Assembly: GCA_049509455.1 (NCBI GenBank)
Contig: JBEKZX010000009.1
Span: 1 to 45,309 of the forward strand
Reading direction: 5' to 3'
Source: Conexivisphaerales archaeon
GTDB lineage: Archaea > Thermoproteota > Nitrososphaeria > Conexivisphaerales > DTJL01
Length of the DNA stretch: 45,309 bases
The notes beneath the pieces are model-generated. The model was given only the letters and a program-made list of their open reading frames with translations. It had not been told where the DNA came from and ran no database searches. Shown piece after piece: positions 1 through 45,309 of the stretch (positions are counted from its first letter, which is position 1; the number at the start of each line of letters is the position of its first letter). The position numbers and the translations under genes are program-made.

Positions 1-631
1 AGGCTATGAGCTTAGACGCGACCAGGGGGCCGAGCCCGTCGCCTATAGTTTCGCCCTTGCTAAACGAGCCCATGGAGGAATAGTAGGCGTCGGCGGTATC
101 CATCAGCTGAGGGAGGTTCATCTGGAGCATGACCACGGAGAATAGGTCGTGATCCTTCTTCGCCGACGTGTAGAGGTGCCGGACGTATCTGTACAGGTAA
201 TCGAGGGCCATGCCCACCTCCACCAAGTTGGAGAGGTTCTGCCGGGTGGTCTTGTCGGCTTTCGGCGTCAGAGAGGCCACTCTGGCCTTGAAATAGTTCT
301 CATAGGTCCTGAGGATGCGGTCCAACTTGAAAACGAGGCCACTGGGGTCCATGCTGACCGGCTCTATCATAATGGAGGTCATCAGCCGGTCGACGTCGCC
401 CTTGATGGTGGCCTCGTCGCTTCCGTACTTGCCCAGCTCTTCGCGAAGCCTAGTCTTGGATCCCTCCTTCATCCCTTCGAGCTTCCGGAGGTCGCCTCCG
501 ATCTTGCGCATGCTGAAGTAAATCTGGAGCCTGGCTCCGTAAACGAAAAGAACGGCGAACGATAAGACATAGATAAGCGTGTAAGCGTAAGTTGTCCAAG
601 CACTTGTCGACAGCTGGAATGGTACTAGCAT
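1..631 (-). CDS. DUF1512-family archaeal protein; partial, runs off the window edge
   Basis: Not in the ORF track. Open frame from ATG 631 (MLVPFQLSTSAWTTYAYTLIYVLSFAVLFVYG...IMIEPVSMDPSGLV...KGETIGDGLGPLVA) with an N-terminal TM helix; EPVSMDP and IGDGLGPLVA motifs recalled for DUF1512; AGGAG upstream. Confidence 0.75.
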   Translation of the reverse strand, partial: MLVPFQLSTSAWTTYAYTLIYVLSFAVLFVYGARLQIYFSMRKIGGDLRKLEGMKEGSKTRLREELGKYGSDEATIKGDVDRLMTSIMIEPVSMDPSGLVFKLDRILRTYENYFKARVASLTPKADKTTRQNLSNLVEVGMALDYLYRYVRHLYTSAKKDHDLFSVVMLQMNLPQLMDTADAYYSSMGSFSKGETIGDGLGPLVASKLIA

Positions 632-664
632 CGCTGGTAGCCACTCCTGACCTGATATCTCCTC

Positions 665-671
665 TTTAAAA
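665..671 (-). promoter_or_regulatory. TATA-like box for the DUF1512 gene
   Basis: TTTTAAA on the minus strand, about 34 nt upstream of ATG 631. Confidence 0.45.
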
Positions 672-691
672 GTATTGCAGGGCTTCCCGGC

Positions 692-2095
692 CTAGAAGGT
701 CTCGACCTTCATCCAGACCGTACCCCCCTTCCTGTCGACGAGCCTCACCTTCCTGGCCGAAAGCTCGTTGCGTATCCCGTCCGCCTCCTTGAACATCCCC
801 TTCGCCCTGAAGTCGGCACGCGAAGCAATCAGCGCGGAGACTTCCGCCACCTCCTGCGCGCTTGGAACGGGGAGCGCGAATCCCAGCGTTGGGAACATCA
901 GGTCGAAGTAGGAGCCCACAGTCTTTGATGCGTCGGGCCCCAGCCTATTCTGCGACGACAGCCTGTTGACCAAGCGAGACAGGTTGACCAGCTCGGCCAG
1001 CGCCGCCGGAGTGTCGACGTCGTCCGATATCGCCCTATCGAAGGCGGACAACGAGGCTTCGAGTTCGGCCGAAGGGGCCTCTCTGTCGGTCCCAGCCGGA
1101 TGGAGGAGTTCGTAGGCGGCCCCTTCGATGACGGCCCAATTGGAGTTGCTATTTCTGACGGCCTCCTCCGTGAAAGCGACCTGGTTCCTGTATCGGTTGG
1201 ACAACAAGAAGTAGCGGAGCGTGTTGGGACCCCATCTCGACACCGCTTCCCTGACCCCTATCACGTTGCCTAGCGACTTCGACATCTTCTCGTTGGAGAG
1301 GTTGAGGAGACCCACATGAATCCAAATCCGGGCCAGAGGCTTCCCCGTAAGGGTCTCCGACTGAGCGATCTCGTTCTCGTGATGAGGGAAAAGGAGGTCC
1401 TCACCTCCTCCATGGATGTCCAGCGGCTCCCCAAGGTACTTGTGCACCATGGCTGAACACTCGATGTGCCATCCGGGGCGCCCTCGGCCCCAGGGGCTGT
1501 CCCAAGAGGGATCCGAATCGGAAAACTTCCAGAGGGCGAAGTCGGCCGGGTTCCTCTTCGCGGGGTCGGGCTCTATCCTCGCGCCAGCTTCCAGCTCCTC
1601 CGTGTTCACCTTCGAGAGCTTCCCGTAGCCAGGGAACTTCGATACGTCGAAGTAGACCCCGGTCCGAGCCGGATATGCCGCCCCCTTCTGGAGGAGGCCG
1701 CCGATGAAGTCCAGGATTTCCCTGATGTTCTCCGTGGCCCTGGGGTAAAGGTCTGCCCTCTCGACGTTCAAGAGCCCAAAGTCGTCGAAGTACCCCTTGA
1801 TGTTCTCCTCCGCCAGGCTGAGGGGTGAAACGCCGAGGACCTTGGCCCTGTCTATGATCTTGTCATCAACGTCGGTGAAGTTCTGAGCCACGGTCACTTT
1901 GAAGCCCTTCCCCTTCAAGACCCGCCTCAGCACGTCGAAGAAGACGAAGCTCTTGGCGTGACCTATGTGGGCGTAAGAGTAGACGGTGAGCCCGCAGACG
2001 TAGATCCTGACCTCCTTCTTGGAGGCGAGGTCCAGACTCACCCTCTCTCCGGTCAGAGTGTCCTTGAGGCTGATCGAAGGGCCCAGCGAAGGCAT
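692..2095 (-). CDS. cysS: Cysteine--tRNA ligase
   Basis: CGLTVY, HIGH, DFALWK, GRPGWHIECSAM, HHENE and KMSKS motifs. Confidence 0.98.
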   Translation of the reverse strand: MPSLGPSISLKDTLTGERVSLDLASKKEVRIYVCGLTVYSYAHIGHAKSFVFFDVLRRVLKGKGFKVTVAQNFTDVDDKIIDRAKVLGVSPLSLAEENIKGYFDDFGLLNVERADLYPRATENIREILDFIGGLLQKGAAYPARTGVYFDVSKFPGYGKLSKVNTEELEAGARIEPDPAKRNPADFALWKFSDSDPSWDSPWGRGRPGWHIECSAMVHKYLGEPLDIHGGGEDLLFPHHENEIAQSETLTGKPLARIWIHVGLLNLSNEKMSKSLGNVIGVREAVSRWGPNTLRYFLLSNRYRNQVAFTEEAVRNSNSNWAVIEGAAYELLHPAGTDREAPSAELEASLSAFDRAISDDVDTPAALAELVNLSRLVNRLSSQNRLGPDASKTVGSYFDLMFPTLGFALPVPSAQEVAEVSALIASRADFRAKGMFKEADGIRNELSARKVRLVDRKGGTVWMKVETF

Positions 2096-2158
2096 ATGAA
2101 TGGTTAGAGGAAGGCGGGGATTAAACGTTTGCCCGTCCGGGCAGGCGACGGATATGTT

Positions 2159-3700
2159 CTAGTAACCGTAGAGTTCGGAGCACTTCGCGTCAAGGTAGTC
2201 GATGTAGTGCCTGACGTTGATGCCCTCCCCCGTGATCTTCTTGAGCAGGTCGAGAGGGTCGTAGAGGTTGCCGTAGGCGTAGAGGTTCTTGCTCAGCCAA
2301 TTCCTCACCGGGCTGAACTCGCCCTTCGAAATGCTCGCCCGCCACTCCGGCAGCTCGGCTTCCAGGATGTGCCTGATCTGGCCGCCGTAGATGTTGCCCA
2401 GAGCGTAGGACGGGAAGTAGCCGTAGAGGCCGCTGGCCCAGTGAGTGTCCTGCATCACTCCCTCTGAATCGTTGTCAATCTTCAGGCCAAGGTACTCTCC
2501 GTACTTCTCGTTCCACACGGTGGGAAGCTCGGCGACCGAAATCTTCCCTGCGAACAGGTCGCGCTCGATCTCGAAGCGGACGATGATGTGGAAGCCGTAT
2601 GTCACTTCGTCGGACTCGATCCTGATCTTCGACGGCTGGACGGCGTTGATGGCCTTCACGAAGGGCCCCAGCTCCACCCCTGAGAAGGCGCCGCCCGTCA
2701 TGGCCTTGAGAGTGGGCAGATAATAGGTCCAGAACTCCTTGGATCGCCCCACCATGTTCTCAACGAACCTTGACTGCGATTCGTGGAAGCCGAAGGAGCA
2801 TGCAGAACCGACCGGCTGGAACATCCAATCCCGAGGGAGGTTCTGCTCGTATGTCGCATGCCCGGCCTCGTGAAGGACAGAGAAGATGGAGGATGTGGGA
2901 AGGCCCTCGTAGTAGTGGGTGGTGATTCGGACGTCGTCGTAATAGCCGGTTGTGAAGGGATGCTCCGTCTCATCGACGCGCCCTCCCGCTCGCTTTGAAT
3001 CGACGTCATAGAGAAGGAAGTTGGACAAGGAGACGGCAATCTCCCGCTGCTCTTCGACCGGAACCCGCCGACGAAGGAGGTTCGCATCAGGCTGATCGCG
3101 CGAGGCGAGGCATTTGTCCATCACGGCCTTTATCCCCTTCCTCAGATCGCTGAACACGGGGGATATCAAAGCGGACGTCATCTTCGGCTCAAACCTGTCG
3201 ACGAGGGCGTCGTAGGCGGTCTCGGTCCGCTTGACGTCCTTCAGTATGGAAGCCGCTTCCTTCGATAGGTCGACCAGCTTCTGCAGCTCTGGCTTGAAGG
3301 CCCCGAAATCTTTAGCCGCCTTCGCCTTCTTCCAGACGTCAATCGTGAGTGCCCTCTGTCGAGCCATTTCGGTGACCAGTCGCTCGGGGAGCTTGGTCTC
3401 TTCGTCGTAACCCTTTCGAAGTAGTGTTACGTTTCTCCGCTGGACATCGGAAAGGTTCGCGAACGCGCTGTCTTTCTCGACGCCCCCCAACAGTTCGCCA
3501 ATCCTCGGGTTGATGACCATCCTGTGGGCCACCTGGCTCATCAGCGAAAGTTGCTCGCTCCTGAGACGGATGCCCCGAGGAGGCATCTTGGTTTCAAGAT
3601 CCCACTCGACAAGAGCTTGAGTTGTGGCCAGAACAATGTAGTCCTTGGAGAGGGACAGGAGCTCATCATACATTCCTTGTAGAGTGACTAGGTCGACCAA
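2159..3700 (-). CDS. Thermostable carboxypeptidase, M32 (Taq) family
   Basis: HPF, HEAGH (HExxH), HESQS, SKIRIESDE and QDTHW...GYFPSY motifs. Start uncertain: TTG 3724, TTG 3700 or ATG 3673. Confidence 0.95.
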   Translation of the reverse strand: MVDLVTLQGMYDELLSLSKDYIVLATTQALVEWDLETKMPPRGIRLRSEQLSLMSQVAHRMVINPRIGELLGGVEKDSAFANLSDVQRRNVTLLRKGYDEETKLPERLVTEMARQRALTIDVWKKAKAAKDFGAFKPELQKLVDLSKEAASILKDVKRTETAYDALVDRFEPKMTSALISPVFSDLRKGIKAVMDKCLASRDQPDANLLRRRVPVEEQREIAVSLSNFLLYDVDSKRAGGRVDETEHPFTTGYYDDVRITTHYYEGLPTSSIFSVLHEAGHATYEQNLPRDWMFQPVGSACSFGFHESQSRFVENMVGRSKEFWTYYLPTLKAMTGGAFSGVELGPFVKAINAVQPSKIRIESDEVTYGFHIIVRFEIERDLFAGKISVAELPTVWNEKYGEYLGLKIDNDSEGVMQDTHWASGLYGYFPSYALGNIYGGQIRHILEAELPEWRASISKGEFSPVRNWLSKNLYAYGNLYDPLDLLKKITGEGINVRHYIDYLDAKCSELYGY

Positions 3701-3801
3701 TGTGTCGCCCCTCAAGACAGTCAAGCCAGTCGATAATAAACCTATGACCGAAGAGAACGACTGTAGATGCCAAACAGGAAGCGCCCGGCGAGTGCTTACG
3801 A

Positions 3802-4314
3802 ATGAGCCTGCGGCCTAGGCGCGTCAGGCACGAGATCGACCTCATCGCCGTGGCGAAGGGCAATGCGACCATGGTCGAATGCAAGTACCACAACTACAAG
3901 GGGGTGTTCACTGGTCTGAAGGAAGCCATGTACACCTACGCCCGCCTCCTGGACATCCGAGAGGGGTACGCCATTGACCATCTCGGCGCCAAAATAGAGA
4001 AGGCTATGCTCGTGACGAACACCAAATTCTCGGAGGACGCGATAACTTTCTCCAGCTGCAGGGACATCGAGCTCCTAGGCTGGCATCACCCGGAGAGGAA
4101 CGGGCTCGAGAGGATAATCGACACCGGAAGGCTCTACCCCATCACGACCCTCCATAGTCTGGAGGCCGATGAGACGGCTGCGCTGGCCAAGTGCGGCCTG
4201 ATTCTGGTCCGCGACCTCCTCCGTTTCAACCTGGGTGACATCTCGGAGAAGACCGGCATCTCCGGTCACAGGCTCGGAGGGCTCTCCGGCCAGGCTCGCG
4301 ATCTCCTGGGTTGA
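3802..4314 (+). CDS. PD-(D/E)xK restriction-endonuclease-like (Mrr-type) protein, N-terminally short
   Basis: HEIDLIA...VECKYH catalytic motif; LVTNTKFS and YPITTL motifs of the archaeal ATP-cone/Mrr-like family. Confidence 0.75.
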   Translation: MSLRPRRVRHEIDLIAVAKGNATMVECKYHNYKGVFTGLKEAMYTYARLLDIREGYAIDHLGAKIEKAMLVTNTKFSEDAITFSSCRDIELLGWHHPERNGLERIIDTGRLYPITTLHSLEADETAALAKCGLILVRDLLRFNLGDISEKTGISGHRLGGLSGQARDLLG

Positions 4315-4339
4315 CTAGGGAGATCAGGACAATGGATAA

Positions 4340-5395
4340 ATGAGCGAACGCCGTCTCACGCACCTGCACTTGCAACCGGATCACCCTAGAGTCGAAGCGG
4401 CTTTCTGGAGGGAGGCGGAGGGACGGAGGACCAAGTGCTACCTCTGCCCCAGGTTCTGCTCCGTCCCCGAGGGAAGCGTGGGCTTCTGCGGAGTGAGGGG
4501 TAACTTCGGCGGGAAGATGTACGCGTTGAGCTACGGCCGCCTGACGGCTTGCGCCGTGGACCCCATAGAGAAGAAGCCTCTCTTCCATTTCAAGCCGGGG
4601 AGCCACGTACTGTCGATATCGACCGCGGGTTGCAGTTTCGCTTGCCAGTTCTGCCAGAACTTCGAAATTAGCCAAAGGCGACGAGTGGAGGAAGGATACA
4701 CCGGGCCGGAGGAGGTGGTCGATTCCGCCCTTGAGCTGGGTGCCGACGGAATCACCGGCACCTACAACGAGCCCACCACTCAGATTGAATACCTATTGGA
4801 CGTCATGAAGCTGGCAAGGAAGAAGGGGCTCTTCACCACATGGGTCTCCAACGGATACATGACGCCGGAGGCGGTGGAGGCCCTCGCCCCCCACCTCGAC
4901 GCCATTACGGTCGACTTCAAGGGGAACGCCAACGTGCAGTTCTACAGGAAGTACATCTACGTGCCTTCGCCTGCGCCGATATTCGACGCCATAAGGGAGC
5001 TTCAGGCCAGGAAGGTGCATGTGGAAGTGACCAACCTCGCGGTGCCGGTGCCGGAAGGTAGCGACTTGGGGGATGTGAAGAAGATTGCAGACTTCCTCCT
5101 GGACGTCCAGGGAGAAGACGCTTCGTTCCATCTCCTGGCCTTCCATCCCGACTACAAGATGCTCAACGTCCCAGCCTCCCCTCCGGAGATGCTCCTAAAG
5201 ATGTATGCGATCGCAAAGGAGGCAGGCATAAAATACGTCTACATCGGGAACGTGGGGGAGGACAAATACGAAACGACGTTCTGCCCAGTATGCTCCACTG
5301 CCGTGGTGGTCCGCAGCATCTTAGGCGTCAAGAAGAACGTCCTGAAAGGGAGCAGCTGCCCCACCTGCGGCTTCCGGCTCCCTATAGTCACTTAG
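4340..5395 (+). CDS. amrS: AmmeMemoRadiSam-system radical SAM enzyme (PFL-activase-like)
   Basis: N-terminal CYLCPRFC, DPIEKKPLFHFKPG, CxxxCxxC (CSFACQFC), TYNEP, C-terminal CPVC/CPTC. Confidence 0.9.
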   Translation: MSERRLTHLHLQPDHPRVEAAFWREAEGRRTKCYLCPRFCSVPEGSVGFCGVRGNFGGKMYALSYGRLTACAVDPIEKKPLFHFKPGSHVLSISTAGCSFACQFCQNFEISQRRRVEEGYTGPEEVVDSALELGADGITGTYNEPTTQIEYLLDVMKLARKKGLFTTWVSNGYMTPEAVEALAPHLDAITVDFKGNANVQFYRKYIYVPSPAPIFDAIRELQARKVHVEVTNLAVPVPEGSDLGDVKKIADFLLDVQGEDASFHLLAFHPDYKMLNVPASPPEMLLKMYAIAKEAGIKYVYIGNVGEDKYETTFCPVCSTAVVVRSILGVKKNVLKGSSCPTCGFRLPIVT

Positions 5396-6341
5396 GTTGG
5401 CGCTTCCTCTTGGAGTAGAGCCCTGCTAACGCCAGGGCCTTCTCGACGACTTCGCCGGGGGTCCTCCCAAGGACGTAAGCCGACGCTTCTAGGCCTATGC
5501 CGCCCGATTCGACAAGAAGGTCCGGAGGGCCCTCCAACCTGGACGCCGCCTCCGTTATCTTCTTCGAGAACTGAACGATACCACGGTCTGCCTCTCCGGC
5601 GGCCAAAGAGAGGCTCCGCCAACCGAGGCCCGATGCGACCTCGGCCAACGTTGCGTCGTACTTGACGTTGAGGCCGCTGCCCACCTCTTTGAAAGCCCTC
5701 TTCACCGCGAGCACGATGTTGGCCGTATACCTCGACGCGCCGAAATCAGGAGGCGACGCGGCCTTGGCGCGGCCCCTGGCGCAGGCGATGCGGCCGGGAA
5801 TGCCAGCGACGTCATGCTCGTCGAGCGCCTCGGGAAGGGCCGAGACAAAGTTGGTCTGCACCTCGGGGATGAGCAAGGGGAAGCTGTTGGAAGACTCTAT
5901 AAGGCGAACGGCTTCTTCGAGCTGCCTGGTGACGGAGGACCGCGCGTCCTTCCCCCCAGTCCCGAAGAACCGCATGCACACGTCGCAGGCCTCCGGCAGG
6001 CCGGCCTCGCCACGGTGGTGCTCGCACAAGGCTCCGCCCCCGAGGGTCTCCGACACGATGTCCAGCGCCATCGAGAGGGACTCCAGGGTCCCTGCTACGC
6101 TAGCCCGGGCGTAGCGTTCCGCTTGGGCGGAGACCATTTCCTTGGGGACGCCCAGGGCGCTGGTCCTCCCCAAGTAGTAGGCTTCAGGCTTCTTCAGGTA
6201 GAGCGTGACGGATGGCTGGGTGACGCCCAGCGCCCTGGCTATCCTCGACTGGCTGAGGTCCAGCCGTCGAAGCCTGTGCGCCGCCAGGGCCCTGACCCAG
6301 GGGAGGTACTCCTTGGCGGCCATCTCAAGTGGATCCCTCAC
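5388..6341 (-). CDS. HTH plus ThiN (thiamine-phosphate synthase-like) domain protein, ThiR-type regulator
   Basis: HTH (LSQSRIARALGVTQPSVTLYL), CEHH/CDVC metal motif, LIPEVQTN...VAGIPGRI...PDFGAS ThiN domain; GTG 6341 preferred over the ORF-track start. Confidence 0.8.
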   Translation of the reverse strand: MRDPLEMAAKEYLPWVRALAAHRLRRLDLSQSRIARALGVTQPSVTLYLKKPEAYYLGRTSALGVPKEMVSAQAERYARASVAGTLESLSMALDIVSETLGGGALCEHHRGEAGLPEACDVCMRFFGTGGKDARSSVTRQLEEAVRLIESSNSFPLLIPEVQTNFVSALPEALDEHDVAGIPGRIACARGRAKAASPPDFGASRYTANIVLAVKRAFKEVGSGLNVKYDATLAEVASGLGWRSLSLAAGEADRGIVQFSKKITEAASRLEGPPDLLVESGGIGLEASAYVLGRTPGEVVEKALALAGLYSKRKRQPK

Positions 6342-6437
6342 ATTATAGGCGAACAATAAGGCGGCTAATAAGCGTGGGCACCGAGGCCTCTTGAGGCCTG
6401 CGCAGCATATATATGACGGAGGAGGAGGTTGCGGAAT

Positions 6438-7256
6438 ATGAGCCCAACCGCTGTCTTCGGGGGCAAGCAGAATCGCTTCTACGAAATAGGCGACGGCTCC
6501 GGCGGGCTCGCCATTTCCAACCTCCACTACGCGGCTGCAAAGGCGTTGGGCTTTACGCTGGCCTACATCCCCAAGAAGGTAGAGAAGGCCGGCCTATCCC
6601 AATTGTATCGCTCTCTTTGTGGCAGCGCCGCTGGGTTCACGCTTACATCCCCTTTCAAAACGGAGATAATAATGATGCTGGATGCGATCGATGACGACGC
6701 GAGCGCCATCGGCGCTTGCAACGTGATCGCCTGTGAGAAAGGCCGTTTTAAGGGGTACAACACCGACTGGGTTGCAATCAGGAACGTCCTCAAAAGGAAG
6801 GGCTTGAAGCCTGTCAGGAACAGAGCGTTGGTGATAGGGACGGGCGCGACGGCGAGGGCTTCCCTTTACTCCCTCTGGCGGCTGGGCTTCACCCGGATGA
6901 TCTTGTCAGGGAGGAACCAGGCCAGCTCAGGCGCCATAGTGAAAGGGCTCGGGTTCATAATGGGCGTCGACGCGGTTTCGTTGCCCTACCTGGAGGCTTT
7001 CAAGTCATTGGAGTTGCGTGGATTCGACGTCATCGTGAACGCAACTCCTCTCGGGAGGAAGGAGGGAGAGGACCCGACCCTGGCAGCGGCGCTGCCTGCG
7101 GATGGAACGATCCTAGACCTGGCCCTTTCATCCTCCCCAACACGGCTGGCTAAAAGGGCCGTGGAAGCCGGATGCAAAATCATAGGAGGGGAGGAGGTCG
7201 CAGCCGAAGAGGCTCTCCTGGACGTACACGTCTGGGCGGGAAGTGCGCTGCCTTGA
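6438..7256 (+). CDS. Shikimate-dehydrogenase-family oxidoreductase (divergent)
   Basis: TSPFK, IGACN, GYNTD, GTGATARA (Rossmann) and VNATPLG motifs; GGAGG SD before ATG 6438. Confidence 0.8.
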   Translation: MSPTAVFGGKQNRFYEIGDGSGGLAISNLHYAAAKALGFTLAYIPKKVEKAGLSQLYRSLCGSAAGFTLTSPFKTEIIMMLDAIDDDASAIGACNVIACEKGRFKGYNTDWVAIRNVLKRKGLKPVRNRALVIGTGATARASLYSLWRLGFTRMILSGRNQASSGAIVKGLGFIMGVDAVSLPYLEAFKSLELRGFDVIVNATPLGRKEGEDPTLAAALPADGTILDLALSSSPTRLAKRAVEAGCKIIGGEEVAAEEALLDVHVWAGSALP

Positions 7257-7293
7257 TTTTCGTTGGCGCCTACCCAGGTATCGCGAGGGGCCG

Positions 7294-7827
7294 ATGGCAC
7301 AGCTACCATTATATCCTGGCTGGGCCGCATCAAAGCCCGTGCCTTTCTCTGAAGCTTTCTTCAGCAAGCCCGTCAAAGATTACATGCGCAAGAAATTCTA
7401 CATCCTCAAGGCCGAAGAAACCGCCGCCGGGGCGGTCAAGGTGATGAAGGACAACAACCTCGGCAGCGTGGGGGTCCGGTTCGACGACGGCTCCGTTGGC
7501 ATACTTACTGACCGCGACATCCTGATGAAAGTCGTGTCAGAGTCGCTGGAACCGTCCAAGGTCAAGCTCCAGGACATCAGCGTCAGGAACCCCGTCACGG
7601 TGAATAGGGACGCCTCCCTGGGGGAGGCCCTGAAGCTCATGAGGGAAGAAGGCATCCTGCGCCTCATTGTGGTGGACGATAAGAGCAGGCCCGTGGGACT
7701 CCTCGTCGAGCGCTGGGTCTTCGCATCCTTCGTCTCCGAATACCTGGGGGACAAGGAGCCGCTTCCGAAGAGCTGGCTGGAACGGTACATCCGTGACGTG
7801 ACCGACGCGGCGCTCATGGAAGACTAG
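7294..7827 (+). CDS. CBS-domain pair protein
   Basis: Two CBS repeats (VGILTDRDIL; ILRLIVVD...PVGLL); ATG 7294 chosen as start. Confidence 0.9.
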   Translation: MAQLPLYPGWAASKPVPFSEAFFSKPVKDYMRKKFYILKAEETAAGAVKVMKDNNLGSVGVRFDDGSVGILTDRDILMKVVSESLEPSKVKLQDISVRNPVTVNRDASLGEALKLMREEGILRLIVVDDKSRPVGLLVERWVFASFVSEYLGDKEPLPKSWLERYIRDVTDAALMED

Positions 7828-9239
7828 TGGAAGAAGGCCGTAAGCCAGACTTGCGCGACCAGTGTCGGAAGGACGCCGCCCAGGATTCCCACCCAGAGCC
7901 ATTTGAAGAACTTCATATGATAGTTGAACTTCTTCTCCAGCATCCCAAGCGCCACTATGTTGGCGGTGCTGCCGATCATGGTTATGTTTCCCCCGTAGAC
8001 CCCTCCGAAGAGCAGGGCGAAGGACAGAGGGGTACTCTTGTAGCCTATGGCCACCAGGCTCTGCACCACCGGTATCAGAGCTGCCACCAGGACCACGTTG
8101 TCAAGGACGGAAGAAGCGCCGCATGCCAGCCACAGGACTATGCTCTGGATCTGAACCTGCGACCTCGCGACCGAGGCTATGCCGCTGGCCAGCCTGTCCG
8201 TTAGACCGGTGAACTTGAGGGCACCTGCCTTTGCGAAGAGAAACATGAAGAAGACTAGGGACCACCAGTCGACGCCCCTCTCCACGATTTGTCGCGCGGT
8301 CGCCCGCTTCCAGAAGAGGCCTGCTGCCGCTCCCAGGAAGGAGAAGACCAGGAGGAGCGTGTCCTTCTCGAGCCCGAAGATCGGCTCGAGTTGAGCGTGG
8401 AGAGCGATGAAGAAGATGGTCCCAAAGAGGATCACGCCGCTTATCTTGACATCTTTCATCCTGTCCTGGCCGATGGTCTCCAGGACATCGGCGCTTGTAG
8501 CCCCGTTCATCTTCGCCAGAACCTTGACCTTGGCTTCCGCAAGAGGCTTCCTGTACCAGAGAGGAAGGATGGCAATCAGCAGCAGCAGGGACATCAACGC
8601 CACCGGAGTGGCCCACATCAGGAAGTCCACGAAAGTGAGGCTCCCCCTCAGGGCGATCAGTATCCCTATGGGGTTCCCCAGCACCGTGGCGGAGCTGCCC
8701 ACGTTGGTCGCGAGGACGGCCGAGATCACGTAGGGGAGCGGGTCGATGTCGAAGTACTTGCAGTACTCGAAGATGATGGCGATTATGAAGAGGATGGAGG
8801 TGACCTCATCCACCATGGCAGCCATGAGCGTCGACATCGCAAGGAGGACTATCAGGACCTTCCTGGGATCATACTTCGTCGCCTTGAGCAGCTTGTCCAG
8901 GATCCAGATGAACAGGCCGCTTTCCTTAGCGATGTCCACCAAGATCATCATGCCGATGAGGAAGCAGATTACGTCGATGTTCATGAATTGAATCATTTCA
9001 GTGATGTCCAGGGTCGACGTCGCCAGGAGGGCCGAGATGCCTACAAAGGCGATGGCCAGCCTAAAGCGCCAGAACATCAGCGTCCCGATGACGGTCGCGA
9101 TGAAAATCGTGCCCGCCATGGTCTGCTTGAAGTTGCCCAGCATGAGCCAGAGGACGGCCCCTACGAATGCCACGGCGACGATATATATCACGGCGTCACG
9201 CGCGGTGCCAACCGGTCCGCCGGCGTCTTCTGACGTCAA
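7824..9239 (-). CDS. ArsB/NhaD (SLC13/CitMHS-like) anion permease
   Basis: About 12 TM helices; DEVTSIL, TNVGSSATVLGNP, SVLDNV and GNITMIGSTANIV motifs. Confidence 0.9.
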   Translation of the reverse strand: MTSEDAGGPVGTARDAVIYIVAVAFVGAVLWLMLGNFKQTMAGTIFIATVIGTLMFWRFRLAIAFVGISALLATSTLDITEMIQFMNIDVICFLIGMMILVDIAKESGLFIWILDKLLKATKYDPRKVLIVLLAMSTLMAAMVDEVTSILFIIAIIFEYCKYFDIDPLPYVISAVLATNVGSSATVLGNPIGILIALRGSLTFVDFLMWATPVALMSLLLLIAILPLWYRKPLAEAKVKVLAKMNGATSADVLETIGQDRMKDVKISGVILFGTIFFIALHAQLEPIFGLEKDTLLLVFSFLGAAAGLFWKRATARQIVERGVDWWSLVFFMFLFAKAGALKFTGLTDRLASGIASVARSQVQIQSIVLWLACGASSVLDNVVLVAALIPVVQSLVAIGYKSTPLSFALLFGGVYGGNITMIGSTANIVALGMLEKKFNYHMKFFKWLWVGILGGVLPTLVAQVWLTAFFH

Positions 9240-9387
9240 GTCCCTAGGGCCCCCCTTTCAATAATCCATGCTCTGAAGCTATGGACCGTAAGAACACAAC
9301 TCATCGAGCATGCATGAGCCGTCTATAAGTATTGCTGCAGGGGGCTGTGCATACGCCATCTTTCAATCCTCCGCGCGGACCTTGGAA

Positions 9388-10341
9388 CTATTTCACTTTC
9401 CCCCTTCCGATGGCCGCCGCCACCAGGAATGGGAGGAGGACGGTCACGTCTCCATGGACCGTCACCTGTTCCGCCTTTGCCTTGACCTTCCCCCAGGATA
9501 TGGCTTCCCTGACCAGGGCCCCGCTCAGGCTCCCGTCGTACTCCACGGCCGTCGTCAGATAGACGGCGTAGTCAAGGCCGTTCCGGAACTGAGCCCACCA
9601 GATGGCATGATGCTTGCTGATGCCACCTCCTAGCATGAGGGCGCCCATCTTCTTGGCGGCGAAGACTGAGTCCGACATGAGCTCTTCGTCCCTGAGCACA
9701 TCAATCTTGAAATCCCGGTGCTTCTGGGAAAAGAGCCATAGTTGGGAGCCAACCGCGCCGTCGGTGAGTCCGGGTACCACTACAGGAACCTTCCTCTTGG
9801 CCGCCCAATAAAGGATGGAGTCCTCCCTGAGTAAGCGTTCCCCGATAAGCCAAGAAAGCTCCGAGGAACCCATCTCCCTACGACCTTCTGAATAGAGCTC
9901 TTCGAAGAGAGGCTGCAGTTTCTCCTCTAGCAGCGGCCCGTAAGAGGACTTCGGGACAAGGACATTTCCGAGGCGGTGATATCCCTCCTTCAGGAGCTTT
10001 TCGTCGTCGAGCCTGAAGTCGCCCTTCAAGTAAGGGGCGAAACTCCGAGCGATGTCGTGGTCCAAGGTGCCACAGGTAGTTATGATGAGGTCCACCTTGC
10101 CGTCCCTAGTCAGCTGCCGAAGGACGCCTCGGAGGCCGGTGGAGACGATGTCGGCCGGGAAGGAGAGCATCTTGAGGCAGCGCCCATCCCTCCACATATC
10201 GTCAAGGATGTCGACGGCTTCGGCGAAGTGCCTTCCAGTGAAGCCGCCTGACCCTCTCATCTTCGCGGCTATGGAGGAAACGGTCTCATTTCCCACTTCG
10301 AAGTCCCTGACGACGCTTAAAGGAGTGACACCGCGAGGCAC
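9388..10341 (-). CDS. dys: Deoxyhypusine synthase
   Basis: GYHRLGNVLVP, TDGAVG, GGGISKH, DGSLSGA and EAISWGK (active Lys) motifs. Confidence 0.96.
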   Translation of the reverse strand: MPRGVTPLSVVRDFEVGNETVSSIAAKMRGSGGFTGRHFAEAVDILDDMWRDGRCLKMLSFPADIVSTGLRGVLRQLTRDGKVDLIITTCGTLDHDIARSFAPYLKGDFRLDDEKLLKEGYHRLGNVLVPKSSYGPLLEEKLQPLFEELYSEGRREMGSSELSWLIGERLLREDSILYWAAKRKVPVVVPGLTDGAVGSQLWLFSQKHRDFKIDVLRDEELMSDSVFAAKKMGALMLGGGISKHHAIWWAQFRNGLDYAVYLTTAVEYDGSLSGALVREAISWGKVKAKAEQVTVHGDVTVLLPFLVAAAIGRGKVK

Positions 10342-10393
10342 GGGCTAGGGGTCAGAGAGCCGCCGTTAAAGAACTGTTTCCCGACCGTTCCGC

Positions 10394-11407
10394 CTACTTT
10401 ACGCCGAGGAGCTTGGCGACTTCCTTCCTGGAAGCCGCCCCCAGCTCGTCCGCCATTAGCTCGGGAGGCGTGGAGTTGACGTAGACGCCGAAGCCTTCGG
10501 CCAGGGCTCTCCTCTTAACGAGGTCCGGGTACACCTCGACGTGCCAGTGGAACTGCGACTGCTGCCTCTTCTCCGGAGCGAAATGAAAGGCGACGTGATA
10601 GTTCGGAGACGGACCCGCGGAGAGGCCGCCGATTGTGCATCGAAGCATCATTGAGAGGTCCTTGATTTGGTGCTGGGTCATCTTCAGGAAGCTCTTCTGG
10701 TGCTTGCGGGGCACAATCCAAAACTCGAAATCGTGCCGAGGCGCCCAGGGGACGAAGGCGAGGAAGTTTTCCGATGAAAGCACCTGCCTCGGGCCGCCCG
10801 ACTCGACCTGGACCAGGCGGCAGTAGGGGCATTGCCCTAGCTCTTCGTAGACGGCGTCGGACGTCTTGGATTCGGATTCGATCACGGGAGGAATCCGGGA
10901 GAAGCTCACTAGGTCAATGTGAGGGTGGGATATGGTGCCCTTCCCCGTCTCCGAATCTATGAAGGCGGACACGTATGAGACCCCCCTTCCCTGATAGAGG
11001 AACTTTAACTGCTCCTGAAGGGCTATCAAGTTGTCGGAGAGCTGATCGATGCTCATCTTGCTGAAGGTGTCGTCGTGGTTGGGGGTCGAGACCACAACAT
11101 AATGCGTGCCTCGTGCCGGCTCCCCGAAGAGGGGTTCATCGCTGTAGTTCGAGCGGGAGTCGTCGAAGACGAGGGGCTCGGGGTGCTTGAAGACCCTGAC
11201 TACCCATTCCTTCACCCTTTCGTCTTCCCCGTCGCTGGTCTTGACTATGCCGCCGTAGCGGTCCTGGAGGACCAGTTCAGCGGGGGGAGTCGATTCTTCC
11301 TTCCCCTTGCAGTAGCTGCAGCCGTCCTCGGGGGCCCGGCTTCGCCTCTTCTCGGAGGGCACAAGCGACATCGACTTAGAAACGTAGTCAACACGTAGCT
11401 CCGGCAA
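10394..11407 (-). CDS. galT: Galactose-1-phosphate uridylyltransferase-like (GalT/HIT family)
   Basis: ELRVDY N-terminus, CSYC, TPP, HPH nucleophile motif, CPYC, FHWHVEVYP; TTG 11407 preceded by GGAGGT. Confidence 0.85.
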   Translation of the reverse strand: MPELRVDYVSKSMSLVPSEKRRSRAPEDGCSYCKGKEESTPPAELVLQDRYGGIVKTSDGEDERVKEWVVRVFKHPEPLVFDDSRSNYSDEPLFGEPARGTHYVVVSTPNHDDTFSKMSIDQLSDNLIALQEQLKFLYQGRGVSYVSAFIDSETGKGTISHPHIDLVSFSRIPPVIESESKTSDAVYEELGQCPYCRLVQVESGGPRQVLSSENFLAFVPWAPRHDFEFWIVPRKHQKSFLKMTQHQIKDLSMMLRCTIGGLSAGPSPNYHVAFHFAPEKRQQSQFHWHVEVYPDLVKRRALAEGFGVYVNSTPPELMADELGAASRKEVAKLLGVK

Positions 11408-11661
11408 TCTCCTACCTCCCCGCCGCAAATGGTAAGTACAAGGGTGGTTAAATCTGTAGAGACAGGCCGCTTCAAGAAGGAAGCTCCCCTTGCCGAGTGT
11501 ATAGAAGCCGGGCGTCGCCCGCGACTTGTCGTCGTTCCTAGTACCCAGTTCACCAATTCGGGGCGGATTCGTAGCCATGTCGGTACCAAACTGGCCATCA
11601 AAAGGGCGCGCCAAACCAAAACTCCACAGACGGCCGCATCCTTAAGCGAAGCAACTGGCCT

Positions 11662-11751
11662 CTACTTCCTCCCTCCCTTCTCCTCCGCCTGCTGATGTGA
11701 GATCTTCCTCCTCTCCTTTGCTTCCCAATTCCTCGCACGCGCAAGCGTCAT
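11662..11751 (-). CDS. Candidate 29-aa basic small protein (MTLARARNWEAKERRKISHQQAEEKGGRK)
   Basis: CTTAAG TATA-like box about 27 nt upstream of ATG 11751; purine-rich, coding-like; alternative ATG at 11763. Confidence 0.3.
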   Translation of the reverse strand: MTLARARNWEAKERRKISHQQAEEKGGRK

Positions 11752-12033
11752 TCCTCCATCCATCTCTCTTCTTACCCCTTAAGTAGCTGGGAAGACCTGA
11801 CTCCGAGAGCGACGGCCTCGCCGCGGAGAGAATTATCGAGGCAATAGTTGAGCAAGTGCAATTGGATTTCGACCGCGGACGTTCGCCTGTCGATGGAGCT
11901 GGGCCTGGTCCGTCATATTGCCAAATCAGATTCCTCCTTTAATTCGGTTCAGCCGTCGGAGGCTTGTCCTGCAGACGGATTCTACTGCCTGTCAACAGCC
12001 TGAAATCCGGCCTCCGCCCGCTCATGGCAGGCA

Positions 12034-12153
12034 CTAGCCGGCAAAATGACCAATCTGACCAATCTGACCTGTATGCTGACCATGATGACCATTCTGACGA
12101 AAATGACGCGGAATGCGTCAAGATGACCGGCCGGGCAACCAATGCCGGCCTAG
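12034..12153. repeat. TGAC short-repeat array (9-nt period) bracketed by an imperfect inverted repeat
   Basis: TGAC at 12047, 12056, 12065, 12077, 12086, 12095, 12104 and 12124, with inverted GTCA at 12117; flanks CTAGCCGGCA (12034) and TGCCGGCCTAG (12143). Confidence 0.75.
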
Positions 12154-12157
12154 TTCT

Positions 12158-12229
12158 ATTTTGCGATCTTATCTTGCCTATTTTGCTTTCTTGCGCATCC
12201 CATTCTGCTTTTTTGCGACCGTTGTTGCA
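12158..12229. repeat. T-rich block with recurring TTGC
   Basis: TTGC at 12161, 12174, 12183, 12191, 12213 and 12225; spacing irregular. Confidence 0.45.
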
Positions 12230-12260
12230 GGCATCGTCTACCCAACCCGAAGCGCTACTC

Positions 12261-12884
12261 ATGGGTTGAAATGCCGAAGAAGGTCGAGGAAGATAGAAGG
12301 GGAGACGGGCATCAGCCACACCTCCCAGCGCAAGTATGTCAAGGAGTTCATCAGAGTCGGAGAAGTTGGGCATAGACGAGGCCGCCGAGCTCCACGGGGT
12401 GAGGAAGATCATAGAGCAGGTCCGCAGGCTTTCGGGGATCCTCCGGACGCACGAGGTGCCGGCGGACGAGGCCATGGACGGGGTTACCGTGGCTAAGCGT
12501 CTCAAGCAGATCGGCGTCACCAAAGAGAAGGTGCTGGACTTCATCGACGAGGTCATGAACAGGTGCGAGAAGAAGGCGTTCACCGTCTCCGAGCTCGCGC
12601 AGTGCGCCAAGGAGCTCTCGGACGTCGAGGTCGAGGCAGACCCCGAGGGGATACTAACGAGCGCCCTTGTGATGATGGAGAGGAAGAGGGAGTGGCCCAA
12701 CCCCTTCGGCGGCGGCCATGCCGTTTCTGGTGCTCTCGGCGATGCTTTCCTTTCATACTCTCTGACGGAGCGCCCTTCCTCCATCGTGGCCATTCTGAAG
12801 GTTAAACCCGACTTGAGTAGCACCATATCAGGTAGTGTATACAATTTGAGCCAAAGGCTCAATCGGTTTACCCGTTTTGATTAA
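12261..12884 (+). pseudogene. Frameshifted and truncated HTH/helical protein relic
   Basis: HTH-like SRKIEGETGISHTSQRKYVKEF in one frame continues after a +1 shift near 12359 as EKLGIDEAAE...RLKQIGVTKEKVLDFIDEVMNRCEK; the tail after about 12680 looks non-coding. Confidence 0.55.
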
Positions 12885-12918
12885 ACATAAATACGGCAGA
12901 GGGCTTTTCGCAACTGAA

Positions 12919-14220
12919 TTGCAGAAGATATGCCTAATCGTCTCCATGCAACAGCCGATATACCTTAGTCGCAACTTTCCGTATGAAAGGGCGAAAAGGA
13001 TCGCTGAGGAGGCCAGCCTGATGGACCGATACTTCGACTACGGGCTGTGTCACAAGCTGTACCTGGAGAACTCGAAACAGATTTTCACGCCCCTGTTGAC
13101 GGGCTTCCTCGAAGAGGCCGAAGCAACGGCCAAGACGCCCAACCCCTTCAAGTTCGCCATAGCCGCCAGCGGGCTGTTCATCGAGCAGGTCGTTAAGGAG
13201 GACGCCTTCCTTCTGAGCGTCATCAAGAAGCTTCTGGGTTTAGGAGCCCTGGAGTTCGTGGCCATGCCGTATCACAATTCTCTTGCTTCTCTCTATTCCG
13301 GCGGTCTCGACGAGTTCGAGGAGCAGGTGAAGGAGGATGCGGCTCTCCTGGGCAAGATGTTCTCCGTCCAGCCTAAGGTCTTTGCTAACACGAAGCTCGT
13401 GTTCAACGATAAGGTCGCTCGCAGCGTCGAAGCGATGGGATACGTCGGCGTCTTCGTTGATGGCGTCAAGGGCCTGAACGCGGAGAGCCCGGCTTTCACG
13501 TACACTTCGTCGGCGGCGCCGGGCCTGAGGCTTCTTGTCAGGGACACCGGTGTCAGCATGGCTCTTGTGAACGGCGCCATGGAGGAGATGGAGAGCCTCA
13601 AGAGCCGCGACGGGCTGGGCGTCATATTCCTCGACACAGACGAGCTCGGAAAGAGGGACAAATCCTATTTCAAGCTCATCGCCGGAACACTCCACGAGCA
13701 GGGTTTCAGCTTCACCAACCCCACCGAATACGTTCTGGACACCACCCCTGCCGGCAGCCTCAGTGTGCCTGAGCCACTAACCATAGCAACGGAGGAATCG
13801 GGGGGAAGCGTCGGCCGCTTCCTGGCCAATCCTTTGCAGAGAATCTCCTATGACAGGGTGTCCGCCCTGAGGCCCTACATCAAGGAGGTGGGCGACGAGC
13901 GCGTGAAGGCCCTTTGGCGGATCCTTCAGCAGCTGGACCACTTCGTCTATATGGGCGACCAGATGCCCCCATCCTATCACAAGATCTTCAGCAGCCCGGC
14001 AGAGACCTTCGCGGTGTATAACACGATACTGGTGGACTTCGAAGGGAAGGTCACTACCATTGTACAGCGGATGAGGAAGGCCAGGGGCCCGGCAGTGCCT
14101 AAGCCGGGCATGCCTCCAGTAGGCTACAGGACGCCGGCCCAGATGCTAGACCGCGGGTCGCCATCTCCCATAGTTGGACCGGCCCCTAACCCCTACGAGA
14201 AGAAGGCCCTGGACTTCTGA
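12919..14220 (+). CDS. GH57 alpha-amylase-like protein with the catalytic nucleophile apparently lost
   Basis: PYHNSLASLY, PKVFANTKLVFND, FLDTDELG, LANPLQRISY and ILVDFE are collinear with archaeal GH57 alpha-amylases; TTG 12919. Confidence 0.85.
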   Translation: MQKICLIVSMQQPIYLSRNFPYERAKRIAEEASLMDRYFDYGLCHKLYLENSKQIFTPLLTGFLEEAEATAKTPNPFKFAIAASGLFIEQVVKEDAFLLSVIKKLLGLGALEFVAMPYHNSLASLYSGGLDEFEEQVKEDAALLGKMFSVQPKVFANTKLVFNDKVARSVEAMGYVGVFVDGVKGLNAESPAFTYTSSAAPGLRLLVRDTGVSMALVNGAMEEMESLKSRDGLGVIFLDTDELGKRDKSYFKLIAGTLHEQGFSFTNPTEYVLDTTPAGSLSVPEPLTIATEESGGSVGRFLANPLQRISYDRVSALRPYIKEVGDERVKALWRILQQLDHFVYMGDQMPPSYHKIFSSPAETFAVYNTILVDFEGKVTTIVQRMRKARGPAVPKPGMPPVGYRTPAQMLDRGSPSPIVGPAPNPYEKKALDF

Positions 14221-14314
14221 GCCGACCCTTTCATTCGCGCCTTCACCCACTGGCATGTCCTGAAGGAAGGACACCCAAACTTGATAAATCAGGAAGGAGG
14301 AGCGAAGAGAAGAT

Positions 14315-15595
14315 TTGAAGCTCCTTTACGTCCTGCTTGATGGGGTCGGCGACCGGCCGAACCCCATGCTACAAGGCAAGACCCCCCTTGAAGCGGCGTC
14401 CACTCCCGGGATGGACCGGCTGGCTTCAAGAGGCGTCAGCGGCCTCGTCTACACAGTTGGCAAAGGCGTGGCGCCGGAATCGGACGTAGCCGTCTTCAGC
14501 ATGCTTGGATACAGCTTCGGCAAGGAATACCCCGGAAGGGGGGTGATAGAGGCGGTGGGTGCTGGCATTCCGTTTCGGAACGGGGACCTCGCCCTCAGAG
14601 CCAACTTCGCCACCGTCGACGAGGCGCTGACCATAACCGACAGGCGCGCCGGGAGGAACCTCGGCCAAGAGGAAGGGAAGAGGTTGGCCCAGGAGGTCTC
14701 CGAAAAAGCGAGACTTTCCATGGCCGGGGCTTCATTCAGATTCGTCCATACACTCGCGCATAGGGCCGTCCTGACCTTCAGGGTCGATGGGGAGGTGCTA
14801 TCGGGCGAGCTCTCCAACACCGATCCGGCCTATGCCAAGGTGGGCGGGATGGGGGTAGCCAGGGAGAAGGTCACGGATAATCCTCTCCGGTGCATCCCCC
14901 TGGACGGGAGCCGGGGAGCTGCCACGGGCGCCTTTCTGGTGAACGAGTTCGTCGACAAGTCGCATGAGGTACTAGATCACAGCGAAGTCAACCGGGAGAG
15001 GCTAAAAAGGGGTTTCAAGCCGGCCAACATTGTGCTGACGAGAGACGGGGGGAGCAAGCTTCCTGTCGTCGAGCAGATGTCCTCGAAGTACGGGGCCAGC
15101 TTCGCCGTCATAGCCGACATGCCCGTGGAGCTGGGGATAGGCAAGCTCACCGGGATGGAGGTCCATGTCTCAAAGGGCATGTTCGATTACAAGGGGAAGC
15201 TGGAGGATGCGATGAGGCTCCTCGCGCGGCACGACGTCGTCTACCTTCATATCAAGGGGCCCGACGAGCCCGGCCATGACGGCGATGCTATCGCCAAGGT
15301 CAAGAGGCTGGAGGAGATTGACCGCGGCTTCTTCTTGCCTCTCGTGGATGCCGGGAGGCTGGAGGCAGTGACCGTGGCGGTCTCGGCCGACCATTCTACC
15401 CCGTGCACCATTAGGGCTCACAGCGACGACCCCGTGCCACTCGTCATTTCTGGGGAGGGCCTTCCAAGGGACGGGACCGAAAGGTTCACCGAATCCGCCG
15501 CGTCGAAGGGCTCACTGGGCCTGCTTAGCGGCCGGGAAGTGCTGGCGACAGCCTTGAAGTACGCCAGGATGAGAACCGCTCCCTTCAGTTTTTAA
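14315..15595 (+). CDS. apgM: 2,3-bisphosphoglycerate-independent phosphoglycerate mutase, archaeal type
   Basis: LDGVGDRP, GKTPLEAASTP, PESD (phospho-Ser), HIKGPDEPGHDG and ADHSTP motifs. Confidence 0.95.
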   Translation: MKLLYVLLDGVGDRPNPMLQGKTPLEAASTPGMDRLASRGVSGLVYTVGKGVAPESDVAVFSMLGYSFGKEYPGRGVIEAVGAGIPFRNGDLALRANFATVDEALTITDRRAGRNLGQEEGKRLAQEVSEKARLSMAGASFRFVHTLAHRAVLTFRVDGEVLSGELSNTDPAYAKVGGMGVAREKVTDNPLRCIPLDGSRGAATGAFLVNEFVDKSHEVLDHSEVNRERLKRGFKPANIVLTRDGGSKLPVVEQMSSKYGASFAVIADMPVELGIGKLTGMEVHVSKGMFDYKGKLEDAMRLLARHDVVYLHIKGPDEPGHDGDAIAKVKRLEEIDRGFFLPLVDAGRLEAVTVAVSADHSTPCTIRAHSDDPVPLVISGEGLPRDGTERFTESAASKGSLGLLSGREVLATALKYARMRTAPFSF

Positions 15596-15624
15596 GGAAG
15601 CTGCGGCTGCAAGAATGCATAGTA

Positions 15625-16032
15625 ATGGGCTCGCCAGAGTCCTTTTCGAGGGTGCCGCTGAGCATCATCGTGTTGGGGAAGGGGAAGATCAAAGGCGAAA
15701 TCATCAAGCACCTCGCCCCCTCCACCAGCAGCTCGATCATCAGGTACGGAAGGATAGCTGGCAGAGCCACTCTCGAGGAGGGCTCCATCCTCATTCTAAC
15801 CCCCATCAGAGCGGGGCTAGAGAAGCCTAAGAATCGCTTCGCTGCGGGCGACATAGCCTTCCTGCCGCTGAACGGAGCGCTTTGTATATTCCTAGTCGAC
15901 ACGACGACGGCGCGCCCGATGAACCACGTGGGAAGGGTCACCTCGGAAGGAGACCTTCTCAAGGAGATCGGCCGCGGCGATACCGTAATCTTCGAGGTAG
16001 AGGAGACGAATCCTCCCCAGCAGGCTCCATAA
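15625..16032 (+). CDS. Cyclophilin-like-fold protein (TM1367/DUF369-like)
   Basis: GEIIKHLAPST, GLEKPKNRFAAGDIAFLP...ALCIF and PMNHVGRV motifs. Confidence 0.75.
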   Translation: MGSPESFSRVPLSIIVLGKGKIKGEIIKHLAPSTSSSIIRYGRIAGRATLEEGSILILTPIRAGLEKPKNRFAAGDIAFLPLNGALCIFLVDTTTARPMNHVGRVTSEGDLLKEIGRGDTVIFEVEETNPPQQAP

Positions 16033-16163
16033 GACAGTCCCGCGCGGAATTGCCAGCTAGCGTCTAGCTCTGCACCGGTGGTTTCGGGCATGGCAGCCGA
16101 TGGGCCCAGGCACGACTCAGGGCGATGAGTAATTAACCATGTACTCGCCCCCTTGTACACTGC

Positions 16164-16493
16164 ATGGGCAAAGACACAAAACCGGACGGGACGAAAGGAA
16201 ATGCAGAGAGCGAGACGATGTTTACGGACGTTCTGCGAGAGCTCGACGCAGAAGAGAGCCGCATCACGGTCAGGCTGGAGCTGAGGAGATTCCGCAAGAA
16301 GACGACCCTAGTCGAAGGGCTGTCGGGGACTCAGGGCGACATTAACAAAGTAGCGCACGCGCTCAAGAAGAAGCTGGCGACCGGCGGCAGCGTGAAGGAT
16401 GGGATCATAGTCTTACAGGGAGACCAACGGGACAGTGTCAAGGAGATCCTTTCTAGAATGGGGTATCCGGAGCACCGCATCGAAGTCCAGTGA
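16164..16493 (+). CDS. Translation initiation factor SUI1 (aIF1)
   Basis: ITVRLELRRFRKKTTLVEGL, LKKKLATGGSVKDG, LQGDQR motifs. Confidence 0.95.
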   Translation: MGKDTKPDGTKGNAESETMFTDVLRELDAEESRITVRLELRRFRKKTTLVEGLSGTQGDINKVAHALKKKLATGGSVKDGIIVLQGDQRDSVKEILSRMGYPEHRIEVQ

Positions 16494-16568
16494 AAGATGC
16501 CCAGTCGATTCCGATTCAAGGCAGCTCCTAGGCCGTTCCAGAATCAAGAGTATTTCCGTCGAAAGAGG

Positions 16569-16898
16569 CTACTTCTTCTTCACGGCATAGACGTAGTGGC
16601 CGCTGAAGCCGCCCACCCTTTCCAAGAGCCCCTTTTCGGCCATCGAACGCAGAAGTATGGAGGAAATGCCCGCCTTGATGCCCAGGGCCTTTGCTGCAGA
16701 ATAGATAGTGATTGCCCTCAGGGGCGCGAGCTGGCTCACGGCATCCTCCTCACGCACGTTGAGAGAGTACTGAGGCTGGACCGCCCTCGACGGCTTTCCG
16801 CCTTTCCCTCCCTTCTTATCCTTCGGCTTCTCCTCTTCTCCCTTCCGGTCCTGTTCCTTCTCCATTGAAGCAACCGTCTTCTTCCTAGCGCCGCCCAA
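16569..16898 (-). CDS. rps25e: 30S ribosomal protein S25e
   Basis: Lys-rich N-terminus, ITIYSAAKALGIKAGISSILLRSM winged helix, GHYVY; TATA-like TTATAT about 30 nt upstream. Confidence 0.92.
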   Translation of the reverse strand: MGGARKKTVASMEKEQDRKGEEEKPKDKKGGKGGKPSRAVQPQYSLNVREEDAVSQLAPLRAITIYSAAKALGIKAGISSILLRSMAEKGLLERVGGFSGHYVYAVKKK

Positions 16899-17090
16899 GG
16901 CTGGTCAACAGAGGCTGAATTAAGCTCGATATAACCTTTGCCGGTAGCAGAGTAGCACGAGTGAGGCAATCGTTAAAAGACGCGCGACTGGGAAGCTGGA
17001 AGAAGGGAGCTAAATGAACGGAGGAGCTTCCAGCCACGGCGCAAGACGCAGAGGAATCGCTGTAAAGGATGCCTTGCGGAGGCCTTCCGT

Positions 17091-17537
17091 ATGACCTTTG
17101 CACCGAAGGTCAGGCCCCTGGGGATTACCGTGCTCTCCATCTTGGGCGCTGTGGGGGCGGTCCTCTCCGTCCTCTTGGGAGCGGCACTCGTCATCAGTAC
17201 GCCGGACCTCATCTCGATGCTCATTAAGTTGGACCCTTCCTATTCGACGGTGGGGAACGACGTCCTGGCCCTCTCCATCCAGATCGTCGCTGCGTTCTTC
17301 GTCGTCGTAGGGCTCGTCGCGCTCTTGAACGGCTACGGCCTCTGGAAGGGAAAGGCTTGGGCGTGGTGGATCACTGTAAGCCTGGCTCTTTTGGGTGCGT
17401 TCTCCAGCATCTTCATCCTCCCGATGGGTGCCGTCAGCCTTGGCATTGAGCTCCTCATTATCTACTACATGTTGAGGCCCTCCGTCCGGCTCTACTTCAG
17501 ACCTCAAGCGGAGACCCTTCCCTTGACCTCGGCTTAG
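17091..17537 (+). CDS. Four-TM membrane protein of unknown function
   Basis: RPLGITVLSIL N-terminus, GYGLWKGKAWAW, YYMLRPSVRLYF. Confidence 0.8.
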   Translation: MTFAPKVRPLGITVLSILGAVGAVLSVLLGAALVISTPDLISMLIKLDPSYSTVGNDVLALSIQIVAAFFVVVGLVALLNGYGLWKGKAWAWWITVSLALLGAFSSIFILPMGAVSLGIELLIIYYMLRPSVRLYFRPQAETLPLTSA

Positions 17538-18238
17538 GCCTCGGCCTTCCCTGCGACGATGACCAAGACACCGTCCAGCATGAGCTTCCTGGGCGTGACC
17601 TGGGCAAACAAGGGCGTGAAGATGGAGATCACCTCTGCGTTGCAGGGGAGCCTTCTCAGCGTGAGATAGATGTCACGGAATGGCGCACCCTCGCTCCCCA
17701 TGAACAAAAAGAGAAGCACGGGCACCACTACTCTCCAGTACGCCGCCACGAGGACACGCTTGTATCCCGAATCCGGCCTCCCCAAGTCCAGCACCACCGC
17801 TTGGCCGCCCGGCCTCAGGACCCTGCTGGCCTCGCGGACCGCCGCCACCCTGTCGCGGGCATCGCGGAGAGTGAATCCCGCTAGGTATCCGTCGAGGGCA
17901 CGGTCCCGGAACGGAAGGTACTCATAGACCGCCTGGACCATGTTGGCGCCCGTCAGCTCCTCGTTGGCGGTGGCGTAGGCGAGCATCTCGGGGAGCGGGT
18001 CCACCAGGACGGCCTCCAGCGAAGGGTTCAGCCTCCGGGCTTCGATTGCCATGCTGCCAGGGCCACACCCCACGTCGGCGAAGACGCCTGACGGCGGAAG
18101 CCCTGAGGCGACGGCAGCGCGCCTCAGCTTGGCTGACCGGCCAAAGGAAAGAACATCGTTACCCCTTCCGTAGATGGGCGCCAGGACTCTAAGGTCGTCC
18201 AAGATCCTGTTCCAGTCCTCGCCGAGGCCCGAAGACAT
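17534..18238 (-). CDS. Class I SAM-dependent methyltransferase, UbiE/MenG-like
   Basis: DVGCGPGS motif I, LPFRD, RVLRPGG, VLDLGRP. Confidence 0.88.
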   Translation of the reverse strand: MSSGLGEDWNRILDDLRVLAPIYGRGNDVLSFGRSAKLRRAAVASGLPPSGVFADVGCGPGSMAIEARRLNPSLEAVLVDPLPEMLAYATANEELTGANMVQAVYEYLPFRDRALDGYLAGFTLRDARDRVAAVREASRVLRPGGQAVVLDLGRPDSGYKRVLVAAYWRVVVPVLLFLFMGSEGAPFRDIYLTLRRLPCNAEVISIFTPLFAQVTPRKLMLDGVLVIVAGKAEA

Positions 18239-18245
18239 GAATGAG

Positions 18246-19115
18246 CTACTGTGGGTCCTCTCGGTCGAAGTCTTTAAGCGTGGCGGGGAGGAGGCGCGCC
18301 ACGTCAGTGGCCGTGATGTGGTTCCCCATGAGCCTCTTGGCCGCCTCTCCAGCCCTCCCGTTGACGAAAGAGGAGGCGGCGGCTGATGCCAAAGGCGGCA
18401 TCTTTAGAGCCATGAGCCCGGCGACCAGCCCCGCCAGGACGTCGCCGGTGCCGCCGACTGTCATGGCGGAGCAGCCTGTCCGATTCACATATGATGTGAT
18501 CCCGTCGCTGGCGATGTCTAGCACGCCCTTCGAAAGGATCACCACACCCATGTCGGACGCCGCCCTCCTCACCATCGCTATCCTCTCTTCAAGTGTCGTC
18601 GGGAGCTCCTCGCCTGTGAGTCTCTGGAACTCGCCCGAATGCGGCGTAAGAACGACCTCCCCGCCCCTGCACACGGACACGACATCCTTGCGGAGGGCGT
18701 CGGCATCCAGTGTAAGCTTGACCTTCTTGGAGATCAGTTCGCTACAAAGGAGCTTCACGCCGTCGGAGGGCTGCCAGCCCAGGCCGGGGCCGATGACGGC
18801 CGAGTCGACCTCTGGCATCCACTTCAATAGGCGGCGGACCGCGCCCGTAGTGAGCTTCTGGTCGGCCAGCGGGAACACGATGAAGTCAGCAGAGTAGGCT
18901 CTTACCGGATCGGCGATCACGCGAGGGACCGCCAAGTAGACGAGGTCCGCGCCGGCGCGCATGGCCCCTTCGGCGGCGTGGATGGGGGCGCCATGATAGA
19001 GCCAGCTACCGCCGACAACGAGAACCTTTCCGTTCTCCCCCTTCCTCGAGGTAGACCTTCGAGGCGGAAAAAGCGGGGCGATTAGCTCCGCCGACGTTTC
19101 AAGCGTTCCCGGCAA
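18246..19115 (-). CDS. nnrD: ADP-dependent NAD(P)H-hydrate dehydratase (YjeF C-terminal domain)
   Basis: KGENGKVLVVGGS, IGPGLG, DADAL, LTPHSGEF and GGTGDVLAG motifs. Confidence 0.95.
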   Translation of the reverse strand: MPGTLETSAELIAPLFPPRRSTSRKGENGKVLVVGGSWLYHGAPIHAAEGAMRAGADLVYLAVPRVIADPVRAYSADFIVFPLADQKLTTGAVRRLLKWMPEVDSAVIGPGLGWQPSDGVKLLCSELISKKVKLTLDADALRKDVVSVCRGGEVVLTPHSGEFQRLTGEELPTTLEERIAMVRRAASDMGVVILSKGVLDIASDGITSYVNRTGCSAMTVGGTGDVLAGLVAGLMALKMPPLASAAASSFVNGRAGEAAKRLMGNHITATDVARLLPATLKDFDREDPQ

Positions 19116-19172
19116 TGGCGCTGGCGCTCCTCATATGGGTATATCTTCTCGATGAATTAAAACTCTAGCTCC

Positions 19173-20594
19173 CTATCGTCCCTTGAGGACGTCCACCTGG
19201 CTGGTGACGTCGCCCAGCCTCGTCCAGAGGCTGGAGGCCGCCTCTTGCGATGTCCTCGAGGCTTCCTCGCGGTCCAGCCGGGTGAGCTTCCCGCCGTCCA
19301 GGAGCACTTCTCCGCTGACGAGGACAGTGTCGACGTCGCCGCCGCAGATCGAGTTCACGAGATGGCCATACACAGTGGAGGCGGTGAGTGGAGTGGGGAG
19401 ACGCGGCTTGAGTATGACCAAGTCGGCCTTCTTGCTTGGCTGCAACGAGCCCAAGTCGTCAAGATGATAGGCGCGCGCCGCGTCCACGGTTGCCATCTCG
19501 AAGACGTCAAGAGGGGAGAGGATCCTGGGGTCTTCTCTGTGCAGTTTGTGGACAAGGAAGGCTGCCCTCATGTTCTCGAACGCGTCGAAGATGTAGCCGT
19601 CGTTGCCCAGGGCTACGTTGATGCCCTCCTCCCGCATTCGGTCTACGGGCGCCGTCCCCACGGCGTTGAGCATGTTGCTCATGGGGTTGTGCGCCACGTT
19701 CGTCCCTGATCGCTTCAGTAGCTTCAGCTCATCTTCGTTGATGTGGACGGCGTGCGCCAACACCACGTCGGGTCCGAGGAAGCCCAGCCGGCTGAGCCTT
19801 TCCACCGTCCTCAGGCCGTAAAGTTCCAAGTTGTGGTAGAGGTCGCCCCTTCCCTCAGAGGCATGCATCGTCAGCGGCGCCTTGAGCTCGCGGGCCCGAT
19901 CAGCGCCCTCTTCGATGAGGGAGTCGCTGACCGTGAAAGAGGCATGGAGGCTCATCATTCCCTTGCACCTCCCTGCCTTGGGTTTCTTTATGAAGCGGAT
20001 GTTTTCTTCGACCCCCTTTTCTCCCTCCTCATGGCTCCTCCTTTCGGTGGCCTCGAAAGAGATAACTCCCCTGATCCCCACCTCGTCCACGCCTTTCTCT
20101 ATAGAGTCTAGGACGCCCGCCATGGCGTTCGGCCCCGAGAAGGTATCGGCGAAGGTGGTCGTACCGGTGCGGAGGAACTCGACGGACGACATCAGGGCGC
20201 TAGCGTAGGCGTCGCGCATCTCCATCGCCTGGTCCATGGGCCACCAGACACGCTGGAGGTTCTGGGTGAAATCCGTCGACGGAGGCAAGTTGATCGAGGC
20301 GCCCCTTAACAGGATGCCATAGAGGTGCGTATGGGCGCAGATCAGGCCAGGGATGACGATGCCGCCCTTCGCGGATACCATAACGTCGGGGTGATAGGCT
20401 CCCAGGATGGTGGAGGTCTCTCCGACGGCGACGATCCTCTCGCCTTCGATGGCCACAGCGCCGCCCTCGATGACGTTGCGCTGGTCGTCCATGGTGACTA
20501 CCAAGCCGTCCTTCACTACCGTAGTATGTCCAGCCAATTCGGTCACGTATGTCCCATGTGAAGCAGGGATGCTGGGTGTAATAACCTTAGCCAT
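19173..20594 (-). CDS. Amidohydrolase, MTA/SAH-deaminase/SsnA-like
   Basis: PGLICAHTHLY, MHASE, LAHAVH, HNPMSNM, LGNDG and GSLQPSKKADL motifs. Confidence 0.92.
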   Translation of the reverse strand: MAKVITPSIPASHGTYVTELAGHTTVVKDGLVVTMDDQRNVIEGGAVAIEGERIVAVGETSTILGAYHPDVMVSAKGGIVIPGLICAHTHLYGILLRGASINLPPSTDFTQNLQRVWWPMDQAMEMRDAYASALMSSVEFLRTGTTTFADTFSGPNAMAGVLDSIEKGVDEVGIRGVISFEATERRSHEEGEKGVEENIRFIKKPKAGRCKGMMSLHASFTVSDSLIEEGADRARELKAPLTMHASEGRGDLYHNLELYGLRTVERLSRLGFLGPDVVLAHAVHINEDELKLLKRSGTNVAHNPMSNMLNAVGTAPVDRMREEGINVALGNDGYIFDAFENMRAAFLVHKLHREDPRILSPLDVFEMATVDAARAYHLDDLGSLQPSKKADLVILKPRLPTPLTASTVYGHLVNSICGGDVDTVLVSGEVLLDGGKLTRLDREEASRTSQEAASSLWTRLGDVTSQVDVLKGR

Positions 20595-21660
20595 ATTCCG
20601 CCTTCAGGTACTTCCTGAGGGTGGAGACCTGGCCTAGCTTCTGCTTGATGATTTCCTGGCTCTGGGTCACCCCGGGGTCAATGTGCCGCAGAAGGGCCGA
20701 ATAGACGGAGACCAGATCCAAGTAGTAGAAGGAGTGCAGGAGGTCTTGGATCCCTTCCCTGTTGGAAGAGGCGATATCAACCGTCTGAAAGCCGAGGGAC
20801 CGCACCTGTTCCGCTATGAGCGAGAACCTGTGGCTCACGACGTCGTCGTCCCTCCAGCTATGGAGCAACAAAAGCCGAGAACCGAAGCCGTGCTCCCAAC
20901 AGGTGATCCCGTCGTGCATCACGTCCATGATGTCGGTGACGGTGCAGTCGATCTTCGCATTCTCGCTCAGCACGTTCTTGAACCGAGTGCCCACGGAGAG
21001 GTTAAAGGGTGAGTGGTAGGCCGTGAGATGAGACGCCGCCTGGATCCAGAAGGCTGTCTTCGCGGGGGCGCTCCTTTCGGGGTCGGGATCAGAATAGGCC
21101 GCCGAGACGCTGCGCAGGCCGTCGAAGGCAGCGCGAAGCTTCCCTTTGAGCAGGAGATCCGGTCGTCCGCCGTCGAGGACGCCTGCCAGGGTCGACAGGA
21201 AGACTGGGAGGGACGACCGGGCGGTAGCTCCTCCTTCGATCTTGACGAACTGCGCGCCATGTCTCTCAGCAATGGTCTTCAAGAGGCCGCCGGACGAGAC
21301 GGCTGCGCCGGTCGCACCCCTGCGCAGCATCTGGTCAAACACGTAGGCCGTCTCCTCTGTCCCCCCGGAGAGGCTCATACCCACGATGACGTCCCCCCTC
21401 CCTACATCGTCGGGGACGAGATGGCTCCGAAGCACGTTCAAATGGAACCCCGATGGCGCAAGAGCGTCCCTCAAGAGCTCGCCGGCTGCCGATGACGCGC
21501 CCATCCCCGCGACGAACACTCGCCCCGAATTGGGAGCAAAATGGATCGACGGGAGGTTTTCAAGCGTTTTCAGGCCTGTTTCGGGCCATTGTCTGTAGTC
21601 CCGCAGCAGGCCCTTCCTGTCATATGACACATCGATGACCGACGAATCATTGGCCAACAA
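20587..21660 (-). CDS. Bifunctional phosphoglucose/phosphomannose isomerase (SIS family)
   Basis: GMGAS, SLSGGTEET, RSSLP, ENAK, MH and late IKQKL motifs. Confidence 0.85.
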   Translation of the reverse strand: MLANDSSVIDVSYDRKGLLRDYRQWPETGLKTLENLPSIHFAPNSGRVFVAGMGASSAAGELLRDALAPSGFHLNVLRSHLVPDDVGRGDVIVGMSLSGGTEETAYVFDQMLRRGATGAAVSSGGLLKTIAERHGAQFVKIEGGATARSSLPVFLSTLAGVLDGGRPDLLLKGKLRAAFDGLRSVSAAYSDPDPERSAPAKTAFWIQAASHLTAYHSPFNLSVGTRFKNVLSENAKIDCTVTDIMDVMHDGITCWEHGFGSRLLLLHSWRDDDVVSHRFSLIAEQVRSLGFQTVDIASSNREGIQDLLHSFYYLDLVSVYSALLRHIDPGVTQSQEIIKQKLGQVSTLRKYLKAEYG

Positions 21661-21708
21661 CAGAGCACCTGGCTAAGCTTGCGTGTTTTGCTGGTCGCCG
21701 AGCCTCTA

Positions 21709-22335
21709 TTAAAGACTTCGAAGCTCGACCTTGACTTCGCCATCGATCTTCACGATGGCGAACCCGCCAGCGGAGGCCGACCCGGGGTTGCAGCAGGTGC
21801 AGGACCCGATGACCTCGACGGACTTGGCGGTGTGGACGTGGCCGCAGAGGAGGAGCTTGGGCTTCATGGTCTCGACATAGTGGAGAACTGCGCGGCTGCC
21901 CAGATGCCCCCCGTAACCCGAGGTGTCCAAAGACGTTCCGTAGGGAGGTGAATGTGAGACGAGGATGTCTACGCTTCCAAGCTTATCCAGCCGTTCCTCC
22001 ATCTGCCTTTCGGTGTACTCGTTGGGGGTGTTAAAGGGCGTGGGGGGCGAGCCGCCGAGCCCGCCGAACTTCAGCCCTTCGAAGAGCTCGACCTTACCGT
22101 CGATGTCGCGCACGTTGCCCTTCGTGGCCAGCTCAGGCCCCTCGTTGTTACCGGGCACGATGAAGGTGGGTATGGGGAGATCCCCTAGCTTCGACATGAA
22201 TCTGTCGAGGAACCCCTGCTCGGCTGAGGTGGTAACATCCCCTGACAGGACGATGAGGTCGGCGCCCCTCCCTAACATGTCCAGGCGGCCCAGTATTCTC
22301 TCCGACCTGTGGACGTCTGTGAGGTGAATGATTAT
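21709..22335 (-). CDS. Calcineurin-like metallophosphoesterase
   Basis: HLTDVH, SGD, PGNNE, VSHSPP and CGHVH motifs. The first motif lies upstream of the ORF-track ATG 22278, so the start is placed tentatively at ATA 22335. Confidence 0.88.
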   Translation of the reverse strand: MIIHLTDVHRSERILGRLDMLGRGADLIVLSGDVTTSAEQGFLDRFMSKLGDLPIPTFIVPGNNEGPELATKGNVRDIDGKVELFEGLKFGGLGGSPPTPFNTPNEYTERQMEERLDKLGSVDILVSHSPPYGTSLDTSGYGGHLGSRAVLHYVETMKPKLLLCGHVHTAKSVEVIGSCTCCNPGSASAGGFAIVKIDGEVKVELRSL

Positions 22336-22344
22336 CGAGCCGCC

Positions 22345-23523
22345 TCACCCGAAGCCCAGGCGAGCTCTTCCTTCTCGTGAATCCTCGTACGCCAGCCGCA
22401 CAAGCTGCTCCTCGCCCCTGGAGACCTTCATGTTCCTCCTCGCCTTCATCCTGCGGAATGTCTCCAGGCCGGACTCAAGGCGAAGCTCCTCGTCCTTCCA
22501 GCCCAAAGAGCGCCCGTAGATGGTGAAGGGGGGCACGTCACGGTCCACAAGGCCATGCACCTGCGATGCCATGCCGACGCACTTCCCTGCATAAATCGTC
22601 GAGTTTATCGAAACCTTGCTCAGGTCCGCCATAAAGGAGCCGAGCTTCATCAGCCCCGTGTCCACCTTGCCCTTCTGCGTCTCCGTCCTGATGGACCCAT
22701 AGGTGTTCTTCAGGTCGCTCGTGACGGCCCCGGCGCCGATGTTCACCCATTCGCCGACATACGAGTGCCCTAGGTACCCGGAATGGGTCTTGTTGGAGTG
22801 TCCCTGCAAGACACTCTCCTCGACCTCCCCCCCGACCCTGCAGCTGTCCCCGATGTAGCAGTTTCCGTTGATCCTGGCAGAATGGATGACGGAGCCTTTA
22901 CCTATCAAAGCGGGGCCCACTATCCTGGAGAAGGCTTCTATTTTGGCATCGTCGGCGATTAGGACGGGCCCGTGCGAAGTGTCAAAGTAGGCGGGCTCCT
23001 CCACGGCGACGTGGCTGCCGTAGACCACGCCTGTCCCCGTGAGTCCGCCCGATAGGCTGGTGATGAGATCCCAGGGGCCCTGGAGAAGGAGCCCGTCCTT
23101 CCCTAGCTCCTCACCGCCCGCAGCCTTGAGCTGCTGGGCCAGGCCGCCGTCGGCCAGCTTGCCGAGGTCGTCGGGGACCCTGGCGGTTCGGGCGGCAGCT
23201 ACCGCGCCGTCGGAGATGACGTACTGCCTGTCCTTGAGCGACTTAACGATGGAGACAACCCCCTCTTCGGGGCGGAGCCTGCTGTTAACCAGGAGAGCCT
23301 CGCCATCGAGCTTGGACGGGTTCACTGCCGTCTCCGATTCGGTCTCCTTGAGCAGCATCTCGAACCTCCTTGGGACATAAAGAGCTGTCAGACGGCCCAG
23401 CTCCCTTCGTATACGCGTGCCCAGGGGCCTATACGAGTAGATCAGCTTGAAAGTGGGCTTGGCCAGGGCCAGCGGTCGCAGGGGGTTCGTCCTGTCCTCC
23501 TCAAACAGCGCGACGTCCGCCAA
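22345..23523 (-). CDS. GlmU-family putative sugar nucleotidyltransferase/acyltransferase with hexapeptide repeats
   Basis: LFEED...LRPLAL N-terminus, HSGYLGHSYVGEWVNIGAG, SDLKNTYG; TTG 23523 with GGTGA SD. Confidence 0.85.
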   Translation of the reverse strand: MADVALFEEDRTNPLRPLALAKPTFKLIYSYRPLGTRIRRELGRLTALYVPRRFEMLLKETESETAVNPSKLDGEALLVNSRLRPEEGVVSIVKSLKDRQYVISDGAVAAARTARVPDDLGKLADGGLAQQLKAAGGEELGKDGLLLQGPWDLITSLSGGLTGTGVVYGSHVAVEEPAYFDTSHGPVLIADDAKIEAFSRIVGPALIGKGSVIHSARINGNCYIGDSCRVGGEVEESVLQGHSNKTHSGYLGHSYVGEWVNIGAGAVTSDLKNTYGSIRTETQKGKVDTGLMKLGSFMADLSKVSINSTIYAGKCVGMASQVHGLVDRDVPPFTIYGRSLGWKDEELRLESGLETFRRMKARRNMKVSRGEEQLVRLAYEDSREGRARLGFG

Positions 23524-23537
23524 CTCTGTCACCGCGC

Positions 23538-24242
23538 TCAGAGAATGCGGCCCAGCCTTTCGACGAACTTCTCGTTGGCGCTGAGGTAGGTCTGCTTGTC
23601 CCCGATGTCTATGAAGTCGCCTTCGGCCTTGAACGCGAACACGCGTTCCCCCTTCTTGACGGCGGCGTTGAAGGCATCGTTCATCCCGTACATCACATTC
23701 GATGGGATGTATTTCAGGAAGGAAGGCTCCATGATGTAGCAGCCGACGTTGATCCACCCTTCCACAACAGGCTTCTCGCGCCAGTTAGTCATCCTATCCT
23801 CTCCGTCGGTCTCGATGAAACCATACTTCATGGTTTCCCTGAAGGGCATGAGCATTAGGGTGGCCATCGCCTTCTTCTGCTCGTGGAACTCTATCATCTT
23901 TCCGATGTCGGCCTCCACCAAGGAGTCGCCGTAGAGAACCACGAAGCTCCCCTTGACCAGAGGCTCCACTGTCTTGAGCTGCCCGGCGGTCCCCATCGGC
24001 TTGGCCGTCCGGACGTACTGGATGTGAACGCCCATGTCGTCACCCTCCCCGAAATAATTCTCGATGGTCTTCCGCAGGTAGCTGACGGTGATGATGATGT
24101 CCTCAATACCCGTCTTGGAGAGTTGGGCAATGATGTGCTCCATAAGAGGCCTGTCGCCTAGAGGGAGCATGGGTTTCGGCGCGAAGAACGTGTACGGCCT
24201 GAGGCGGGTCCCCAATCCGCCTGCCAAGATTACAGCCTGCAT
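23538..24242 (-). CDS. NDP-sugar synthase/nucleotidyltransferase (mannose-1-phosphate guanylyltransferase-like)
   Basis: AVILAGGLGTRLRP, PKPMLP, GTAG, YGD, EKP and DIG motifs. Confidence 0.93.
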   Translation of the reverse strand: MQAVILAGGLGTRLRPYTFFAPKPMLPLGDRPLMEHIIAQLSKTGIEDIIITVSYLRKTIENYFGEGDDMGVHIQYVRTAKPMGTAGQLKTVEPLVKGSFVVLYGDSLVEADIGKMIEFHEQKKAMATLMLMPFRETMKYGFIETDGEDRMTNWREKPVVEGWINVGCYIMEPSFLKYIPSNVMYGMNDAFNAAVKKGERVFAFKAEGDFIDIGDKQTYLSANEKFVERLGRIL

Positions 24243-24256
24243 ATCGATCCTTCCAC

Positions 24257-25003
24257 CTAACCCCATGGGAAGTGCGCCCTAAATACCGTCTTCTTCTTCA
24301 CGGCGTCGACGGCCTCCCTGAACTGCTCCGTGTACACCTTGAAGAAGTCGGCAGAAGCCCCGGTGTACGCTGGGTCCAGGAGAAGCCCCCTGCATCCGGC
24401 GTCGAAAAGGCCCTGAACGTCGTCGCCGGTCACGTCCTGAGAAACGCGGAAGATCACCGGCTTGCCACCGGACAGCTTCGAGACCAGCGTCAGGGTAACG
24501 AGGTCAACGACGTTGAACCGGTTCGTCCCCTCCGTTTGCACCTGGGAGGAGGTCTCGAAGGAAAGGGCGATGATGTTATCGTATTCCGAGAGGGCGTGAT
24601 AGTACTCGAAGGGCATCCCCGGGGGCACGTAGGAAAGGAGCGGGAGCCGCCTATCCCTCAGAACGAAGGGAGGCAGCTTTGTGACGCCGATGGCGGCATA
24701 GTCGAAGCCAAGGGCGACGACCTGCTCCCAGTCCTCCCTGGTGATGGTCTTCAGGTTGCCTAGGTGTATCCCCACGGGGAGCTTTAGAGTCGAGAGGATG
24801 TCCTTGATCTGCGGCGTTTCCAAGTCGGGCCCGCCGGTGTACGCGCCGGTCACGGGATGCTCGTTAAAGAGCTGGAGAAGGAGGCTGTCCGCGCCGCTTT
24901 GTTCGACGACCCTTGCAAGCTCGGCGCTGTTTCCGGGGAGCTCGACAAAGAGGACCAGCCCACCCGAGCTCATGGCAGCCTGAAGCCTTGACAAGTCGGC
25001 CAA
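24257..25003 (-). CDS. Hypothetical protein, probable ribulose-phosphate-binding TIM barrel
   Basis: LFVELPGNSAELARVVEQSGAD...LPVGIH alternating beta/alpha pattern; PVIF...GCRGLLL. Confidence 0.6.
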   Translation of the reverse strand: MADLSRLQAAMSSGGLVLFVELPGNSAELARVVEQSGADSLLLQLFNEHPVTGAYTGGPDLETPQIKDILSTLKLPVGIHLGNLKTITREDWEQVVALGFDYAAIGVTKLPPFVLRDRRLPLLSYVPPGMPFEYYHALSEYDNIIALSFETSSQVQTEGTNRFNVVDLVTLTLVSKLSGGKPVIFRVSQDVTGDDVQGLFDAGCRGLLLDPAYTGASADFFKVYTEQFREAVDAVKKKTVFRAHFPWG

Positions 25004-25123
25004 ACTTCTCCGGGCTCTGATGCGCTATAATTCGTGCTCCTTGTATTAAACGTTCGAAGAGTCAAGACATTTGACATGATTGCCTAAATTAAATAGGAAC
25101 CTGGGTCGTGAGAGGGCCGCGAC

Positions 25124-25669
25124 CTAGGCGCGCCACCAGTCGAAAGAGATGAAGGAGACGCGCCGCCCGGTCACGGTGGCGACGAGGAACTGCTTCCGCA
25201 CCGTCGTGGCCAGCCTCCCCGAGAGCACGATATGTGTAGCCGTGAGGCCGTAGCCCGGCTTCAGGACCTGCACCAGGTAGGGCGCGTGGTCGATCCCGGG
25301 CCCGTGCTTATACACGGCGAAGTCGCAGCCGAACTTGATTCCGGGGGTCACGACCAGGCCTGCGTCCCTGAGATGCTCGTACACGACATACTTGTCAGAG
25401 AAGTCGTTGTATTGGGACACGCAGAGTTCCTTGAGCGCCCGGCGCGACATCCTGCCACCCGGACCTTTGACGAGGAGCCGGCCCCTCTTCTGCAGGTATA
25501 GACCCTCGATTAGGTCGAGTATCAGAGGAGCCTCGAAGTCCACGCCCTTGGGCTTGGCCACCCCTAGAGGCTTGCCGTAGTATCCAGCAGAGTATGTACC
25601 CCTCGACTCCTCCGTCCCCCAGAGGATGATCCTGTTTTCGACGAGCTCACCTATGGCGGGCCTAGACAT
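25124..25669 (-). CDS. endA: tRNA-intron lyase (splicing endonuclease), catalytic subunit
   Basis: PGIKFGCDFAVY..GPGIDHAPYLV, with the catalytic Tyr, His and Lys (VRK) present. Confidence 0.95.
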   Translation of the reverse strand: MSRPAIGELVENRIILWGTEESRGTYSAGYYGKPLGVAKPKGVDFEAPLILDLIEGLYLQKRGRLLVKGPGGRMSRRALKELCVSQYNDFSDKYVVYEHLRDAGLVVTPGIKFGCDFAVYKHGPGIDHAPYLVQVLKPGYGLTATHIVLSGRLATTVRKQFLVATVTGRRVSFISFDWWRA

Positions 25670-25717
25670 GGCTAACCCCTCTTGCCTCTAATCTAATCTG
25701 ACACACGACGCAAGCTC

Positions 25718-26371
25718 CTATATGCCGAGCGAAATGATGACGACGAGATCGGCACAGGAGAGGGCCAGGTCGGAGACGGTCTCTATCCGCTCTAGGACAT
25801 CCTTCAGGAGGATAAGGTCTTTGAAGTCGTTGATCTCCTTCATCGCCTTCATTGTGGAGCTCCTGTACTTCTCGTCCATCTCGTGCTCTCCCCTCTCCAC
25901 AAGCTGGATCAGGTCGTTCACCTTGAGGGGGTTAAACTGGAGCGTCCGGATGGTCTCGTTCATCCTGCTGAGGATGTTGATCACCAAGTCGAAGAGGACC
26001 CTGAGGTCGTCCACCAGGCCCGTCTTCTTGAGCGTCTGGTAGCGCAGCTGCGTGAGGCGGAAGGCGATGCTTTCGAGGTAGTTGGCCACTTCTTCTATGG
26101 TGTAAGCCGCCCTGAGGAGGTCCTCGCGGTTGATCATCATGCTCCCCAGCTCCGCCAGCTGGCGGCTGAGGGCCCGCCGGTAAGCCTCCACGTCGTTTAT
26201 GGAGAGGTGTAGACTGTCGGAAGCGGCGGAGACGCCTTCTTCGTCTCCTAGGACCAGGGCCCCATGGATGTTGGCCAACTCCCTCCCTGCATCCAGAACC
26301 CTGCGTCCCTCGTCTTGAAGCACCGCAAGTATCTTGCGGCGCGCCTGCATTTCAGCCTCTCCCGTATACAT
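25718..26371 (-). CDS. DUF47/PhoU-like phosphate-transport regulator family protein
   Basis: Helical bundle with NREDLLR, EHEMDEKYR and IETVSD motifs; TATA spacing favours ATG 26371. Confidence 0.85.
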   Translation of the reverse strand: MYTGEAEMQARRKILAVLQDEGRRVLDAGRELANIHGALVLGDEEGVSAASDSLHLSINDVEAYRRALSRQLAELGSMMINREDLLRAAYTIEEVANYLESIAFRLTQLRYQTLKKTGLVDDLRVLFDLVINILSRMNETIRTLQFNPLKVNDLIQLVERGEHEMDEKYRSSTMKAMKEINDFKDLILLKDVLERIETVSDLALSCADLVVIISLGI

Positions 26372-26594
26372 CGTACTTTCGACGATATCTTTGGGCAACA
26401 ACATGATATAAACGTTTTAGGGGAACTCCGCCAAGAACCTGCTAAATCTGCCAATGTTGCAGATATTGATGGCTCGATCAGCAGGCTGCAGCCAAGGGAT
26501 ACCGTCCGTATGCGTATGCGTGCCGGAGAGAGGGCCGCAGAACCGTTCCCCCCGCAAGGAGCTTATCCTCCTAGCGGTGGAAGGCTGCGTGAAC

Positions 26595-27839
26595 CTAGCC
26601 CAGGAGCATCCTGCACAGCAGGTCTAGGTAGACCTTCGATGTTCCTATCACTTCGGAGACCTCCACGTATTCGTCCAGGACGTGGCACATCGACTCCAGA
26701 CCCGGCCCGTAGGCCACGGCATTCGAGCCCAGGCCGACCCTGAAGTGATGGGCATCGGTCGTGGCGGGTGTACACATGGCCGGCGACGGCTCGTTGAAGA
26801 CCGACCGCGCCGCCTCCCGGATGTTTTTGACGAGCGGTGCCGAAGGGAGCGTGAAGGCGGGCTCGGCGTAGTTGATCAGCTCGAGTTTGGCACCATCGGG
26901 CAACGACCTCCGGACGATCCGCTCCGCCTCCTCCTTGCTCCCGCCCAGTGGCACTCTGACATCGAGCTCGATCGAGCAGTAGTCAGGGACGACGTTCACC
27001 TTGGTCCCACCCTCTACGCGACCGACGTTGACAGTGTAGTGGTCGGCGGCGAAATGTGGCCTCTTGGACGCCTCACGGGCGTACTCCGCCTTGAGCACCT
27101 TCCTGGTTTCACGAACAAGCGAGGCCGCGCCATGGGGGGTGGTGACCTTGTCGAGGATGGGTGACTTCAACCCTTCTAGAGCCGGCGCCGCCTTCAGGAT
27201 GGCGTTATCTCCCAGCATGGGGAGGCTGCCGTGTCTAGAAATGCCGTCGAAGGTGACGCGGACCCAGAAGACACCCTTCTCACCGGCGACGACGACGTGG
27301 CCCGCACCCTCGTGCTTGGTAGGCTCACCGAGGACCAGGTTCTTGGTCCTGAGGATTCGCTGGTTGATGAGGTACTGGACCCCCTTCTTCCCGCCGGACT
27401 CTTCGTCGGCGACCAGCGCGAGGACGAGCTTCCCACGAAAGTCCTTCTCGTGTCGGGCTGCCTTCGCAAAGGCGAATATGAGGGAGGCACAGCCGGCCTT
27501 CATGTCGGTGGACCCCCTGCCGTAGACCCTGCCGCCGACCATCTTTCCTTCCAGGGGCGGATAGCTCCACTTAGCCGGGCTCCCGGCGGGGACGGTGTCG
27601 ATGTGGCCGCAGAAGGTAAGTTCCTCCTCCCCCCGTCCCAGCGAAGCCACCAGGTTGATGCAGCCGTCTTCAAGGGCGTACTTCCTTACGGAGACACCCT
27701 GGGATGAAAGGTACTCCTCGGCCACCGCGGCGGGGGCCGAAGTGTCACCGGGCGGGTTCTCGCTCTTCGCCCTGACCAAATCCACCAACAGCTTGACCAC
27801 TTCGCCCCTCGAAGAATCCGCCGTCCTCTGGAGCTCCAT
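26595..27839 (-). CDS. M20 metallopeptidase, ArgE/DapE family
   Basis: SENPPG, CGHIDTVP, GRGSTDMK, ADEE, GEP, HGS and CHVLDEYV motifs. Confidence 0.94.
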   Translation of the reverse strand: MELQRTADSSRGEVVKLLVDLVRAKSENPPGDTSAPAAVAEEYLSSQGVSVRKYALEDGCINLVASLGRGEEELTFCGHIDTVPAGSPAKWSYPPLEGKMVGGRVYGRGSTDMKAGCASLIFAFAKAARHEKDFRGKLVLALVADEESGGKKGVQYLINQRILRTKNLVLGEPTKHEGAGHVVVAGEKGVFWVRVTFDGISRHGSLPMLGDNAILKAAPALEGLKSPILDKVTTPHGAASLVRETRKVLKAEYAREASKRPHFAADHYTVNVGRVEGGTKVNVVPDYCSIELDVRVPLGGSKEEAERIVRRSLPDGAKLELINYAEPAFTLPSAPLVKNIREAARSVFNEPSPAMCTPATTDAHHFRVGLGSNAVAYGPGLESMCHVLDEYVEVSEVIGTSKVYLDLLCRMLLG

Positions 27840-27867
27840 CCGACCGGAGCTCGAAGTACTAAAACGA

Positions 27868-29655
27868 CTAGGCACTGTCCTTCCCCACCGTTTCGATTCT
27901 CTTCAACTGGCTATTGTACATTTCCAGAAGCTCGGCGGTGGTCGTCGTGTCCTCCGGCCCCTTGTCGTCCCGAATCCTCCCCGTGAACTTGGGGAACCGA
28001 AGGGCGAGCCCGGCAGCAGGCGTCACCTTCCCCCACGCCGCGACATGAATGGGGGAGAGGGTGATCTCCGACGCGATCACTTCGAATACCAGCTGCGGGA
28101 CGAACCAGACATCAGCCTCCAGCTTCGAGATTACGCGTGGATGGACGTGAGGGATGACCAGCGCCGCCAGCCTCTTGGGTATCTCCTCCAGGCTGGCATC
28201 AGTGAAGCCTGTGCCAATCTTACAGACGGTCTTAAAGGTGTCGTCCTCTTTGTCGTAGGCGGCGAGCAAATAGGCTCCGTAGGTTCCCGTCCTCCTCCCT
28301 CGGCCGTGGAAAGCGCCCACCACCACGAGGTCCAGAGTATCGGAAAGTTCGCTCCTGTACTCCCTCTTGAGCTTGATCCAAGCGAACGCCCTGGCGCCAG
28401 CCCTGTAAGGGCTCCTCAAGTCCTTAGCGACGAGTCCCTCGCAACCCTGCTGAATTGCGTCCTTCATGAAGGAGTCGATCTTGGACGGACTGTCGGTCAC
28501 GATGGATGGCGCGACGCAGGTCCTATCTGTTTTCTCAACGATCTTCTCCAGCTCCTTCCTCCTTTCTTCGTAGGGCTTGTCCAAGTAGCTGATGCCGTCG
28601 GCGTACATGACATCGAAGAAGAAGAGTGCCACGGGGAACTTCTCCATCATCTCCTCCACGCCGTGCTTTCTGCGCCTGTGCATTAGCTGCTGGAAGGGGA
28701 GGAGCTCCCCCGAGTCCACGTCGAAGGCGACACCTTCGCATTCGAGGATAGCGTCCTTCGCTTTGACGTGCTCTACGGCCAGTTTGACCGTGTCGGGGTA
28801 ATGGGAGGTAATGACCTCCAACCTTCGAGAGAACAGGGTCACCTGATCGCCCTTCTTGTGGATCTGCATCCTTTCGCCGTCATACTTGAACTCCACAGCG
28901 CACCTGCCGCCCAGCTTTTCCTCAATCACCCCGGCCGACGGCAGCCTCTCCGCCAGCATCGGTCGGATGGGCTTCCCCACCGTGACTGCGAATCCGGCTA
29001 GGACGTTTAACCCTCCTTCCGCCACCGCCTCGGCGACCGCGCCCAAATCCGAGGAGATATTGTAGGCCCTTTCGAGGGCTGGCCGATTAGCCCTGTCGCC
29101 CGTGTAGGCCTGGGCCAGGGCATCCAGGATGGTGAAATCAGCCACACCCAAGCGGAGCTGTCCCAGGGTCGTCCTGATGAGATATCGGGCCTCCTTCGGA
29201 GTGGCCCGGTTGATGAGGCTGACAAGAGACTTTAGCTTGGACCCCTGCGAACCGGTGCCCTTCAGGTGAGCGAGGGAATCCATGGCCGAATAGACATCCG
29301 AGACCGTGAGCAGCTCTTGGGAGAGCGTCGACTGCAGTCGCCTGCCCGCGGCCTCCTCCGCCGCCGTTCCTAAGTCGCCCTTCTCCCTGTAAAGATTCTC
29401 CACCAGAGCCACCGTCACTCCGGTGGCGTCGGCGATGGCGCGGACCACCAGCTTGTCTCCGAGGCCTATCTCCACCCCGAGGTAGTCGGGGTAGAGCTTC
29501 CCCTGGTTGAGATACGTCACCTTGGCGACGTCCTCGAATCTGGTCTGCGCGTAGAGGCTCACTAGGATGTCGGTGAGCTCCAGCCTCTTGGTCGTCTCCT
29601 CCATGGCTTCGTACGCCTCGACCAGCCTAGAGTAGGGAAGGGACTTTCTTGGCAT
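27868..29655 (-). CDS. lig: ATP-dependent DNA ligase
   Basis: RPMLAER, EFKYDGER (adenylated Lys), EGLVAK, WIKLK, ALRFPKF motifs. Confidence 0.98.
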   Translation of the reverse strand: MPRKSLPYSRLVEAYEAMEETTKRLELTDILVSLYAQTRFEDVAKVTYLNQGKLYPDYLGVEIGLGDKLVVRAIADATGVTVALVENLYREKGDLGTAAEEAAGRRLQSTLSQELLTVSDVYSAMDSLAHLKGTGSQGSKLKSLVSLINRATPKEARYLIRTTLGQLRLGVADFTILDALAQAYTGDRANRPALERAYNISSDLGAVAEAVAEGGLNVLAGFAVTVGKPIRPMLAERLPSAGVIEEKLGGRCAVEFKYDGERMQIHKKGDQVTLFSRRLEVITSHYPDTVKLAVEHVKAKDAILECEGVAFDVDSGELLPFQQLMHRRRKHGVEEMMEKFPVALFFFDVMYADGISYLDKPYEERRKELEKIVEKTDRTCVAPSIVTDSPSKIDSFMKDAIQQGCEGLVAKDLRSPYRAGARAFAWIKLKREYRSELSDTLDLVVVGAFHGRGRRTGTYGAYLLAAYDKEDDTFKTVCKIGTGFTDASLEEIPKRLAALVIPHVHPRVISKLEADVWFVPQLVFEVIASEITLSPIHVAAWGKVTPAAGLALRFPKFTGRIRDDKGPEDTTTTAELLEMYNSQLKRIETVGKDSA

Positions 29656-29680
29656 CAGACGGACAGTCCTCCGCTCTTCG

Positions 29681-29687
29681 ATTTAAG
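29681..29687. promoter_or_regulatory. TATA-like box for lig, possibly bidirectional
   Basis: ATTTAAG / CTTAAAT, about 26 nt upstream of the lig ATG. Confidence 0.5.
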
Positions 29688-29709
29688 AATTCACGGCTTT
29701 CACTTGCCC

Positions 29710-30045
29710 CCGCCGGCGCTGTCAACCTAAGCGATTTGAGCGGGACGTCTTTCCGTCTTCTCGTGACGGGATAGGTGGGTCGTTGGCTCCCCGCGTCTCA
29801 TGAGTTACCCAAAATTGATACGGCTCGGAAGACTCCTCCCGATAGCTCGCCAGCGTCGGGTACAATGAGGAGTCCTCCTCGATTCCGTTCCGAGGGGGCA
29901 GCGCATCTGGCCGGTGAGAACCCCAAACGCATGAAGCCGGTGGCGGCCCATTAATCCCCGAGTCAAATTCAGAGGGGCTTTCGCTTCAGGTCCGCCGTAG
30001 TCCCCTGAGGTAGGCGAGCCCAGCCAGCACGTAGGGCGGGCCGGT
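29710..30045 (+). ncRNA. Candidate structured non-coding RNA; family unassigned
   Basis: Nested stems CTCGGAA/TTCCGAG, GACTCCTC/GAGGAGTC and CCCGAT/GTCGGG, plus CTTCAGG/CCTGAGG; G-U wobbles favour the + strand. Confidence 0.3.
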
Positions 30046-30050
30046 TCGAA

Positions 30051-30620
30051 CTACTTGGTGGTCGCACCTTCCGGCGACCTGCCCACTATGCCGAAGATCG
30101 TGCTCACCATCAGGATCGCCTGCGGCGAAGGCGGCTCCAGGCTGATGATCTGGAAGCACCTCTCCTCGCCTGAAGCTTCTACCTGGGGGACCATTACGAC
30201 ATCTCCTGGCGTGACGGGGACGCCGTTGAGGGCCAATTCGATGTAGCGGCTGTCAACGGAAGGCGGCTCAGCCAACGACACGATCTCCACATAGTTGGCT
30301 GGGAGAGCCTGCACCCTCCGCAGGGTAACCGTCTCGCCCACCGACACCCGCGCGTTCTCCCTTGTTATTCGGTCCATCTTCGTTACGCCTCTATCCACCG
30401 GTTGCGGAGAGCCGCCGGCCGCGACCTGGTCAGCGTCAGTTCGTTGGTCGCCCAGCGGAAGGCACCTGGCTACAGTCCTCCTTTTCCCCAGGACCTCGAG
30501 AATGTCCCCCGGCGATGCCCCTAAGGCCTCCATCGTCTCCGCGTTCACCCTGACCACTCCTCGCCCCGCGTCCCTGTCCCAAGCCTCAAGGACCTTTAGG
30601 CTGACGCTATTGATAGCCAA
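30051..30620 (-). CDS. Stand-alone CDC48/VAT N-terminal domain protein (no AAA modules)
   Basis: LKVLEAWDRDAGRGVVRV...LGASPGDILEVLGKRRTVARC...MDRITRENARVSVGETVTL. Confidence 0.85.
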   Translation of the reverse strand: MAINSVSLKVLEAWDRDAGRGVVRVNAETMEALGASPGDILEVLGKRRTVARCLPLGDQRTDADQVAAGGSPQPVDRGVTKMDRITRENARVSVGETVTLRRVQALPANYVEIVSLAEPPSVDSRYIELALNGVPVTPGDVVMVPQVEASGEERCFQIISLEPPSPQAILMVSTIFGIVGRSPEGATTK

Positions 30621-30870
30621 GGCCAGGATGACAACTCCTGCCCATCATTCAACCTCGACGCGTCGGACACTATTAAACAGTCATCCTCACTCACACAATC
30701 GACACATCCCAGAACTTATCGACAGCATTTAGCATGGGTTATGCTCGCTCGGGTCCCGAAGGCCCTTGCCGCCTCACACGGGTCAGCGAGCTCGTCGTCT
30801 GAGAGGTCCTTCGCCCGAATGCGGCGGCACCTCCAAGATAATATAGCTGCGACGAGTGAGGTCAACGTCA

Positions 30871-31812
30871 GTGAAGGCGCTGGTTACCGGGGGAGCGGGG
30901 TTCATAGGAAGCGCGCTCTGCGCCTCCCTCGTGAAGGGGGGGCATGAAGTCACGGCTTTCGACAACCTGAGCAGCGGCTCCGAGAAGAACTTGGCGGCCC
31001 TATCGAGGAGTCCCGGTTTCAGGTTCGTCAAGGGCGACTGCAAGGTCGAGGAGGACGTCACGGAGGCCCTTCGCGATGCGAATACTGTATTTCACCTGGC
31101 GGCGAACCCCGAGGTGCGTCAGGAGAGGGCGAGCCCGAGGGAGTCCTTCGACGAGAACGTCGTCGCCACGAAGGTCCTCCTCGAGGCGGTCAGGGGGAGC
31201 GACGTCAGGGAAATGGTCTTCGCCTCCACCTCCACGGTCTACGGGGAGCCCACAGTCCTCCCCACCCCCGAGAGCTACTCCCCCCTGGTCCCCATCTCCG
31301 TCTACGGCGCCACCAAGCTCGCCTCCGAGGCCCTGGTTTCGGCCTTCGCCAAGTCCTTCTCCTTCGACGCCCGCATCCTCAGGCTGGCCAACATAGTGGG
31401 ACCAAGGGGCGCGCACGGCGTCATCTTCGACTTCGTCAGGAAGTTGAGGAGGGACCCGACGAGGCTCGTGATACTGGGTGACGGCACCCAGAGGAAGTCC
31501 TATCTCTACGTCGACGACTGCGTCAGGGCCATGATCGAGGTGCTCCATCGAGAGGAGAGGGTCTCCTTCTACAACGTCGGGTCGAAGGACCAGGTGAGCG
31601 TCACCGAGATAGCCGACATCATCTGCGGGGAGATGGAGGTCTCCCCGGCCTACAGGTTCACCGGCGGCGTGGACGGCGGGAGAGGATGGAGGGGGGACGT
31701 TAAGGAAATGCTCCTCGACACCGCCAGAATCGAATCGCTGGGCTGGAGGCCCAAGTACGACAGCGCCCAGGCGGTCAGGAAGACGGCGTTCGAGATACTG
31801 AAGAAAGGATAG
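30871..31812 (+). CDS. NAD-dependent epimerase/dehydratase (UDP-glucose 4-epimerase-like)
   Basis: VTGGAGFIGS, HLAANP, ASTSTVYG, YGATK and GDGTQRKSYLYV motifs. Confidence 0.95.
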   Translation: MKALVTGGAGFIGSALCASLVKGGHEVTAFDNLSSGSEKNLAALSRSPGFRFVKGDCKVEEDVTEALRDANTVFHLAANPEVRQERASPRESFDENVVATKVLLEAVRGSDVREMVFASTSTVYGEPTVLPTPESYSPLVPISVYGATKLASEALVSAFAKSFSFDARILRLANIVGPRGAHGVIFDFVRKLRRDPTRLVILGDGTQRKSYLYVDDCVRAMIEVLHREERVSFYNVGSKDQVSVTEIADIICGEMEVSPAYRFTGGVDGGRGWRGDVKEMLLDTARIESLGWRPKYDSAQAVRKTAFEILKKG

Positions 31813-31915
31813 CCACTTCTTCATCGGTGAGAGGTCGATTTACCGCATTAAACGTGGTCGCACTGGTGTGCGAAGGACGGCGGGGTCGAGCAGCCAGACG
31901 ACAATCGACCATCCG

Positions 31916-32788
31916 TCATGACTCTAACACGTACCTCGCAAGCTCCGGCCTCCCCCTCGTCGACACGTACACCCCGGGAAGCCTCGCATTGCGTATCTCC
32001 TCGACGACCCGCCTCGCCTCCTTTAGGAGGCTGGCCTCGCCTCTTACTGCAACCTCCTCGAGCTTCCGTGGTATCTCCCACCCGAACCTGCTCCTGCAAG
32101 ATTCGATATCAACGAGGCTCCTGAACGGAAAGACGTTGAGGAGGACCTTCTCCCTGAGCCCTCGCAGGGCCAGGGCCTCCTCATGCTTCTTCAGCACCAC
32201 CGTCGCCTCCGAAGTCGGCGGCTGCGCCAAGAAGAAGCTCGCCCCGCTCTTGAGCCTGGACCTCGCCAGCCTGAGGCCCCTCTCTGTCGAAAGGGATGTG
32301 ATGTCCACCGGGGCGAGCAGCGACGCCTGGACGTTGGCCCTTCTGGAAAGCTGCTTGAACTCCCTGATCATCTCTCCGAGGGAGGCGAAGTCGTGGACGT
32401 TCCTCGCCTCCTCCCCAATGTACTTGTCCCCCCATGCCAAGAACACCGTGTCGAGGCCGCAGGCGAGCGCCGTGAGGAACGTATCCCTCGCCGCCACCCT
32501 GTTCACGTCCCTGGCCGTCATCGCCGGGACGGCCTCCACCCCCAGCTCCCTCTTCAGGACGGCCGCAGAGTAGATGCTAGATAGCCTAAGCCTTCCGAAG
32601 TCCATGGGGTCGGCTACGAGGAACGCATCAGCCAGCTCCTCCACCTTCCTCACCCTCGAGACGAAGTCCCTGGTCTTCTGGTCCAGCCCCAGTAGTGGCT
32701 CTCGCGTACCGTCCGCATCGAAACTCGGGGGGAGGACCTCCACGATCGTGGCGAAGACGCCCCTCGCGAGCTTCTCTCCCAGCCTCAA
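31916..32788 (-). CDS. Methylenetetrahydrofolate-reductase-like flavoprotein (MetF fold)
   Basis: IVEVLPP, TARDVN, LAWGD and FFLAQP motifs; last gene of the MetE cluster. Confidence 0.75.
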   Translation of the reverse strand: MRLGEKLARGVFATIVEVLPPSFDADGTREPLLGLDQKTRDFVSRVRKVEELADAFLVADPMDFGRLRLSSIYSAAVLKRELGVEAVPAMTARDVNRVAARDTFLTALACGLDTVFLAWGDKYIGEEARNVHDFASLGEMIREFKQLSRRANVQASLLAPVDITSLSTERGLRLARSRLKSGASFFLAQPPTSEATVVLKKHEEALALRGLREKVLLNVFPFRSLVDIESCRSRFGWEIPRKLEEVAVRGEASLLKEARRVVEEIRNARLPGVYVSTRGRPELARYVLES

Positions 32789-34036
32789 CTAGTCAATTAC
32801 CTTCTGCCTATAGCCAAGAGACGGACCCTGGAGGGAGGCCTCCGCTCTGCCCAGCTCCAAGGTGAGGTAGGCCAGGTGCCTCCTGCTTATCCCCAGCTTG
32901 TCAGCCTCTTCGTCCAGCGACTGGAAGATCCTCTCGGCGCTCCGCGACCTGAACCTCCTGAGGGGAACGTGGGAGTATGAGTAGAGGGTGACCACTATCT
33001 CGCTGCTCTCCCTCTTCACCAGGACCAGGAAGTAGCCCACCTTGTCCCGCTGCCTGGGGCCCAGGGGGGAGGGTGACGCCTCTTCGATCTGCCCTCCATA
33101 TAGATCGTCCCTGGCGAGGGTCATTTGGACGTTCTTCTGGTACGCCACCTCTCTGGGCAGGTTCCTCTGGCCGCAGTGGGGATGGACGAACTCGATCCTG
33201 TCCTCCCCCAGCTTGGCCTTGGCCAGCTGCAGCGTCCTCCCTATTTCGTCGACACCTTCGACTCTGATGTCCTGGCTGTCGTTGCACCCCAGCCCCAGGA
33301 GCTGGTCGTAGCCCCTCCCGGCCGCCTCCTCCAGGAGCCTCCTATAGTGGTAGAAGTCAAGGGAGAGCGTGCCGACCTTTAGCCTGGTCAGGAGAGGGAA
33401 GACCCGCGTGGTGTCCCCACAGGCGTGGAGCACTATGGGAAACTTGGCGACGCTGGCGACCTCTTCGTAGAGGTCTTCGATGTAGTGGGGGGTCGACGAC
33501 TCGGCGGCTATGAAGGGCGAGTCCAGCTGGATCCAAGAGACCGCGCCGGTTTGCTGGAGGTCCTCTATCTCCGGAATGACCACCTTCCTGTTGATGTCCT
33601 CTGCCAGCTCTTTCGTGTCAGGGTACGAATCGTTACTAATCTTAGCGAACCTGGCCAGCGTGTACGCGTCCGTCACTGGCTCCTTCAACTTGAACTGTGG
33701 CGGCAGGAGGCTTCTGGCGTGCCTGACGTCGCCGGCTATAGAGGAGCTCATCCTCTCCACCCTGCCGGTGACGAAGGCCTCAGCTCCCTTCCATTCTATC
33801 CCCCTCACGAACTTCGGGTCGAGGAAGAGGGAGTAGAGGTCCCCTCTCGTCTGCCCCGTGGAAGGGACCTCCACGCCGGCTGACACGAAGTCCTTCAAGG
33901 CCTCCTCCGCGGACCACAGGTAGGGGTCGACCAAGTCGTCCGCCACTCCTAGCTTCGTCATCTTCTGGTAGTACTCGACGTCATCGGTCCGAGGGAAGAC
34001 GGGGTACGAGCCGATCGTTGTGGTCTTGGGGATCAA
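32789..34036 (-). CDS. Core cobalamin-independent methionine-synthase-like protein fused to a C-terminal DUF4346-like domain
   Basis: TTTIGSYP, TGQTRGD, IQLDSP, LHACG and PHCG; last 86 aa (GYFLV...HLAYLTLELGRAEASL) match the DUF4346 pattern as recalled; TTG 34036 overlaps the upstream TGA and has an AGGAGGT SD. Confidence 0.78.
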   Translation of the reverse strand: MIPKTTTIGSYPVFPRTDDVEYYQKMTKLGVADDLVDPYLWSAEEALKDFVSAGVEVPSTGQTRGDLYSLFLDPKFVRGIEWKGAEAFVTGRVERMSSSIAGDVRHARSLLPPQFKLKEPVTDAYTLARFAKISNDSYPDTKELAEDINRKVVIPEIEDLQQTGAVSWIQLDSPFIAAESSTPHYIEDLYEEVASVAKFPIVLHACGDTTRVFPLLTRLKVGTLSLDFYHYRRLLEEAAGRGYDQLLGLGCNDSQDIRVEGVDEIGRTLQLAKAKLGEDRIEFVHPHCGQRNLPREVAYQKNVQMTLARDDLYGGQIEEASPSPLGPRQRDKVGYFLVLVKRESSEIVVTLYSYSHVPLRRFRSRSAERIFQSLDEEADKLGISRRHLAYLTLELGRAEASLQGPSLGYRQKVID

Positions 34037-35217
34037 GCGCAGACCTCCTTCCTCGCCAAGGCCGCTCCGTCCACGACCAGGTCCAAGCACTTGATGGCAA
34101 CTTCAGGGCTCCTCGTCCTCAGTCCACAGTCCGGGTTGATGTAGAGCCTTTCCGGCGGAAGCTCCGTGACCTTCGCGGAATAGAGGATCCTGTCCCTCAC
34201 CACGGCGACCTCAGGGAGGACGTCGGTATGAACATGTACCACGCCTACGCCCAGCTCACCTTCGTAGCCGTACTCCTTGAAGAGCTTGAGGTCTTTGAAC
34301 CCCTCTCTAGACTCGCCGTCGAGCCCCGTCTTGAGGGAGTCCCTGTTCGCGTATTCGAAGGAGAACCTTCGGCACTTCATCTCAAGGAGCTGCGGAAAGA
34401 GGAGGCCGTAACCGACGCTCGGCGGGAAGCAGCTGTGCACGCTGAACGTCGCCAACAGGCCCTTGGTCGTCTCGTTGAAAGCCTCCGAAACGAGCTCTAT
34501 GTCCTCCACCGTCTGGTACTGGGTCGCTGCCGGGATGTCCATCTGCACCTCCTCCGCGCCATTCTCTATCAACCCCCGGATCACCCTCCGTATCGTCTTG
34601 GCCAGCTCCAGGGTGAACTCCCGTCTCGCGCTGAAGCTCCTCTCAAGAGGAGGCATATCCTTCCTCGCCCACTTCCTTCCGTAGTAGGAGTTGTCAGACC
34701 AAGCCATAATGGTTATCGCATCCGTGACCGGGACCTTCACCCTCCTGACGGCGTGCTTCTTGGTGAACAGGAATTCGTCGAGGTGATAGTTCCCCTTGTA
34801 GGCAGGAGGGGCCCGGATGGAGGCCATCTTCCAGTACTTGTTGTCGAAGCTCCTCACACTCCCTATGAACTCGAAGCCCCCTATGCCGGAGACGGGCGTT
34901 TCGTACATCTCCGTCCTCGCCTGCTCCCCGCTCCAAACCAGGTCTAGCCCCACGCCTTCGCCGGAGCCGGCCCTCTCCTCCATCTTTATGGCGTAGAGGA
35001 GGGAAAATTCGACGAGCCTGTGCTTCTCCTCCTCCGAAAAGCCGTCCCTCTTTGAAAGGAGATTGAGGAGGTCCCCCGTCCCGGGCACTCTGAACCTCTC
35101 CCCCCAATCCCTCGCCGTCTTGACGTCGGCGTCAACCAACGGCACACCACGGAAGGGTTTCGTCCTCCACGAGAACTTGGGGAGGCTCCCTATCTCCTGA
35201 GTCGGGAAGGCCTTCAA
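34033..35217 (-). CDS. metE: Cobalamin-independent methionine synthase, catalytic (C-terminal half) subunit
   Basis: PTQEIGSLP, GEQARTEM, QMDIPA, VHSC, EYANR and INPDCGLRT, giving Zn ligands H/C/E/C. Confidence 0.88.
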   Translation of the reverse strand: MKAFPTQEIGSLPKFSWRTKPFRGVPLVDADVKTARDWGERFRVPGTGDLLNLLSKRDGFSEEEKHRLVEFSLLYAIKMEERAGSGEGVGLDLVWSGEQARTEMYETPVSGIGGFEFIGSVRSFDNKYWKMASIRAPPAYKGNYHLDEFLFTKKHAVRRVKVPVTDAITIMAWSDNSYYGRKWARKDMPPLERSFSARREFTLELAKTIRRVIRGLIENGAEEVQMDIPAATQYQTVEDIELVSEAFNETTKGLLATFSVHSCFPPSVGYGLLFPQLLEMKCRRFSFEYANRDSLKTGLDGESREGFKDLKLFKEYGYEGELGVGVVHVHTDVLPEVAVVRDRILYSAKVTELPPERLYINPDCGLRTRSPEVAIKCLDLVVDGAALARKEVCA

Positions 35218-35218
35218 T

Positions 35219-36202
35219 CTAGTCAGCCCCTCCCCTCAGCTCTTTCTTCACCCGGCCGAGCTTCCCGAGCTTCTCGTCGGCGGAGGCTCGGGGTATGTAC
35301 CTCAGGTCGCTAGACGGAGCCAATATGATCGAAGGGCTCCCGGTCTTGTCGGCGATCTCCTCCACCTCACGCCTCAGCTTACCTACATCCTCCGCCCACG
35401 TGCTGCGGGAGTCCACTATGCCGGCGATCAGGCCCTTCCCAGTCTTTGAGAGGGACGAAGGGTCAGTCTGCGTGAAGTCAAAACCGATGTCTTGGGTTGG
35501 GATGGCATCGAATATGAAAGGGAGATAGGAAGAGGCGTCCCCGAAATACGTGTGAAAGCCCGAGCGGAGAGACACGCCTCGCAGGGCCGACCGCAGCGCC
35601 TCTCCGAGCTGAATAAGGGCATCTCTGGAGATGGGCTCCTTCCGGAACCTCGCGGTTAGGTAGGGCGAGGACAGCTGCACGTAACCCACGCCGCGACCTT
35701 CAAGAAACCTCAGCTCCGTATTCAGAGCCTCGGCGTAGACGAAGAGGAGCTTATCGAAGTTACCATAATGCCTATCCTCGGCGAGCTCGCAGAACGTCAA
35801 GGGGTCTGGGACGATCACCTTGAACGGGCTGCCGCGCCTCACCAACGTCCTTTCGACGCTCCTCCACAGGGCCCTCCCTTCGCTCGTCAGGTCACCATCG
35901 ACGATCGGGACGTAGTAGAACGTGTTGGTGTTGAACCACCTGACCAGCGGCCCCTTTCGGAGACCCCCGAAACCGTCGGTGATGGGCCTAAGGAAGTCCT
36001 GCCATGGCAAGCCCATCTGGCCATCGGAGAAGTGGTCCACGCCGACCCTCTTCTGGAGCGCCAGAAGGGATTCGCAGTCCTCTCGGAAGGACTTCGCCAG
36101 CGTTCGGGAATCTACCCTCCTCCTCTCCCAGTCCTGCGTCACGCGGATGGTCGCTTCGCTCCTGGCGTGGACGCCGCTCAGCGCCAGCAGAAACTCGGTC
36201 AA
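35219..36202 (-). CDS. MetE N-terminal-half-like protein (split methionine synthase partner)
   Basis: DGQ, RWFNTNTFYYVP (compare KWFDTNYHY), GIVDSRSTW; lacks Zn ligands; GGAGTGA SD before TTG. Confidence 0.82.
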   Translation of the reverse strand: MTEFLLALSGVHARSEATIRVTQDWERRRVDSRTLAKSFREDCESLLALQKRVGVDHFSDGQMGLPWQDFLRPITDGFGGLRKGPLVRWFNTNTFYYVPIVDGDLTSEGRALWRSVERTLVRRGSPFKVIVPDPLTFCELAEDRHYGNFDKLLFVYAEALNTELRFLEGRGVGYVQLSSPYLTARFRKEPISRDALIQLGEALRSALRGVSLRSGFHTYFGDASSYLPFIFDAIPTQDIGFDFTQTDPSSLSKTGKGLIAGIVDSRSTWAEDVGKLRREVEEIADKTGSPSIILAPSSDLRYIPRASADEKLGKLGRVKKELRGGAD

Positions 36203-36304
36203 TTGCCATCACTCCTGAAGGTCCGACCTGTCTTCATCCGGCATTCAACAGTCTCAGCTAGAACTCGCGAGCAGAGATATTAGGTTATTGAATTCGAACT
36301 GCCA

Positions 36305-36832
36305 TTAAGGCCCTTTACAGCTACCCAGCGCCCCGCCGCGGCATCCTCCGCCTAGGTCCTTACGCAGCACGTTTTCGCCGGCGACGGCCTGCATTTCGAG
36401 CATCATGTAGACCGATCTCAGCCTGCCGTGGAGCTTCGACATTTCGCCGAAGCCCGTCTTCAAGAACCCCCTCGAATGGAAGAGGGAAAGTGAGGCCGCG
36501 TTGCCCTCCCTCACCGTGGCGTAGACAGAACCCACCTCCCTTGACTTGAAGTGCGCGAGAGCATCGTCCAGCAACCGGCTGCCCACCTCCCGCCTCCTGA
36601 ACTCTGGGAGGACCGCTACGTAGTACACGTATCCGATCCCCTCCCCCAGCTCCTTCAGCATGATTAGACCTGCCGTCGCTCCGCCGAGGGTCGCCGCATT
36701 CACCAGGCTCACCCTCTTGAGGGTCCTCCTGGAATGCCAAAGGTACCAGCCCTCGAAGCTCCCTCCGAGGATGGGCAGGAGGGAGTCCCTCTCCTCGGGA
36801 GGGACCTCCGCGATGCCAATCTCCCCTCTCAG
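36305..36832 (-). CDS. GNAT-family N-acetyltransferase
   Basis: YVAVLPEFRRREVGSRLL motif A; NAASLSLF..RGF; frame extends 40 codons upstream of the ORF-track start to a CTG overlapping the upstream TGA. Confidence 0.88.
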   Translation of the reverse strand: MRGEIGIAEVPPEERDSLLPILGGSFEGWYLWHSRRTLKRVSLVNAATLGGATAGLIMLKELGEGIGYVYYVAVLPEFRRREVGSRLLDDALAHFKSREVGSVYATVREGNAASLSLFHSRGFLKTGFGEMSKLHGRLRSVYMMLEMQAVAGENVLRKDLGGGCRGGALGSCKGP

Positions 36833-37653
36833 ATGGGGAACACCTTCTTGGCGTTGGAGTAGAGGACCCTGTCGAAGTCATCCCTGTGAAGCTTCAGCTT
36901 GCTCACGAAGGAGAGCGCCGACTGGTAGGTTTCCACGGGGTAGTCGGTGCCGAACAGGAACTTGTCGGCGCTTCCCGTGAAATAGATCGCATTGCTCACC
37001 CTTTCGGACAGGTACTCGATGTATTTGCTGGAGTACTTCGCCTCCACGGCGAAGAGGCCGGAGATGTCGGCGTATACGTTCCTGTGCTTGTAGACCAGCT
37101 CCGCCGCGTCTTCAACCCACGGGTTCCCCAAGTGGCAGACGACGATTTTCAGGGAGTCCCTAGCGTTCGCCAGAGCGTCGAGGTTAAGGGGATGGGCGTG
37201 TCGAAGGCTCGCGTTGGGGAGGCCCGTGTCGCCCGTGTGAAACATCACAGGGAGGCCCTCCGACTCGGCGAACTCGTAGAGGGGGGAGAAGACGGCGTCG
37301 TCAGGGTAGAAGGGGACGTAGCCCAATCGCACTTTGAACCCCTTCACTTCACCTCGATTCCTCTTTGCCGTCACGACGCACTCTCGCACGGCGGCGGGGC
37401 TGGGCTCGACTGTGAGGACGGGGAAGAGCCTGCCACGGCTCCTGGAGCAGAGGTCCAGGACGCGCTGATTCCCGACGATCGTGTTGTCTAGGAGGGGCGG
37501 ACTCAAGAGCAGTCCGGCCTCTACCCCGTTCTCCTCCATCAGGTGCAGTAATTCCTTCAGTTCATAGCGCAGGCCGTTGGCTTCCGCGAAGGGGCGCAGG
37601 GCATCACCGCGGAGCTCAGAGAGGTGAATATGGACGTCTATAATCCTGCTCAT
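36829..37653 (-). CDS. Amidohydrolase_2-family metal-dependent hydrolase
   Basis: IDVHIH, MFHTGD, CHLGNP, ADIS and FGTDYP motifs. Confidence 0.92.
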   Translation of the reverse strand: MSRIIDVHIHLSELRGDALRPFAEANGLRYELKELLHLMEENGVEAGLLLSPPLLDNTIVGNQRVLDLCSRSRGRLFPVLTVEPSPAAVRECVVTAKRNRGEVKGFKVRLGYVPFYPDDAVFSPLYEFAESEGLPVMFHTGDTGLPNASLRHAHPLNLDALANARDSLKIVVCHLGNPWVEDAAELVYKHRNVYADISGLFAVEAKYSSKYIEYLSERVSNAIYFTGSADKFLFGTDYPVETYQSALSFVSKLKLHRDDFDRVLYSNAKKVFPI

Positions 37654-37795
37654 GGAGACGCTTGATGTCATCAGAGGGACGCATTTATGTCGATAGGCTC
37701 TCCGATGGCGGCCCATTGCTTCCTAGGCCAATTCCACAGAGGCCTTGGCATCAGTCCCGCAGTAGGGCTCGAGAAGCTCAAGTTCTTGACCGAGG

Positions 37796-38104
37796 TCAGG
37801 GGACGGCGACAATCCCCTCCCTCAGCTTGCTTGAGATTTCGGGGAGAAGTTTCCCCGCGACGTCCTCCATCTTGAGCTGCTACCACTCCGAGGCACGGAT
37901 GACCTCAGAGAACCCCATCCGCTCGGCCAACACATATGCCTCCTTGGCCTGAGCCTCTTCTCCGGAGAAGACGGAATCGTGGAGGCGGGAAAGCAGGAAG
38001 ACCGTAGCGTAGATCGCCTGAGCCCTGGAAGCGCCCAACTCCGGGGGGCCCGTTCCAGGCACATGGGAGGTGGCAGAGGCGGTCGAGGTTATCAAGTGCT
38101 GCAC
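37796..38104 (-). pseudogene. Possible degraded helical protein with an in-frame TAG at 37880-37882
   Basis: ...EEAQAKEAYVLAERMGFSEVIRASEW*QLKMEDVAGKLLPEISSKLREG reads as continuous helical protein. Confidence 0.25.
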
Positions 38105-38298
38105 CTGCGGGGGCCGCTGCCCTACTAAGGCCGCCCAGAGTAAATCAGGGCTCTTGCTCTGCGGAGTGTTACGAAAAAAGAGTTCAGGAAACGCCAGCCC
38201 ACGTATTATGCTCTATACCACAGGGTCAGACGGACGAACTCCGGCTATGTGAAGAGGTTCGTCGGATATGAAGAGTCTGGATCGGTGAGGGTCTGTGC

Positions 38299-38682
38299 CT
38301 ATCCGACCAGCGTGGTGATTTCTTTTGCTATGCCGTGTTCGACGTGTTCGGTCCACAGCATCTCGGGGATGTCCACGGCCAAGAAGAGGACCGAAAGCAA
38401 GATAGCTTCGACCGCGGCGACCCCTATGTTCTGTATCCATTTCCCGATGCCGATATGCACGGTGAAGTCGTCGGGTTGACCCGTCAGGAGTATCGAGAAG
38501 GCACGGTCAGCCGAGACTATGTCCCTCAGGATGCCCGCCTTCTGCGCTTGAACGACGGTCCCAAGAGGAGGCGTCGCCATCTGCGTCTTGTATCCTTCAG
38601 ACTGCAGCTGCTGCACTATCTGCTGGGCCAACTGGTTCAGGTCCTTGTTCTTACCTTGAAAACGGAGCACTTTCTCTGGCAA
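38299..38682 (-). CDS. Conserved-looking hypothetical protein, 127 aa
   Basis: Clean ORF with coding-like codon use; C-terminal hydrophobic segment. Confidence 0.8.
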   Translation of the reverse strand: MPEKVLRFQGKNKDLNQLAQQIVQQLQSEGYKTQMATPPLGTVVQAQKAGILRDIVSADRAFSILLTGQPDDFTVHIGIGKWIQNIGVAAVEAILLSVLFLAVDIPEMLWTEHVEHGIAKEITTLVG

Positions 38683-38952
38683 TTGTGACTCGACCTGTGT
38701 GTTTCGTTCGCCTATTTAGGCGTTACCGGCGAACGGGTGTTGCCCGTGAATCATCTTACCAAGCAGAGAGCTGGGAATAATCTCCCTTTCACAGACCTGT
38801 CCATGACAAGTTACACCTGTGAGGATTGAGGCACCCACCGGGAACCCTTTTCGCTCTCGGTTGCCTCTCCCATACTGAAGCTCATCAGCTCCAAGCCCAT
38901 CCAGACGTCCTAGCTGCATGGCGCACAGATGAGCTCCATCCGCAGGGCAAGG

Positions 38953-39495
38953 TCAGTTGGTCAGGCGGGCGGGCTTCCCCTCCCCTATAGCCCTGGCATA
39001 GAGCCGAGAGTAGTCGACAAGAGAGATCGACATCAACACCAGGACACCAAAGAGCAGCACCAGGTTGAAGGGGCTGAAACCAATCAGGTAGGAGATCTCC
39101 ATGAGAAGAAGCATCAGCCTCGTGAATCGTCCTTCAAAGGTCGGAGGGAGAATCTCCCGTCCCCTCCTCATAAGGTCCAGGCCGCCCCCGACGATGACAG
39201 CTTCACGGGCTACAATCAGGACGGTTGCCCATACCGGAAAGAGCCCTGTCACGGAGAGGCTGACAAGGACCACGACCGCATGGATCTTGTCGACGGACGC
39301 GTCGAGGATCGCGCCGAATCTGGTCACCTGGTTCAGCCTGCGGGCTGTGAATCCGTCTGCGACGTCGGTGGATGCTGAGACCAGAAGCAGGAACGAAGCC
39401 AGGACCACGTTCCGGTTAAGTGCCGCGTAGACAAAGGGGACCAGAATGAGGATGCGGGATAGTGAGAGCGAATTAGGGATACTGAAAATCCCCAT
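38953..39495 (-). CDS. CDP-alcohol phosphatidyltransferase (PgsA-like)
   Basis: IPNSLSLSR; signature D-x2-D-G-x2-A-R-x8-G-x3-D-x3-D (DVADGFTARRLNQVTRFGAILDASVD). Confidence 0.93.
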   Translation of the reverse strand: MGIFSIPNSLSLSRILILVPFVYAALNRNVVLASFLLLVSASTDVADGFTARRLNQVTRFGAILDASVDKIHAVVVLVSLSVTGLFPVWATVLIVAREAVIVGGGLDLMRRGREILPPTFEGRFTRLMLLLMEISYLIGFSPFNLVLLFGVLVLMSISLVDYSRLYARAIGEGKPARLTN

Positions 39496-39816
39496 CTCCT
39501 CGCAGTCGGCACGCCGCGCTTATCAACGTTGAGAATTCGATCGTGGGTTCTCCGGCCGAATCGGCGCCGTGATCGCGAACCAGCATGCACGAGAGCCCTC
39601 GGGCTCGGCCTTCTTGGGAAGTCTGGCCGGGCCACGGGACATACGTCATGTTTCCGGGGGGTCTAGCTAATAGGGCTTGGACCCATCTCGGGACGAGCAC
39701 CGTAAGGCCTGCCATCCGCATATCGTAGCTGTCATCAGCGAAGGAAGGCATCGGTCGTCGATTTGCAAGAATCGGAACGTGGGAGGGACTTCAGGGCAGC
39801 GTTGTCATGGAGAGCC

Positions 39817-40602
39817 TCACCTTCCAACGAACGCGGGCTTCCTCTTTTCGATGAAGGCTTTCATCCCCTCCGTCCTGTCTTCCGTGTCGAAGCACTTGGC
39901 GTAGAGCTCGACCTCCTTCTTCCCCACTTCTCGTTCAATCAGTGAGAACGCCGAATTGACCAGGAGTTTGTTGTAGCCCGTCGCCACGGGCGCCAGGTTG
40001 AGGACCTTGGCGACCACCGACTTTGCCTCATTAAGGAGTCGGTCGGCCATCACTACCTTGTTGACCATCCCCATCTGAAACGCTTCGTCCGCGGAGATAG
40101 CCTCTGCGGTCATGAAGAGGTACTTAGCCCTCAGCGGCCCGACGACGTGGGGGAGGCGGCTGGTCCCTCCGAAGGGAGTGATGATCCCCATCCTGGCGGA
40201 CGGGTCACCGAACGACGCCTTCTCGGAGGCTATCACGATGTCGCAGGAGATGGCGAGGTCGCTCCCGGCCCCCAGGGCCGCGCCGTTCACGGCTGCGACT
40301 ATGGGCTTCGGGATTCCCTCCATCATCCTGAGGACCATGTGTGCCTTCTGGGCGAAGTCCTCCGCTTCTCTGCTCGTCATCTTCGCCATCGCCTTCACAT
40401 CGCCCCCCGAGCAAAAGGATCCCCCCGCCCCGGTAATGATCAGCGCGCGGTCGGCACTCTCACTAGAGAACTCGTCGAGCACGCGCGCGAGCTCGGTCAA
40501 CGTCTGCTTTCTCAGCGCGTTCAGGACCTCCGGCCTATTCAGCGTCACGACTACCAGACCTCCATCCCTTCCGACGAGGAGGTCTTCAAAGCTCTTGGCC
40601 AT
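39817..40602 (-). CDS. Enoyl-CoA hydratase/isomerase (crotonase) family protein
   Basis: TLNRPEVLNAL, FCSGGD, KPIVAAVNG..LGAG and RTEGMKAFIEKRKPAF motifs. Confidence 0.93.
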   Translation of the reverse strand: MAKSFEDLLVGRDGGLVVVTLNRPEVLNALRKQTLTELARVLDEFSSESADRALIITGAGGSFCSGGDVKAMAKMTSREAEDFAQKAHMVLRMMEGIPKPIVAAVNGAALGAGSDLAISCDIVIASEKASFGDPSARMGIITPFGGTSRLPHVVGPLRAKYLFMTAEAISADEAFQMGMVNKVVMADRLLNEAKSVVAKVLNLAPVATGYNKLLVNSAFSLIEREVGKKEVELYAKCFDTEDRTEGMKAFIEKRKPAFVGR

Positions 40603-40871
40603 GGTCACAACAGGACGAATAACTCGTCCTTATGTGCCTTCCCTGCCTTGGACGAGCCATCGACTAGCGAGCGCTCCGTACTAGAACCAAATCACTCCTA
40701 GGCAAGACTTGGCAGCACTGAGGGAACTAGAGCATGGACATACCCTCTTCGCGCGAGTAATGCCTGCTTTTTGAGCGCTCGTCCATAGGGGCTGCACTAG
40801 TTCGGGGGACGGAAAACGTTCTTATCAAGCCACTTCCCCACACAACTGGAGACAAAGGAGGCGCATGTAAG

Positions 40872-41279
40872 ATGACAGGATATTTCGGGTCGATCGAGAA
40901 GCAGACGTTGAAGAATAGATACTTTAGGCAGGTCTTGTTCACGGGGAAGCACGCACAGCTGGTCGTGATGTGCCTGAAGAAAGGGGAGGAGATAGGAAAC
41001 GAAGTGCACATTAACGTTGACCAGTTCTTCCGGATAGAGAAGGGAGAGCTCAAGTTCGTCCTCAACAACGGGAAGGAGACTCACCTAGCGAAGGATGGGG
41101 ATGCGGTGATCGTGCCGGCCGGCACCTGGCATAACGTAATCAACGTTTCGAAGGGCGAGTCAAAGCTTTACACGGTCTACTCCCCGCCGAACCATCCGGA
41201 CGGAACCATCCACAAGACCAAGGCGGAAGCGGAGAAGGCTGAGGAGGAAGAGCACAAGGCCAGCGGAGGCCAACGGTAG
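40872..41279 (+). CDS. Cupin-domain protein
   Basis: QLVVMCL..GEEIGNEVH..DQFF.IEKG and IVPAGTWHNV motifs. Confidence 0.92.
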   Translation: MTGYFGSIEKQTLKNRYFRQVLFTGKHAQLVVMCLKKGEEIGNEVHINVDQFFRIEKGELKFVLNNGKETHLAKDGDAVIVPAGTWHNVINVSKGESKLYTVYSPPNHPDGTIHKTKAEAEKAEEEEHKASGGQR

Positions 41280-41564
41280 TTACCATACGCACGCATAGGC
41301 CTACAAACCCCTGTTCCAAAGGGCCTTGGGCATCTATTGAGGGAGAGAATTACTGAATCATCAAAATACATTCCAACGGCCGACACGACAATCCGACTTC
41401 TGCTTGAGGATCTCCTATGCCGTGAGGTGTCCTTCGTGGTCGGGGGGGGAAGACGTGGGCGAATAGGGAGGCAGCTAGAAGTCGTCTGTCTAGCGACCTT
41501 ACTCGATGCGGCCTCGACACTTCCAATAACGGGACTGTAATCCCTAGGCGCAGCACAGGAGATT

Positions 41565-41786
41565 TCAGTGAAGCCGTCGCCTTGAGTGCGACATCCTGGT
41601 CGTCAGCACCAGCAAGAGAATGACCGCTGCGGAGATCGCAACCAGCCAGCCGGCACCGATGCCACCGCCGAAAGCCCCGGAGGGGAAAGACCCATCCAGC
41701 CAGCTCCACAAGGCGGCAGTGGCGATCGCGACGATAACGAGACCTATCGCTACTGACCACCAATCTCTCCCTCTTTCTCCGGCCAA
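41565..41786 (-). CDS. Small two-TM membrane protein
   Basis: Two hydrophobic helices separated by a Gly-rich loop; basic tail. Confidence 0.6.
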   Translation of the reverse strand: MAGERGRDWWSVAIGLVIVAIATAALWSWLDGSFPSGAFGGGIGAGWLVAISAAVILLLVLTTRMSHSRRRLH

Positions 41787-41878
41787 TTCACATTTGGAGA
41801 GGTTCCCTTCGGATATACGCCTTCTCTACAGGGGCCGCAACGGGCTCGCTTGGCGGACAGCGGGAGAGGCCGGGCGAG

Positions 41879-42658
41879 CTAGCCCAGGAGCGGGGAGATG
41901 GACTGGAGCAATGCGTCTTCGTAATGGACGTGGTTGACGAAGTGGTTGTTGGGGTCTTGGATCAGCACGTACTCCCAGTAGAACGTGAACAGGCCGAAGG
42001 TCACTATCGAAAGTATGAGGTATAGGACGAAGCTCCTACTGGGGATTCCGTTGTACCTGTTGAAGGTGAAGGTGGAGCCGAGCGCAGAAAGCGCCCGCGT
42101 AGCGTCCGCCAGCATCCCGTCCTCCCTCCTCTCATGCTTGAAGAAGTCGCCCGTCAGGAAGTAGAGGATGTAGAGGCCGGCGATGATACTGACTACCGGT
42201 ATTATGTACAGGATCACCCAGAGCACGGCGCTCTTCTCGGTCTCTTCGATCTGGGCCTGACGCGACGTCGCCTCCATCGAACCGAGGTACGCCTCGACGT
42301 TCGCCCCCTTCCTGGACGCCGCCTCCCTTAGGGCCAAAGCCAGGTCAGCGAAGAACCTTTGTTGCCTCGCGAAGTGCTGGTTGCGCCTCCTGATTAGAAG
42401 GTAGATAACGTAGAGGAAGGCCACGTAAAGGGTCAGGAACCCGACGAAGACGAACACGGTGGTGCCGGCAAACAGGCCGACGGTGGAGGGGAGAGTGGGA
42501 GTGGAGGGGAAGGTATAGGAAGAGCCGGAACTCGTGCTAGAGAACGCCGTAACAAAGAAGACGAGAATCAAGGCCGCCCAGACAAGGGCAAGGAATGCAG
42601 CGACGACGGGCAGAAGTATCCACAGAGGGGAGACCTTCGTGTCGGTCATCACCCTCAT
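41879..42658 (-). CDS. DUF4234-like membrane protein
   Basis: Repeated motifs KSAVLWVILYII...YILY and RSFVLYLILSIVTFGLFTFYWEY; ATG 42658 or 42649. Confidence 0.75.
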   Translation of the reverse strand: MRVMTDTKVSPLWILLPVVAAFLALVWAALILVFFVTAFSSTSSGSSYTFPSTPTLPSTVGLFAGTTVFVFVGFLTLYVAFLYVIYLLIRRRNQHFARQQRFFADLALALREAASRKGANVEAYLGSMEATSRQAQIEETEKSAVLWVILYIIPVVSIIAGLYILYFLTGDFFKHERREDGMLADATRALSALGSTFTFNRYNGIPSRSFVLYLILSIVTFGLFTFYWEYVLIQDPNNHFVNHVHYEDALLQSISPLLG

Positions 42659-42890
42659 CTCAGCGTCCTCCCTCAGGTTCTGAAGAGTAGCGGACAACAC
42701 ATGCTTATAGCCGCATGAAAGTAATAAAGGTTCGTGAGGGGGGAGACCGTTCAGCCAGGACCGGCTTCCCCGTAAGCCGATCAACCCTGCCGCAGGATGC
42801 TGCCCCGCCATGCTAAGGAAGCCTAGGCGCGAGGAGTTTGGTATTCCTGCGATTCTGAGGATCAGAAGGCTACCCTTCTTTGGCCGACTC

Positions 42891-43070
42891 TTATACGGTC
42901 TGCGTCCCGTGAAACCGCCGTCCGGCTGTCATTTCTCGATACGGGAAGTACAGCAGGCCTGCCACGAAAAACAAGACGTAATAGCTCAAGTCTGCGCCGC
43001 CGAACCATCCGAAGAGAGCCGTATACAAAGGCAAAGCGGAAACGGAGAAGGCTGAGGACCAGATGTTCAC
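42891..43070 (-). pseudogene. C-terminal fragment resembling an NCS1 purine/cytosine permease
   Basis: Not in the ORF track: VNIWSSAFSVSALPLYTALFGWFGGADLSYYVLFFVAGLLYFPY; GGADLS...AGLLY resembles NCS1 C-termini. Confidence 0.4.
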
Positions 43071-43197
43071 ACATCTTGTATGCCTTGCAATATTTTAGAG
43101 CAAATCATAAGCCTTATTAGGGTAGTGCGACAACAACTAAGAGGCTCCCACAAAACAGGTCCGATTCTAGTGATTCTGGAGAGGAGGAGCGTCAGAA

Positions 43198-43626
43198 TTG
43201 CACAGAAAGCAACACAAAGAATGGCCGGAACTGGTAGGCCCGCCTGACCCTCAGGTGGGCGCCGTCGGCTTCGTCAAGCTTCTAGACGTCCAGGTCGACG
43301 GCATCACCTCCCCTAAGCTGCGTCACGTGATCAAGAGGTACCTCAGGAGGACCGGGTTCCGCGACTTGGTCATCGAGCACCTGTCTGGCGATGCCTACAC
43401 AAGCCTTCGACTTGTGGCGCGAGGTCGTCCCGTCCTCCCCCTTAGCTCGGAGCAGCTCGAAAGGGTCCTCTACCTCTACCACTCCGTTCTTTACCTCCTC
43501 GGCAGCAGGATCAGGGGACCGCTTCCCCTTATGACGGCGGCCGACGCGGAGTCCCTGAGGCTGTTGCTGGCCAAAGAGGACCCCCACCTGCGCAGGGTGT
43601 ACTACTCGCAACCCCCCGCGGCGTAG
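43198..43626 (+). CDS. Hypothetical protein, 142 aa
   Basis: Clean ORF with GAGGAGG SD before TTG. Confidence 0.65.
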   Translation: MHRKQHKEWPELVGPPDPQVGAVGFVKLLDVQVDGITSPKLRHVIKRYLRRTGFRDLVIEHLSGDAYTSLRLVARGRPVLPLSSEQLERVLYLYHSVLYLLGSRIRGPLPLMTAADAESLRLLLAKEDPHLRRVYYSQPPAA

Positions 43627-43639
43627 CTCGAGGGTAATT

Positions 43640-43846
43640 TCACCTGTTGGGTGCCCTTCTCCTGGCCTTTATAAGAGGAGCGAAATAGGCCCCGAACGTC
43701 TTGCCGTACTTCGCCTTGAAGCAGCCATCGAAATACTCCCTTTCCTCCTTCTTGGAGTGCCTATAGAAGTCCAAGACATTCACGAACCTTTCGGCGGTGT
43801 CGCAGTACCTCTCCATTACATACTTGTATTCTGGCGATATCCCCAT
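43640..43846 (-). CDS. Small hypothetical protein, 68 aa
   Basis: Coding-like composition; AAGATAAAAG TATA-like sequence about 30 nt upstream. Confidence 0.6.
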   Translation of the reverse strand: MGISPEYKYVMERYCDTAERFVNVLDFYRHSKKEEREYFDGCFKAKYGKTFGAYFAPLIKARRRAPNR

Positions 43847-44080
43847 TCCGAATGATATTGCACGGAGGTGGCTTTTATCTTTGGGGTTCTCCGATTGTGT
43901 CTAAATCGAAACCATGTATATCCCCGACGGCATAAGCCTTCGGAGCTCCTGCCCGCCTTTTCCCCGCGATAGGTGAGGCCGTCAGACAGGAGCTAGCGGG
44001 ACGGCTGGGGGACTGGAATGACTGGGCTGAACTCAAGAATTTCCCATATGCCAGATACGCACCCTGTCACGTTCGTGTGG

Positions 44081-44227
44081 CTAAGGCTTCGCGTATGCCT
44101 CTGTGACGTCGCGGGCCGTAACGATTTTGACGATCTTGCCGTCCCTAGTCAGGGGGAGCCTCTCGATCTTGTTCTTCTTCGTCAGGGTCACTGGCTCCTC
44201 CACGATGCACTTTAGAGGGGCGCTTAT
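44081..44227 (-). pseudogene. Isolated half CBS-domain relic
   Basis: Not in the ORF track: ISAPLKCIVEEPVTLTKKNKIERLPLTRDGKIVKIVTARDVTEAYAKP*. Confidence 0.55.
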
Positions 44228-44526
44228 GCCGAGGGGCCGGTCTTGGTCGTCTTCTTCAAAACATAATCGAAGAACTTCTGTGTCGTTCCATCGTCAGAGG
44301 CCCACTCGGCTCGCAACCTTGTCTTCTTCTCCGCTCTTCTCAACGCGGAAAGGAGAGAGCGGTTCAGCTCCTTTGCGCTTTCACCGTCCATCTCCGCCTC
44401 GACGACGAACTCGTTTCCTGCCTCTTTTACGGAGCCCGTCTTAATGGCCTGCTCAAGGACGGGCTTGATCGCCTTCAGATTCGAACTGCTCACTCTTGCC
44501 ACGACCCTGAAATGCCTGCTCACCAT
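44224..44526 (-). CDS. Hypothetical alpha/beta protein, about 100 aa
   Basis: Coding-like ORF with KKTRLRAEW motif; ATG 44526 preferred. Confidence 0.75.
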   Translation of the reverse strand: MVSRHFRVVARVSSSNLKAIKPVLEQAIKTGSVKEAGNEFVVEAEMDGESAKELNRSLLSALRRAEKKTRLRAEWASDDGTTQKFFDYVLKKTTKTGPSA

Positions 44527-44720
44527 CTGCGGCTCTACGTCGAGGCGACCCAACGCTTAGAAAAGCGTTTCCTCAACGCTACGCTTATCTCGTCGGCGCA
44601 ACTTCCATTGTCTGCTCCGATTTTGTCGGAAGACGAAACAGCTAGGCGCCAGCAGCTGAAAAAGAAGGCCCGGCGGAGGATCAGAGGCCCCTACAGGAAG
44701 TCCTCGACAGCGACCGACCG

Positions 44721-45047
44721 CTAGAGGCGGACGAAGACCTCGTCCCCGCGCACGGAGGTCTCATATCTTGTGGCGGGCTCGATACTGGAGGGATCACTTT
44801 CGTCGGGGCCCAATAGGACCCTGCCGCTCCTGACGTCGAATTCGGCGCCGTGCTCCGGGCATTTCAGAACGTAGTCGCTGAGGGTCCCCGAAGACAGGTC
44901 GCCCTGTTCATGAGTGCACTGGTTCTGAATGGCGTAGAAGCTTCCTTCGACGTTAACGATGGCAATCTCCTTCTTCTTGATCTTGAAGAACCTCTTCTCG
45001 CCCGAAGGGACATCAGCGACCGAGCACACTCTTTCGAATTCAGCCAA
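44721..45047 (-). CDS. Rieske [2Fe-2S] ferredoxin
   Basis: CTH...CPEHG..FD Rieske motifs. Confidence 0.95.
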   Translation of the reverse strand: MAEFERVCSVADVPSGEKRFFKIKKKEIAIVNVEGSFYAIQNQCTHEQGDLSSGTLSDYVLKCPEHGAEFDVRSGRVLLGPDESDPSSIEPATRYETSVRGDEVFVRL

Positions 45048-45162
45048 TCGACATCACATCCAGAAAAGCCAGGCCAATCTCTTATACGCGTTGTTGACTT
45101 TGCGCCTGTAGTGCGTATTTCGCACTTCCCTTTTATAGAGAAAACCGGTGCTTGGGCTTGAA

Positions 45163-45309
45163 ATGGAAAGATGGAAGCTCGAATGTGCCCAGTGCGGGAA
45201 CAGCGCAATGGTGGAGCGGGGGTCCTATGCGGGTGACCAGTCCTACACCGACCTGAACGAAGACTTCGCCCTGTTCAGGGTCTTCACCTGCCCTGTGCAC
45301 CGGGGATGG
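45163..45309 (+). CDS. Putative Zn-binding small protein; partial, runs off the window edge
   Basis: MERWKLECAQCG...FTCPVH, open to the window end; TTTTATA upstream. Confidence 0.65.
   Translation, partial: MERWKLECAQCGNSAMVERGSYAGDQSYTDLNEDFALFRVFTCPVHRGW

What the first reader, a model, noticed from the sequence alone, without database searches (positions are those of the whole stretch)
31916..36202. Four-gene methionine/C1 operon with three MetE-fold genes and a MetF-like reductase
Seen: four co-oriented genes are translationally coupled (1-nt gap at 35218, TTGA overlap at 34033-34036, TAG directly followed by TTG at 32789/32788). They encode a MetE N-half, a Zn-bearing MetE C-half, a second Zn-motif MetE core with an extra domain, and a MetF-like protein. 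Established: split MetE (N plus C halves) is known in archaea and uses methyl-pterin/folate, while stand-alone core synthases (MesA-type) use other methyl donors such as corrinoid proteins. Inference: two catalytic cores in one operon suggests either two alternative methyl-donor routes to Met or a second Zn-thiol methyltransferase with a different acceptor. This is the best candidate in the window for an undescribed system.
Basis: partly seen in the sequence, partly recalled or inferred. Interest (0 to 1): 0.8.

Follow-up and report, generated by a model that had tools for sequence, protein, structure and literature searches.

The report
Methionine operon with extra MetE-DUF4346 enzyme
[quoted passage not shown] The relatives of that second enzyme need a vitamin-B12 carrier protein, and these organisms appear to lack one.

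Summary
Four minus-strand genes (36202-31916) are joined by a 1-nt gap, a TTGA overlap and an abutting TAG/TTG. They encode a Zn-less MetE N-barrel (P0001), a MetE C-barrel with full Zn and homocysteine residues (P0002), a second core fused to PterinBD-DUF4346 (P0005, 415 aa) and a divergent MTHFR (P0004).

The first two genes are the split MetE already described by Price et al. 2021. The new part is P0005 plus P0004.
- P0005 is only 25% identical to P0002.
- Its Zn ligands are invariant (H204, C206, D227, C288), as are S10, Q62 and D172.
- In quick trees it groups with MesA-like (PRK00957-type) cores that sit in corrinoid-relay operons.
- The earliest-branching fused relative (P0120) lies in an MtrA-MtrH operon beside an MTHFR gene.

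The same four genes recur in about 40 species genomes of acid-soil, peat and groundwater Thaumarchaeota. In 19 of these genomes I found no MtrA, MtrH, CdhD or CobS. A capped corrinoid protein occurs in only two.

My reading is a methionine methyl-branch operon whose second transferase lost its B12 relay and probably draws on methyl-pterin from P0004. The donor is unproven.

This scan's first readers noted the same kind of cluster on two other genomes. I found no paper that describes it.

The parts
35219..36202 (-). P0001, 327 aa: the Zn-less N-terminal-barrel subunit of split MetE (Meth_synt_1), TTG start
   Evidence: Pfam Meth_synt_1 1.2e-17 and NCBIfam PRK08575/PRK04326 about 82 bits. It has no H-x-C or final Cys motif. 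Orthologues lie directly upstream of MetE-C in nearly all related loci.
34033..35217 (-). P0002, 394 aa: the catalytic C-barrel subunit of split MetE. Its motifs are IGS, SGEQ, MAWS, QMDIP, VHSC, SFEY and NPDCG.
   Evidence: Pfam Meth_synt_2 1.8e-19; NCBIfam PRK04326 197 bits and PRK01207 187 bits. It is 44-48% identical to the roughly 335-aa split MetE-C of sister families. Its motifs are aligned.
33077..34036 (-). P0005 residues 1-320: a MesA-like core MetE barrel. Invariant residues are H204, C206, D227 and C288 (Zn) and S10, Q62 and D172 (homocysteine-binding positions).
   Evidence: Alignment A1 of 35 homologues. Profile alignment to T. maritima MetE. AlphaFold model with pLDDT 90.9, whose best Foldseek match is the MetE C-domain at 3e-20. 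Best NCBIfam model is PRK00957, 135.7 bits against a cut-off of 258. Trees.
32789..33076 (-). P0005 residues 321-415 plus the stop codon: a linker and the PterinBD-DUF4346 domain (three strands, two helices, one short strand)
   Evidence: Pfam PF14251 35.6 bits. The genome scan places it at 32822-33046 and finds it to be the only copy in the genome. A profile of this domain retrieves canonical DUF4346 proteins. The domain model has pLDDT 87.
31916..32788 (-). P0004, 290 aa: a divergent methylene-tetrahydropterin reductase of the MTHFR family, TTG start abutting the stop codon of P0005
   Evidence: Pfam MTHFR 38.8 bits. hhalign gives 93.8% probability over 265 columns to a canonical MTHFR. The family keeps invariant E17 and G120-D121, near-invariant Q189 and invariant F235. 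It is the only MTHFR hit in the genome.
36276..36292 (-). AT-rich box TTCAATAACCTAATATC, about 75-90 nt upstream of the P0001 start codon: a possible archaeal TATA element for the operon (weak inference)
   Evidence: Read directly from the sequence. It was not tested. No Rfam element was found in 31500-37000.

Best explanation
This is a methionine methyl-branch operon. P0004 reduces methylene-pterin, which the genome's SHMT can supply, to methyl-pterin. P0001 and P0002 form the known split MetE, which methylates homocysteine directly from methyl-pterin. P0005 is a second Zn-dependent homocysteine methyltransferase. It descends from the MesA-like cores that work in corrinoid relays (MtrA or a corrinoid protein, plus MtrH). 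In this lineage, which does not make cobamides, the relay has gone while the link to the reductase has stayed. P0005 therefore most likely takes its methyl group without a corrinoid, from the methyl-pterin made by P0004. The fused DUF4346 domain, and possibly the P0001 barrel, would supply the carrier-binding surface that a bare core lacks. Shown here: the gene identities, the catalytic residues, the conserved synteny, the descent, and that no relay or cobamide-synthesis gene was found. Inferred: homocysteine as the acceptor of P0005, methyl-pterin as its donor, and the role of DUF4346.
For: Synteny:
- The order MetE-N, MetE-C, fusion, MTHFR holds in nearly all 42 species loci and further metagenome contigs.
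- The fusion and MTHFR stay paired where no split MetE lies within 5 kb (L068/L015), and where the order is swapped beside a Cys_Met_Meta_PP gene (L078).
- Within the order (36 genomes), strong P0004 matches occur only in the genomes with the fusion.

Own genome (95.5% complete): the only Meth_synt_2 genes and the only MTHFR are in this operon. There is no MetH/BHMT-type domain. SHMT is present.

Descent:
- The fused cores form one clade, sister to PRK00957-type cores.
- One such core lies between a corrinoid protein and MtrH (L003).
- The earliest-branching fused form, P0120, lies in an MtrA-MtrH operon next to a canonical MTHFR.

Loss of the relay in 19 distinct fusion-bearing genomes: MtrA 0, MtrH 0, CdhD 0, CobS 0, and B12-binding_2 in 2.

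P0005 has the S/Q/D triad that Price et al. report for MesA and MesC, and the HCDC zinc set reported for the active MesB (PMC7857596).

DUF4346 is fused only to one-carbon or pterin enzymes among the 53 long hits checked: MtrA 37, thymidylate synthase 5, Pterin_bind 4.
Against: - The Trp that stacks on the pterin ring in MetE (T. maritima W539; its role is recalled from Pejchal and Ludwig 2005) is kept in P0002. In the fused clade it is Phe, Ser, Thr or Glu, so P0005 cannot bind pterin the way MetE does.
- In P0120 the same core-DUF4346 fusion coexists with MtrA and MtrH. DUF4346 therefore does not by itself replace a corrinoid relay.
- From memory (Schroeder and Thauer 1999), characterised MesA does not use methyl-pterins in vitro.
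- The MTHFR gene in the operon is already explained by the split MetE alone.
- DUF4346 has no structural relative that points to ligand binding.
- No DHPS was found in G000 or G442, so the nature of the carrier is unknown.
- The FAD-contact motifs of canonical MTHFR are not recognisable in P0004.
- Absences in MAGs are never proof.
Confidence: 0.42

Rival explanations
1. P0005 is still corrinoid-dependent. It would work with imported B12 bound to an unrecognised carrier, or with free methylcobalamin. The operon would then hold a B12-independent route (split MetE) and a B12-dependent route, like MetE and MetH in bacteria.
For: Its closest relatives are embedded in corrinoid relays. It has Gln at the Glu484 position, as MesA and MesC do. 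The pterin-stacking Trp is not conserved. DUF4346 is most often fused to MtrA-like corrinoid proteins (37 of 53). The genome does carry B12-binding domains. A two-route design would explain why both cores persist.
Against: In 19 genomes no MtrA, MtrH or CdhD was found, and capped corrinoid proteins occur in only 2. The corrinoid cluster on contig 24 occurs only in G000 and G442. CobS was found in none. Each of these genomes has a single DUF4346 copy, so there is no second DUF4346-bearing protein such as an MtrA-DUF4346 fusion for it to pair with. No methyl-pterin:corrinoid methyltransferase is in sight.
Confidence: 0.2
2. P0005 has changed its chemistry. Either it methylates homocysteine from an activated sulfonium donor (S-methylmethionine or S-adenosylmethionine, as MmuM and BHMT-type enzymes do), or it methylates a thiol other than homocysteine.
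For: Two intact cores have been kept side by side over long divergence, down to 40% identity, which argues for separate jobs. The ancestral donor system is gone. The genome has no PF02574-type homocysteine S-methyltransferase. The family uses Asp where MetE has Glu665 and Ser in the D-S-P motif where MetE has D-E-P. One family member, P0115, has Lys at the Ser433 position.
Against: S10, Q62 and D172 match the homocysteine-binding pattern of MesA and MesC and are nearly invariant. The tight, conserved coupling to MTHFR predates the loss of the relay (L076) and points to a pterin-derived methyl group. One relative sits next to a Cys_Met_Meta_PP gene.
Confidence: 0.15
3. P0005 is not an independent enzyme. 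It would be a further subunit of one larger split-MetE complex, for example an alternative or regulatory partner of the P0001 barrel, and would do no turnover of its own.
For: All four genes are translationally coupled. MetE barrels pair as pseudo-dimers. P0005 lacks its own N-barrel.
Against: The Zn and substrate residues are invariant across the family. The fusion-MTHFR pair also occurs without an adjacent split MetE (L068). A relative works with MtrA and MtrH instead.
Confidence: 0.08

Closest known systems
Split MetE of archaea (Pyrococcus PF1268/PF1269; Price, Deutschbauer and Arkin 2021, PMC7857596; still listed as 'predicted' in GapMind 2026, PMC13759103)
   Same: P0001 and P0002 are an adjacent Meth_synt_1 protein and Meth_synt_2 protein. 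P0002 has the HCEC zinc set and the S/E/D homocysteine residues. The predicted donor is methyl-pterin.
   Different: Here the pair is followed by a third MetE-fold gene and an MTHFR gene. P0002 carries an extra stretch of about 55 residues near its N-terminus compared with the roughly 335-aa forms in sister families. It scores below the NCBIfam equivalog cut-offs.
MesA, the core methionine synthase of methanogens (METE_METTM; methylcobalamin:homocysteine methyltransferase)
   Same: The P0005 core matches the PRK00957-type model best. It has Gln at the Glu484 position. In the trees it is sister to roughly 300-aa cores of that type.
   Different: P0005 has a C-terminal DUF4346 domain and scores half the model's cut-off. 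It occurs in non-methanogens in which MtrA, MtrH and CobS were not found. It is locked to an MTHFR and a split MetE.
MtrA-MtrH-core MetE-DUF4346 operons of non-methanogenic archaea
   Same: They share the core-DUF4346 fusion architecture (P0120) and an adjacent MTHFR. P0120 is the earliest branch of the same clade.
   Different: Those operons carry the corrinoid protein and the methyl-pterin:corrinoid methyltransferase. In the window's family those two positions are taken by the split MetE genes, and the relay genes were not found anywhere in the genomes.
YitJ-type bifunctional homocysteine S-methyltransferase/MTHFR (NCBIfam PRK08645) and bacterial metE-metF operons
   Same: A methylene-pterin reductase is physically or genetically tied to a Zn-thiol homocysteine methyltransferase. 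PRK08645 is the only NCBIfam hit of P0004.
   Different: The YitJ transferase domain is of the MetH/BHMT type (PF02574), not the MetE fold. There is no DUF4346 and no second synthase.

Membership tests
Split MetE (Price et al. 2021) | A separate protein of at most 400 aa whose best domain is Meth_synt_1 | tested here: met
   P0001 is 327 aa. It scores 64.8 bits for Meth_synt_1 and 15.8 bits for Meth_synt_2.
Split MetE (Price et al. 2021) | A catalytic component scoring at least 200 bits against Pyrococcus PF1269 | tested here: inconclusive
   PF1269 itself was not available. The PRK04326 model gives 197 bits, below its cut-off of 406. P0002 is 44-48% identical to ordinary split MetE-C proteins in the same order and groups with the PRK04326 type in the trees.
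Split MetE (Price et al. 2021) | The two components are adjacent, and the catalytic one has Zn ligands H/C/E/C and substrate residues S/E/D | tested here: met
   The genes are 1 nt apart. The motifs VHSC, SFEY, NPDCG, IGS, SGEQ and QMD are present.
MesA (core methionine synthase of methanogens) | A core barrel only, with no other domain | tested here: not met
   P0005 carries DUF4346 at residues 331-415.
MesA (core methionine synthase of methanogens) | Close similarity to the family (about 40% identity to METE_METTM, or the equivalog score) | tested here: not met
   PRK00957 gives 135.7 bits against a cut-off of 258. P0005 is about 30% identical to PRK00957-type cores. METE_METTM itself was not compared. 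That PRK00957 equals MesA is my recollection and was not checked.
MesA (core methionine synthase of methanogens) | Occurs alongside MtrA, its predicted corrinoid donor | tested here: not met
   MtrA was found in 0 of 21 genome handles and MtrH in 0 of 19.
MesA/MesC residue signature | Ser433, Gln in place of Glu484, and Asp599 | tested here: met
   S10 is nearly invariant, and Q62 and D172 are invariant, in 35 sequences. The positions were mapped on T. maritima MetE. The signature is as given in PMC7857596, section 11.
Full-length MetE (TIGR01371) | A single chain of about 750 aa containing both barrels | tested here: not met
   The TIGR01371 scores are 63, 69 and 27 bits against a cut-off of 930.
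MTHFR (PF02219) | A score above the gathering cut-off and full-length homology | tested here: met
   P0004 scores 38.8 bits against a cut-off of 24. hhalign gives 93.8% probability over 265 columns to a canonical MTHFR.
MTHFR (PF02219) | Catalytic and folate-binding residues (E. coli MetF E28, D120, Q183, F223; numbering from memory) | tested here: met
   E17, D121 and F235 are invariant and Q189 is nearly invariant in 25 family members. They lie in the matching motifs.
MTHFR (PF02219) | FAD-binding motifs (V-T-Y and H-L-T-C) | tested here: inconclusive
   The aligned stretches read VAD and P-V-I-T-A-R-D instead. The cofactor cannot be decided from sequence.
PterinBD-DUF4346 (PF14251) | A score above the cut-off and reciprocal retrieval of family members | tested here: met
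   The score is 35.6 bits, or 39.3 bits in the genome scan, against a cut-off of 29.6. A profile of the domain retrieves 53 of 53 long hits that carry PF14251.
Corrinoid-relay methionine synthase operon (MtrA or corrinoid protein, MtrH, core MetE) | A corrinoid carrier and a methyl-pterin:corrinoid methyltransferase encoded with the core | tested here: not met
   Neither is in the operon. In the fusion-bearing genomes MtrA, MtrH and CdhD were found in none, and B12-binding_2 in 2.

The most novel reading that the evidence does not exclude
P0005 represents a new, fifth kind of methionine synthase. It would be a MesA-type core that became corrinoid-independent after its lineage lost cobamide synthesis. 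It would use DUF4346 as a new carrier-binding module in place of the MetE N-barrel, and take methyl-pterin handed over from its dedicated, possibly flavin-free, MTHFR partner. This would also give DUF4346 its first function.
Probability: 0.3. Interest if true: 0.75.

Novelty: new variant of a known kind. Interest (0 to 1): 0.6.

Why it matters
The natural methyl donors of 'core' methionine synthases are still only predicted, and split MetE itself is still listed as a prediction. This cluster is a natural experiment. A MesA-lineage enzyme has been kept intact for a long time in organisms where no corrinoid carrier, methyl-loading enzyme or cobamide synthase was found. It always sits beside a methylene-pterin reductase and an ordinary split MetE. 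Working out its donor would show one of two things. Either a corrinoid-dependent methyltransferase can evolve into a corrinoid-free one, or an unknown B12 carrier exists. It would also assign a role to DUF4346, a domain found on MtrA homologues, thymidylate synthases and DHPS-like proteins. Finally, it would fix how methionine is made in the abundant but uncultured acid-soil and peat Thaumarchaeota (Gagatemarchaeaceae and relatives).

Tried and rejected
- Complex prediction of P0005 with P0004 gave no verdict, with a score of 0.00. It says nothing either way.
- DUF4346 alone has no useful structural match. Foldseek against the PDB gave nothing below E = 0.1. The VIA wide search gave a best Z of 6.9, to the ribosomal protein PSRP-3, which is at noise level. 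No solved chain matches by sequence.
- Single-sequence PDB searches with P0005 and P0004 were empty. Only profile searches found MetE and MTHFR.
- Literature searches for DUF4346, PF14251, IPR025595 and PterinBD returned no papers. The Gagatemarchaeaceae paper does not discuss methionine, folate or cobalamin.
- The corrinoid methyltransferase cluster on contig 24 was considered as the donor for P0005. I rejected it because it occurs only in G000 and G442 among 25 genomes.
- The 'recent degenerate duplicate' idea is rejected.
- I tested whether P0005 might be the sole methionine synthase in the genome with the isolated fusion-MTHFR pair (G403). It is not: other Meth_synt_2 genes are present there.
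- I tested whether the divergent upstream MetE-like pairs (L055, L057, L072, L073) had lost their Zn ligands. They have not.
- No Rfam element lies in or around the operon.
- The careful tree did not finish in the time allowed, so only quick trees with SH-aLRT support and midpoint roots are reported. They contain no authenticated MesA-D or MetE reference sequences.
Full report
**What is there**

The window has about 60% G+C. It lies on contig 130 of a 2.05-Mb genome in 140 contigs, 95.5% complete.

Four minus-strand ORFs run from 36202 to 31916.
- TAG-a-TTG, a 1-nt gap at 35218.
- A TTGA overlap at 34036-34033, with GGAGG about 7 nt upstream.
- TAG directly followed by TTG at 32789/32788.

The third gene starts at the TTG at 34036, not at the upstream GTG. 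All 35 aligned homologues begin there.

Pfam and NCBIfam give:

| Protein | Size | Match |
|---|---|---|
| P0001 | 327 aa | Meth_synt_1 |
| P0002 | 394 aa | Meth_synt_2; PRK04326 197 bits, PRK01207 187 bits |
| P0005 | 415 aa | Meth_synt_2 plus PterinBD-DUF4346; best NCBIfam model PRK00957, 135.7 bits against a cut-off of 258 |
| P0004 | 290 aa | MTHFR, 38.8 bits against a cut-off of 24 |

The flanking genes are unrelated to the operon: a GNAT acetyltransferase and an amidohydrolase upstream, and a plus-strand sugar epimerase downstream. No Rfam element is present. An AT-rich box at 36276-36292 may be the promoter. That is inference only.

**What is already known**

Price et al. 2021 (PMC7857596) described split MetE. 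It consists of adjacent Meth_synt_1 and Meth_synt_2 proteins, found mainly in archaea, and is predicted to use methyl-pterins. P0001 and P0002 fit this description.
- P0002 has the H/C/E/C zinc set and the Ser, Glu and Asp homocysteine residues. It also has the Trp of the 'MAWS' motif.
- It is 44-48% identical to the ordinary split MetE-C proteins of about 335 aa in sister families of the same order.
- GapMind 2026 still lists split MetE as predicted and does not mention a third gene.

**The third gene**

P0005 has about 100 clusters (at 90% identity) of full-length homologues. Where they are named, they come from Thaumarchaeota or Nitrososphaerales MAGs, annotated as 'hypothetical' or 'methionine synthase II'.
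- In an alignment of 35 homologues (43-70% identical), H204, C206, D227 and C288 are invariant. So are Q62 and D172, and S10 is nearly so.
- Mapped on T. maritima MetE, these are the four Zn ligands, with Asp in place of Glu665 as in the active MesB. The other three are the homocysteine-binding positions, with Gln in place of Glu484 as in MesA and MesC.
- The AlphaFold model is confident (pLDDT 90.9). Its barrel matches the MetE C-domain (E = 3e-20) and the MesD structure 3RPD.
- P0005 is only 25% identical to P0002 over 229 residues, so it is not a recent duplicate.

**Descent**

In quick maximum-likelihood trees the fused cores form one clade. That clade is sister to cores of about 300 aa from another Thermoproteota family that reach the PRK00957 model (233-260 bits). 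It is separate from the split MetE-C clade.

Following a lead from earlier notes of this scan, I checked the context of these relatives myself.
- In L003 the core lies between a corrinoid protein (B12-binding_2 plus B12-binding) and an MtrH homologue.
- In L076/L077 a core-DUF4346 fusion (P0120) follows MtrA and MtrH and faces a canonical MTHFR of 209 bits. P0120 is the earliest branch of the fused clade (SH-aLRT support 94).

The ancestral setting of this lineage is therefore a corrinoid relay fed by an MTHFR. Three caveats apply. The trees are quick ones with midpoint roots. P0120 has a deviant amino-acid composition. No authenticated MesA-D sequences are included.

**Conservation of the cluster**

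A scan of species-representative genomes found 42 loci. Their titles include Candidatus Gagatemarchaeum stordalenia and MAGs from acid soil, peat, palsa and groundwater.
- tblastn shows MetE-N, MetE-C, fusion and MTHFR in that order in nearly all of them. Metagenome contigs show the same at 46-58% identity.
- Variants exist. The fusion-MTHFR pair stands alone in L068/L015. One unrelated gene is inserted in L020. The order is MTHFR then fusion, beside a Cys_Met_Meta_PP gene, in L078.
- In four loci the upstream MetE-like pair is only about 30% identical to P0001/P0002, yet keeps its Zn ligands.

Within the window's own order (36 genomes), strong P0004 matches occur only in the three genomes that have the fusion. 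The other families have an ordinary split MetE-C and no such MTHFR.

**What the genomes lack**

In the window's genome, the operon holds the only Meth_synt_2 genes, the only MTHFR and the only DUF4346.
- Not found: a MetH/BHMT-type domain, DHPS, MtrA, and FolD above the cut-off.
- Present: SHMT.

Across 19 distinct fusion-bearing genomes:

| Family | Genomes with a match |
|---|---|
| MtrA | 0 |
| MtrH | 0 |
| CdhD | 0 |
| CobS | 0 |
| B12-binding_2 | 2 |
| DUF4346 | exactly 1 copy in each |
| DHPS | about half |

The three-component corrinoid methyltransferase cluster on contig 24 of this genome occurs only in G000 and its congener G442. It therefore cannot be the general partner of P0005.

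**DUF4346**

A profile of the domain retrieved 130 representative proteins. Among 53 long ones, the co-occurring domains are MtrA (37), thymidylate synthase (5), Pterin_bind (4), DUF6513 (3) and Meth_synt_2 (2). All are one-carbon or pterin enzymes.

The domain folds confidently as three strands, two helices and a short strand. It has no convincing structural or sequence relative in the PDB. I found no paper that mentions it.

**P0004**

P0004 is homologous to canonical MTHFR along its full length. Its family keeps E17, G120-D121, Q189 and F235. These sit in the motifs that hold E28, D120, Q183 and F223 of E. coli MetF (the E. coli numbering is from memory). The stretches that contact FAD in canonical enzymes are not recognisable, so the cofactor and the electron donor remain open.

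**Reading**

Well supported:
- The operon serves methionine synthesis.
- P0001 and P0002 are a split MetE.
- P0004 is a methylene-pterin reductase.
- P0005 is an intact Zn-thiol methyltransferase of MesA-like descent.

Inferred: P0005 still methylates homocysteine, and it now works without a corrinoid, on methyl-pterin from P0004. The persistent link to the MTHFR speaks for this, as does the fact that no relay or cobamide-synthesis gene was found.

Three points speak against a simple MetE-like mechanism. The pterin-stacking Trp is lost in the fused clade. DUF4346 coexists with MtrA and MtrH in P0120. And the split MetE alone already explains the presence of the MTHFR.

The rivals are a hidden B12 dependence, a change of donor or acceptor, and a non-catalytic subunit role.

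The complex prediction for P0005 with P0004 returned no verdict and is not used as evidence.

**Novelty**

Half of the cluster is already known. The other half is an undescribed variant of the core methionine synthases: a core-DUF4346 fusion tied to an MTHFR, in organisms without the relay.

First readers of this scan noted the same kind of cluster on two other genomes (e1-4009105 and e1-4829807). Follow-up agents described the relay-linked cousins.

Noticed in passing
G000 contig 24, locus L031:7469-12277: This is a three-component corrinoid methyltransferase cluster: a URO-D family protein, a corrinoid protein (B12-binding_2 plus B12-binding, 219 aa), a second URO-D family protein, and a divergently oriented RACo-type reductive activator. 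A transposase gene lies next to it. Among 25 genomes checked it occurs only in G000 and G442, although CobS was found in none of them. Its substrate is unknown; methoxylated aromatics or methylamines would fit a peat or soil heterotroph.
   Followed up: partly
L003:740-3209 (genome G136, another Thermoproteota family): A corrinoid protein, a core MetE of 296 aa (PRK00957, 260 bits) and an MtrH homologue lie in one tight operon. Two small AsnC-type ligand-binding proteins follow. This is a corrinoid-relay methionine synthase without MtrA and without DUF4346.
   Followed up: partly
L076:3555-7134 and L077 (assemblies of runs SRR6514271 and SRR6514274): The operon is MtrA (192 aa), MtrH (289 aa) and a core MetE-DUF4346 fusion (P0120, 407 aa), with a convergent canonical MTHFR of 307 aa. 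It links the relay operons noted earlier in this scan to the window's family.
   Followed up: partly
Representative proteins P0117-P0233: DUF4346 is also fused to thymidylate synthase (5 of 53 long hits), to Pterin_bind/DHPS-like proteins with DUF6513 (4 and 3), and above all to MtrA homologues (37). Many stand-alone proteins of about 100 aa also exist. The domain has no known function or solved structure.
   Followed up: partly
window:34033-35217 (P0002): After the IGS motif, P0002 and its orthologues carry an extra stretch of about 55 residues that the roughly 335-aa split MetE-C proteins of sister families lack. Matches to those proteins begin near residue 57-87.
   Followed up: no
L055, L057, L072 and L073, positions about 2700-5000: In four related genomes the two genes upstream of the fusion are only about 30% identical to P0001/P0002 and sit on a long branch of the tree. 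They still keep the H-x-C, Glu and Cys zinc ligands. This may be a replacement or a fast-evolving form of the split MetE pair.
   Followed up: partly
L020:5025-5960: A 311-aa gene with ATPase_2 and WHD_MCM domains (Orc1/Cdc6-like) is inserted between the split MetE pair and the fusion-MTHFR pair in one relative. The fusion and the MTHFR stay overlapping there.
   Followed up: no
G000 and G442, whole genomes: No DHPS (Pterin_bind) was found in the window's genome or its congener, while about half of the other fusion-bearing genomes have one. No FolD scored above the cut-off in G000. How these two organisms obtain their one-carbon carrier is unclear.
   Followed up: no
window:30051-30620 and 27868-29655: A stand-alone CDC48 N-domain protein of 189 aa (CDC48_N 5.6e-21) lies near an ATP-dependent DNA ligase of 595 aa.
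   Followed up: no

Follow-up and report, generated by a model that had tools for sequence, protein, structure and literature searches.

MesA of methanogens (PRK00957/NF002119; PMC7857596) is a methylcobalamin:homocysteine methyltransferase built as one MetE-type barrel of some 300 aa, and what donates the methyl group to core methionine synthases in the cell is still a matter of prediction (Price et al. 2021, PMC7857596). The key papers on these enzymes (PMC7857596, PMC7005905) mention neither a fused form nor Thaumarchaeota. Here we describe a gene of a non-ammonia-oxidising Nitrososphaeria archaeon, carried on a 45,309-nucleotide stretch of DNA (the window, meaning the whole stretch that was analysed), in which a barrel of this type is joined to a C-terminal DUF4346 domain. 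An earlier note, made from the sequence alone, knew of no description of this architecture; in the literature that we searched in full text, no paper mentions DUF4346, PterinBD, PF14251, the fusion architecture or a function for the domain.

The open frame of the fusion gene spans 32789..34090 (-). Within it, we placed the start at the in-frame TTG at 34036, because this codon shares bases with the TGA stop of the gene before it (TTGA) and follows an AGGAGGT at a spacing of six bases; the product is then exactly 415 aa, in agreement with the span of 32789-34036 given in the earlier note. The fusion is the third gene of a four-gene cassette between 36202 and 31916, behind the genes for the MetE-N-like subunit and MetE-C and ahead of the MTHFR-like gene (Table 1). 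The junctions are packed stop to start (TAG-A-TTG, TTGA and TAG-TTG), which points to one operon with presumed translational coupling of all four genes. In translation, MetE-C has the canonical H-S-C, E and PDCG motifs, and the MetE-N-like subunit has H-T-Y and SSD in place of the HxC and DCG of the catalytic half. The MTHFR-like neighbour, which also gives a weak match to NCBIfam NF006396 (PRK08645), is the only PF02219 gene in this genome. Elsewhere in the window, a 189-aa ORF at 30051-30620 (-) comprises only the N-terminal domains of CDC48 (PF02359 and PF02933), without the ATPase part.

Table 1. Features of the fusion locus and of a corrinoid module in the same genome; positions are those of the window unless a contig is named.
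Feature	Position	Strand	Description	Basis
MTHFR-like gene	31916..32788	(-)	290 aa; TTG start abuts the TAG stop of the fusion	PF02219, weak but over cut-off
Fusion gene	32789..34036	(-)	415 aa; MesA-derived core methionine synthase barrel + DUF4346	ORF, SD, Pfam
DUF4346 (PterinBD) domain	32792..33046	(-)	residues 331-415 of the fusion	PF14251 over cut-off, domain model
Catalytic (beta/alpha)8 barrel	33077..34036	(-)	residues 1 to about 320 of the fusion	Foldseek, profile alignment to 1xpg
Zn ligand Cys288	33173-33175	(-)		profile alignment to T. maritima MetE
Zn ligand Asp227	33356-33358	(-)		profile alignment to T. maritima MetE
Zn ligand Cys206	33419-33421	(-)		profile alignment to T. maritima MetE
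Zn ligand His204	33425-33427	(-)		profile alignment to T. maritima MetE
MetE-C	34033..35217	(-)	394 aa; catalytic half of split MetE	PF01717 70.7 bits, PRK04326 197 bits
MetE-N-like subunit	35219..36202	(-)	327 aa; without zinc site	PF08267 Meth_synt_1, 64.8 bits
Corrinoid module	contig C24:21191-24526 (L005), ORFs 278-1243, 1465-2124, 2105-3178	(-)	in the window's genome	

The barrel was assigned by profile, alignment and predicted structure. PF01717 (Meth_synt_2) covers residues about 5-305 with an E-value of 3.5e-14 (53.3 bits against a threshold of 21). The AlphaFold2 model of the whole fusion, built with 43 orthologues (pLDDT 91.6, pTM 0.86), matches T. maritima MetE (1xpg) in Foldseek with an E-value of 6.9e-20 and a TM-score of 0.63 over 345 columns. 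A profile alignment to the same protein equates the homocysteine residues Ser10, Gln62 and Asp172 with Ser433, Glu484 and Asp599 of MetE (E. coli numbering), and the zinc residues His204/Cys206, Asp227 and Cys288 with His641/Cys643, Glu665 and Cys726. All seven are invariant among the 43 orthologues, and Asp227, a conservative variant at the Glu position, could still bind metal. Every MetE-core motif quoted in the earlier note is present and now has a place on this map of functional residues. The best NCBIfam match of the fusion is PRK00957, with a score of 135.7 bits that fails the curated equivalog cut-off of 258. On these sequence and model data, the fusion most likely encodes an active homocysteine S-methyltransferase that depends on zinc and belongs to the core MetE type.

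For the C-terminus, PF14251 (PterinBD-DUF4346) matches residues 331-404 with 35.6 bits against a cut-off of 29.6, and a genome scan with the same profile gave 39.3 bits at 32822-33046. The domain model (pLDDT 88.9) contains three strands, two helices and a conserved tail. It superposes on predicted DUF4346 domains from five other architectures with TM-scores of 0.76-0.83 and an rmsd of 1.5-2.4 Å over 82-85 residues; the domains compared are fused to MtrA, DHPS-like Pterin_bind, ThyA and 4Fe-4S ferredoxin, and stand-alone forms were included. Direct alignment gave a motif common across architectures, G.F ... H.AYLG.EL.KAE.AL ... Y.QD. In helix 2 and the tail, the window's domain reads H..AYL..ELGRAE ... 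YRQ, sharing H..AYL..EL.(K/R)AE ... Y.Q with the DHPS-like- and MtrA-fused domains, and in its clade Arg replaces Lys and RQK replaces QD. Polar or charged residues (His, Tyr, Glu, Lys/Arg, Glu, Tyr and Gln) occupy the conserved positions. The earlier note had recognised DUF4346 here and named the lack of an HMM or structural match as the finding that would speak against it; the score above cut-off and the likeness to the other family models support the assignment. It had also named MtrA-like, DHPS-like and thymidylate-synthase proteins as partners of the domain, and all three are found among DUF4346-fused proteins. The other partners reported are pterin or one-carbon enzymes, and a ferredoxin (Fer4) fusion was also compared. 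PDB sequence searches with the whole protein, the domain and a domain profile returned no relative of the DUF4346 part, and Foldseek and VIA-align searches with the domain model gave scattered weak matches (best E 0.05, Z 6.3), mostly to ribosomal proteins. The family label PterinBD is a name only, and pterin binding by DUF4346 is a putative property.

Across the wider phylum, DUF4346 occurs in 96 of 301 genomes, nearly always at the end of open frames of roughly 500-550 aa; one such frame that we checked is DUF6513 + Pterin_bind + DUF4346. The DHPS-like forms score 75-95 bits, as against 39 bits for the window's domain. DUF4346 is absent from family f2 of the window's own class (43 sampled genomes). 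In a complete genome of the same phylum (G167), another 415-aa protein (L023:3470-4717 (+)) has a C-terminal DUF4346 as its sole Pfam match, and no family is matched by the 338 residues before it at E 0.001. Its gene adjoins those for dihydroorotate dehydrogenase and an M50 peptidase, and the protein may represent another DUF4346 architecture.

The fusion recurs widely enough to be accepted as genuine. About 100 full-length clusters (90% identity), the most distant at 42% identity, agree in length and contain both Pfam domains. Their sequences derive from NCBI, JGI, ENA and Logan assemblies, the named ones being Nitrososphaerales/Thaumarchaeota MAGs. An HMM search that covered all of 1.84 billion representatives found, at the 50% level, about seven clusters of full-length fused proteins, followed by unfused proteins of about 300 aa that score at or over the PRK00957 cut-off. 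Within the class, 4 of 201 species genomes carry the fusion. Recurrence across independent assemblies in practice rules out an assembly join or a lost stop codon, the artefacts that the earlier note had named. The broader proposal, that the fusion is either such an artefact or a decaying, non-catalytic paralogue, is extremely improbable: apart from the PRK00957 score under the curated cut-off we found nothing in its favour, and the roughly 100 independent clusters of the same architecture, the invariant catalytic and domain residues and the confident two-domain model all oppose it.

By HMM score and tree position, the ancestry of the fusion barrel lies in the MesA (PRK00957) lineage, whose members are core methionine synthases that depend on a corrinoid. 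In a maximum-likelihood tree the fused barrels form one group (SH-aLRT 93) nested among unfused PRK00957-type proteins; the tree comes from a quick IQ-TREE search, was rooted at the midpoint, and suggests an order of events without proving it. Two fused lineages lie at the base of the group. The first, P0129, comes from a 'Nanoarchaeota' MAG in which it is named methionine synthase, scores 287.8 bits, thereby passing the PRK00957 cut-off, and is encoded in the order MtrA-MtrH-fusion with a convergent MTHFR gene. The second, P0130/P0279, is encoded in the order MtrH-fusion-MTHFR with overlapping stops and starts. Both basal lineages retain PDCG and the canonical Glu as zinc ligand. A long stem (0.91 changes per site, support 100) leads to the window's clade, whose active site is altered, with Asp for the Glu zinc ligand, DSP or DAP for DEP, and His, Gly, Ala or Val for the Asp of PDCG (PHCG in the window itself). 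None of the Mtr, MTHFR or MetE neighbours was found at the locus of an unfused relative, P0139. The suggested course of events is that, in the window's clade, split MetE replaced the Mtr genes of the basal operons.

The cassette itself is a recurrent unit. MetE-N-like, MetE-C, fusion and MTHFR-like genes occur together in eight contexts besides the window. Two of these are the genomes of relatives (G342 and G326, placed by coordinates), and six are contig look-ups on divergent orthologues whose flanking genes are wholly different; on one contig, the MTHFR-like gene precedes the fusion. Of nine genomes of the family, MetE-C, fusion and MTHFR-like genes are all present in three and all missing from the other six, among them genomes that are 99% and 93% complete, implying that the cassette was gained or lost whole.

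The most constant partner of DUF4346 in this set is the MTHFR-like gene, which the earlier note did not include. It adjoins the DUF4346 gene in 12 of the 12 distinct contexts examined, one of which is a contig-edge fragment. Another of the 12 is a 961-bp JGI contig on which DUF4346 stands alone: a gene for 131 aa (L042:381-776 (+)), belonging to the same subfamily as the window's domain with 45% identity, lies directly before an MTHFR-like gene. A SpoU methylase gene lies upstream and no MetE barrel stands beside the DUF4346 gene; a single short contig is thin evidence. A complex prediction for the fusion with the MTHFR-like protein scored 0.00; the run had no controls and counts neither for nor against binding.

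The window's genome (G000; 2.05 Mb, 95.5% complete) encodes serine hydroxymethyltransferase (SHMT). We found in it no MtrA, MtrH, Pterin_bind or MetH homocysteine domain, no FolD and no second DUF4346, bearing in mind that absence from a draft genome is not proof of absence. MtrH was likewise not found in the three other genomes of the class that have the fusion (G342, G326 and G303), and MtrA was searched for in the window's genome only. A DHPS-type Pterin_bind gene is present in G326 and G303, and was not found in the window's genome or in G342 of the same genus; both of the latter carry the MetE cassette with its MTHFR-like gene. The missing DHPS-type Pterin_bind and FolD suggest that folate is salvaged, that the assembly has a gap or that the carrier is unusual. 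Five B12-binding proteins are encoded in the window's genome, one of them methylmalonyl-CoA mutase. Another, a 219-aa corrinoid protein (B12-binding_2 + B12-binding), is flanked by two URO-D-type methyltransferases of 357 aa and 321 aa (Table 1), in a host that is not a methanogen. This corrinoid protein is found in G342 and was not found in G326, which is 95% complete and has the fusion; strict co-occurrence of the two thus did not hold, in what is a very small sample.

The explanation that we favour, while giving it somewhat less than an even chance, is that the fusion acts as a second homocysteine methyltransferase, coupled through DUF4346 to methyl-pterin made next door. In this scheme, SHMT would load the cell's pterin carrier with a methylene group, and the adjacent MTHFR-like enzyme would reduce methylene-pterin to methyl-pterin. 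DUF4346 would then either capture this product or dock onto the reductase itself, and the zinc-activated homocysteine thiolate in the barrel would take the methyl group to give methionine. We infer homocysteine as the acceptor, methyl-pterin as the donor and the role given to DUF4346. Points in favour are the invariant catalytic residues, the MesA ancestry, the active-site changes of the clade, the conservation of the cassette, the lack of detected MtrA, MtrH and MetH in the genome, the MTHFR adjacency and the pterin and one-carbon partners of DUF4346 elsewhere. In the window's lineage, the fusion would then work with the MTHFR-like enzyme and have no need of the MtrH/MtrA corrinoid relay still encoded beside its basal relatives. 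In a bolder form of the proposal, DUF4346 would serve as a small module for holding methyl-pterin or for docking onto MTHFR. The idea that it thereby allows a formerly corrinoid-dependent core synthase to use the methyl-pterin of the adjacent reductase directly, with neither a B12 relay nor a MetE N-barrel, seems to us improbable.

Several observations weigh against the favoured explanation. Characterised MesA uses methylcobalamin, not methyl-pterins (PMC7857596, PMC7005905). The methyl-pterin route is already served by the operon's canonical split MetE, which makes a second enzyme of this kind look redundant. MtrH-bearing basal relatives keep DUF4346 where substrate binding by the domain is unneeded, and DUF4346 exists in two control genomes without any MTHFR, those of M. 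jannaschii and S. acidocaldarius. Some of the same facts bear on the suggestion in the earlier note that DUF4346 could replace the folate-binding N-half of MetE, which proved too simple: a homologue of the N-half and a second, canonical catalytic half lie upstream in the same operon, and the basal fused relatives already have MtrH for methyl-pterin.

The methyl donor could also be the corrinoid module of contig C24, with its 219-aa corrinoid protein and two URO-D-type methyltransferases. On that account the fusion has stayed a corrinoid-dependent enzyme of the MesA type, fed by a methylated corrinoid protein such as this one, and DUF4346 is irrelevant to the choice of donor. The MesA ancestry fits, as does the Gln kept at the Glu484 position as in MesA and MesC (PMC7857596), and the genome has, besides the corrinoid module, other cobamide-dependent enzymes such as methylmalonyl-CoA mutase. 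We nevertheless consider a corrinoid donor unlikely, though a serious competitor, as the 219-aa protein was not found in the fusion-bearing G326, and searches of the window's genome for a methyl-pterin:corrinoid methyltransferase (MtrH or Pterin_bind) found none. If the methyl group did not come from methyl-pterin, moreover, the strict MTHFR linkage would be left unexplained. We are also doubtful that DUF4346 is a regulatory or assembly module, that is, a pterin-sensing allosteric, oligomerisation or docking domain rather than a substrate site, with the barrel acting either like any other core synthase or within a larger MetE-N/MetE-C/fusion complex. The occurrence of the domain on enzymes with pterin sites of their own (DHPS-like, ThyA and MtrH-linked MesA) is consistent with such a role, stand-alone DUF4346 genes exist, and the all-or-none cassette suggests that its products act together. 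Against this, the polar and charged conserved positions fit a ligand site as well as an interface, and the fusion is the sole DUF4346 protein in the window's genome, with no partner DUF4346 to pair with. The related idea that DUF4346 links several DUF4346 proteins in the cell was dropped because the genome has one such protein.

The fusion architecture is already visible in precomputed Pfam tables. What is new is the derived clade with an altered zinc site, in which no Mtr genes were found, together with its fixed association with split MetE and the constant link of MTHFR to DUF4346. The MTHFR adjacency makes the long-open question of methyl supply to core methionine synthases testable. A natural series runs from unfused MesA through MesA::DUF4346 with MtrA/MtrH and MTHFR to the window's derived clade with split MetE, and could reveal both the role of DUF4346 and the delivery of methyl groups to core methionine synthases; resolving it would also explain the presence of three MetE-fold genes in one operon. 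If direct use of methyl-pterin through DUF4346 were true, it would constitute a fifth way to build a methionine synthase and provide a first function for DUF4346 across its other fusions with pterin enzymes. The domain occurs on DHPS-like, ThyA, MtrA and ferredoxin proteins in archaea and bacteria.

Compared with known systems, MesA is the nearest family by both HMM and tree, and the fusion shares its Ser/Gln/Asp homocysteine residues and HxC...C zinc site. It differs in scoring under the MesA cut-off, in having Asp for the Glu ligand and PHCG for PDCG, in the added DUF4346, and in its host, a non-methanogen of the Nitrososphaeria in which no MtrA was found. The MtrA-MtrH-MesA::DUF4346 (+MTHFR) operons of DPANN-type and other archaea (L032/L033, L035-L037) encode the same fusion with an adjacent MTHFR-like gene, and their barrels group with the window's in the tree. 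These operons keep Glu, PDCG and a soluble corrinoid relay, whereas the window's clade has split MetE, an altered site and no Mtr genes found. Archaeal split MetE (Price et al. 2021) and two-barrel MetE (T. maritima, 1xpg) share the barrel fold and, as predicted from sequence, the chemistry; unlike two-barrel MetE, the fusion has no N-barrel of its own, and its 90-aa beta3-alpha2 module is unrelated to the MetE N-half. DHPS-like::DUF4346 (DUF6513 + Pterin_bind + DUF4346, TIGR00284 type), MtrA::DUF4346 and ThyA::DUF4346 have the same C-terminal domain on another catalytic partner, and relative to the DHPS-like form the window's domain is a divergent family member. Finally, the homocysteine S-methyltransferase/MTHFR of NF006396/PRK08645 is a precedent for direct coupling of the two activities. 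That protein is a true fusion with a MetH-type homocysteine domain, whereas the window has adjacent genes and a methyltransferase of the MetE fold.
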